Shown: one piece after another, positions 1 to 64,000 of the stretch
Numbering within the stretch: the stretch's first letter is position 1
How the letters are laid out: each line of letters starts with the position of its first letter
Assembly (NCBI GenBank): GCA_964016885.1
Contig: OZ024744.1
Span: 89,590,001-89,654,000, forward strand
Length of the DNA: 64,000 bases
Source of the DNA: Eledone cirrhosa
Taxonomy: Eukaryota
Direction: 5' to 3'
Program-made: the position numbers and the translations under genes
The notes under the pieces: model-generated
Told to the model about the DNA's origin: nothing
The model's database searches: none
What the model saw: the letters and a program-made list of their open reading frames with translations, nothing else

Positions 1-53
1 TCTGAAATTGAACTATCAAGACCGTTGTGGTATGTCATACATCAATTCATGTA

Positions 54-115
54 TTTTATCTGACGAGGACGTACTGAAAAAACAGCACAGTACCTTCGAA
101 ATATATATAATAAAA
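54..115 (+). ncRNA. Type I hammerhead ribozyme, TATA-stem III family
   Basis: TTTTAT-CTGACGA-..GTACTG..CAGTAC..-GAAA-TATATA-TA-ATAAAA. Confidence 0.75.
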
Positions 116-419
116 CATATATTCTGATTATGTGAATGTTTTCATTTATTAATATTCTGAATAATATATATATATATATGAAACACAAATTTAAAAATTT
201 TGAAGACCAACACAATGCGTTATGATGGTTGTTAAAATTGCCAAGATAACAAAAGAATCTTACCTTAGCAAATTTAACGATCCCAAATACCCATTATCAA
301 GGGAGTGGCAATATAAGAGACTATCCAATTGATTTTAAGTATCTTATAGGGTCCCTCCCTTGATAATGGGTTTTTAAAACTATTTGGGATCGTTAAATTT
401 TATATACATTACGTGCTAG

Positions 420-1770
420 ATTCCCGGACTTCCACACGGGAATATACCGCGGCGATGGTCTGACCCTATGGAGCCTTAAAAGTGCTCACGACCTCGACCG
501 GTTTAAAAAAGATTTAATTTCTACTTTTAATGAGTTAGGACTTAGGATAACAGTAGCTACCAACCTCTCTAGCGTAGATTTCTTAGACATAAATTTAGAC
601 CTTCATACACATATCTTCAGACCCTTCCATAAACTAAACGAAAAACTTAATTACATACACAAGGACTCATGCCACCCTCCTACTGTTTTTAGAAACTTCC
701 TAAATAATATCGGTACTAGAATCTCTAACCTCTCCTCTAATAAAGCAATCTTTGACAGAGCAGCCCCCTACTACAACACGGCGTTAGCTAACAACGGCTT
801 CTCGCAACCAATTACTTTCACCTCCGCTAACAACAACAACAATAAAAAAAGAAATCGTAACAATAAACAAACTATCTGGTTCTCTCCTCCCTTCTCACTC
901 ATCGTTAAAACTAATGTAGGAAAAATGTTGTTAGCCCTCTTAGATAGACACTTTCCCATAGGTCTATACTGCTCCATCTTTAACAGACACAGAGTAAAAC
1001 TAGGGTACTCCTGCGCTAAGAATATGAAGGCCCACATCACAGACAGTCCTAAGAGCGGCACCCCATCAGGATGCTCTTGCAGAAAGCCTGAAGCTTGTCT
1101 CTTTCAACAATGCAACACACCCGCTGTAGTTTGTGAAGCTGTGGTCACTTCCAACCGACCAAATCAACAACAGGAGGTCAAATCCTATGTGGGTATGGCG
1201 GAGGGCCGGTTTGAGGAACGCTTCCTGAACCATCAGTCGACCTTTAGGTTCTCGAACAAAAGATCATCCACGAAGCTCGCGAGCCACGTATGGTCTCTGA
1301 AGGACTCAGGTATAGACTACTCCATTCAATGGAAAGCTATCACTAAGTCCACGCCATACGCATGGAGTAATCTGTCTTGTGGACTGTGTATTGAAGAAAG
1401 AATCAATATTCTAAGGAGGTTACGCAATAGCGATTGCTTAAATTCAAGAAATGAACTTTTCTCATGTTGTCCACACGTCTGGAAACACCTCTTGCATAAC
1501 TATAAAGCTCCGGATTGAATAACATCAAGATTCTAATATTCTAATCAACTCGAACAATTTATTCCGGACATTCGCAGTTATCTCCCTTACACCTTTCGAC
1601 CGTGGATTTTAATCGCTTAGGACAAGTGACTGTTTCTGCGCATGCGCGTTCATACTGTTGTTTCTCCTTTTCTTGTTCCGTATAACCATTATCAGTCCGA
1701 GCTTAAGATCCGCATAAGGTAAAACAATCGTTCTCGGTATGGTGAACTAACTGTTGCGTTACTACTTATT
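420..1770 (+). mobile_element. 5'-truncated, degenerate Penelope-like retroelement (RT C-terminus, GIY-YIG endonuclease, 3' pLTR)
   Basis: YRGDG/DFLDI RT remnants, IWFSPPFS, CSCRKPEAC linker, VCEAVV..SYVGMAE..F..RF.NH GIY-YIG, CGLCIEE, NSRNE..SCCPH (ORF 925..1518). 3' end runs into (TA)n and carries a decayed hammerhead at 1697-1737. Confidence 0.9.
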
Positions 1771-1835
1771 TATATATATATATATATATAAATACATTAT
1801 CGGAGAAAGCTAATAGCGATACTCCGGCCAAATCT

Positions 1836-1929
<94 letters not shown>

Positions 1930-2119
1930 CAAAGGAAGTGTGGTAAGGAACCAGGTGGACCATAACGCACCAGAGTACTCGATACTTTGGGTAATAAAGT
2001 TTGTAATAGGAAAATAGTCAGAACCCCGACGGCAGAGCTCAAGCCGTTTCGACAGCTATTTCTGAGTCCAGAAATAGCCATCGAAACGGCTTGAGCTCTG
2101 CCGCCGGGGTGCTGACTAT

Positions 2120-2271
<152 letters not shown>

Positions 2272-2912
2272 TCATGTAATAAACAACATAAGATAATTAT
2301 TTCATTTACCAAAGGTTTCACGAAGACAGACGAGCTTGGCACAGATGTCTGCCTTCAATCAACAGAATGAATTTTATTTAAAATGGAAGTAAGATATGGA
2401 TTTCAAAACAGAGTCTAGGACAATTGAAAGCGAGGCTGAAATAAAATAACGGACATAATGTAAAGGGGAAAATAAAAAAAGTATATGTATAATATACAAA
2501 CACATATACAAGCACATGCTCACGCATATACATATACTTCCACATACGTTCACATATACGTATATGTGCGCCTACATGCAAATACAAACACACACATATA
2601 CATGTGTTCATACACTCACACATGCGCACTCACACGCACACATGCACATACACGTACCCCAAAATATACACAAATATACATACACACATATCTCCATACG
2701 TACATACATATATATATATATACATATATATACAAACACATATATACATACATATATACATACACAAACATATTTACAAACATATATATATATGTATATA
2801 CACGTACATATACACACACATACATATACGCACACACGCGCACGCTTACACACATGCATGCACACAGACACACACATGGATATATATATACACACACACG
2901 TACATACAAACA

Positions 2913-2967
<55 letters not shown>

Positions 2968-3250
2968 TCATACACACACGCACGCACACATACGGACATG
3001 AACACATATACTCACACACGTACATAAACACATACACAACACACCACACACATGCATAAAAGTCGATACAGTTTAGTGGAAAAATGAGCAGAGACGAAAA
3101 TTGCTAAAAAGAATAAGGGGTCCGCCGAGCCGCGGATTACAGAGTCGGGTAAGATCGATACAGATCGAACCTTGAGCTGATCAGTGGCGAAACGCGCGTC
3201 ACCAACCAATAAATGTAATGAAGGAGTAACCAATCGTCCTTGTTATCTTT

Positions 3251-3312
<62 letters not shown>

Positions 3313-3349
3313 TATAACTATATACACACACACACAGACACATATATAT

Positions 3350-3491
<142 letters not shown>

Positions 3492-3969
3492 GTGTGTGCG
3501 TGTGTGTATGTGTGTGTGTGTGAGAGTTACGCATGTGCTTTTACAAAGCTTTGCGTCATTCACAAAGTTGGTGCAGAACAAAATACCTGTTGATAACGTG
3601 ATATTCCTTGTTCGATCATTATACCAAAAGCTTATAGTTTTAAGCAGACAGTATTATTGATTTAGGTGTCATAGAGACCCTGCATTTGGATTTTACCATC
3701 AATTCCAATGGGTCCAGGTCGGTTATATATGTGTATATGTATATATATATATATATGATTTTATCATTTATTTGTTTGACCTGTTTAGCTTGACTTGTTT
3801 TTTGGGTTAGATGGTTAATGCCTTCTTGACGACTTTTTCAGTTTGTATGGCGTTTTAACATATATGTTTAACTCTGGTTTTTAACTATAGAGCGCTTGCC
3901 AGCATAACTCTGATTTTGCGTTTCGTTTCGGTTTTTCTCCCCGCCGAAATGCGATGCGATTCTCGCTGA

Positions 3970-4032
<63 letters not shown>

Positions 4033-4321
4033 TTAATATTCCCACGGGTACTAAGTACCCCTGGAAATATATAGGTTGTCTATGATACAGGGTTGTTCAA
4101 TGGTATTAATTTGACATACCAGAACTATAATATTGAGATAAGCAGAACAAGCAAAAATTAAACAAGTTTTTAAAATAAATTAAAAAATATAATTTAGATA
4201 TTTACCTACTCTCAGTCGCTCTTACCGATCGGTTTCCCTTTGCAAAACATTAGAAATCCATAGGATTTTTAATGGAAAAGCAAAGAAAAAATTGTTTCAT
4301 TTTTGCTTGTTCTGCTTATCT

Positions 4322-4512
<191 letters not shown>

Positions 4513-4683
4513 ATGTATACTAAACAATACAATATAATTACCTCATTACCGGAGGTTTTCCAAATAAGACGGATACAAGAAATGTCCGCATTCGTTCGTC
4601 AGACAAAGCAATTAAATATTTAGCTCTGTAACTTACATAGAGCACTCTTCATTCCTCTGACTTTTTCAACGGAAACTTCAACA

Positions 4684-4809
<126 letters not shown>

Positions 4810-5006
4810 ATTCAAGAAATCCCGGATGCTCGAGTGGGCCATGGTGGCCAAACCCTGATTTGTGACACTTCGCCAGGTGGTGCTATTAAGTTAGACATGG
4901 CCTGGGCCAATACTGGCCGAAACCTATCAAAGTAAAGTTATATATATATATACACATACATATACATATATACATATACTATGTCAGGGTATGTCATGTA
5001 TCATTT

Positions 5007-5073
5007 TATTTTATCTGATGATGACGTACTGTTGAACTTAACTCAGTACCTCTGAAATATGTATAATAAAATA
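5007..5073 (+). ncRNA. Type I hammerhead ribozyme, TATA-stem III family
   Basis: TATTTTAT-CTGATGA-..GTACTG..CAGTAC..-GAAA-TATGTA-TA-ATAAAATA, 8-bp stem I. Confidence 0.8.
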
Positions 5074-5278
5074 TAATTCATCACAAGAATATCTATTTTG
5101 TTAATATTTTGAATTAATATATATATATATATATAAAAGTATAGAGGTGTAACACACGAGTTGTGATATATTGGTAAAAGGACTGAATACTAACCAATAC
5201 TTATTACTAATTTTTACTTATTCCTAACTAAACTATTTTTCACTGGGAACAATTTGTCAGCATTTTCTTTTCCTTTTA

Positions 5279-5347
<69 letters not shown>

Positions 5348-6051
5348 ATTGAAATTTCCGTTGAAAACAGAAAAGGTCATAGAAGTGAAGAGTGCTCTAT
5401 GTAAGTATCAGAGCAAAATTTAATGTATAAAAATCAATACAATATAATTACCTCATTACCAGAGGTTTCCTGAATGAGGCGAATACGAAAGAAACGTCTT
5501 CATTCGTTCGTCAGACGAGGCAATATAAAACATGGGTAAATACTTGGAAAGTCTCATCAAGAAAAGCAAAAAAACAAAAAAACAAAAAAGATATAGACAA
5601 ATGAATTAGAATATGAAATATATAATAATCTTTCAAGAAATATAGTTAGGTGTGTGTATATGTATGTATATATGCTCACAGATGTGCACATATGTATACG
5701 TATAGTGAAAAAGTGTGCGTAAATATATAATTTAGGGCAAATGTATCTGTATGTCTGTAATCTACAGACAGAATAGATACATCATAAGAATATGAAGGCA
5801 CGCACATAAACACACCTACACACACGTACACTTAGATGCGGAAGTAAAAGAGGTAAGGGAGTGTAATAATTAAAGGAAAGTATCAATCTCGATATATTTA
5901 TAAAAATGGAACAATAATTTAGAAAGAAAAAATTAAAGAAAAGAAGACAAAAAAGGTACATACATACACACACACGTATATCTCACAAAAGAAACGCAAA
6001 AATATACATGCTTATATACACACGCACACTTACACATCCATACGTTCGATA

Positions 6052-6090
<39 letters not shown>

Positions 6091-6227
6091 TTACACTCAC
6101 GCATATTGACCTGTTTGCATGCACACGCATAAAAATGAGGATGTAAAAAAAGGGGGGGGGGGGAAGAAAAAAGGAACAAAACATAAAACCTAGATGTAAA
6201 AACACGGATATAAAGACACATACACAT

Positions 6228-6305
<78 letters not shown>

Positions 6306-6655
6306 GCACGCGCGCGCACATACGTAGTCGCTCATGTACATATATAGAAAGTATACACACATTAAGGCGTTCAGCCACATTGATACAGGGTGTAAAAATA
6401 TATATATATATATATACGATATTAAACAAATGGAAACTATATTTATAAAACCATATTTATTTCATTATACATATTTCAGGGATACCATATTAGAAATATG
6501 GCATGCCTTCTTCAGATAAAATACAATATATAAGCAGTTTTATAAATAAATTTGACGTACCATAAATATTGTTCAACTTCCATTTAAAAAAGTTGATGGA
6601 AGTTGAACAATATTTATGGTACGTCAAATTTATTTATAAAACTGCTTATATATTG

Positions 6656-6721
6656 TATTTTATCTGAAGAAGGCATGCCATATTTCTAATATGGTATCCC
6701 TGAAATATGTATAATGAAATA
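6656..6721 (+). ncRNA. Type I hammerhead ribozyme, TATA-stem III family (mirror copy about 6455-6522 on minus)
   Basis: TATTTTAT-CTGAAGA-AGG..ATGCCATAT..ATATGGTAT..CCT-GAAA-TATGTA-TA-ATGAAATA in perfect inverted repeat 6412-6767. Confidence 0.8.
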
Positions 6722-6848
6722 AATATGGTTTTATAAATATAGTTTCCATTTGTTTAATATCGTATATCTACTCCAAAACTTGTTGAGTGCTTTATATCAG
6801 TTATAAAATATTTATTCGTTGTAACCCAACAATTTTAAATAAAACTTT

Positions 6849-6883
<35 letters not shown>

Positions 6884-7646
6884 ATACTTTGGGAGGGTCA
6901 TGTTGCCAATAAGAAACACACGCACCAGTTGCTTTCACTTCAATTTATTATAATAAATTTATAATAAATTTATAAATTTATAAATTTCTGGTTGGTTGGT
7001 TGGTTCCACAACCAGATAGTTGTTTATATATTGTCATAGTTCTTTCGTCACACACTCTGTGACCTCTTCAGTGACTGGGGGTTCCTTTCTTTGTATCTGT
7101 GCCTCTCCTTTGTTCTGTCCTACGCCATTTTGTTTCTGTGTGTGTGTTCACACACAGAAACAAAATGGCGTAGGACAGAACACACACACAGAAACAAGTT
7201 TGTGGGTTGATGAGGTACTTACAGACATTTGTGTGGTATAGACTTGTGAAGGAAATAGTATACTTAATGAATATATTTCTGTGAGTAGTAGGTATCCTAA
7301 TTTAAAGCTATGTTGTGTTGGTTCGATTCACGGAGGTTTGAATCTTATGAATTTAGTGCCAATTCTATGTCTGCAGAAGATAGATCTTTCTAGAAAAAGA
7401 TCTATCTTCTACAGACATACCACACAAATGTCTGTAAGTACCTCATCAACCCACAAACTTATTCCTTCTCAGCTGCTGCCATCATTTGATCCTAAATCCT
7501 AGTTTTTCTCAAATCTCTGCTACAATGTAACTTTACCTTCCTTTTGCCATAATTACAATTAGCACGCTTATCTCTTTGCATGTATGTATATTTTTGTACG
7601 AGTGTATATTGATGTGTATGTATGTGTCTATGTACACATGCATGTG

Positions 7647-7744
<98 letters not shown>

Positions 7745-8458
7745 AATATATGCGTATATTACCTCGTTAACCTCTGTATTAACTCAACAACTATTTAGCT
7801 TTGACAGTGTTGTCCCACTCATGTATATTATTGAAGATGAAAAGAAAGACTGTAAACACTGGCTTATCTTTATAATTTAAAATTGATACACACTTCGATA
7901 CTCTGTACATGCCAAACTCTTACTTTTGCCTCATGACAGCTAGTTTTACACGCCGTAATGTTCGATACATTATACCCCCCACCTAAGTAATGTCAGGGTC
8001 TCCTCAAATAATTTATTAATAGCATTGTTGTAATTGTTGTTATTGTTCTAACTGAATGCCATTACTACTTAATATAGTAGCCTGTATATTCTTTTCTTTC
8101 CTGTGTATTCTCTTCATTCTCCCATGCACCGAAGATCTGACTGGTTATAATTTTGTATTGGTGATCGAGTAACGTGAAAATAAGCGAATAGCGATCTCTA
8201 GACCTACCAGTTCAGAGAAACAATTGTCAGCTATGAGATTAAAAACCTTTTTTGTATAGCAAACCATGTCAACCTTCTTTCCTGATTTATTATTACTCCA
8301 AGTGTTTACAACATAAGAATTACAGCATACCCGCAGCATCACTATGAAAACGCCTTGTTGAGTCAAACCAAGCCAAGCGTTAATATCATCCACTACCTGG
8401 AATACCATAACTGGACTATACCTAAGTGGACTGCATTTAACTATTATTTGTTACCCCG

Positions 8459-8545
<87 letters not shown>

Positions 8546-8705
8546 TACATATATACACACACACATACACATTTATACACGCATACACGCAAATCCGTAC
8601 ATACACGCACATACTCATACATATATTCACACGCATATATACAGATACAAACATGGACACCTATTTACGCGCATAAACAATATAAGAACAAGAACACATG
8701 TAATT

Positions 8706-9556
8706 TATATATATAAAGCTGTAGTTGTCTGTCTGTCTATGGATTTTTGGCACACATCTCCTCTTAGAATCCCTGACGGAATTGCACCGAAATTGCTATA
8801 CTTGTACATTGAGCCCTAGCGAAGACATCGGGAAAAAAATATTTCAAATTGACCCACCCTATGTGACGAAATCGAATCTAATGTATCGATTTTTGAGCGT
8901 AAGTGACGAGTTATTTCCCTTTGTTCTATATATATAAAGCTGTGGTTGTCTGTTTGTCTATCGATTTTTGGCACACATCTCTTAGAATCTCTGACGGAAT
9001 TGCACCAAAATTGCTATACTTGTACATTGAGCCCTAGCGAAGACATCGGAAAAAAAATATTTCAAATTGACCCACCCTATGTGACGAAATCGAATCTAAT
9101 GTATCAATTTTTGAGCGTAAGTGACGAGTTATTTCCCTTTGTTCTGTTTACATTTTCTGCGAGCAAAAATTAAAAAAATTACGCTGGCTTTCTCAGCGTT
9201 TAAAATGACATTAACACAATACACGAACAGTTGTCGAGCCAGCAAAATTTTGACCTGCAAAATTCATCATTTCGAACACTAAGCTTCCGTTTTGCTTCAT
9301 TTCCATTTAAAAGCCTTTTAAAACAATATTTTTACTTGAAAACAAGTCTATTTAAAGACTACGTAAAACAAGCAAATATTTCGTAAAAAAAAGCAAAAAT
9401 TATATAAGTTTATTTAAAATATATGTATCTGTAAATTTCGTTAGGCGTGCAGACAGACAGTCGTGCAGACAGACTTTAAGCCAAAAAAGAAACTTAACAT
9501 TGTAACTTTAACACAGCTACTGAGCGACCCCGAGAAATACCGGGCTTTACTGCTAG
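8706..9556 (+). mobile_element. Non-autonomous Helitron-like element with a duplicated 5' segment of about 220 bp
   Basis: 5' TATATAAAGCTG..TGTCTGTCTG start (repeated at 8925). 3' hairpin CCCG-agaaatac-CGGG followed by CTAG|T at 9553-9556. Confidence 0.65.
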
Positions 9557-9865
9557 TTAAATATATATATATCAAAGAAATAGGATTTCACTTGAAGCAT
9601 AGCTTTATACATTATGTATAGATATTTCGTATCTCCAAAGAAATACGGTTTTAGGAAGCTGTAGCTATGCAAACACCGGAGGGCTAACGCCCTCTGGTGA
9701 TGTCCAGCAGAAGCAAAGGGGGCAACCGTCTATGCATTTCAGGCTTAGCTGGCCATCGTCAGGACGGTCCCTACCACCGCTTGCGACTGTTGGACTAGAT
9801 GACAGACGAGAATATATAGTTTTCTCGTCTGTGTATAGTTTTCTCAGTCGCAAGCGGTGGGAGGG

Positions 9866-9909
9866 ACCGTCCTGACGATGGCCAGCTAAGCCTGAAATGC
9901 ATAGACGGT
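9866..9909 (+). ncRNA. Type I hammerhead ribozyme, with a mirror copy on the minus strand at 9725-9768
   Basis: ACCGTC-CTGACGA-tGGCcagctaaGCCt-GAAAT-GC-ATA-GACGGT. Palindromic ATGCAT stem III. Lies in inverted repeat 9700-9933. Confidence 0.85.
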
Positions 9910-9929
9910 TGTCCCCTTGCTTCTGCTGG

Positions 9930-10720
9930 ACATTTATTATAATGCTCGGTGTGTTTGTAAACAAACATCCCGTATTAAGCCGTAGTGTCCAGCAACCATC
10001 GTTGCTCGTTTGTTCAACACTGACAAAGGAACGCTGTACTAGTTTCAAGCTTATTAGCTATCATCAGCAACGTATACCTTCCTGCCAGATTGTTGAACGT
10101 ATTTACTTACCTTATGCATATTAACGGCTGAGTGGCCCAATTTGCATATCGAGTGGGTTAATCGGCCGGGTGCACCGAAAACGATAAACGCAAAAATGTA
10201 ACGAAATTTCATTTCCCACTCTTAGTACGGCTTTTACTTAAATATAAGTATGTACACGTACATACATATATGTATGCAGACGTACAGTAGTATGTATATA
10301 TATATATATATATATACATACATGCACACATATATATATGTACGTATGGATTCACCGAATATTTATTATAATGCTCGGTGTGTTTGTAAACAAACATCCC
10401 GTATTAAGCCGTAGTGTCCAGCAACCATCGTTGCTCGTTTGTTCAACACTGACAAAGGAACGCTGTACTAGTTTCAAGCTTATTAGCTATCATCAGCAAC
10501 GTATACCTTCCTGCCAGATTATTGAACGTATTTACTTACCTTATGCATATTAACGGCTGAGTGGCCCAATTTGCATATCGAGTGGGTTAATCGGCCGGGT
10601 GCACCGAAAACGATAAATGCAAAAAATGAAACGAAATTTCATTTCCCACTCTTAGTACGGCTTTTACTTAAATATAAGTATGTACACGTACATACATATA
10701 TGTATGCAGACGTACAGTAG

Positions 10721-10772
<52 letters not shown>

Positions 10773-12032
10773 CATGCACACATATATATGTACGTATGGA
10801 TTCACCGAATATTTATTATAATGCTCGGTGTGTTTGTAAACAAACATCCCGTATTAAGCCGTAGTGTCCAGCAACCATCGTTGCTCGTTTGTTCCACACT
10901 GACAAAGGAACGCTGTACTAGTTTCAAGCTTATTAGCTATCATCAGCAACGTATACCTTCCTGCCAGATTGTTGAACGTATTTACTTACCTTATGCATAT
11001 TAACGGCTGAGTGGCCCAATTTGCATATCGAGTGGGTTAATCGGCCGGGTGCACCGAAAACGATAAACGCAAAAATGTAACGAAATTTCATTTCCCACTC
11101 TTAGTACGGCTTTTACTTAAATATAAGTATGTACACGTACATACATATATGTATGCAGACGTACAGTAGTATGTATATATATATATATATATATACACAC
11201 ACATGCACACATATATATATGTACGTATGGATTCACCGAATATTTATTATAATGCTCGGTGTGTTTGTAAACAAACATCCCGTATTAAGCCGTAGTGTCC
11301 AGCAACCAACGTTGCTCGTTTATTCAACACTGACAAAGGAACGCTGTACTAGTTTCAAGCTTATTAGCTATCATCAGCAACGTATACCTTCCTGCCAGAT
11401 TATTGAACGTATTTACTTACCTTATGCATATTAACGGCTGAGTGGCCCAATTTGCATATCGAGTGGGTTAATCGGCCGGGTGCACCGAAAACGATAAATG
11501 CAAAAAATGAAACGAAATTTCATTTCCCACTCTTAGTACGGCTTTTACTTAAATATAAGTATGTACACGTACATACATATATGTATGCAGACGTACAGTA
11601 GTATGTATATATATATATATATATATACATACATGCACACATATATATATGTACGTATGGATTCACCGAACATTTATTATAATGCTCGGTGTGTTTGTAA
11701 ACAAACATCCCGTATTAAGCCGTAGTGTCCAGCAACCATCGTTGCTCGTTTGTTCAACACTGACAAAGGAACGCTGTACTAGTTTCAAGCTTATTAGCTA
11801 TCATCAGCAACGTATACCTTCCTGCCAGATTGTTGAACGTATTTACTTACCTTATGCATATTAACGGCTGGGTGGCCCAATTTGCATATCGAGTGGGTTA
11901 ATCGGCCGGGTGCACTGAAAAAGATAAATGCAAAAAAATGAAACGAAATTTCATTTCCCACTCTTAGTACGGCTTTCACTTAAATATAAGTATGTACACG
12001 TACATACATATATGTATGCAGACGTACAGTAG

Positions 12033-12076
<44 letters not shown>

Positions 12077-12474
12077 CATGCACACATATATATGTACGTA
12101 TGGATTCACCGAATATTTATTATAATGCTCGGTGTGTTTGTAAACAAACATCCCGTATTAAGCCGTAGTGTCCAGCAACCATCGTTGCTCGTTTGTTCCA
12201 CACTGACAAAGGAACGCTGTACTAGTTTCAAGCTTATTAGCTATCATCAGCAACGTATACCTTCCTGCCAGATTGTTGAACGTATTTACTTACCTTATGC
12301 ATATTAACGGCTGAGTGGCCCAATTTGCATATCGAGTGGGTTAATCGGCCGGGTGCACCGAAAACGATAAACGCAAAAAATGAAACGAAATTTCATTTCC
12401 CACTCTTAGTACGGCTTTTACTTAAATATAAGTATGTACACGTACATACATATAAGTATGCAGACGTACAGTAG

Positions 12475-12522
<48 letters not shown>

Positions 12523-13359
12523 CATGCACACATATATATATATGTACGTATGGATTCACTGAACATTTATTATAATGCTCGGTGTGTTTGTAAACAAACA
12601 TCCCGTATTAAGCCGTAGTGTCCAGCAACCATCGTTGCTCGTTTGTTCAACACTGACAAAGGAACGCTGTACTAGTTTCAAGCTTATTAGCTATCATCAG
12701 CAACGTATACCTTCCTGCCAGATTATTGAACGTATTTACTTACCTTATGCATATTAACGGCTGAGTGGCCCAATTTGCATATCGAGTGGGTTAATCGGCC
12801 GGGTGCACCGAAAACGATAAATACAAAAAATGAAACGAAATTTCATTTCCCACTCTTAGTACGGCTTTTACTTAAATATAAGTATGTACACGTACATACA
12901 TATATGTATGCAGACGTACAGTAGTATGTATATATATATATATATATATATATACATACATGCACACATATATATATGTACGTATGGATTCACCGAACAT
13001 TTATTATAATGCTCGGTGTGTTTGTAAACAAACATCCCGTATTAAGCCGTAGTGTCCAGCAACCATCGTTGCTCGTTTGTTCAACACTGACAAAGGAACG
13101 CTGTACTAGTTTCAAGCTTATTAGCTATCATCAGCAACGTATACCTTCCTGCCAGATTGTTGAACGTATTTACTTACCTTATGCATATTAACGGCTGGGT
13201 GGCCCAATTTGCATATCGAGTGGGTTAATCGGCCGGGTGCACTGAAAAAGATAAATGCAAAAAAATGAAACGAAATTTCATTTCCCACTCTTAGTACGGC
13301 TTTCACTTAAATATAAGTATGTACACGTACATACATATATGTATGCAGACGTACAGTAG

Positions 13360-13399
<40 letters not shown>

Positions 13400-13689
13400 C
13401 ATGCACACATATATATGTACGTATGGATTCACCGAATATTTATTATAATGCTCGGTGTGTTTGTAAACAAACATCCCGTATTAAGCCGTAGTGTCCAGCA
13501 ACCATCGTTGCTCGTTTGTTCCACACTGACAAAGGAACGCTGTACTAGTTTCAAGCTTATTAGCTATCATCAGCAACGTATACCTTCCTGCCAGATTGTT
13601 GAACGTATTTACTTACCTTATGCATATTAACGGCTGAGTGGCCCAATTTGCATATCGAGTGGGTTAATCGGCCGGGTGCACCGAAAACG
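9930..13689 (-). repeat. Tandem array of about 8.7 monomers (429-450 bp), each with a hammerhead ribozyme on the minus strand
   Basis: Near-identical units. Hammerheads start at 10031, 10460, 10910, 11341, 11771, 12214, 12664, 13098 and 13537. Length variation comes mainly from an internal (TA)n tract. Confidence 0.95.
10031..10073 (-). ncRNA. Minimal type I hammerhead ribozyme (representative of 9 array copies)
   Basis: Minus strand reads ACGTTG-CTGATGA-tAGCTaataAGCTt-GAAAC-TA-GTA-CAGCGT: 6-bp stem I, intact core, stem II, palindromic ACTAGT stem III, GUA cleavage triplet. Confidence 0.9.
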
Positions 13690-14499
13690 CTAAGTTTGAC
13701 TCAACAAGACGTTTCCATAGCGATGCTGCGAGTACGCGGTGATTTCTTGGAGTAATAATAAATCAAGAAAATAGAGTGGCATGGTTTGCTTTACAATAAG
13801 GGCTTTATTCACATTGCTGACAATTGTTTCTCTGAACTGGTAGGTCTAGAGATCGCTACCCGCCTGTTTTTGCGTCAATCGATCACCAATACTTTGTTAT
13901 AACCAGTCTATTCATTAGAGCATGCGAGAATGAAGGAAATACACAGGCATGGCTTCTATATATAGTAGTGGCATTAAAGCAGAACAATAATAACAATACT
14001 CAAATAAATTAGCTAGACTGTAAAGAGTTAAAATAATCACAACATCAATCTAATTAAGAAATAGAGTATACTGATGACTTTAGCATGTAAAATGAGCTGA
14101 TACGAAGCCAATGTATGAAATTGACATGTAAAAGCTGTCATGGGGTATATTATATATAGTGTAGAGATAACCTGGGGCTTGAAACAATGAACCATTTACT
14201 TTACTGTAGGTTTGCTGACCGTAAGATTTATTTATTATCTGACAGATAAAATATTTTCATTGTAGTGAGGATGGTAATCTTTATGTGGTGTGAAGCGGAT
14301 TCATTATATAAGTGGTCTATATTAGATGAAGGGATTGTTAGTTCGAATCATGGGGTTGTTTAGCTTTCACAGCATCAATAACAAATCATGCATGGATAAG
14401 ACAACAATAACAACAATATAGGCGGTAAGGTAATACAGCGGTTAAGGAAGCAAGGTATATATAGGGAACATGATGAATACTATTACGGATACATTGGGG

Positions 14500-15371
14500 T
14501 GTTCATTATAACAACAGGAGGAAAGAACACTTCTTTGTGCCCCTCTGATATTCATTTGAGTGGTCTAAAATAGATCAATCAATCGTGTATGAAATATTTC
14601 TATCTTTAAACTCCCACACTTTATTAGCCAGTGCCGTAGATGTTCTTTTCTAAGGGTGTTTGAATGAAGTGACATGTGCATAATACCTGATTTTAAATTT
14701 GTCTTGTGTCATGCCCACATATCGCTCACTTCTGGCTGGTTGGTTATTTATAATGGGTGTCAGTTTGGCTTCATATACAATAAATTTTGTATTACATATG
14801 CACTGTAAGGGGCATTCTTCTGGTTTCCTGCAACTACATCCTGGGTTTCCTTTAATTTTATTTGATTTGGTGATTTTGGATTTCATTGATGGGCAGCAAG
14901 AGTAGCTAATTTTAACTAAATTTCTATTAAATATCTTATTATATCTATGATGTTGGGGAAATGTTTGTCTAGGAGTTCGAGGAATTTTCTTCTTACGTTA
15001 GTTTTAACTGTTAGAGAGAAAGGTGGGGTAAACCATATAATTTTTCTTTTTCTGTTATTGTGTTTAGTGGTAGAAGGAGGAGTGAGTATATATTTGGATT
15101 TATGATAGGGTTTGAAAGAAGCAGTAAGTAGGTCAAGATTGATATCGAGGAAGTTGGTATTAGTTAGGTTCGTATTTATAGTAATTTTTGGGTTTAGGTT
15201 AGAGAAGGTTTTAATTAAAACTTTACAGAATTTATCAAGATCATGGCCGTTGGTGGTATGAAAAACAGCCAAACCATCGTCTCGGTATAAGCCGATATTA
15301 TGACTAGGAAATTTTTCTTTAAGGAGGAATAATCCAACTAAATCGCACACATCGGCGCTATCGAAAGAGCC

Positions 15372-15374
<3 letters not shown>
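14500..15374 (-). mobile_element. Degenerate Penelope-like retroelement fragment, same group as 420-1770
   Basis: GSFDSADVCDLVG, LYRDDGL, NFLDI, IIWFTPPFS, GCSCRKPEECPL, IVYEA..RYVGMT (ORFs 14916..15431 and 14650..14886). 5' end abuts (TA)n. Confidence 0.9.
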
Positions 15375-15428
<54 letters not shown>

Positions 15429-15450
15429 CATATATATATATATATTTGGG

Positions 15451-16757
15451 CTTATTCATATGTAACTCATTTGCAACCACGCAGCACGTTTAGTTTTCAT
15501 ATTCACACATATATATTTTCCTCCGCTGTGACCCGTCTTCCTCATTCTTACTGCTTCCTCTTTCTCTGTATCTTTCACTTCCCTCTACCCTCTCTAACAG
15601 TCACTCTCTCTCTGTTAGCCTCTTCCTCACCCTTCACTCACTCACTCTCTGCTACTACCTCTCCTACTTCCTCCCGTTTGACCTGTGCAAAATTCTTTCC
15701 TCGCGCACACTTTGACCAGGCTGGTTGTTCCTTTTTTTTCTCTCTTGTCTACGATTTCACAAAACTTATGTTCACCGAATTCAGAGACTAGACTCCTTCT
15801 TCCTCCCGTTTGACCTGTGCGAAATTCTTTCCTTGCTCACATTTCGACTAGGTTTGATGTTCTTTATTCTCTCTCGTCCACGATTTCACAGAACTTATAT
15901 TCATAGAATTGTAGGACTTGACTCCTTCTTCCTCACTTTTCGTTGCATTACCATCTTTGATTGTTTACATTCTCGCTCGTTCCCCTTATTTACGTGTTCC
16001 AACAACTTTCTTTAGCCGTTGCTCGCACCAACCGGAGGTATATGGTCCTTAAATCGATGAAATACCAATGAAGGTTGGAAAATCACTGATGAAGATCTAA
16101 ATTTATTCATATGTAACCCATGTGCAACCACGCAACACGTCTTGTTTTCATATTCACACATATATATTTTCCTCCGCTGTGACCCGTCTTTTTCATTCTT
16201 ACTGCTTCCTCTTTCTCTGTATCTTTCACCTCCCTCTACCCTCTCTAACAGTCACTCTCTCTGTTAGCCTCTTCCTCACCCTTCACTCACTCACTCTCTG
16301 CTACTCCCTCTCCTACTTCCTCCCGTTTGACCTACGCCAAATTCTTTGCTCGCGCACACTTTGACCAAGTTGGTTGTTCCTTTTTTTCTCTCTTGTCTAC
16401 GATTTCACAGAACTTATGTTCACCGAATTCAGGGACCAGACTCCTTCTTCCTCCCGTTTGACCTGTGCGAAATTCTTTCCTTGCTCACATTTCGACTAGG
16501 TTTGATGGTCTTTATTCTCTCTCGTCCACGATTTCACAGAACTTATATTCATAGAATTCTGGGACTTGACTCCTTCTTCCTCACTTTTCGTTGCATTACC
16601 ATCTTAGATTATTTACAGTCTCGCAGGATCCCCTTATTTACGTGTCCCAACGACTTTCTTTAGCCGTTGCTCGCACCAACCGGAGGTATATGGTCTTTAA
16701 AGCGATGAAATACCAATGAAGGTTGGAAGATCACTGATGAAGGAATAACTTTATTCA
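15451..16757. repeat. Tandem dimer of an approximately 650-bp pyrimidine-rich unit flanked by (TA)n
   Basis: 15451-16101 is repeated at 16102-16757. Each unit ends in CACTGATGAAG. Confidence 0.85.
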
Positions 16758-16832
16758 TATATATATATATATATATAAATCAGGAAAGAAGAGTGACACG
16801 GTTTGCTATACAAAAAAGGTTTTTAATCTCAT

Positions 16833-16940
16833 TGCTGACAATTGTTTCTCTGAACTGGTAGGTCTAGAGATGGCTACCCGCTTATTTTCACGTTATTCGA
16901 TCACCAATACAAAGTTATAACCAGTCAATTCATCGGAGCT
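16833..16940 (-). ncRNA. Long-stem-II hammerhead-like family (other copies 8127-8231 plus, 13816-13923 minus), cores partly decayed
   Basis: GCT-CCGATGA-..ACTGGT..(about 70 nt)..ACCAGT..-GAAAC-AATT-GTC-AGC. Palindromic ACAATTGT stem III. Confidence 0.6.
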
Positions 16941-17464
16941 TGTGAGAATGAAAAGAATATACAGGCATGGCTACTATATATAGTAGTAATGGCATTCAAT
17001 CAGAACAATAACAACAATACTAACAATGCTAGCAATAAATTATTTGAAATAATCACAACATCAATCTAGGTGGGAAGTATAGTATATCTACGATTTTAGC
17101 GTGTAAAACTAGCTGACATGAGGCAGATGTATAAAATTGACATGCAAAAGCTGTCATGGGGTGTATTATATCTAGCTTAAAGATAAGCCGGTATATATAT
17201 ATATATTATTTAGGTTTTTTGGTTAACCACTGGATAGAGTTGGTCATTCCGTATGGTCAATCTCGATGCAATATTATGGAGAGTACTCAACGTAATGCAG
17301 CTCACCCGTCTTTATTTGTGTCGTTGGTGGTGCGAATACGGTGTTAATTATTATAATAAAATAACAGGAGGCTGGACTTGTGTAAATCCTTGAAAGGTTT
17401 ATTATACTATGATCATTTCAATGACCGGGTTCCGTATGAATCTGGTGATATCATCAGGTATTCG

Positions 17465-17507
<43 letters not shown>

Positions 17508-17508
<1 letters not shown>

Positions 17509-18394
17509 GAGGTTTGTCAGAAAAGTTCCAGGACTGATGTTACAAAATATTTATTTCAAACCCAAATTTCACACTAAGAGTTTTCTCCTTCAAAGTAATC
17601 CCCCTGGAGTATGTAAATGTAATCTTAGCTCTCTGCAGCGATCAAACTTTTTTCTTCATAATTTTATATACATGTCCTCTGTTTCAGGTCGTCAAGCAAT
17701 GAGCACAGAGCAACGAACAAACTTGAAGTTTCTGGGGCGGTTGGGGAAAACTCCGTCAGAAGCACTGGGATTGCTGCAGCAAGAGTATGGAGATGAGACG
17801 ATGTCTCGCTCACGTGTTTTTGAGTGCTGCAAGATGACCCCAGGAGCGGAAGGCCCTCAACAACCAGGACTGAGGTCAAGGTTGAGCGCATCAGGCAGAT
17901 GGTGCGTAGCGATCGTCGGCTGACTGTCGACTGATGGCAAATGAGCTGGGCATGAATCGGGACACCGTCTGGAAGATTCTCACTGAAGATTTGGACATGC
18001 GGAAAGTCTGCGCGAAGATGGTGCCAAAACTGCTGAACGATGACCAGAAGGGTCGACGCAAGCAAGTGTGCCAGGACATCCTTGAGCGTCTTGAAACCGA
18101 ACCAGACTTGCTAGTGACAGTCATCACCGGTTTTCTCAAACATGGATCTTCGAGTACGACCCGGATGGGACCCGTTTTGAAGACGTGGACGACATCAAAA
18201 AGGCCGTGACGACGGAACTGCGGAGGATCCCGGAAGAATCCTTCCAGGAGTGCATGCAAGCGTGGCATAAAAGGATGGAAAATGGCATTAGACTTCAGGG
18301 GGATTACTTTCAACGAGAAAACTCTTAATGTGAAGTTTGGGTTTGAAATAAATCTTTTGTGACATCAGTCCTGGAACTTTTCTGACACACCTCG
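17508..18394 (+). mobile_element. Internally deleted mariner (Tc1/mariner) DNA transposon
   Basis: TA-flanked imperfect TIRs of about 80 bp (CGAGGTTTGTCAGAAAAGTTCCAGGACTGATG... / ...CATCAGTCCTGGAACTTTTCTGACACACCTCG). Transposase remnants MSTEQRTNLKFL..LGKTPSE and RKVCAKMVPKLL..VITG. Frameshifted, with the catalytic region deleted. Confidence 0.92.
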
Positions 18395-18544
18395 TATATA
18401 TATATATATATATGTTATATATGTATATATATATATTGGATCATATTGCTGACGACCCATTAGCTGGACTTTCTGTTGGATCTATATAAGGTACTCTTTG
18501 TTTTCTCAAACATTTTTCGTATTGTGTTGTTTTACGTAGTAACA

Positions 18545-19140
18545 ATTTCAAGCAAATTGCTCAAGTTACGGAGTTTGTATATCTCGGTCACAAACTTTCA
18601 TCAATCAACAATGGAATGGTTGCTGCGCAGTATCGCATCGTTCTAGGTTGGCAGCTTTCAACAAGAACAAGGAACTACTAACATCAAAACGAGTTCCCTA
18701 TCATTTGAAGGCTAAAACTTTTGATACTTACATCTTACCAGTTGTGTTATATGGTCTTGACTGTGTTAATTGGACGACAATGTCACTTCAGAAGCTCTCT
18801 ATATTCCAGAACCACATCATGAGACTTATAATTGGCAAGCGGCTCAGCGACCGTAACTGTGTCAGTGAGCTGCTTAACATCACCAAACTTAGACCAATTA
18901 CATCAATTGTCAAGTCAAGAGTACTCAAATTACACGGCCATATAAAAAGATCAACCCGTGATATAAGTAGGTTATGCCTGGAAAGAATGTTGGCTGGTAA
19001 GTGAAACAAAGGCCGGCAGCCAAAACGATGGCTTGACAATGTCAACCTATGGACTGGACTTGATCTTTGCTCTTTGAACTCTGCTGTTGGTGATTGAACT
19101 TTGTGGAAAGTGATATCTCATGTTTATGCAGTCTGCAACT
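18545..19140 (+). mobile_element. 3' fragment of an RTE-like non-LTR retrotransposon
   Basis: EFVYLG.., KAKTFDTYILPVVLYG..W, ..LKLHGHIKR..GK..GRQPKRWLD C-terminal motifs. Confidence 0.75.
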
Positions 19141-19759
19141 GGCGGAGATTAGCGTCACAAAAAGAATTTCAAGCCTCTTTTTTCACAGCTCTTGCTTTTC
19201 CACAATTTCTCCAGATCTATCTTTCATTTTCTGGTTATGAAAGGAAGCGCATTGGAAATGCGATCATTTAGTATCGATCAAATGGTTCTCGCAGAAGGTC
19301 CATTCTAGTGTACACAACGGTAAAACTGTAATGCCAATTATGTGTATGGACTTAAGGTTTTTCAGTGTATTTGGGATTGTCTGAATTTTGACATGGTTTT
19401 AAGGACAGCAGTTTTAAAGGTTTGCGATAAGAAAAGGGGGTTCTGTTTAGAATTGTTCGTAATTGTCAATATAAGTGTTAGGGTGCTTCATTTTTTTCCG
19501 TTATGGAGGCTTGTATACCCTGTTATTAAATTAAATTCTGTAGTCAAATTTCGGTGAAAGCTTCTAATTCAATTTTCAAATTTCAAATCACCACCGTATT
19601 CTAAAACACATGTGCTCATTTACAGATACTGACACACACACACATGCACACACATACCCATATATATATATATATATATATGAATAAAATCTATAATATA
19701 TATATATATATATGTATTATAGATTTTATTCATATATATGAAATACACACTCACACACA

Positions 19760-19870
<111 letters not shown>

Positions 19871-20247
19871 AACACACACACACACACACACATGTGTGTA
19901 TATATCTATATATAGATATAGATAAATATTTGTTTGTGTGTGTGTGGAAAATAATGGTAATGAAGATCCGAAGATGTACCTAATGTTTTTTATATAAATG
20001 CAAATTTACAGTACACAGAGATTATACAAAATTGATGATAGTTTTATTTATATATAGGTGAGTTTTAGGAGAATTCAATTAAAAAAAGTTCAAATTGGGG
20101 GTGCCACTCCTTATTTTTCATGGTCTCTTAAGCTAACAATGCCTATAATTCAGGTGTCTACAAGCGCATTCACACACTCATATATATATATATATATAAA
20201 GCCCTTACTCTCAATCACTCGCAAAAACACACCTTTATAACCATATA

Positions 20248-20286
<39 letters not shown>

Positions 20287-20322
20287 GCACACACACATAT
20301 ACATATTTATATATATATATAT

Positions 20323-20384
<62 letters not shown>

Positions 20385-20395
20385 ATATATATATA

Positions 20396-21635
20396 TAACT
20401 TTATGTATATGTGAACCTTTATATTTAATAATCTCCCGTTAGGTTGAGATGCAATTTGGCGATATTTGGCTGCGCTTTCTAGCAACAAGCCTACCCGCCG
20501 TAAGCAACCAATCACATTCTTTCCAACTTGACCACGGCCATATTGTGATTCTAAGCCATTTTCGAATCTAATTTTGGCGCGATCGCTTTGGAATACTAAG
20601 TGTCTATTTTTGAGTTTGTCTCCTGATGAATCCGAACTCTGTGGATTTCCTATTAATTAGATATCTAAAAATACGGATGAAACCATGGTAGAGATATAGT
20701 TACGGTATGTACACATTTCTTCTAAGTTTGAATTTACACCAAATTGTGTATGGTTGATTGTATATTTGGTCAGTTTCTACATGCTGTCGAAATGTTGGAT
20801 AAATACTCTATTGAGGCCACCGCGAAGAGGCCACTTTCGTTTGTTTGTCGGAGATTTCTTCATAGGAGCCTTTATCCTTATAGCTTGGTCTAATTGATTT
20901 TTTATATGGTTAATTATGCTGATTGGCAGAGGAAATGATATATATTTTATTAATCTAATAATTCTATAGACATGATTTATGATATATTGCTCTGATTATT
21001 TAATTTATTAATTCTTCATAGAGCCACAAAGTGACCGGTTGTAACATATATAACTTTATGTATATGTGAATCTTTATATTTAATAATCTCCCGTTAGGTT
21101 GAGATGCAATTTGGCGATATTTGGCTGTGCTTTCTAGCAACAAGCCTACCCGCCGTAAGCAACCAATCACATTATTTCCAACTTGACCACGGCCATATTG
21201 TGATTCTAAGCCATTTTCGAATTTAATTTTGGCGCGATCGCTTTGGAATACTAAGTGTCTATTTTTGAGTTTGTCTCCTGATGAATCCGAACTCTGTGGA
21301 TTTCCTATTAATTGGATATCTAAAAATACGGATGAAACCATGGTAGAGATATAGTTACGGTATGTACACATTTCTTCTAAGTTTGAATTTACACCAAATT
21401 GTGTATGGTTGATTGTATATTTGGTCAGTTTCTACATGCTGTCGAAATGTTGGATAAATACTCTATTGAGGCCACCGCGAAGAGGCCACTTTCGTTTGTT
21501 TGTCGGAGATTTCTTCATGGGAGCCTTTATCCTTATAGCTTGGTCTAATTGATTTTTTTATATGGTTAATTATGCTGATTGGCAGAGGAAATGATATATA
21601 TTTTATTTATCTAATAATTCTATAGACATGATTTA

Positions 21636-21640
<5 letters not shown>
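20396..21640 (+). repeat. Tandem dimer of a 655-bp non-coding unit, each copy with a hammerhead, flanked by (TA)n
   Basis: Cores CTGATGA at 20623 and 21278, offset 655. Units are near-identical. Confidence 0.9.
20618..20695 (+). ncRNA. Type I hammerhead ribozyme with extended stem II (second copy 21273-21350)
   Basis: GTCTC-CTGATGA-ATCCG...CGGAT-GAAAC-CATG-GTA-GAGAT. Palindromic ACCATGGT stem III. Confidence 0.88.
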
Positions 21641-21689
<49 letters not shown>

Positions 21690-22108
21690 AGAATAATATC
21701 ACCACAGGTACTAAGTACTCACAGAAATATATAGGGTATCTATAATACATTTGTTGTTCAATGGTACTAATATGAGATACCAGAACTATAAAATTGAGAT
21801 GAGCTGAAAAAGCAAACATTAAACAATCTTTTAAATAAATTATAATACGATTTAAATATTCACCTGTCCAAAATGCTATTAACAACGGTTTCGCTTCACA
21901 AAAGATTGGAAATCCAGAGAATTTCCAAAGGAAAGATCAGCTCTTCAGATAGCTATTTCCAGTCTATAGGACGTAAAGTCTCACAGTTTGTAAATATATT
22001 GCCTACTGCCAGATAGTATGAGGTCAGGCCGTTAAAGTGACCCACACATCTGGCAGTAGGCAATATATTTACAATCTGTGAGACTTTACGTCCTATAAAA
22101 TGGAAATA

Positions 22109-22187
22109 GCTATCTGAAGAGCTGATCTTTCCGTTGGAAATTCTCTGGATTTCCAATCTTTTGTGAAGCGAAACCGTCGGTAATAGC
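22109..22187 (+). ncRNA. Type I hammerhead ribozyme, long stem II (diverged mirror copy about 21875-21955 on minus)
   Basis: GCTAT-CTGAAGA-GCT...AGC-GAAAC-CGTCG-GTA-ATAGC inside inverted repeat 21845-22217. Confidence 0.85.
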
Positions 22188-22703
22188 ATTTTGGAGAGGT
22201 GAATATTTAAATCGTATTTTCAAAAAACATATGTACTCCTGTCGTAATTTTCAGGGAAATTCATTATGACACAGCAGGACACAGCATATAACAAAGCCAT
22301 CCCTTTGAATTAGAAGTATAGTCCATCTGACGGGCATCCAAACAGTTTCAGTTTACCCAGTTTCACTTACAAAGCATGGATCAACCTTTGGCTTATGTAA
22401 CTGAAACATGTCCAAGGGGCTGCGAAGTGGGATCAAACCTGTGACATAATGATTGCAAAGTGAACTTCTTGACTATTCGACCATGCGGCATCCTCACGAA
22501 ACCACATATATATCATGATGAAGATTGTGACTGATAAAATGTTAAAAGTATACGAAATACTCCTGATTGAAAGACCTTTAATGATAGATCTTCTCCGTTA
22601 TAGTCCAATAAGAAAGGAAACAAAGTAACTGAGTTCAGGATTGTAATATTGAATTTATTTGTCAAAAGGAACTTGTCAATTATGCGAAGAAATTACGATA
22701 TTT

Positions 22704-22717
22704 TTTATTTATTTATT
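22704..22717 (-). terminator. Candidate AATAAA polyadenylation signals of the MMP gene
   Basis: Overlapping AATAAA hexamers on the minus strand about 70-85 nt after the stop codon. AT-rich context makes this weak. Confidence 0.4.
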
Positions 22718-22788
22718 CATTTATTTAAATATATATATATAAGGCAATCACTTCTTATTTTTCTGCAAAATTGCGTTTAACCTTCACA

Positions 22789-22846
22789 TCACTTCTTACA
22801 TCGTTTTAGAGTGAACTTCTTGGTGACGATATTCAGTTTAACTACC
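22789..22846 (-). CDS. MMP last coding exon: (M)VVKLNIVTKKFTLKRCKK-stop
   Basis: ttttcag acceptor, phase 2 matches. A near-terminal Cys would close the hemopexin disulfide. TGA at 22789-22791. Confidence 0.75.
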
Positions 22847-22968
22847 CTGAAAATATACATAAAACATGCAAATTAACGAAAGTTTGTATATTACATACAC
22901 ATACACACATGCACACACATACATACACACACGCACACAAACACACACATACAAACAAACACGCACAG

Positions 22969-23030
<62 letters not shown>

Positions 23031-23233
23031 GACGTAAAATAAGAAAATTTAAAAAATTAAAAATTAACTTACTTACTAAAGTAAGTTAATTTAAAATTTT
23101 TAAAATTTTCTTATTTTACGTCTTTCATATAATTGTTCTGCATCCCCCTGCATTGAACCACCTAGGTACTTTGACATAACTTATATATTTACTAGTATTA
23201 GTGTACATCTGTACGCATATGTTGGTAGATGTA

Positions 23234-23284
<51 letters not shown>

Positions 23285-23328
23285 TGAAAAAGAACAAAGG
23301 AACTATTATGACATTATAACAAGTTTAT

Positions 23329-23375
23329 TGCCGACAGCCGTTTCGTCCGACCACATGGTGGGACTTTTCAAGGCA
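23329..23375 (-). ncRNA. Type I hammerhead ribozyme, U3:A8 core variant
   Basis: Minus: TGCC-TTGAAAA-GTCC..GGAC-GAAAC-GGCT-GTC-GGCA. Confidence 0.75.
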
Positions 23376-23489
23376 TATAACATGTGATTGTAAGATCATT
23401 ATTTACATCAACGTATCACTAGCTACCGTCACATTTTGGTAGGTCAGACGTGATCATCGCGATTCACATACGACCTATCATACATCTTA

Positions 23490-23537
<48 letters not shown>

Positions 23538-23666
23538 CAAAGAGATATTTAATTTGTTGGTAATTCAACAAATTTATTTATAACAGATTCGTGGACTCTA
23601 CAGATTTCCTGGAGTATAATATCAATAATATTAATAAATGGCAACTATATTTATAAAACTATATTT

Positions 23667-23726
23667 ATTCTATTATATATATTTCAAGGGTACCAAAAAC
23701 TTTGGTACGCTCTCATCAGATAAAAT
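23667..23726 (-). ncRNA. Type I hammerhead ribozyme, TATA-stem III family, intronic and sense to MMP
   Basis: Minus: ATTTTAT-CTGATGA-..GTACCAAA..TTTGGTAC..-GAAA-TATATA-TA-ATAGAAT. Confidence 0.78.
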
Positions 23727-23855
23727 ACAAAGTTTGTTTTATAAATAGTGACATACCCCAGAAACCAAACCTTATCGGTTCGGGTTCAGTTTGGATACTG
23801 AAAAGAGGGAGAAAGAGAGAGATAGAGAGAGAGAGTGAGAGAGAGAGAGAGAAGG

Positions 23856-23905
<50 letters not shown>

Positions 23906-24159
23906 AGGGGAGGTTAAATAAAGTTTTGGTCAAAGTTAGAGAGTGGGTTATATGTAAGCCATTTACTGTATGTGTGAGAGAGAAATAATTGTTTCTACTT
24001 TTGGCACAAGCCCACCAATTATCCCAGCGCATTACTGGTACTTTATTTTATCGACTCCGTAAGGATGAAAGGCAAAGTTAACCTCGGCGAGATTTGAACT
24101 CAGAATGGCGACAGCATGAGAAAAGTGCGAGTTATTGTGTGATCGATAGTGAATCAGTT

Positions 24160-24199
<40 letters not shown>

Positions 24200-24283
24200 T
24201 ATGTATGTGTGTATGTGTGCGTATTTGTGCGTGTGCAGAACAATGGTGTGGATATTTTTCTTGACAATAACAAATATACTTAC

Positions 24284-24426
24284 ATTTTATTCCTTAAGAA
24301 AACAATGGTTGTACCATTAGCAGAATAAGCTGATGAAAAATATTTCCAAATTCTTGGAAACTCGACGGTGATATGAGCTTGGAATGTAATTTTCCCATCG
24401 TAATTCATATGATAGACTTTCTTTTT
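24284..24426 (-). CDS. MMP hemopexin exon: KKKVYHMNYDGKITFQAHITVEFPRIWKYFSSAYSANGTTIVFLRNK
   Basis: Poly-T-cag acceptor, gtaagt donor, phase 0 to 2. Blade-like I..EFP.I....SA pattern. Confidence 0.8.
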
Positions 24427-25263
24427 CTGAAAAAAAAATCAGCATCAAATCATAAGCCATTCATTTAATTAATGAAAACTCTAAAGCAGTCATTAGCAAC
24501 CTGCGGTCCACGAAGCATTCTGAATGGCTCGCCTAAGTCACCTAAGTGAAATCTTTCTGATTTTTTTACCCCCAACTTTTCAGTCGTAATTTATCTTTCT
24601 ATCATTTTTACGATCAAGGAAAGCAACGTGTACGAATTCTGAAGAAACAAATCAAAACAACCTGAGTTACCGCCTTCTTTTTTTTTTAATGTTGGCACGA
24701 ATGTAAATTAGAGCTTGCGGCCCGCCTGATGATGAGCCGTATCTCATGTGGCCCGCTTCTCGAAAAAGGTTGTCCATGCCAACTCTAAAGTAACAAGTAT
24801 AACATTTGGCAAAATGAAACAGGGAAATGAATATCAAATCTAAAGCCTGTCTTAAGCCAGAAGGTTCGTTAGGCCGGTGCTCATCCCGGGTTTATGACGT
24901 GAAGCGACTAAGAGTACAATACTTCCCCCTGGACAGGACGCTAGGCCATCGCAGGGTTAAACTCCAGCTATTGCTGGTATTCATTTACAGCTCAGTATAT
25001 TTGAGCAACGTGAAATGAAGTGTTTTGCTCAAGAACACAACATGCCCCAGGAATCGAACCCACGACATTATGATTGTAAGTTCAACACCCTTACCACTAG
25101 GCCACGCGCCTCTGCATATGAATATAGATAGATAAATTATTTTATTCTTTTATTCTTTTACTTTAGTTCATCACACCGATCAGGTACTTACTTTATCGAT
25201 CTATTTCTTGTCGAACCAATAATTTACGCGATATTGACACAGATACAAACATAAACACTGACT

Positions 25264-25303
<40 letters not shown>

Positions 25304-25396
25304 CACACACACACACACACATACATACATACATACATACATACATACATACATACATACATACATACATACATACATACATACATACATACACAC

Positions 25397-25456
<60 letters not shown>

Positions 25457-25463
25457 ATGTATG

Positions 25464-25512
<49 letters not shown>

Positions 25513-26239
25513 CGAAGGAAATGTGGTAAGGAACCAGATGGACCATAACGCACCAAAGTACCCAATACTTAGGGTAGTAGAGTGGGTAATAGGAACGAGT
25601 AGGACCCCGACGGCTGAGCTCAAGCCGTTTCGACGGCTAATTATGGACGGATATATATATATATATACTAATAATAATCACGAAGTCCAATTATATATAT
25701 ATAATAAAAAAAAGTATATATAAACCCGTAGAGCAAATATTTATTATTAGTAGAGATTAAAATTTATTCACCGAATAGGGTGAAAGCGGCGATTCTTTGC
25801 TTAAACTTTAATCTGAACTAATATTATATATATAATATATATTGTTATGCTTTGGGATGGTCATGTTGCCAATAAGAAACACACGCACCAGTTGCTTTCA
25901 CTTCAATTTATTAAAAATTAAATTCATAAATTTAGGAATTTATAAATTTCCGGGTGGTTGGTTGGTTCCACAAAAACAAAGAAAAGAATCCCCAGTCACT
26001 GAATAGGTCACAGAATATGTGACGAAAGAACTTTGACAATATATGAACAATCGTCTGGTTGTGGAACCAACCAACCAACCGGAAATTTATAAATTCCTAA
26101 ATTTATAATAAATTGAAGTGAAAGCAACTGGTGCGTGCGTTTCTTATTGGCAACATGACCCCCGCCCCCCAAAGCATAACAATATCGGTTTCAACACGTT
26201 TTCAGATAAAGAATCTTGCTAAACAAATTCAGAAACGAA

Positions 26240-26272
<33 letters not shown>

Positions 26273-26372
26273 ATATATATACATATATTATATATATATA
26301 TTATATATATATATTATATATATATATTATATATATATATTATATATATATATTATATATATATATTATATA

Positions 26373-26473
<101 letters not shown>

Positions 26474-26484
26474 TATATATATAC

Positions 26485-26574
<90 letters not shown>

Positions 26575-26762
26575 AATGAGTAGGACCCCGACGGCTGAGC
26601 TCAAGCCGTTTCGACGGCTAATTCTGTCCAGAATTAGTCGTCGAAACGGCTTAAGCTCAGCCGTCAGGGTCCTACTCGTTCCTATTACCCACTCTACTAC
26701 CCTAAGTATTGAGTACTTTGGTGCGTTATGGTCCACCTGGTTCCTTACCACATTTCCTTCGT

Positions 26763-26795
<33 letters not shown>

Positions 26796-26823
26796 TATAT
26801 ATATTATATATATATATATATAC

Positions 26824-27490
<667 letters not shown>

Positions 27491-27525
27491 CCCTATAACC
27501 TACGTTTTGTGTAGAAACTTACACT

Positions 27526-27644
<119 letters not shown>

Positions 27645-27762
27645 ATTGACAATGCATATAATGCTTAAACCGGTATTGTAAATAAATTAATGTTTTGATA
27701 TTTCACTGAAAAAATCTCTTCAACATTTTCTACTGAAAAATCCTTTTTCCTTTCTACTATTT

Positions 27763-27816
<54 letters not shown>

Positions 27817-28100
27817 ACTCGTATGTTACTTTTCTACATTCGATATATATATATATATCGAAACGGCTTGAGCTCTGCCGTCAGGGTCTTGAACAAAGTA
27901 TCGAGTACTCTGGTACGTTATGGTCCACCTGGTTCCTTACCACACTTCCTTCGTTATATATATATAATAGTAGAACACTGGAGGGTTATATCCGTAGTAG
28001 TAGAACACTCAGTCCATGGGACGCGTTTAGTAGAAGTAGTTCTACAACACTTAGTTCACCATACCGAGAACAAATGTTTCACCTTATGTAGATCCTCAGA

Positions 28101-28141
28101 CCAAGCTGAGGAACCGCACAAGGTGAAACATTTGTTCTCGG
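28101..28141 (+). ncRNA. Type I hammerhead motif of the pLTR family belonging to the 420-1770 element
   Basis: CCAAG-CTGAGGA-ACC..GGT-GAAAC-ATTT-GTT-CTCGG followed by TATGGTGAACTAACTGTTG, identical to 1738-1756. Confidence 0.7.
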
Positions 28142-28169
28142 TATGGTGAACTAACTGTTGTGGAAATAC

Positions 28170-28297
<128 letters not shown>

Positions 28298-28337
28298 AAA
28301 GAACAATTTATCATTTTTATTTAAGCAGAGAACTTAC

Positions 28338-28450
28338 TGAAAAAGCAATGACGTGATTTTTTAGGGCTACAGCTGAACGGATATATTCTGGAAACCTTTT
28401 CCTAAAGGATCTATCACGAATTCCATTTTGGAGACGGATGCATCGTTTAC
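28338..28450 (-). CDS. MMP hemopexin exon: KRCIRLQNGIRDRSFRKRFPEYIRSAVALKNHVIAFS
   Basis: ccacag acceptor, gtaagt donor, open frame, phase 1 to 0 matching its neighbours. Confidence 0.8.
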
Positions 28451-28653
28451 CTGTGGATTAATTTTAACAAAGATAGATAAATACATGAGGATGAATGTTG
28501 AACATGTTGGAAATATATATTGTTTAACCTTCTTAAGATATATGAAGCATAACTACGAGGATGGGCTCCCACCTTCCAGTATAAGTATTATGTCCTTTCA
28601 TATTTCATTCGGAAAATATAGCAAAAAAAAAAATTATTATTCGAAGAACTTAC

Positions 28654-28815
28654 CGGAAAAGACAAATGTCTCTTTGGAGGTGTCGTTATGAGTAGCAGCT
28701 GTGATTCTCTTGGGGATTCCACGTTGAATGGTTTCAAATTTAGATAATTTGACTAATCCTGACTCAGTTAACTTAAAGACGCCTTTCTTTTTGAAAAGGT
28801 AGAACATATTTTCCT
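28654..28815 (-). CDS. MMP hemopexin exon: ENMFYLFKKKGVFKLTESGLVKLSKFETIQRGIPKRITAATHNDTSKETFVFS
   Basis: YLFK and IP.RITAA...KETFVFSG resemble hemopexin blades. taccag acceptor, gtaagt donor, phase 1 to 1. Confidence 0.85.
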
Positions 28816-28859
28816 CTGGTAAATACAACGGTAAATGTTAATACAACGACGACGGCGAT

Positions 28860-28913
<54 letters not shown>

Positions 28914-29280
28914 AATAATAATAATAATAATAACAACAACAATAATAACAATAATAATAATAATAATTGTTTCTACTTTAGGCACAAGGCCAGCAATTAA
29001 CCAGTACATTACTGGTACTTTATTTTTAATAATAATAACAATAGAAAAAGCCCCAACACCACCACCGACATAGCCAACAACAATAACAGTCAACTTCAGC
29101 AAAAAGTATATTATATTATTAATAATAATTTCATTCTTAAGCCACGCAATGCTCACATTAAGGAACCACTCTTGATAATAACCTCTAGTCTTTATTGAAC
29201 ATGGCGGATCTTGTTGTCTCTTGAGGTCACTGGTTGTGACTTAGTGATAACTCGTGTGAACATAAAGCAAGATAAATGCA

Positions 29281-29328
<48 letters not shown>

Positions 29329-31622
29329 CATGGCTAGTTAACGGCATTACATTCCTGCTACCGAAGAATGATGAGACAAACAATCCCAAAAATTACAGAC
29401 CGATAACCTGCTTGACCACAATGTATAAAATTTTAACATCAGTCCTAACTGAATACACATATGACCACCTGATAACAAATGACCTATTTCCCATTGAGCA
29501 GAAAGGGTGTAAACGAGGCTCATATGGCTGTAAGGATCAGCTTCTGGTTAACAAAATGATACTGGAAGATTGTCATAATAGACACAAAAATCTATCGATT
29601 GCTTGGATAGATTATAAAAAAGCATTTGATAGTTTGCCACACAGTTGGATTGAAAAATGTTTAGAGATTTTCAAAATATCCCCCGTTGTCAGGAGGTTTT
29701 TGTCATTCAGTATGAGGACATGGAGAACGACACTCCTTTTGAATAGTGAAACAAAATCACTGGAAGCTGGAGAAGTTAACATTAATTGTGGAATTTTTCA
29801 GGGTGACTCTTTATCACCGCTTTTATTCTGCATCGCACTTATACCATTAAGTAAAATGCTCAATGAAACAAAACATGGATATAGAGTCTATGACAAAACC
29901 ATTAATCACCTGTTCTACATGGATGACCTGAAACTATTCGCAAAAAATGATGAACAATTGCAAGGGCTATTATCCACTGTGAAGCAGTTCAGTGATGACA
30001 TTAAAATGGAGTTTGGACTGGATAAATGCGCCAAAGCAACGTTCACCAGAGGAAAGCTGCTGAAGAGTTCAGACATTAATCTTGATCGGGGGAACGTGAT
30101 AAGAGAGCTTGATCAAGAACAAACTTACAAATATCTAGGTGTTTGTGAAGGAGACGGAATCAAGCACTCGACAATGAGGGAAAGGATAAGGAAGGAATGT
30201 TACCGCAGAGTCAGAGCAATCTTAAGAACGGAATTGAATGCAAGGAATAGGATCGATGCCATAAACACGCTTGCCATACCAGTAGTAACCTACAGTTACA
30301 ATGTCATCAACTGGTCAAGCACAGAGATCCGTAGGCTCGATACAAAAATCCGAAAATTCTTAACCATGCACAGAATGCATCACCCTAAGGCAGACATAGA
30401 TAGAATATATCTCCCTAGGAAAGAAGGAGGACGTGGGTTAATCCAGTTAGACATTGCGTTGAAAACTGCAACAATTGGATTATCCACATATCTAAGGGAA
30501 TCACATGATTGGATGATCAAACTCGTTTTGAAACACGAAAGCACCAAAAGATCATATTCCATTACAAAAGATGCACAAAGATACAGTAATGGACTACAAA
30601 TTTCAGAAGTCCCATTTACTGCTGAAATGGAAAACACAGAAAAAGCAAAGCAGGTAAAAGTAACTGCAAAGAAAGAACTGCTACAGAAACTGGCTAAGAA
30701 ATGGCAAGAAAAGCCTCTGTATGGAAAATACCCAGAGCGAGCTAACAATCCTGATGTTGACAAAACTTTAACCCATCAGTGGTTGGCATCCTCTGGACTG
30801 AAATCGGAGACTGAAGGACTGATTATATCCGCACAAGATCAGTGTCTGCCAACAAAAAATTACCAAGCCAACATAATAAAAAATGGGTGCAGCCCATTAT
30901 GCCGTGTATGTAAAAAAACAACCAGAGACCATTGACCATATAATTTCAATGTGCAGTCCTATAGCTCCAACCGAATACCTAAACAGGCATGACAGAGCTG
31001 CACAATACATACATTGGATAATGTGTAAGCATTTTGACCTGCCCCATCAAAAGAATTGGTGGGAGCATCAACCACCTCCCATACTTGAAAAAGATCACAT
31101 CTCAATCTTGTGGAACTTTAGCATCCAAACAGACCGAAAAATAGATGCAAATAGACCTGATATAATATTGAAGGACTTTCAAAGGAGGGTATGCCTGCTA
31201 ATTGATATGTCTGTTCCAATAGACAAGAATGTATCTATAAAAACATTTGAAAAATTGAGCAAGTATAAGGACCTGGAGATAGAAATTGGAAAAATGTGGA
31301 AATTGAGAACTAAAACAATACCAGTGGTTGTAGGCGCTCTGAGAATGATACCTAAGTGTCTAACGACTACTTATCGCAAATCCCAGGAAACCCGCGTATA
31401 GGAGAAATACAAAAGATAGTACTAATGGGAACTGCCCATATACTAAGGAAGATCCTGTCAATATAAGTACATCACAAGTCTAAACACTAAGGATGCATGT
31501 GTGAATATGTGTGTTCTTTCTTGAACATGGCGGACCTTGTTGTCTCTTGAGGTCACTGGTTGTGACTTGGTGATAACTCGTATAAACATAAAGCAAGATA
31601 AATAATAATAATAATAATAATA
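29329..31622 (+). mobile_element. 5'-truncated R4/Dong-like RLE non-LTR retrotransposon A
   Basis: NYRPITCL, DYKKAFDS, GIFQGDSLSP, FYMDDLKL RT. CRVC..ETIDHIISMC zinc knuckle, RHD, NRPDI..IDMSVP..K..KY endonuclease. Two frameshifts. (AAT)n on both sides. Confidence 0.93.
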
Positions 31623-33050
31623 ATGCAGTTTGGTATTGGTAAATGTGGAGTCATTGTGATGAAGAGGGGTAGGTTGAGCAGAAGTAACGGGATCCAGATA
31701 CCAACAGGTGAGATGATAAAGGAAATTGACTCTGAGGAAGGATACAAGTATTTGGGCGTTCTGGAGGCTGATGGCATAAAGAACAAAAAAATGAAGGAAT
31801 TGTTAAGAACTGAATACATTCGGAGAGTAAGGAGCGTATTGAAGTCACATCTGAACAGCAGAAATGCCATAAGCGCAGTAAATTCCCGAGCTGTGTCTAT
31901 TATTAGGTACAGTGCGGGAATTCTGAGATGGAATGTTGCTGAACAAAAAGAAATGGATAGGAAGACTAGGAAGCTATTGACTATCTACAACATGTTCCAC
32001 AACAGGAGTGATGTCGATAGACTCTACCTAAGGAGATCTGAGGGTGGAAGAGGTCTTATCAGCATAGAGGACTGTGTTCAGATGGAGAAAAACAACCTAT
32101 ACAAATACGTGACCTATAGTAAGGAGCCAATGCTCAGAGCTGTACTGAAGGAGGGGACAGTAGGCCAGGGGATATCCAAGGAGGAAATAACATCAAGGAG
32201 GAAGAGCAGCCTTAAGGGAAAATCCCATCATAGTACCTTCTTTGAGAAAACTGAATTTAGAGATCCATAGACATGGAACTGGTTGAGAAGAGGAGACCTC
32301 AAAAAGGCTACAGAAGGAATTCTAATGGCTGCGCAGGAGCAGGCCCTCAAAACGAAGTGGTTGAAGCACCATATCTACAAGGAGGAGGCTAGCCCACTGT
32401 GCAGGATCTGTGGAGAGAGAGAGGAGACTGTGGCTCACATTGTGTCCGAGTGTAAACACCTAGCCCAGACCCACTATAAGGGCTGGAGACAGATGTGATG
32501 GGCAGGGTGATCCACTGGCACCTGTGCAAAGTAAACAATCTACCACATTCTGAGAAATGGTATGAGCATAGGCCAGAGGCGGTGATGGAGAACAGTCAGG
32601 TGAAGGTGCTGTGGGATTTTAGGATACAGACGGACAAAAAACTGGAACACAATAGACCTGACCTGGTGGTTGTGGACAAAGAAAAAAGATCGTGCCTGAT
32701 TGTGGATGTGGCCTGCCCGTTCGACACGAGAGTGCAAGAGAAGGAGAGGGAGAAAATTAACCGATACCAGGACCTAAAGTGGGAGGTGAAAAGGATTTGG
32801 AACTGCCATGAAGTCAAAGTGATCCCGATTGTCATAGGCGCACTGGGGACTATCTCCAAAGGTTTCCAGGGATGGTTAAAGAAAATCGGCCCCTTCACGC
32901 TTTTTGGAACGCTTCAAAAGGCATTCTTGCTTGGAACAGCAAGAACCCTCCGATACGTCCTGAATATCTGAGGCTGCAGGTAGTGGCTTGATATTCAATC
33001 CAACGGACTTTCCAGTTAACCAACATCAATGACTGAGATTCAAGGAATAA
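31623..33050 (+). mobile_element. 5'-truncated R4/Dong-like element B (3' end duplicated at 33362-33596)
   Basis: MQFGIGKC, YKYLGV, DVDRLYL.R..GGRGL, CRICGEREETVAHIVSEC, NRPDLV..IVDVACP. (AAT)n on both sides. Confidence 0.92.
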
Positions 33051-33077
33051 CAATAACAATAATAATAATAATAATAA

Positions 33078-33790
33078 TAATTGTTTCTACTTTAGGCACA
33101 AGGCCAGCAAATACCCAGTGCATTACTGGTACTTTATTTTATCGACCCCGTAAGGATGAAAGGCAAAGTCAACCTCGGTGGGATTTGAACTCAGATCGTA
33201 ATAATAATAATAATTGTTTCTACGTTAGGCACAAGGCCAGCAATTACCCAGTGCATTACTGGTACTTTATTTTATCGACCCCGTAAGGATGAAAGGCAAA
33301 GTTAACCTCGGCGGGATTTGAACTCAGAATGGCAAGGGCCGTAACTCTATACGTCAAAGCAATGAAGTCAAAGTGGTCCCGATTGTCATAGGCGCACTAG
33401 GGACTATCTCAAAGAGTCTCCAAGGATGGTTAAAGAAAATTGGCTCCGCCCCGCTTTTTGGAACACTTCAAAAGGCATGCTTGCTGGGAACAGCAAGAAC
33501 CCTCCGATACGTCCTGAATATCTGAGGCTGCTGGTAGTGGCTTGATATTCATTTCAACAAACTTTCCAGTTAACTAACATCAATGACTGAGACTCAATAA
33601 TAATAATAATTGTTTCTACTTTAGGCACAAGGCCAGCAATTACCTAGTGTATTACTGGTACTTTATTTTATCGACCCCGTAAGGATGAAAGGCAAAGTCA
33701 ACCTCGGCAGGATTTGAACTCAGATCGTAAAGGGACGTAACTATGCTGGAAAGCATGGCGTCCGACCCTCTACTGATACTGCCAATCCAC
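33078..33790 (-). mobile_element. Three copies of the same SINE between Dong-like elements (others at 23988-24105, 28966-29025, 35605-35825, 44688-44870, 44883-45067)
   Basis: Same consensus as the 49.9-56.4 kb cluster. Confidence 0.85.
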
Positions 33791-33804
33791 AATAATAATA
33801 ATAG

Positions 33805-35595
33805 TTATAGAATTGACAACAAAAAAATAAGCCACCTATTTTATATGGATGATTTGAAGCTATATTTCAAAGATAATGACGAACTGGAAGGCCTTTTGCC
33901 GACATTAAAAACGTTTAGCCATGACATCAGGATGGAGTTTGGACTTGACAAGTGTGCAAAAGCCACTTTCAAGAAGGGGAAGCTTGTCAACTCAGACTCA
34001 GTTGAATTGGATGCTGAAACAATCATAAAGGAACTTGAGCAGGAACAAACCTATAAATACTTAGGGATTAATGAGGGCTCTGGCATACAGCATGCAAGTA
34101 TGAAAGAGAGGAGAAGGAAATAATGTTATAGGAGAGTATGTGCAGTTCTGAGATCAGAACTAAACGCTCGTAACAAGGTGCTAGCCATAAATTCCTTGGC
34201 AGTCCCAGTTGTCACTTATAGCTTCGGTGTGTTGAACTGGAATATGAGTGAAATCAAAAGAATCGACACCAAAGTCCGTAAGCTACTGACCTGTAATAGG
34301 ATGCACCGCCCAAAAGCAGATGTGGATCGTCTTTACCTTCCTAGAACTCAAGGAGGCCGTGGCCTGATCCAATTTGAACTTGCTTACAAGACCACCATCA
34401 TTGGACTGGCCAAATACCTTGAAACAACTAACGGCTGTATGCTGAAACTTGTTGAAAAGCATGAGAGAAGTAAGAAGCTTCCTTCTATCTTGAAGGAGAG
34501 CAAACAATATTCTACTGATCTCATGCTTGATACCCAGGCTGGACAGACTAAAGAAACTGTTGCAACTGATGCTGCTAGGCACATGAAATCACTGGCAAAA
34601 GCAAAAGGGCAAGGACAATCAGTATCAAATTGGGAGCAGAAACCTCTGCATGGCAAATATGTGGCCCGTAGCAAACAAGCTGATGTTGACCAAAAGCACA
34701 CCCATCAGTGACTACGTAGTTCAGGGCTAAAGGTGGAGAGTGAAGGCTTCATCTTAGCTCCACAAGATCAAAGCTTATTGACTCGTAATTACCAGGCCAA
34801 TGTGATGAGAAACGGAATAAACTCAAAGTGCCGATTCTGCAATACTGAGGTTGAAACAGTGGATCACTTAGTCTCTGGATGTAAAGTTTTAGCACCAGTA
34901 GAATACAAATATAGACACGACAGAGTTGGCCAATATCTACACTGGGTAATATGTCGGCATTACAAAATCAAAGCTGAAGACAAGTGGTACAATCATCACC
35001 TTGAAGCTGTAACTGAAGGAGAAAAAATAACAATTCTCTGGGACTTTCCTGTACATACTGACAGGAACATAAAAGCAAATAGACCTGACATCATTGTAAA
35101 AGATCAACATAATAAGGTCTGTTTGTTCATAGATATGAGCATCCCATGTGATCACAATATCGCGGCAAAAGAATTTGACAAGCTACGAAAATATAAAGAT
35201 CTGCTTATTGAAATTGAGAAAATGTGGCACCTCAAGGCCGTTACAATACCAGTGATTGTGGGAGGGCTGGGAATGATCAAGAAAGGAACAGAACAATATC
35301 TGCGAATGATTCCTGGTTTACCCTCTCTGCACGAGGTGCAAAGAATTGTTTTGCCTGGTACTGCACACGTATTGAGAAGAGCACTATCTCTGTAAGATTG
35401 ATATCCCTCCTTGTATTTATATATGCATATGCACATGTGTATATATGTATAATGTTGTTGTTTTTTTAAATTATAATCAATATGCTGTATTAACTGGCTT
35501 ACCAATGCACACTATGAGTTTATTTGCCCTAGGTGTCAGGAAGACACTCGGCATATATCTCAGAAACAATAATGAAAGAAAATAAAAACAATGAT
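33805..35595 (+). mobile_element. 5'-truncated R4/Dong-like element C
   Basis: HLFYMDDLKL, CRFC..ETVDHLVSGC, RHD, NRPDII..IDMSIP. In-frame stops. (AAT)n flanks. Confidence 0.92.
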
Positions 35596-35820
35596 AATAA
35601 TAATAATTGTTTCTATTTTAGGCAGAAAGCCAGCCAGCAATTTTTGAGTGGAAGGGGAAAGTAGATTATATCAACACCAGTACGTTACTGGTACTATATT
35701 TTATCAACCCCCGTAATGATGAAAGGCAAAGTTAACCTTAGCGGGATTTGAACTCAGAACGTAAAGAACTGTAACTCTATGCCGCTAAGCACGGCGTCTG
35801 ACGCTCTACCGATACTGTCC

Positions 35821-36058
35821 AACCTCCGTCATAATATGGTTGATGAAAACAGAAACAATCCCTTTAATAAAAGGAACTCTTCGAATAATAAAATAACATT
35901 GGATTTAATCATATATGTGGTAAACATAATACATGTGATATGGCATTTCACATGTATTATGTTTACCACATATATGATTGAATCCAATGTTATTTTATTA
36001 TTCGAAGAGTTCCTTTTATTAAAGGGATCTGTTTTCATCAACCATATTATGACGGAGG
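35821..36058. repeat. Near-perfect palindrome (arms about 110 bp) abutting (TA)n
   Basis: CCTCCGTCATAATATGGTTGATGAAAACAGA... is mirrored by ...TCTGTTTTCATCAACCATATTATGACGGAGG. Confidence 0.9.
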
Positions 36059-36114
<56 letters not shown>

Positions 36115-36155
36115 CGAAACATAAGTCAATTGCATGAACTCATAATCCTTTATTT

Positions 36156-36213
36156 ACTGCTATATATATATTTCGATGATAGCCATTGAATGGCTATGAC
36201 CTCATCAGGCAGT
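36156..36213 (-). ncRNA. Type I hammerhead ribozyme, intronic and sense to MMP
   Basis: Minus: ACTGC-CTGATGA-..ATAGCCAttcaaTGGCTAT..-GAAA-(TA)n-TA-GCAGT. Confidence 0.8.
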
Positions 36214-36352
36214 TAGTCAGTTCTTAGATATGCCATCTCTGTGTTTATGGTGTTGATGGTATCAGAGCCTTGGGACATATATATATATATGTGGCTTTCT
36301 AAACTACATATTTTACATATTTCACAATGCTTCAAGCAAACTTTAACACCCT

Positions 36353-36442
<90 letters not shown>

Positions 36443-36443
<1 letters not shown>

Positions 36444-36475
36444 TAGACCACCCGTGACCCGTTGGGTCACGTTCA
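36443..36475 (-). mobile_element. Helitron-like 3' terminus
   Basis: Minus strand: hairpin CGTGACCC-aac-GGGTCACG followed by GGTGGTCTAG|T. Confidence 0.5.
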
Positions 36476-36656
36476 CTTCAAACTATTTTTTTATAAATCA
36501 TGTTCACTTAAAAATAAATTTTAAATAATCAAAATATACACAGGCATGTAGTATATAATGTGAAAAGAAATTAGAAGGCTCATATATATATATATATATA
36601 TACGTGTGTGTATGTATATATATAAATGTGTGTGTTTGTATACATATATATATGTA

Positions 36657-36704
<48 letters not shown>

Positions 36705-36919
36705 GGTGTCTGTGATCTATATACACTGGTCATAGACACACACACACATATACACACTCATATATATATATATATATATACGTGTGTGTATGTATATATA
36801 TAAATGTGTGTGTGTGTATACATATATATATGTATGTGTGTGTATATATATATATATATATGTGGGTGTCTGTGATCTATATACACTGGTCATAGACACA
36901 CACACACATATATACACTC

Positions 36920-36951
<32 letters not shown>

Positions 36952-36952
36952 T

Positions 36953-36999
<47 letters not shown>

Positions 37000-37062
37000 T
37001 CAACACAACCAGCTCCTTCTCTTCCATTCTCCTTCTCTGTCTCTTCTCTCTCTATCTCTCTC

Positions 37063-37095
<33 letters not shown>

Positions 37096-37852
37096 GTTTA
37101 TGAAGGTACCCAGAAGCACCCCCATATCTCGGGAACCGGTGTCCGTTTTATGCGAAACTTGTTTTATTCCATTTGTATTCCTATTTCAGGGGCAACTTCC
37201 TTTCAAAGTATTTTCCCATCGTGCGCCCTTTTGGCTGTATTATATTACAGACAAGCAAGCAAGCAATCACAGAATTTTATTTATATATATATATATATAT
37301 ATGTTATACTTTGGGAGGGTCATGTTGCGAATAAGAAACACACGCACCAGTTGCTTTCACTTCAATTTATTATAATAAATTTATAAATTTAGGAATTTAT
37401 AAATTTCCGGTTGGTTGGTTGGTTCCACAACCAGATGGTTGTTTATATATTGTCAAAGTTCTTTCGTCACACATTATGTGACCTCTTCAGTGACTGGGGA
37501 TTCTTTTCTTTGTTTTTGTGCCTCTCTTTTGTTCTGTCCTACGCCATCTTGTTTATACATACTATAAATTATGTCCATAGAATCATTTGATAAGATATAT
37601 ACACCATTTCCTCTCCCAAACAGCATAATCAACCACACATAAAACAATTAAACCAGGCTATAAGATTAAAATGCATCTATGAAGAAATAATAGATAAATA
37701 AACGACAGCCATCTATTCGCGATCAACAGCTATAGAATATTTACCCACCATTTCTATAGCACGTGGAAATCGACTAAATATATCGTCAACCATACTGTAC
37801 ACAATTAGGTATAAAATTAAAGCTAGAAGAAAAAATGTATATAAACATACCA

Positions 37853-37965
<113 letters not shown>

Positions 37966-38443
37966 AGACGGTTTTATTCGCACATTCCTATTTTATTTGT
38001 TATACGTATTTCCAAGATGTAAAGTAGTTAGTTATATTATACGTTCTCTTCAGACAAACATACAAACGAGATGTAATTTCCATTAATATGTTACCACTCG
38101 GACACGTGTTAATCACCTCGCCGATCAATACCGTGGGTGGAGTGCTTCACTTTGTAGTGAAAGTGAAAACCAATAGGAGCGTGGGTTTTTTATTGGCAGC
38201 AAATTTATTTCAAGAGGATTTTCGGTTACATTGACACCCCTGCAATTGCTTGGTACTTAATGTTATTGATCTCGCAAAGATGAAATACAAAGTTTAACAT
38301 CCACAGAATTGGAATTCATAACGTAATGGAACCTAACTAAATACCGCAGGGAAAAGTTTTACGATACTCTCCTGATTTTCTCATCTATCGACATTCCATC
38401 GAAATGTTTGAAAAAGAAAAGGATTTCTAAGAAAGATTTAAAG

Positions 38444-38734
38444 CAGGCATCGGCAATCTTTTTCGAGAAGCCGGCCGCATGAGATATGGCTCATCATTAG
38501 GCTAGCCGCAAGTGCTAATTTATATTCGTGTCCACATTAAAAAAAGGGTGGTAACTCAGGTTGTTTTGATTTGTTTCTTCAGAATTCGTACACGTTGTTT
38601 TCCTCGGTCGTAAAAACGATAGAAAGATAAATTACGATTGAAAAGTTGGAGTGAAAAAAATCAGAAAGATTTCGCTTGGGTGACTTAGGCGAGCCATTCA
38701 GAAAGCTTCATGGGACGCAGGTTGCACATGATTG
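38444..38734. mobile_element. Non-autonomous hAT-like MITE (second copy in opposite orientation at 24488-24742)
   Basis: Imperfect TIRs CAGGCATCGGCAA.. / ..GTTGCACATGATTG. The two copies are clearly homologous. Confidence 0.65.
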
Positions 38735-39913
38735 ATTTAAAGAATAGAAAGAACAACGCCACCACCACTACAAACTCACATGACACATCCAGTCACTAGC
38801 TATCACACCTCTCTAACAGATATCACCTTTTAGAAAAGAGGAAAGAAACATAAATTACGATTCTTATATAATTTTGTACAGCGGCCCGTCTGAGGAAGGT
38901 GGTGTGGCTGTTGTAGCAGGTGTCGCTGGCTATTGTCGGCGGGAATTCTTTTGCGGCCTTGTCACTACGCTCTAAGCCCAGAGCCCATCATCCTCCCCTC
39001 TTCCTCCTCTCCTTTCACATTCTTCTGTGACACTAGAGCACTTTCCTTTGTTTACCTTTTCCGTTGTTTTTATATTTTCTTATTTTACATTCTGTTCTTT
39101 CTTCTCAATCTATTTTTTCTTTTTCTATTAAATTGGTTTAATAGTATATCTGTTAGACACGCAGTGACTAACAACAGAATGTTTTAAATCTGCGTGTTCT
39201 GACATATATGCGTAGCTTGTGAATAAAAAATTCAAGGGGTTTCGCTGGCCGTGGTGATCACTGCTAAACATCTTTTGTAATGTATCATCTTATTGGCTAA
39301 TCAACCAATGTGAGTAATTGTTGCTCAAAAGCATCCGCCACTGTGTTTGTACGTTTATTTATCGTTTCGCTTTTGAAAGAGACTCATAACGAACTCAAGA
39401 CGACACGATAATTATTTAAGTGAATTTATAATATAGAATTCGGTTTAAGTGCATTTCGTATTAATCATTACTAAACATTTAAATAATTATCGTGTCGTCT
39501 TGAGTTCGTTATGAGTCTCTTTTGTATAAAAGGATGCCACAGAGTGTACGATAGATAATGATTACAATATTTTTGAGCAACAACTCTAGTCCCACACTTT
39601 CTGTGGCTCTTTTGAGCTTGCACATTTTTCAGGTCTAGTTTATATATACGTGATTTTGTACATAAAAATTATGGGAAATATCGTATACTTTCTAAAAATA
39701 GGTTACGGCTGAAATGAGATTATATTTTCCAGCTGGTCGTGTGACTACATGGAGTCTCGTTCTTAGACTTGATGCAGTATGTTTTGAACTTATAAAATAA
39801 ATATTGGGTCGTCAAGTATGAAATTTCTAGAAATTTGTAGAAAAAAAAAACAAATTTCTAAAATTTCATACTTGACGACCCATCTTGGTATATTTTAATG
39901 AATTATATATTAT

Positions 39914-40175
39914 GGTGAAGGCGTCTGGCTAAGTGGTTAGAGAATTGGATTCGCAATTGTGAGGTTGTGATTTCGATTCCCGGGGCCGGGCGATGTGCTA
40001 TGTCCTTGAGCAAGACACTTTATTTCATGCTGCTCCTTCTACCTGGATTTGCGACCGACAGATAGTATTAGCAATTGGAAAGACCAATGGAAATATTGTT
40101 TCCTCGGTCCAATTTGACGAGCTCCAGCCCCACTCGTTAGGCGAATGAGGTCTGAGATCTTGTCAATCGACTTTC
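39914..40175 (+). mobile_element. Second tRNA-derived SINE type (related copies 43092-43390 plus; 24830-25110, 57762-57950 and 22270-22490 minus)
   Basis: TGGCTAAGTGGTTAG A box, TTCGATTCC B box, TGTCCTTGAGCAAGACACTT central domain. Confidence 0.75.
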
Positions 40176-40176
40176 C

Positions 40177-40580
40177 ATCATCATCATCAACATTTTACGT
40201 CCGCTTTTCCTTGCTTGCAAGGGTGGGACGGGTCCTCTCCATTCTTCACGGTCCGTCGTCATCTCCTCGGTCAGCTGTCACCACCTCCACCCATGATTTT
40301 CGTGGTCTTCCTCTACTGCGTCTTCCTTCTACTGGGATTTCTTGGCACTTCTTTACCCAGTGGTCATCCTCCATGCGCACCACATGTCCATACCAACACT
40401 GTCTTCTCTCCCGCACACTACAGCTTATCCCTCTTATACACAGTTTCTCTCTCAACTCATCTATGCTTGGTCGTTCACGCACATTAGCATTGCACATTCA
40501 ACGGAGCATACTTGCTTCATTTCTCTCCAGCCATCGCATATCCTCCGCATTTGTTGCTCATGCCTCACTATTATACCAAA
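40177..40580 (-). mobile_element. 3' fragment of an RTE-like non-LTR element with a (GAT)n tail
   Basis: ELREKL..RRQCWYGHVVRM..VEGRRSRGRPRKSW. (GAT)n tail at 40177-40188. Confidence 0.8.
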
Positions 40581-40683
40581 TTCATATTTATAGTCCGCAA
40601 ACTACATAAATGTAATTTATTCCAATACCACAACAGAAATTAATTTCGTGAATAATTCAATAAAATAAAATTGATAAACTTAC

Positions 40684-40977
40684 TGTACATAATAGCGTTG
40701 TGTTTAAAAGGACAAGGCAATGTTACGTTGTCATCCACAGATGTAGATGTGGTAGTAGAGTATCGTGGTGTACTTTTACGGGTTGGCCTTGTCATAAGTG
40801 TAGTTCTTTTAAGTTTTGTAGTTTGTGATGGACTAGTAGGTTTAGTAGCAGACTCTTCTGTCGTCTTTGTCGCCTTTGTCGTCTTTGTTGCCTCTGTCGT
40901 CTTTCTCACCTCTGTTGTCTCTGTCGCCTTTGTCGTCTCTGTAGTTTTTGCAGTAGTTGGCTTCGTACTCGGCTCTC
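40684..40977 (-). CDS. MMP Thr/Lys-rich hinge exon ending at the start of the hemopexin domain (…LPCPFKHNAIMY)
   Basis: aacag acceptor, gtaagt donor, 294 nt, phase 1 to 1, open frame (inside ORF 40640..41158). Ends with the first hemopexin Cys. Confidence 0.88.
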
Positions 40978-41164
40978 CTGTTCGACAAAAGACAGATAAA
41001 GTTGTAGCAAACTCCATTAAAACAATATAAACAATAGAAAAAGATGTTCTGAATTGATGTGTTTTTTTGTTTTTTTCAATAAACACACGCAAATATATGT
41101 GAATTGTTCTAAGGTTATATATACATACATACATACATACATACATACATACATACATACATAC

Positions 41165-41823
41165 ATGGTGGCTGCCAACTCGTTTTCGAGTACGGCCACT
41201 ACTTTATATCCATGTAGGAGAACTCCTACCGATGCGCTGAACGAGTGTGACTTTTTAGTCGAGCCAGCGACTTGAAAACTCTGGTACAAACACTACACTT
41301 GTGACAATTATTGACACATAGTGCTGGGCCCATGGTACCATGTGACGACAAGTGCAGAGAGATCTCCAGATATAAAGCAATGCCTGTGCCGTGAAGCTTT
41401 TATAGTGAGCAAAGGCACAGCACAAAGCCAGTCCCACTCTCTTAACCAAGATGATATTTACCAAAAAGAAGAACAAGTCAACATCATTGGATACCATCAG
41501 GGTTGCAGGTGTTATATCAGAGTTTTCCTTCTCCTATAATTCTGCCTTGACAAAGGCTAAGGGGTCATCTCTCCCAGTGATTTTGGATGGCCATTGACTC
41601 TTAAGAGCTCCTTTGCCCTTTGACAGGTTTTGTTTTTAGTCCTGCAGGATGTCCAAAGTCACCCTCCTCACCAAGAAACCTTGGTGGGGTTGCCAGTTTA
41701 GTCGCCAACGACCCGACCATGAGACAGGTTGTACTGGGATACATGTTACCAGTAGCACCAACTGGTGACCTGACATACATACATACATACATACATACAT
41801 ACATACATACATACATACATACA

Positions 41824-41854
<31 letters not shown>

Positions 41855-41950
41855 GGTGGCTGCCAACGCGTTTTCGAGTACGGCCACTACTTTATATCCA
41901 TGTAGGAGAACCCCTACCGATGCGCTGAACGAGTGTGACTTTTTAGTCAC
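41165..41950. repeat. Unclassified dispersed repeat bounded by (ACAT)n, partly duplicated at 41855-41950 and 45173-45468
   Basis: Shared segments are near-identical. Consistently adjacent to (ACAT)n tracts. Confidence 0.7.
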
Positions 41951-41983
41951 ATATATGTATATATATACATACACACACATATT

Positions 41984-42021
<38 letters not shown>

Positions 42022-42026
42022 TATTA

Positions 42027-42063
<37 letters not shown>

Positions 42064-42290
42064 TGTGAACTGCGGAATACTTTAATTCCGATCTTTGTAT
42101 ATTTAACGAGCTCCAGTTTGTTGAGCTAATAAATTCGAATTGTTGAGCTGCCCTCTCTAGCATTTCCCCCAATTCATGAGAGCCGCTAGTTGATGCAAAT
42201 AACACGTGATTTCGCCCTACTATGAGCAGCGTGTTATTAGCTTTTTCTCTATCCATTAGGCTAGATGTGTCGTGAACAGTACCCATACTT

Positions 42291-42360
42291 GCTGACTGAG
42301 GATCCTATGGGCTGTTATACTGCACATTTCTGTGGTGAAACGAACTAAATTCGTATCAAC
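42291..42360 (+). ncRNA. Type I hammerhead-like motif with a stable stem III
   Basis: GCTGA-CTGAGGA-...-GAAAC-GAActaaaTTC-GTA-TCAAC. Stem II is imperfect. Confidence 0.6.
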
Positions 42361-43026
42361 AAACTTATAGTTATAAGGTTAGTAATTTAAAACTCTACTT
42401 CAGAGATTTGATTCTGACTTAGTTTTTTTCTATTTAATTTGCTAGCCTGTAGGTATTGTTCTCCATACAGTAACGGTTAAACTCACATGTAATAATGTTT
42501 TACTCACTTCTCACTGTGTAACACACTTCTCTCTGTATAATATATTTGTATTTGAGCTCAGATGAAGATTCTCTGTTCTTCGAGCTACTATTATTATTAC
42601 TGTGAACTGCGGAATACTTTAATTCCGATCTTTGTATATATATATATATATATATATACATTAAAATACAACGGGAGGAAGCATAATAGTACCACTTATG
42701 ATGTCACAGGTGTGTGATAAAAGAACTTTGATAGACTAACAGTTGGTCAATCAATGATAAACATTGATTGCCAGCTAAATTAACTATAAGGATATATAAT
42801 ATACAGAAGCGAAAACCAATCCAAACCAAACAGTGAGTGTGTTTGATTATTATTTCTGGCAATATTATAACAATATGACCCTCCCCAAATATAACAATAT
42901 TTGTTTCAACACACGATTTCATATGAAAAACCTTGCAAAACAAATATATATATATATAGCGAATGGTCTTCAAAATGTTTTTAATAAAACATACAGTATA
43001 TTGCCCAATATACTATACATACATTC

Positions 43027-43057
<31 letters not shown>

Positions 43058-43387
43058 CATATATATATATGCATGTGTGTGTATGTGTGTGAAGGCGTAT
43101 GACCTAGTGGTTAGAGCATTGAGTTTGTAATTAAGAGGTTGTGAATTCGATTTTCGGACCGGCTGGCGCGTTGTGTCCTTTATTTAACGTTGCTTCGGTT
43201 CACTCAACTGTAGAAATGAGTTGCTATGTTACTGGTACCAAGCTGTATCAGCCATTACCTTTCCCTTGGTCAACATTGGTGGTGTAGAGAAGGGAACTGC
43301 TATGCATGGGTGGCCTTCCACAAACAAACCATGCCCAGGCTTGTGCCTCGGGGGGAAACTGCCATTAGTGACCGATGGGAGCCTTAG

Positions 43388-43430
<43 letters not shown>

Positions 43431-43572
43431 GTAGAACACTGGAAGGTAATATCCCTAGTGGTAGAGCACTCAGTCCATGGGACGAGTTTGGTAGAAGTGG
43501 TTACACAACAGTTAGTTCACCATACCGAGAACAATTGTTTCTCGGTATGGTGAACTAACTGTTGTGTAACCA

Positions 43573-43615
<43 letters not shown>

Positions 43616-44403
43616 TAGTATCAGTGCTTTGAAATAGCGATGTATGTATGAATGTATGTATAGTATATTTGATAATATACTGTATATTTATTTTAAAAAC
43701 ATTTTGAAGACCAATCGCTATAAGTTTTAAAGTAGTGACTATGTCACTTACTTTGTCTCGGCAAAAACAAAGGGAAGCAACCGACATCTGTTTCTCGTTT
43801 GTTCACGGTTATCAAGATTGCTTATCCCTTCGCTTCTGCCGAGACTTGTAGAAGTTTGATTCTTATAGAATTCCAGTGATGTTTAAGAGCTGATTAAGCA
43901 GAGCAGTTGCCGGTCCAACAAAAATTAGAAATTAGTATCAATGCTCTGAAATAGCGATGTATGAATGTATGTATATTATATTTAATAATAGTAAGCGACA
44001 TAGTCACTGCTTTAAAACTCATTGCGAATGGCCTTCAAATTGTTTTAAAATAAACATACAGTATATTATCAAATATACTATACATACATTCATATATATA
44101 TATAATATGTAGATTCTCGAGTTGTGCCGAGGGGTAACCAGAGTTAAAAAGGGTACTAAACACATATATATATGTGTGTGTGTGTATATATGTGTGTGTG
44201 AGAGAGTGAGAGAAAGTGTGTGGTGTGTGTGTGAACTCTATCAATGTATTGATACATATATATGCTTTATCATTTTTTTTTATTACCTAAAATAATATTT
44301 GAAAATTATAAAGTGTCTTTCAATAGAAATATGGTAACGAAAGGGTTAATTTAAATCAAAATCAATATTATTTAATACAAAACAAAGATAGAATATACGT
44401 TAC

Positions 44404-44655
44404 CATATAAAGTTTGAAGTCCTTCTACATCGTCATCTCCAAGTTGTAGTGGTACGGAAGGATCGTACTTTTTGTAGTAAGGGTACATGATAGCGTCCCT
44501 GACAGTGGAATGATATAATCCGAGGGAGTGTCCGATTTCGTGTACAGCAACGTATAACAGGTTTTTACCTTTAACAGATTTAACAGTCCAAGTTTCTGCG
44601 GAATCAAGATGTACATCACCATTGGTTGGAAAGAAAGCATGTGCTAATACACCTC
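44404..44655 (-). CDS. MMP catalytic zinc-binding exon: GVLAHAFFPTNGDVHLDSAETW...VAVHEIGHSLGLYHSTVRDAIMYPYY...LGDDDVEGLQTLY
   Basis: HExGHxxGxxH zinc motif, LAHA, AIMYP Met-turn, DDxxGxQxLYG. ttatag acceptor, gtaacg donor, 252 nt, phase 1 to 1. Confidence 0.97.
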
Positions 44656-45491
44656 CTATAAAGACGAAGAAAAGAAATTCATTAAATAATTGTTTCTACT
44701 TTTGGCACAAGGCCAGCAATTACCCAGTGCATTACTGGTACTTTATTTTATCGACCCCGTACAGATGAAAGGCAAAGCTAACCTCGGCGGGATTTGAGCT
44801 CAGAACGTAAAGGGTCGTATCTCTATGCCACTAAGCCTGTTGTCCAACACTCTACCGATTCCGCCAATCCAAAGCAGTATATAATTGTTTCTACTTTTGG
44901 CACAAAGCCAGCAATTATCCCAGTGCATTACTGGTACTGTATTTTATCGACCCCGTAAGGATGAAAGGCAAAGTTAACGTCGGTGGGATTTGAACTCAGA
45001 CCGTAAAGGGACGTTACTCTATGCTGCAAAGCATGGCATTCGATCCTCTACCGATACTGCCAATCCAATGTGTGTATATTATAGTTAAGGGTACCATAAA
45101 TCTTGGATTTTAGACTCATTCTCTCTTATTAGTCCGAACACAAAAAAAAACAACTCCCACTGTCATTTACTCCGTGACAATTAGTGCTGGGCCCATGGTA
45201 CCATGTGACGACAAGTGCAGAGAAATCTCCAGATATAAAGCAATGCCTGTGCCGTGAAGCTTTTATAGTGAGCAAAGGCACTGCACAAAGCCAGTCCCAC
45301 TCTCTTAACCAAGATGATATTTACCAAAAAGAAGAACAAGTCAACATCATTGGATACCATCAGGGTTGTAAGTGTTATATCAGAGTTTTCCTTCTCCTAG
45401 AATTCTGCCTTGACAAAGGGCAAAGGAGCTCTTAAGAGTCAATAGCCATCCAAAATCCCCGGGAGAGACATACATACATACATAGATACAT

Positions 45492-47476
45492 AACTAAGGT
45501 TAAAGACAGAGAGGGAGGACTTTATTTTCACTGATAAAATAAAATATTGCAGGGGTATATTTCAGGGGGACAGTCTCTCTGTGATATTATTCATCTTGTC
45601 ATTAAACCCCTTGTCCTTTCTGCTCATGAAATTTGAGGGATACATCATTGGCTCACAGGAGGACAGAAATACGAACCTAACCCATAATTTCTTTGTGGAC
45701 GATCTGAAACTCTATGCCAAGAACATGGATGGGATGAAGAAAAATGTTGACCTGGTTACAACGTTCTCAAAGGATATAGGAATGGAGTTTGGCCAAGATA
45801 AATGCTCATACATGACTGTAAAGCGGGGGAAAAACAACCCAGTCTAGCAACATTGTCATCAATGGCCTAACTGTTTCACCGATATCTGATGAGGACTGCT
45901 ACAGATACCTGGGGATAGATGAGAACACATCCTATAATGGTATCTGTAATATAGAACGCGTAACCAGGGAATACTACACTCGATTAAGAAAGATCTGGTC
46001 ATCGGAACTCTCTGCGCAAAACAAAACAATGGCTTACAATGTGTTTGCTGTGCCTGTCCTAACACCAACGTTTGGAATACTCAATTGGACGATAGACGAA
46101 ATCCGAGCAGTTGATGTTGGAATTCGAAAAATACTGAACAACACCGGAAACTTCCACATCAACAGTGACATAGACCGCCTTTACTTGAAACGTAAGCAGG
46201 GAGGCAGAGGCCTTAACATCAGTCCAGACAACATTTGAATGACACATCATATCTCTCCGACAACATCTACGAACCTCGAAGCGTAGGAGCCCGTTTCGCG
46301 AGCAAGTCTATCTGCACGAAACAGATAAGATAATGAGAGTTGGGACTGAACTCCTTGAGAGATATTCCCTGTGTGATAATCAAAAACTCACACCCAGGGA
46401 TGTCGCTCAGCAGTATCGCAGTGAATCCATGGATGAAAAACTGCATGCCTATCAGCAAAATATCATGCATGGATATGTTGCCAGGAAGCTCCAGAGTGAG
46501 AGTAATATAGATAAGGAAAGTAGTCTATCTTGGACCAACGACCGCTATATTGGCTCCCACTTTGAAGGATAAGCTTTTGCAATCCAGGAACAGGAGATTA
46601 GCACGAAATACCTGATTCACAAAAGAGATAGGGATGCAGGCAAAACACCTAGATGTGATAACAAGTGCAGACTCTGCAGAACTAACATCGATGATTTCAC
46701 CCATGCAATCAGCAGCTGTCCAAAGATGTCATCGCGGTACTATCTACCTATGAGGCATGATGTAGTGGCCAAAACACTGTACAATGCAGTTAGTAAAAAA
46801 GATAGCCCCGATAATAAACACATTAAAAGCAACAACAATGTGGAAGACATCCATGTACATAATATGAAAGAGTATTGGTGGAATGTTCCAGTAAAAACCC
46901 CAATAAAATGCAGGCATAACAGACCAGATATTATTATATGGGACAGGGAGAAGAAAGCATGCAGAGTAGTGGAAATTAGCTGCCCAGCAGATGCCAATAT
47001 AGTATCATAGATTAGCGAAAATGAGAATATTTATGCAGAACTGATGAGAAATCTGCAGATACTCCACCCTGATTACACCTTCAGATTTATACCTGTGATT
47101 ATTGGGGAACTGAGATATGTTAGTAACTGTCTCAATACAAATCTTGAGAAGCTAGGCTTCACAGGTACAGAAACAACACAACTAGTTAGGAAATTACAAG
47201 TACAATCCATTAATGGAACAGTAAAACTATGTAAAACATTCCAAAAATGTTGCATCTAATAACTGCATATACAAAGCATATACACATGCACACATACAAC
47301 TCAAAACATCCACATCCACACATACAATAACATCCATATCTACACATGCAGACATACATACATATCTACCTAGTTGATGTTGTGTAAATTCCAATGAGAG
47401 AGTCTTGTGTCTATGTTAGAAACCGACTCTCTCTCTCTATTGGTAAAACTTTGTGAAATTATAAAACCAGAAGAAC
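45492..47476 (+). mobile_element. 5'-truncated, decayed R4-clade-like RLE element D in an (ACAT)n tract
   Basis: GIFQGDSLS, FFVDDLKL, DIDRLYL..GGRGL, CRLC..H..SSC, RHD, NRPDII..VEISCP. (ACAT)n at both ends. Confidence 0.88.
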
Positions 47477-47508
47477 ATACATACATACATACATACATAC
47501 ATGATGGC

Positions 47509-47540
<32 letters not shown>

Positions 47541-47877
47541 TAGCTTAGAGTTTAGACTCAGAGAGGTCATTTGATAAACACAGAAAAAGTTGATTAACTC
47601 ACTGCTAATTAGTTAATTATTTTACTATTATACCATCCTTTGTGAAACATGTTTGAAGTTTGAAGTTCTGACCGATCTGCGGAAAAAGTTTGTATTTTGA
47701 ATTTTAAACGTGTCTAGGTACCAAGGCTTTTTGCCCATATGAGTCTGTGAGTATTGATTTATTATTTTCTAGATCGTACAGGCAGACCTTATGTTGTTGA
47801 ATTAAGATTTTTCACTCTAGCGATCTTATTAGTCAATTGCAACTATAACATGTAAATGTTCATCAAATATTAATTTA

Positions 47878-47964
<87 letters not shown>

Positions 47965-48008
47965 TAGCTATAAACAATTTATTACAATAAAAGACTAAAA
48001 AAACCCAC

Positions 48009-48148
48009 CGATGCCATCAAAAGCCCAATTGTCACCGTGACTGCCGGCACCGAAGAAGATCTCAATATCAGAAACACCTTTAGAAATTTCTTGGAATCTT
48101 AGCACTGATGCTGCCTCCCATATGTCAAAAGCGTCTCTGAAAGTCGCG
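48009..48148 (-). CDS. MMP catalytic exon: ATFRDAFDIWEAASVLRFQEISKGVSDIEIFFGAGSHGDNWAFDGI
   Basis: AFxxW..LxF..DIxIxF..HGD..FDG structural Zn/Ca motifs. tttcag acceptor, gtgggt donor, phase 2 to 1. Confidence 0.95.
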
Positions 48149-48556
48149 CTGAAATAAATGTATTTGAAATTGTTAATTTATGCACAAACTCTTATATTTT
48201 AACAGAGTACACCACATTTACTTCACACATACATAATTGGTCACCACCAGAGCCTAAAAATAAAAATATAAAAACAGGCTGGAAAATGAAGAAAATGACA
48301 GCCAATGCAAACTTTCTTCTTGTTGGTGTGGTGTATAATAAATAGTGTTGGCTTTTGGCACTGGTGCTGGTGTATGGTTATATAGTGGTCTTGTTGTGGT
48401 GCGTGGTAGTGTTATTGCGTTGCATGGTCGTTTTGGTGTGGCGTATTGTATAGTAGTTATGGTGTGATGTACGGTAGTGTAGGTGTGTTGTATAATAGCG
48501 TTGGTGTGCTGTACGGTAGTGTAGGTATGTTGTATAGTAGTGTTGATGAGTATATG

Positions 48557-49183
48557 CAGGGGCCTCGTTTGCCTTAAAAATGTGAGGGGGACAAACCAAT
48601 ATTTGTTGGAGCATGTTAGTATTGCTTTTCGAGCCTTTCCCGGACCCGATCACATAAGTAAAATTTTACGCTAATTAAATGTTATATATTCAAATGAAGT
48701 TCTGATATTAAAAAATAAGTTTAAAAAGAATTTATTGTATCAAAATAAACAAAAAATAATATATACGTATAGACGTATGAATAAAAAAAAATATAAAGTA
48801 AATTTATTGTCTTTTAGAACTTTCCAAATGTATTATATTTTGCATCATTGCTGTCAATAAATAATTTAGCAATTTCTTCACAACTAATCTTTTTCAAAAC
48901 ATCTCTATGAAGAGATATGATTTAACCTTTGTTGAGTCATGGTTGATCACAGCCAAGTTTTGAGACTCCGCAGAGCACTAAAAGATCTTTCAGCTTCACA
49001 AGAACTGGTTGGAAATACTAAAAGTAACCTGAGTAATCGCCCAACTTTTGGAAACATGCGACGGACTTGTTTTGTAATTGGAAAAAATTAGGGTGGGAGG
49101 GGGACAAAAGATGGTTTGTCCCCCTTTCCTGAAAAAGTGGGGAGGGGAGCTTGTCCCCTGGTACTCCCCTGAAACAAGGTAGT
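48557..49183 (-). mobile_element. hAT transposon remnant
   Basis: Minus strand about 49017-48920 reads FPTSSCEAERSFSALRSLKTWL*STMTQQRLN (hAT C-terminal dimerisation motif). Subterminal GGGGGACAA/TTGTCCCC repeats. Confidence 0.75.
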
Positions 49184-50774
49184 GTATCGTAGTGTTGATG
49201 CGTTTTATAGTGGTTTTGGTATGGTGTGTTTTGTGGTGGTGTTGGTGTGATGTATAGCACTGTTGGTGTGGGATGGGGTGTGATAATGTTGATCCGTTTC
49301 ATAGTGGTTTTGGTACGGTGTGTTGTTTGGTAGTGAAAGTGTGATATCTAGTGGTTGCTGTGTGGTGTATAGTATATCACGTTATATTATAAAGTGATAT
49401 GCTCATATAATATATCATAACACGATAAAATAATATTATATATTTGAAATGGGTGCGTCCCAACGACAATGAATTGATCGCTATTTAAAATCAGTTAAAG
49501 TATACCTTTATATATGATATAATATAATACAATATATGCTTTTGCCTTCTTGTCAGCGGGACGCAGCACTTCCGCCCTCTTGCCCTAGGCTCAAAGCCCA
49601 ATCACCCTCTCCCATCACCCTTCCACTCTCTTCTACGACACCAGAGTTCTTGCCATACCCACCCCTTCCCGATCTTTTCTTTTTTTCTTTCTCACTTTTC
49701 TTTTTTCTATATTCCTATATTACTATATTTCTATATTTGTAATATATTAGAAAATGGTGGAGGTAGCAAATAAAAATAGACTCCCATTTCCGACAGAATT
49801 TTCATTTTAATCAAGAAAAGAAGGATAAAAAAAAAAGAACATTCTCGGCAAACTAGCACCAAATAATGATTTCTAGTATAGGCACAAGCCCAGTAATTTG
49901 GGGGAGGGGAAAGTCGATCAAATCGACCCCAGTACGTTACTGGTACTTTATTTTATCGACCCCGTAAAGATGAAAGGTAAAATTAACCTCGGCAGGATTT
50001 GAACTGAGACCGTAAACGGCCGTAATTCTATGCTGTAAAGCATGGCGTCTGACTCTCTACCGATACCACCAGTCCACCGCCCTTTACCTATCAATAACTT
50101 TACCTACAATAATGATAATAATAATTGTTTCTACGTTTGGCACAAGGCCAGCAATTACCCCAGTGCATTACTGGTACTTTATGTTATCGACCCCCGTAAG
50201 GATGAAAGGCAAAGTTAACCCGAGTCGGATTTGAACTCAGATCATAAAGGGCCGTAACTCTATGCTGCAAAGCATGGCCTCCGACCCTCTACCGATACTG
50301 GCAATCCACCGCCCTTCTAGCCATCAAATAATTGTTTCTACTTTAGGCACAAGGCCAGCAATTACCCCAGTGTATTACTGGTACTTTATTTTATCGACCC
50401 CGTAAGGATGAAAGGCAAAGTTAACCTCGGCGGGGTAATACCACTACAGTTACTACCTCCGCCACTACTATTACTACTACTACTACTACTACTATAACAT
50501 CTGTTATTACTGACACCACTACAACCAACATACGACGAGCTATAATAATTGTTTCTACTTTAGGCACAAGGCCAGCAATTACCCCCAGTGCATTACTGGT
50601 ACTTTATTTTATCGACCCCGTAAGGATGAAAGGCAAAGTGAACCTCGGCGGGATTTGAACTCAGATCGTAAAGGGACGTAACTATGCTGGCAAGCATGGC
50701 GTCCGACCCTCTAACGATACTGCCAATCCACCACCACCATTTTCTAGCCATCAAATAATAAAATATATAGTTAC

Positions 50775-50853
50775 CTGATTGTCTTTTTATCCAATTTAGA
50801 AACGGTATTGAGAATCCTATAGGTTAAGCTATTAGTTCGCCATTTGTATTTGT
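50775..50853 (-). CDS. MMP catalytic domain N-terminal exon: KYKWRTNSLTYRILNTVSKLDKKTI
   Basis: KWxxxxLTYRI is typical of the M10A catalytic-domain start. AG/GT bounds, phase 1 to 2. Confidence 0.92.
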
Positions 50854-50929
50854 CTACAATCAAAAATAATAAATATAGAGTAAAGAATTAGCTAGGACCA
50901 GTTTAAAGACTTACGGAAATGAAGGGAAA

Positions 50930-51059
50930 GAAGAAGAAGAAGAAGAAGAAGAAGAAGAAGAAGAAGAAGAAGAAGAAGAAGAAGAAGAAGAAGAAGAAGA
51001 AGAAGCTCCTTTGTCACTTTTAATTCATATATATATATATATATATGGTGGTGGTGGTG

Positions 51060-51144
<85 letters not shown>

Positions 51145-51183
51145 CAGCAGCATCAGGAGCAGCAGCAGCAGCAATAGTTGTAT

Positions 51184-51243
<60 letters not shown>
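50930..51243. repeat. Compound trinucleotide microsatellites (GAA)n, (TAG)n and (CAG)n in a short MMP intron
   Basis: Directly visible between exons 50775-50853 and 51257-51393. Confidence 0.95.
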
Positions 51244-51256
51244 ATACGCTACTTAC

Positions 51257-51393
51257 TGTTAACCTGAAAGTTGAAAACGGAATGTACGCTGTTGTCCATG
51301 TCGGGTAGTCCACACCTTGGAGCCTTCATCATTTCCTTAGTCTCGGAATTCAAATGACCTGTCACAGCCAGGTTTGCAAATTCTTGGAATCGT
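51257..51393 (-). CDS. MMP prodomain exon with cysteine switch: RFQEFANLAVTGHLNSETKEMMKAPRCGLPDMDNSVHSVFNFQVN
   Basis: PRCGLPD matches the MMP cysteine-switch consensus PRCGxPD. ttgtag acceptor, gtaagt donor, phase 2 to 1. Confidence 0.95.
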
Positions 51394-51902
51394 CTACAAG
51401 CAATAATAATGAGAGTTTTACATACTAGATTTTTTTTCAACGCGCTGACGTGCGTGTGTGTGTGTGTGTGTATGTGTGCGTGCATATGCATACATTTATA
51501 TGTATGAGTATATAAATATAAACACGCAAACACAGACACACTTACAAAATTACACACTTACAGACACACACATTCACAAAAATACACATACATTCACACA
51601 AACAAACATACATACATTTACACAAGCACACACATACACATACTCTCACACAGCGTAGCAAATGGAACGCGAGTCGCTGTTTTTTCTATAGTTTTTTCAC
51701 CGTCTCCTTCCTTCATTTTACACACACATACATTCACACACACACATACACACATAGTGTGACGGAATGAAGTCGCTCAAATTTATATACCGATTTGAGC
51801 GACTGACTCAACCACTACGTGTAAGCAGGAAGAATTACATGGGGATATTAGAAAAGATTCGTATTAAAAAAATCCGCCTACGGACGCATTTATTGCAACC
51901 CC

Positions 51903-51947
<45 letters not shown>

Positions 51948-53120
51948 GTTAAGACCCTCCTGCTATATCAAGCGTTAACCTAATATATACCTTCCATATA
52001 CTGTACCGATTGTGTTGTTATTTCTGTTTACTTTTTACCATATATATATAGAATATTTACGTATCGAGAGAGAGAAAAGGAGGGATTGGTGATACGTGTA
52101 CTTATTTGCCAAATAGCGTATGCAGAGGGTGCTCAATACTAGTGCCTGCAGTGTTAAAAATTAGAAGTGTTAATATCTAGTGGGCGAGAGAATTAGCAGA
52201 GCGTAAGCACGTGGAGAAGTAAAATACAGGAGAACAGACCGTTAAAACATGTTTATTTAAATATATATACAGAGACAGAGGCAAGAATAAATAAATTAAT
52301 TGATTAAATAAAAATGGCATAGACATTACAATACAACGGTAGGAAACATAATAGTACCACTGATGATGTCGCAGATGTGTGACGAAAGAACTTTGATAAA
52401 CCATATATATATATAAATATTTATATCTGTATTTTTAACCATTGGTCAATCAATGATAAACCTCGTTTGCCAGATAAATTAACTATGGAGATATAAAAGA
52501 TACAGAAGCGAAAAACCAATCCAAACCAAACAGTGGGTGGCAATATTATAACAATATGACCCTCCCCAAATATAACAATATATATATAAATATATATATA
52601 TAGATAGATAGATAGATAGATACAAAGAGAGAGAGAGAGATAGAGAGAGAGGGAGAGAGAGATATTTGTGAGAGTGTGTTTGTGTTATATATATATTGAT
52701 AGAGTTGGATTAGGTCGACGGGATTTCAACTCAGAGCTAAATGTGCCGATTAATTTTGATTAAAATCAAATTTTTCCTTCTATGTGAAATGATATACTAA
52801 CGTAAATGTGGAAAATATATGGTTTCTTATATAGGCACAAGGCCAGCAATTTTACTGGGGGGGGGGGGCGATTAAATTGACCCCAGTGCGTGACTAGTAC
52901 TTTATTTTATCGACCCCGTAAGGATGAAAGGCAAAGTTAACCTCGGCGAGATTTGAACTCAGATCATAAAGGGCCGTAACTCTATGCTGCAAAGCATGGC
53001 GTCCGACCCTCTACCGATATTGCCAATCCACAGCCCTAAATGTGGAAAATATATAAAATTTAACACTGTAAAGAGAAAATTAGTAAGAATAGTTCTAGTA
53101 GGAATTGTTTTTTTACTCAC

Positions 53121-53200
53121 TTGATAGCTTCATTCTCATGAGATAAGGAAAGAGCAGAATGACCAGACTTCTCCATATAACCAAACTTCTTTAAGAATTC
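53121..53200 (-). CDS. Matrix metalloproteinase, first identified coding exon (prodomain): EFLKKFGYMEKSGHSALSLSHENEAI
   Basis: ttactag acceptor and gtgagt donor. FLxKFGY resembles the start of MMP prodomains. 80 nt, phase 0 to 2, joins in frame to the next exon. Confidence 0.85.
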
Positions 53201-53755
53201 CTAGTAATAAAAATAAGCAATTTGACATTGATTACATTTTATATTAATCAAATTTTTAATGTGTATGATTAAATTAATTTTAATTGGTATAATTAAATTA
53301 GTTAATTTAATGAATATGATTTTTAATTGGTATGATTAAATGAGATTTAACCCTTTCTTACCTAACCACCTGGAATGAAGGAAAACTGCGAGTGAAAGAG
53401 CTATTTATCTAAATATCTTCCATCATAGTTTTATGCAAGAACATTTGTTAAGTTATATTTCAAACACCAACTTATTAATGAGAAAGTTAGATAAAACAGT
53501 AAATCCTTCCAAATTGTTGATTATATTCAAAATTATTTTAAAATTAGAAATATGGTTAACATAAGGTTTCATGATAACAAATATTGGTTTCTGATTTAGG
53601 CACAAGGCCAACAATTTTGGGGAAAGGAAATTCGATTAAATCGAGTCCAGTGCATTATTTGTACTTTATTTTATCGATCCCATAATGAGGTTGAAAGGCA
53701 AAGTTAACCTCGGTAGACGTAACATTATGCCATAAAGCAATCATAGGCAACCTGC

Positions 53756-53801
53756 GGCCATCCTGATGAATTCTTCCGAATGAAACAGTCTTGTAGAAGC
53801 C
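53756..53801 (+). ncRNA. Type I hammerhead-like motif
   Basis: GGCCATC-CTGATGA-ATTCttccGAAT-GAAAC-AGTCTT-GTA-GAAGCC. Confidence 0.68.
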
Positions 53802-53829
53802 ATTTCTATACTATATATATATATATATA

Positions 53830-54499
53830 AACGGAAAAAATGAAACGAAATTTCATTTCTCACTCTTAGTACGGCTGTTACTTAAATATAAGTATGTATA
53901 CGTACATACATATATGTATACAGACGTACAGTAGTTTGTATATATATATACATACATGCACACATATATATATGTACGTATGAATTCACCGAACATTTAT
54001 TATAATGCTCGGTGTGTTTGTAAACAAACATCCCGAATTAAGCCGTAGTGTCTAGCAACCATCGTTGCTCATTTGTTCAACAGCCGTACTAAGAGTGAGA
54101 AATGAAATTTCGTTTCATTTTTTTCCGTTTATCATATTCGGTACCCCGGCCAATTAACTCACTCGATATGCAAATTAGGCTGCTCAGCCGTTAATATGCA
54201 TAAGGAAAGTATATACTTTCAGACGTTCAACCATCTAGCAGGAAGGTATACGTTGCTGACGATAGCTAATAAGCTTGAAACTAGTACAGCGTTCCTTTGT
54301 CAGTGTTGAACAAATGAGCAACGATGGTTGCTAGACACTGTACGGCTTAATTCGGGATGTTTGTTTACAAACACACCGATCATTATAATAAATGTTCGGG
54401 GAAGCCATACGTACATATATATATGTGTGCATGTATGTATATATATATATACATACTACTGTACGTCTGTATACATATATGTATGTACGTATACATACT

Positions 54500-54502
<3 letters not shown>
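53830..54502. repeat. Dispersed copy of the 9.9-13.7 kb monomer family: partial copy (53830-54081) joined to an inverted near-full monomer (54082-54502)
   Basis: High visual identity to the array unit. Intact hammerhead on the plus strand at 54250-54292. Confidence 0.9.
54250..54292 (+). ncRNA. Type I hammerhead ribozyme, array family
   Basis: ACGTTG-CTGACGA-tAGCTaataAGCTt-GAAAC-TA-GTA-CAGCGT. Confidence 0.88.
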
Positions 54503-54535
<33 letters not shown>

Positions 54536-56419
54536 CATGTATATATATACTAAAAATTAAAAGGACGAAGTGTTAGATCTTCATTACATTTATTGAGGTG
54601 TGCGTTTCACGATTGATCAGCTCAAGATCCGATCTGTTCAATCGCGAAACGAAGGTCACATTTCAATAAATGTACTGAAGATCTAACATTTCGTCCTTTT
54701 TTTTTAAATATTAGTATTACACTCTGCTTAGTACAACACCAATATACCTACTGGAAACTACGCACCGAGTGCTCAATATGGTGAATCTACAGTAACTGTA
54801 TATATATACTATCGGAGCGTTGGGTGATTTTGAAATTCTTAGAATCCCAAACCCAGAAAATAACTGTAACCACAGTCGATTTACTATAAATAGTAGCTTA
54901 GAAGATTGGGCAAAATACTCCTATGGACGGAACAAAGTGGCCAACGGCTGCTACTGATTATTTTTTGAATGGCTACAATGGCTGCTCCACGCTGTAATTG
55001 TTTTAGTTTCAGCACACGGTCTCAGATTAAGTGACTTTCTAGACAAGCACAGCTAAGAAATAATGATTTCTCCTACAGGCACAAGGCCAGCAATTTGGGG
55101 GTGGGGGAAAGTCGATTATACTGGTGATTTATTTTATCGACCTCATAAGGATGAAAGGCAAAGCTAACCTCGGTGGTCGGTGGGATTTGAACTCAGATCG
55201 TAAAAGGCCGTAACTCTATGCAGCAAAGAATGCTGTCCGACGCTCCACTGAAACTGCCTATCCAAAGAAATCATGGTTTCTTATATAGGCACAAGGCATG
55301 ACTGGAACTTTATTTTATCGACCCTGTAAGGATGAAAGGCAAAGTTAACCTCGGCGGGATTTGAACTCAAATCATAAAGGGCTGTAACTCTATGCAGCAA
55401 AGCATGTTGTCCGACGCTCTACTGATACTGCTTATCCAAATAAATAATATTAGTCTTTCTGGGAAAAATAAACGAAGTGGTTACATGACATGGTTTATCT
55501 CTCTGTAAAAGTACGATAGATCAAACAAATTTATCACATTTTTTAACCTTGAAACAAAGAAATAATTGTTTCTACTTTAGGCACAAGGCCAGCAATTACC
55601 CAGTGCATTACTGGTAGTTTATTTTATCGACCCCGTAAGGATGAAAGGCAAAGTCAACCTCGGCGGGATTTGAACTCAGATCGTAAAGGGACGTAACTAT
55701 GCTGGAAAGCATGGCGTCCGACCCTCTACCGATACTGCCAATCCAGAAATAATACCACCAATCTGTCATTGGTATCTTGTAACTTGTAGCTAAACTCGGC
55801 AGTCTGATTTGCATAATATTGCATATACTGAGAACTCAGACTAATCCTTTCATAGATTTGGTTAAACACAGCATTTCACTATTAATTAATGAATCTAAAT
55901 TGACACCAAATGTATTATTATGTAAATTATACTAGCTAGTTTGACTGAATTCTGGGTTTTTTTACACTATAAATAGGTATAAACAATTAAAATCTCTCTT
56001 GCGAGACTAGATGGTGTTCTAATTGATATTCTTTATATGATAAAGATTTTGAACGACAAGAAATTTATCAGATGGATTCCATTTTGTTTTGTATCTTACG
56101 AACCCCAATTTATGTTTATTCAAAAAAAAAAAAACAATGTCGTACAATTTAAATTAGATTAATTGTTTCTGCTTTTAGCACAAGGCCAGCAATTACTCCA
56201 GTGCATTATTGGTATTTTATTTTATCGACCCCCATAAGGATAAAAGGCAAAGTTAACCTCGGCGGGATTTGAACTCAGACCGTAAAGGGCTATACCTCTA
56301 TGCTGCAAAGCATGGCGTCTGACTCTCTACCGATACTGGCAATCCACCGCCCATTTAACTTACATTAATATTGTTTAGTGTAATATGAACTTACTGTTGT
56401 TAATGTTATTATCATTAAG

Positions 56420-57310
56420 GGCAGTTGATTGGCACTATCGGTAGAGGGTCGGACGCCATGTTTTGCAGCATAGAATTACGACCCTTTACTATCTGTGTTC
56501 AAATCCCGCCGAAGTTAACTTTGCCTTTCATTCTTATTAGGTCGATAAAATAAAGTAGCAGTAATATACTGGGGGTAATTGCTGACCTTGTGCCAAACGT
56601 AGAAACAATTATTATGAGTTGAAACTTCCTTCGAATATTGATTCTTTTCCATATCATGCTAAGTCTCAACCTGGCATCTGAGGCAAAATTTGGTACAATC
56701 AATTATCATACAAACGATGACATAAGGGCATAAGCCACAGTAAATGTCTTTTCGTGGTATTTAAATTGATAATGCCCTTCTCAGGACATGGACAGTGCCG
56801 GTTAGCACTATTTTCTGTATCTCTTACAGAGATGGCTTTACAGGTATCTGGTCCAAATATTCTTCAGTACCCTTTTTAATCATTGTAAATAACTGTAAAT
56901 AAATGCCATCAATCCTTCGCCTTCATTGTAGAACGCTATAGAGAACATTAGCGTTTTCGTAGTAATGTGGAGTTAAGGGAGGGGGGAGGTAATTTACTGA
57001 AACGAATGATCGTTCACCGACAAGAAATCCGTGATATAAATATCAGAATTCCAATGGTTTGACATATAGGGAGATACAGTACGTATCAAACCACGTGACT
57101 ACATCAAGGATTCTTACATTATGTAGTGAATTGGCAGTATCGGTAGAGGGTCGGACGCCATGCTTTCTAGCATAGTTACGTCCCTTTACAGTTTGAGTTC
57201 AAATCCCGCCGAGGTTAACTTTGCCTTTCATCCTTACGGGGTCGATAAAATAAAGTACCAGTAATGTACTGGGTAATTGCTGGTCTTGTGTCTAAAGTAG
57301 AAACAATTAT
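56420..57310 (+). mobile_element. Two plus-strand copies of the same SINE (56420-56612, 57128-57310)
   Basis: TTGGCA(G/C)TATCGGTAGAGGGTCGGACG...GTTCAAATCCCGCC...GTAGAAACAATTAT. Confidence 0.85.
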
Positions 57311-57349
57311 GTGGACAGAAATCACCTATTCATGTACATATATATCGTA

Positions 57350-57438
<89 letters not shown>

Positions 57439-57597
57439 AATAAGATAACAAGGAGGATTGGTTACTCCTTCATTACGTTAAAAGTATAATATAAAATTAA
57501 ATTAACTTGTTTAGAACTACAAATGAAGTCATTCTTTTCCTTTCTTAAATATATATATACATATGAAAATTGCAAACTTGACTGTCACCACAGAATA

Positions 57598-57636
57598 TGA
57601 ACCTGAAGATTGCGAAAGCATGAAAGTATTTGTTCA
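57598..57636 (+). ncRNA. Minimal type I hammerhead-like motif
   Basis: TGAAC-CTGAAGA-tTGCgaaaGCAt-GAAAG-TA-TTT-GTTCA. Stem III is weak. Confidence 0.6.
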
Positions 57637-57952
57637 ATTAACACTTAACATTTAATATTCTACCATACTATTTCATTCTAATACCATTATAAATTTTAAA
57701 GTATTGTAAATAAAACGAGTAAATCAGACACAGTTGGAATTCCTTTTATGAATATATAAGGAACGATCGACTTTCGTCAAATCGGACCGAGGGAACAATG
57801 TTTCCGTTGGTCTTTCCAATTGCTAATACTATCTATCGGTCGCAACTCCAGGTAGAAGGAGCAACGTGAAATAAAGTGTCTTGCTCAAGGACATAACGCA
57901 TCGCCTGGTCCAGGAATCGAACTCACAACCTTACGATTGCGAATCGCCTTCA

Positions 57953-58016
<64 letters not shown>

Positions 58017-58208
58017 TACTGAAGTTTCCATTGAAAATTGAAAAAGTCAGAGGAATGAATGCTCTGTGTAAGTTACAGAGCTAAATATTTAATGTATAAT
58101 AAACAATACAATATAATTACCTCATTACCAGAGGTTTCCCGAATAAGACGGATACAAGAAACGTCCGCATTCGTTCATCAGACAAGGCAATTTACCTTGG
58201 CAAATTGC

Positions 58209-58274
58209 CTTGTCTGATGAACGAATGCGGACGTTTCTTGTATCCGTCTTATTTGGGAAACCTCTGGTAATGAG
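58209..58274 (+). ncRNA. Type I hammerhead ribozyme (mirror about 58120-58186; family copies on minus at 4542-4607 and 5452-5519)
   Basis: CTTGT-CTGATGA-long stem II-GAAAC-CTCTG-GTA-ATGAG. Confidence 0.72.
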
Positions 58275-59007
58275 GTAATTATATTGTATTGTTTATTATA
58301 CATTAAATATATATATATATATTTAAAAAAGGAAAAGAATGACTTCACTTGTAGTTCTAAACAAGTTAATTTAATTTTATATTATAATTTTACAATTTGG
58401 TTTATTAGATCTAGTAAGTTTTTTGTTAACTCGATGGGGAGATTTTTAAAGATTCCTGGTTAACTTTCCTGTATAACTTTCTTGCATTCGTCGACAGTTT
58501 GGCAATCGCCACCGACGAATGCGAGAAAGTTCTCCAGAAAAGTTAACCATATTATATACAAAGTATCTGTCAGACGAAGAGCGTCTAGCTATGTATCTAG
58601 GTAAGGACCTTGACGCCACCAATACAACCACCACACCACCACAAACACCGCTACCATAGACAGCGGCACCAATACCACACCCCCACAAACACGCCAACCC
58701 GTCTACTGACAACCCACTAACCTCATACCACAGCCCATCCCACTAAGCAACCATAACCACCACCATATCATCACATCCACCCCACATACTCTACACACCA
58801 AGGCCAACCAACCACCACCACACCACAGCCCATCTCATCCACCGACCGTCACCAACATCTCACCATCACACCCACCCCCATATACACTATAGGCTAGTAC
58901 ATCGCCTTGATCCTTCCCACCAATCAAAACAACTCATTTTGTCAAACTCTTGAAACTCTGACTTTACCACATAGCATGTATTTCATTTTCTTATAACATT
59001 TTAAGAG

Positions 59008-59092
59008 GGTCCGTCGAGCTGCGGATTATTGAGTCGGGTAGGATCGATATAGACCGAACCTTGAGCTGATCAGTGGCGAAACGCGCGTCACC
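59008..59092 (+). ncRNA. Hammerhead-like motif with a non-canonical CCGYCGA core (second copy 3119-3203)
   Basis: GGT-CCGTCGA-GCTGC...GTGGC-GAAAC-GCGC-GTC-ACC. Confidence 0.5.
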
Positions 59093-59263
59093 TATCAATA
59101 AATGCAATGAAGGAATAATCAATCGCCCTTTTTATCCTTTCTATATATATATAAAGAATTAGTATATCTACCAACATATGTATACAGATGCATACCTATG
59201 CTAGCAAATATATAGGTTTAGTCTTAGTAACTTTGTAGTTCAATGCAAGGGAATGCAGAACAA

Positions 59264-59919
59264 TTATATGAAAGACGTAAAATAAGAGAATTATGAAAAT
59301 TGACTTACTTACTAAAATTTCACTCCAACTAATTAGTTTCTGTAAGGGAATAAATATGGTCACGCAACGTAATCATAGAGAAACCTTACGTCATCAGGGA
59401 GTCTATTCTCAGCTAAGCTCCTAGGCAATGCGTGGACACAAGGAACTCATATAAAAATAATTCAATGGATGGAAAAAAGCGAGCGGGGACTAAATTCCAG
59501 GACATTGAAAAAATAATTATCTCCAAATTATTTGTTGAGTAAAAATTTGCCGAAATTACTACTATGGTTCATGGTAGTGGTCAGGCCCCTGTCTTAATAA
59601 CATCCCACTCCTCACTGATTAACCTCAGTGTCACGTGATTGATTCTTTCGAATTTGCCACTGACCAAGAAGGCAGTGAATTTTTTCAATGTCCTGGAATT
59701 TAGTCCCCGCTCCCATTTTTCCATCCATTGAATTATTTTTATATGAGTTCCTTGTGTCCACGCATTGCCTAGGAACTTAGCTGAGAATAGACGCCCTGAT
59801 GACGTAAGGTTTCTCTATGATTATGTTGCGTAACCATATTTATTCCCTTACAGAAACTAATTAGTTGGAGTGAAATTTTAGTAAGTAAGTCAATTTTCAT
59901 AATTCTCTTATTTTACGTC

Positions 59920-59928
<9 letters not shown>
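59264..59928. repeat. Long inverted repeat (arms about 250 bp)
   Basis: TATATGAAAGACGTAAAATAAGAG...CATTGAAAAAA is mirrored by TTTTTTCAATG...CTCTTATTTTACGTCTTTCATATA. Same terminal family as the IR at 23023-23130. Confidence 0.9.
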
Positions 59929-60003
<75 letters not shown>

Positions 60004-60093
60004 TTATGTGTCAAACTATTAATACATATATATATATATATAATAATTCAAGAAAGAAGAGTGACATGGTTTATAACGATAACCTGTTATCCC

Positions 60094-60224
<131 letters not shown>

Positions 60225-60634
60225 TGTGTCAAACTATTAATGCATATATAAATGACAGTGGCAAGCAAGAACTGCTATTACATCACTAGTAGACCTTAGC
60301 GATAGAACACAAAGGATCGCTCCCCGTTGACGAATCTGTGTGTTGTTTCTGGTCGTGTCCGTTCCTTCCGGAGAATTCTGTATTTAATGCGTGGCTTCTG
60401 TGTACTGCGGTGAAAATATTGCACCGCAGTGCACAGGACACAGAGTAGAAACCAACGAATTACGTTTCGTCCAGGCTGAATTGTTTAATACCCGTACATA
60501 ATCCCGAACTAACCACTAATAACTAAATATGTGCACACGAACTGGCACCTCGGATCTGGAAGTCTCATGAAATCATCGAGCGAGTGGGAAGGTTCAACGT
60601 ATTAGCACAAACTCAGTTTGTCTAGTTCGATACA

Positions 60635-60697
<63 letters not shown>

Positions 60698-61014
60698 GGT
60701 ATACAAGGATGCAATTCACTTCAAGCACGCGACGTCATATTACTTCTTTAGAACAAGGATGACGGAGTATATGTATATATAAAGAAGAAAATGTGAAGTT
60801 GTAGATGTTAGAATCTTTTATTAATTGAACTGTTATACATATTTCAATGACGATAGATATCGTGATTTCTTCAGACAGCAAAATTGGGTAAAAGGTAACA
60901 TTTCCTAGACGATTATGGGTGGAAGGGAGCGGACTAAAAAAAATGTGCTTTTGCTTTGGATGTTCCTTTTTTTTTTTAGTCCGCTCCCTTCCACCCATAA
61001 TCGCCTACGAAATG

Positions 61015-61735
61015 TTAGTATAGGGGAACGGATAAATGAACACTGGCGAGACCTTCAAGATAATAAAGAATCATCTGTGCTCTACCAACATGCTAAGATA
61101 GAACACAAGGGTAAATTAGAGAACATAGAAATAAAAATAGAATCCACACACAGAAAAGATGCAATGTTTAGGCAAATTACAGAGGCAGTAAGCATAAAAG
61201 AATTACAACCAAAATTAAATAGAAAATATGAGTGGAACAGCAACATCACAACTTACAATTAAGGACACAATGAAAACACACACACACATAGAACAAACAA
61301 CCAACCAACAACATGTAAATAAATAAACAAATAGATAAATGAACACAAACACACACAGACACCCGGATGTGGCGCATGCGCAAACTGAGCACACAACACA
61401 CACACACAGAAACAAAATGGCGTAGGACAGAAGAAAGGAAAGGCACAGAAACAAAGAAAGGAATCCCCAGTCACTGAAGAGGTCACAGAGTGTGTGACGA
61501 AAGGACTATGACTATATATAAACAACTATCTGGTTGTGGAACCAACCAACCAACCAGAAATTTATAAGTTTGTAGATTTGTAAATTTATAAATTTATAAA
61601 TATATAATAAATTGAAGTGAAAGCAACTGGTGCGTGTGTTTCTTATTGGCAACATGACCCTCCCAAAGTATAACAATATCGGTTTCAACACACGATTTCA
61701 GATAAAGAATCTTGCTAAACAAATTCAGAAACGAT
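61015..61735 (+). mobile_element. 3' end of a second Penelope-like family: GIY-YIG C-terminus plus pLTR with hammerhead
   Basis: SIGERINEH...SSVLYQHAKIEH...RQITEAVSIKELQPKLNRKYEW-stop (61262), followed by a UTR shared with dispersed copies at 6879-7140, 25843-26185 and 37300-37555. Confidence 0.8.
61469..61513 (+). ncRNA. Type I hammerhead ribozyme in a Penelope pLTR (family copies 7033-7075 minus, 25995-26037 plus, 37452-37494 minus; related 52355-52398 plus)
   Basis: AGTCA-CTGAAGA-gGTCAC..GTGAC-GAAAG-GA-CTA-TGACT, with a CUH cleavage triplet. Confidence 0.78.
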
Positions 61736-62232
61736 ATATATATATATAACAAAGAGGGTGTGGTAAGATACCAGGTGGACCATAACGCACCAGAGCACTC
61801 GATACTTCGGGTAGAAGAGTGGGTAATATGAAAATATTCTGAATCTTTTCATATATATATCTATATTTGAATGAGTGTGTGTGTAATATAAAATGTAAGT
61901 CCAAATCACACTTTGGGGTGGGGTGATACATGTCAAAAACTTCACTTCTCTCAGCATAAGTTATTCCAATGTCTTAAAATTCCAGATGCTCTCTCTTTTT
62001 TTTTTGAAACCATGGTTGGGGCACTATATAGGTTGGAATTAGCTTCCTTTAGCCAATTTGGCTTGTGTCACCCCCCCCCCCCCACCCACCCACCCCCCAC
62101 CCCACCCCCCACACACCCCCCAAGAGTGATTTGGGGTTAAATCTAATATTTTTAATACTTCTCTGGGTGGATTATTGGTTTATTAATTTATCGATAAATC
62201 CCTTCTTTGTATTACTGTATAAGGTTGTAAAT

Positions 62233-62269
<37 letters not shown>

Positions 62270-62270
62270 G

Positions 62271-62344
<74 letters not shown>

Positions 62345-62482
62345 GTATAGGATTATCCAAGATGTAGTAATGGTTAATTACTACACTGGATATGGTTGAC
62401 GTACGGTAAGAGGTTACTCTACGAGTTATGGAAGAATTGTTCAAGAAACTTAGTTCCTGATCCTTCAGTATTCCGGAGTGTA

Positions 62483-62906
<424 letters not shown>

Positions 62907-63135
62907 ATTTAAGAAAGAAGCATTTCTGAGCAGTACAATAGAAGTTAATTGAAATTTAAACTTGTATAGGCACCAGGCCATTGCCGATATACGTCTGTGA
63001 GTATATATGTATTATTTTTTAGATCGATACAGGCAGACTATATGTATTTGAATTAAGATATCTCATTCTAGCTAATTTATTGTCAATTTACAGTAAAAAC
63101 ACATAAGTGTTGATCATATATTTATTTATATTAAC

Positions 63136-63169
<34 letters not shown>

Positions 63170-63175
63170 TAACCG

Positions 63176-63225
<50 letters not shown>

Positions 63226-63231
63226 TAACCG

Positions 63232-63303
<72 letters not shown>

Positions 63304-63315
63304 ATACATTATATA

Positions 63316-63886
63316 TCTTATATAATAAAGTTATAGTTCATGTTTGTTTGTTTGTTCACGAACTCCTCCTATGGTTTTGGAGATAGACCCCCATAACCAT
63401 ATATATTCTGAAACTACATTGCCCAGAGTACTTAGATAAGTATATTTCATTTTAATCAAAGAGTTCCCCGGGGGTACAAACCACCGCTTGACCCCGCTGA
63501 AAAGTGTTTCCCTTCGATTCCTATTCACAAAATTTCAGCAAATTTCAATAATATTAAGGCATCCTAATGGGGGTTAAACCTCCTATAGTGAACATTTTAG
63601 AAGCCCGTTACTTGAGTATTGGAACCTCTATTATCACGGGCTTTTTCTATTAATTAAACGTAAATCAACAAAAAGGCACCTCTCTTTTATAGTAAAATTT
63701 GGCTAATTTAGACATTTTGTCTATGACAAAACATCACTAGAATTATGACAACAAAAATTATTAGTTAATGCCTCTACTTTTTTAATATTTTCCCTTTATT
63801 TTTCCTCCATAAATTATATCACTGATTTAAAATCAATCATCATTTTCTTACAAATAAAATGTGCAGGGAGCGGGTAATTCAGCTAG
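63316..63886 (+). mobile_element. Non-autonomous Helitron-like element
   Basis: A|TC-TTATATAATAAAG..(GTTT)n start and ..CGGGTAATTCAGCTAG|T end. Terminal hairpin is degenerate. Confidence 0.55.
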
Positions 63887-64000
63887 TATATATATTATTT
63901 CTTTCTCTTAATTTCGAGTATATATTTTTGACCGGCCACCTTCCTGGTGGCAAGGTTGTAAAAGAAAAGAAATTGTCATCCCTTGAATCGCAAGAATGTT

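What the first reader, a model, noticed from the sequence alone, without database searches (positions are those of the whole stretch)
9930..13689. Hammerhead-ribozyme satellite: nine tandem non-coding monomers, a candidate retrozyme/circRNA element
Seen: 429-450 bp units, each with a fully intact minus-strand type I hammerhead (ACGUUG/CAGCGU stem I, CUGAUGA, AGCU-aaua-AGCU, GAAAC-UA-GUA). All nine ribozymes appear identical, while flanking positions and the internal (TA)n vary. Known: minimal hammerheads with palindromic stem III (here ACUAGU) in newt satellite 2, Penelope pLTRs and metazoan non-LTR retrozymes cleave as dimers, and tandem transcripts are cut into monomers that can circularise. 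Inference: a minus-strand read-through transcript would be cut after each GUA (e.g. between 10037 and 10036) into monomers or circles of about 440 nt, which Penelope RT could mobilise in trans. I do not know of such an element described from cephalopods.
Basis: partly seen in the sequence, partly recalled or inferred. Interest (0 to 1): 0.9.

Follow-up and report, generated by a model that had tools for sequence, protein, structure and literature searches.

The report
Self-cutting RNA repeat spread by Penelope
This is one nine-unit stretch of a repeat with over 11,000 copies in the genome; each unit carries a motif predicted to be a self-cutting RNA, and the copies' insertion scars match those of Penelope-type jumping genes, which likely copy it into new sites, probably from a circular RNA.

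Summary
Real, and one copy of a large family. Eight full 429-450 bp units plus a partial one carry nine identical minus-strand type I hammerheads (canonical, not minimal; U·U at the base of helix II). The core occurs 11,400 times in the genome, and helix I covaries between subfamilies. Elsewhere copies end at two fixed 3' sites 55 nt apart, mostly in (TA)n. Inverted insertions pair one short end with one long end in 38 of 39 cases, and in 18 of 18 for a sister family. Intact Hydra-type Penelope-like elements in this genome also show two 3' ends in (TA)n. So this is a non-LTR retrozyme, very likely moved in trans by Penelope-like enzymes. The 5' ends do not pile up at the cut (2 of 100), and some young sister-family insertions are perfectly uniform concatemers, which favours a circular template; a few mixed arrays argue for multimers too. 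The window array is atypical: both ends are deleted, it was expanded locally, and no daughters were found. Cleavage, transcription and circles are untested, and no coding partner was found.

The parts
9930..13689 (-). Tandem array, 8 full units (starts 9933, 10362, 10812, 11243, 11673, 12116, 12566, 13000) plus a partial unit 13439-13689; ribozyme sense is the minus strand
10031..10073 (-). Type I hammerhead core of unit 1 (helix I 6 bp, CUGAUGA, U·U plus 4-bp helix II, GAAA, 2-bp helix III with palindromic ACUAGU, predicted cut after GUA between 10037 and 10036); same motif at 10460-10502, 10910-10952, 11341-11383, 11771-11813, 12214-12256, 12664-12706, 13098-13140, 13537-13579
10020..10088 (-). 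Extended helix I (bulge plus about 10 further pairs), which makes the ribozyme canonical rather than minimal
10184..10238 (-). 55-nt 'tail' between the two fixed 3' ends seen in other copies: long end at 10184 (unit position 252), short end at 10239 (position 307); inferred start sites of reverse transcription
10239..10345 (-). Alternating purine-pyrimidine region with the variable (TA)n run, predicted to fold as a long hairpin; the short end lies at its 3' foot
9558..9933 (.). Left neighbour: inverted pair of a distantly related hammerhead repeat family (cores at 9872 + and 9762 -), right arm cut off at a 4-nt ACAT microhomology where the array begins
13694..15374 (-). Right neighbour: 5'-truncated, decayed Penelope-like element (RT C-terminal part and GIY-YIG region), cut about 95 nt before its usual 3' end where the array begins
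53827..54507 (.). Second, typical copy of the same family in the window: inverted pair with a long end on the left and a short end on the right, both in (TA)n
397..1518 (+). Fragment of a coding Penelope-like element (373-codon open frame, YRGD and GIY-YIG-like motifs); used as a query and control, not part of the array

Best explanation
The array is one copy of a genome-wide non-coding repeat family whose units carry a predicted type I hammerhead ribozyme, and it is likely a non-autonomous retroelement (non-LTR retrozyme) copied in trans by the reverse transcriptase and GIY-YIG endonuclease of Penelope-like elements. Proposed cycle: (1, inferred) read-through transcription gives multimeric RNA. 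(2, predicted) Neighbouring hammerheads cut it as dimers through the ACUAGU palindrome, and the pieces are ligated to circles, mostly monomers and some dimers. (3, footprint shown, enzymes inferred) The endonuclease nicks both strands of a (TA)n site, and two RT active sites start on the same RNA, one at the short site and one at the long site 55 nt further 3'. (4, inferred) Each copies through the unbroken ribozyme for up to several units and stops at random; the two cDNAs join at short microhomologies, leaving an inverted insertion with the tail at one end only. (5, shown by shared variants) Arrays then grow by local duplication. The window array went through step 5, lost both ends and has no detected daughters.
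For: Family size: 11,400 exact core matches, 32,427 matches of a 17-mer shared by more subfamilies. Ends: in 106 loci taken in genome order, 131 of 145 called 3' ends have (TA)4 within 40 nt, and 38 of 39 inverted pairs join one short with one long end (binomial p about 1e-10); the exception is a miscall, its left end is a long end. The sister family repeats this: 15 of 15 resolved pairs and 3 of 3. Control: a young Penelope-like family with intact 713-codon frames ends at two sites about 90 nt apart in (TA)n in 24 of 25 copies; another family does likewise, with one inverted long-plus-short pair. This is the published PLE signature (PMC8557442 Fig. 2 legend; two RT start sites define the tail, PMC11167929; Hydra clade targets (TA)n). 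One template per insertion: opposite arms differ by a median 2.2% against 9.1% between loci, and share private variants. Ribozyme kept under selection: helix I pair U·G in 64 loci, G·U in 28, A-U in 24; 0 of 11 core positions carry a common second allele against 83 of 249 outside; sister-family helix II GUUG/CAAC versus GAUG/CAUC. Circle: 2 of 100 passes end within 3 nt of the cut, 1.8 expected from a flat rate; sister-family locus L324 has 6.9 plus at least 6.8 inverted units identical but for one base at the junction, and L272 has 8 pieces identical but for one 18-nt duplication.
Against: No cleavage, transcript or circle was observed. U·U at the base of helix II and a 2-bp helix III (pairing probability 0.0 in the monomer circle) predict weak cutting; 8 of 9 predicted Xenopus retrozyme dimers did not cleave in vitro (bioRxiv 2026.07.22.740005). 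No coding partner shares sequence with the unit (three PLE families; profile scan of 1.28 Mb). Some loci hold two monomer types on both arms (L275, L141, L158, L278), which a monomer circle cannot give. In 13 of 37 pairs the opposite arm is not among the closest 10%. Long arms often show local duplication. The uniform arrays could be smoothed by the assembler. 74 of the loci were picked on an exact 28-nt core, which inflates core conservation. The count of doubly changed pairs alone is not above shuffles (299 of 500). For an anole PLE, uncut RNA was the dominant RT substrate in vitro.
Confidence: 0.72

Rival explanations
1. Same Penelope-driven family, but the RT template is mostly linear, uncut read-through RNA from tandem arrays. 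Circles are absent or a side product, and array length is restored by local duplication.
For: Mixed monomer types on both arms of L275, L141, L158 and L278; frequent local duplication; uncut RNA was the dominant substrate for the anole PLE; lack of 5' pile-up at the cut fits this too.
Against: Two arms of 6.8 or more identical units at L324 would need a long RNA with seven tandem G-C-type hammerheads left uncut. Compensatory helix changes suggest cutting matters for spread.
Confidence: 0.2
2. The units are terminal repeats (pLTRs) shed by a coding Penelope-like element that I did not find, so the family is truncated copies and not an independent non-autonomous element.
For: The window array abuts a decayed PLE in the same sense; one intact PLE frame follows a family array at L339; Xenopus retrozymes are related to pLTRs.
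Against: 39 of 39 other hits to that PLE's 3' region stop at the junction, and the copies read continue with their own 3' end. Many arms exceed one unit and wrap from unit end to unit start with no coding sequence. No similarity to three PLE terminal regions above shuffles.
Confidence: 0.05
3. An ordinary satellite, local duplication or assembly artefact with a chance ribozyme-like motif.
For: Higher-order dimer and trimer patterns in the window array; no Rfam hit at gathering score.
Against: More than 11,000 dispersed copies, fixed ends, strict short-plus-long pairing and covarying helices. Window units differ from each other, so they are not a simple repeated read.
Confidence: 0.03

Closest known systems
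Metazoan non-LTR retrozymes (Cervera and de la Peña 2020, PMC7229834; parts 2-4 of 6 and passages read, supplement unreadable)
   Same: Short non-coding tandem units, GC under 50%, canonical type I hammerhead with palindromic loop 3, highly self-paired predicted RNA (z -9.6), co-occurring PLEs; U·U at the base of helix II as in axolotl HHR_Amex2.
   Different: Unit slightly longer than the 170-400 nt reported; expression and circles not shown here; the parts I read describe no two-site tail or inverted short-plus-long insertions and name PLEs only as candidates.
Vertebrate retrozymes as non-autonomous PLE sequences (Li, Clavereau, Pollet, bioRxiv 10.64898/2026.07.22.740005; parts 1-3 of 5 read, supplements not seen)
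   Same: Conclusion that animal retrozymes depend on PLEs; monomers to long arrays.
   Different: Their evidence is co-occurrence and pLTR homology in 35 species, none a mollusc. Here it is the insertion footprint, with no homology to the PLE terminal regions tested.
EN+ Penelope-like elements, Hydra clade and anole Poseidon (PMC8557442 passages and section 11; PMC11167929 parts 1-2 of 4)
   Same: 5' truncation, inverted partner copy, tail at one end only, two internal RT start sites, (TA)n target, hammerhead 5' of the start sites.
   Different: No ORF; tail 55 nt (about 70 in the sister family) against 30-40 bp; both arms can be multi-unit concatemers.
Non-autonomous Chlamys elements such as MRC1 (PMC8557442 passage)
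   Same: Non-coding PLE-dependent elements with multicopy head-to-tail insertions.
   Different: Green algae; the clade lacks canonical hammerheads; they resemble their autonomous partners at the 3' end, which was not found here.

Membership tests
Type I hammerhead ribozyme | Conserved core CUGANGA, GAAA, NUH with three helices | tested here: met
Type I hammerhead ribozyme | G10.1-C11.1 pair at the base of helix II | tested here: not met
   U·U; precedent in axolotl HHR_Amex2, which cleaves weakly as a monomer and better as a dimer; the sister family has G-C
Type I hammerhead ribozyme | Rfam model at gathering score | tested here: not met
   HH9 22.5 bits against 52, E 0.007
Type I hammerhead ribozyme | Self-cleavage | not testable with these tools
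   needs in vitro transcription
Non-LTR retrozyme | Short non-coding tandem units, each with a type I hammerhead | tested here: met
Non-LTR retrozyme | High copy number, dispersed as monomers to multimers | tested here: met
Non-LTR retrozyme | Highly self-paired predicted monomer | tested here: met
   z -9.6, 0 of 100 shuffles, partly due to the alternating purine-pyrimidine run; 69% paired as a circle
Non-LTR retrozyme | Expressed as linear and circular RNA | not testable with these tools
   no raw-read RNA run was served
Non-LTR retrozyme | Target-site duplication longer than 4 bp when present | not tested
   (TA)n targets hide duplications
PLE-mobilised element | Two 3' ends, tail at one end only of inverted insertions | tested here: met
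   38 of 39; sister family 18 of 18
PLE-mobilised element | Random 5' truncation and AT-rich or (TA)n target | tested here: met
PLE-mobilised element | Sequence shared with an autonomous partner | tested here: inconclusive
   none found in three families or 1.28 Mb; other PLE families not examined
Autonomous PLE | RT plus GIY-YIG ORF | tested here: not met
   no ORF in the unit

The most novel reading that the evidence does not exclude
A Penelope RT dimer loads on one ribozyme-made RNA circle at two fixed sites, each subunit primed from one strand of a doubly nicked (TA)n target, and both roll round the circle. One event writes an inverted pair of concatemers and seeds a satellite. The strict short-plus-long rule would then be the genomic read-out of twin-subunit initiation, and would explain the Penelope tail and inverted pseudo-LTRs in general.
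Probability: 0.4. Interest if true: 0.8.

Novelty: new member of a known kind. Interest (0 to 1): 0.55.

Why it matters
How animal retrozymes get back into DNA, and why Penelope-like elements leave inverted copies with a tail at one end, are both open in the papers read. This genome holds tens of thousands of retrozyme units, a very young sister family and intact young Hydra-type elements, so both questions can be tested by counting and in vitro. It would also extend retrozymes to cephalopods if the host guess holds: searches listed no paper describing such an element, though the giant squid genome paper counts 235 Hammerhead_1 hits (passage).

Tried and rejected
Rfam at gathering score: nothing; miRNA hits at E-value level come from the (TA)n hairpin. 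Sequencing runs: no RNA holder listed; contigs of three guessed-RNA runs gave only short pieces in the TA-rich part or nothing, no evidence either way. The idea that the array is the terminal repeat of the adjacent PLE: rejected. The idea that the left inverted repeat is a MITE: it is an inverted pair of another hammerhead family. Partner search in three PLE families and by profile: no match; a weak profile hit led to a sister retrozyme and not a coding element. Daughters of the window array: 12 outside matches to one private allele, none with the second. My notes first mislabelled that allele as position 177; it is 171. Pfam does not recognise the PLE proteins; the Atlas places one with HTH_animal clusters at 0.99. 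Arms ending at the same unit position (L115, L183, L153) were considered as a sign of a nicked circle but lie in palindromic stretches, so not used. Earlier scan notes: none for this genome or sequence; two on other genomes did not bear on the reading. Supplements: PMC7229834's was unreadable, one of PMC4209133's files was not searched, and bioRxiv supplements were not seen; they could list cephalopod motifs.

Full report
Observation. The array is there: 9930-13693, 8.6 copies, eight units of 429-450 bp and a 251-bp partial unit, with (TA)n of 11-22 repeats. Nine minus-strand hammerheads are identical and the predicted cut in unit 1 lies between 10037 and 10036. Two corrections: helix I runs on past a UAU bulge for about ten more pairs, so the motif is of the canonical type; and the base of helix II is U·U. 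The axolotl HHR_Amex2 has the same mismatch and cleaves weakly alone and better as a dimer (PMC7229834). Rfam gives only a sub-threshold, full-length HH9 match. Below, unit positions count from window base 9933 on the + strand.

The family. The genome is 3.0 Gb. A monomer search gave 1453 candidates, the 40 scored at 97-100%. The exact 28-nt core occurs 11,400 times, control 0; a 17-mer shared by more subfamilies occurs 32,427 times, control 1. I fetched the first 100 matches of each pattern along contig 1, dropped overlapping loci and one segmental duplicate, and mapped ends in 106 loci. The 3' ends in ribozyme sense fall at two sites, position 307 (short) and about 252 (long, 55 nt further), and 131 of 145 have (TA)4 within 40 nt. 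The 5' ends are scattered. Many insertions are two arms joined 5' to 5'. Of 39 such pairs, 38 have one short and one long end; the exception is a miscall, and two of the 38 are a local duplicate of each other. The window holds such a pair at 53827-54507.

Why that points to Penelope. PLE insertions are described as 5'-truncated, often with an inverted copy, and with a 30-40 bp tail at one end only (PMC8557442). In vitro the tail is the stretch between two internal RT start sites, cleavage prefers AT-rich DNA on both strands, and the protein is predicted to be a dimer (PMC11167929). Coding PLEs in this genome behave alike. A young family with many intact 713-codon frames ends at two sites about 90 nt apart in (TA)n in 24 of 25 copies; its protein shows the CxCx5C, CxxC and CxH motifs given for the (TA)n-targeting Hydra clade. 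An older family shows two ends about 66 nt apart and one inverted long-plus-short copy. None of three PLE terminal regions resembles the unit above shuffles, and a profile scan of 1.28 Mb found no coding partner, so the enzyme is inferred, not identified.

The ribozyme is kept. In 123 loci none of 11 core positions has a second allele in four or more loci, against 83 of 249 positions outside the ribozyme; 74 loci were chosen on an exact core match, which inflates this. One helix I pair, outside that pattern on its 5' side, is U·G in 64 loci, G·U in 28 and A-U in 24. On 11 haplotypes seen in two or more loci, 99.2% of cells pair, 0 of 500 shuffles reach that, but the count of doubly changed pairs (2) is ordinary. 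A sister family, homologous over its length, 466-470 bp, with about 11,000 pattern matches, has G-C at the base of helix II and a compensated helix II variant. It follows the same rule: 15 of 15 resolved pairs among 17 (one end 16 nt short of the long site) and 3 of 3 more; these loci were best hits or chosen as long arrays, not a random sample.

Template. Opposite arms differ by a median 2.2% (91 comparisons) against 9.1% between loci, and share private variants, for example 7 of 7 units at L241 and 8 of 9 at L218; so one RNA, or one source, serves both arms. Of 100 passes that reach 11 nt 3' of the cut, 13 end within the next 52 nt and 2 within 3 nt of the cut, where a flat rate gives 1.8 (read by eye; passes are not all independent). 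Cut linear RNA is therefore not the main template. For a circle: L324 has 6.9 and at least 6.8 inverted units with a single difference at the junction, and L272 is nearly as uniform. Against a monomer circle as the only template: L275, L141, L158 and L278 carry two monomer types on both arms, and uncut RNA was the main substrate for the anole element. I put circles first and linear multimers second.

This array. All nine units share alleles 171T and 202G, and the eight full units 301T, so they descend from one template. Units 4-6 and 7-9 repeat one pattern of variants, a sign of local duplication. Neither end is canonical: the left end joins the cut right arm of a distantly related hammerhead family at ACAT, and the right end joins a decayed PLE about 95 nt before that element's usual end; 39 of 39 other hits stop matching at this junction. 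Both neighbours normally end in (TA)n, so the likely history is insertion into a shared (TA)n followed by, or accompanied by, deletions (inference). No daughter carrying both 202G and 171T was found among 12 outside matches. Nine units is not extreme: the sister family has a 31-unit arm.

What is known. Non-LTR retrozymes and their circles are established in coral, mussel and axolotl, with PLEs proposed as movers (PMC7229834). A 2026 preprint links vertebrate retrozymes to PLEs by co-occurrence and homology, and found 8 of 9 tested dimers inactive. Five searches listed no description from a cephalopod; the giant squid paper only counts 235 Hammerhead_1 hits. The host's identity was not tested. 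Verdict: a new member of a known class, with an unusually clear insertion footprint; activity and RNA remain to be shown. Interest 0.55.

Noticed in passing
L156:2023-2233; L247-L281; L323-L327: Very young sister retrozyme family (466-470 bp, canonical G-C hammerhead, about 11,000 pattern matches), with arrays up to 31 units and near-identical inverted concatemers; the best material for cleavage and circle tests.
   Followed up: partly
window 9558-9933: Third, distantly related hammerhead repeat family (1978 candidates), also in inverted pairs with two outer ends about 50 nt apart and U·U at the base of helix II.
   Followed up: partly
L089, L143, L172, L241:5260-6111: A fourth tandem repeat with a small hammerhead and about 310-bp period, also with an inverted copy.
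   Followed up: no
L334, L335, L339 and others: Young Hydra-type Penelope-like family with many intact 713-codon frames, unrecognised by Pfam; its terminal region has a hammerhead-like motif with an altered core.
   Followed up: partly
L339 (upstream of the ORF): A family array ends in (TA)n directly 5' of an intact PLE frame in the same sense, so one transcript could hold both.
   Followed up: no
window 60, 5015, 6515/6664, 23719, 36208, 38053, 60874 and others: Many further hammerhead-like cores from other repeat families, some as inverted pairs.
   Followed up: no
window 29328-35395: Several reverse-transcriptase fragments of a non-LTR retrotransposon, up to 535 codons.
   Followed up: no
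L079, L139, L183, L220: Open frames that look to me like Naiad-type PLE reverse transcriptase (recalled likeness, not tested).
   Followed up: no
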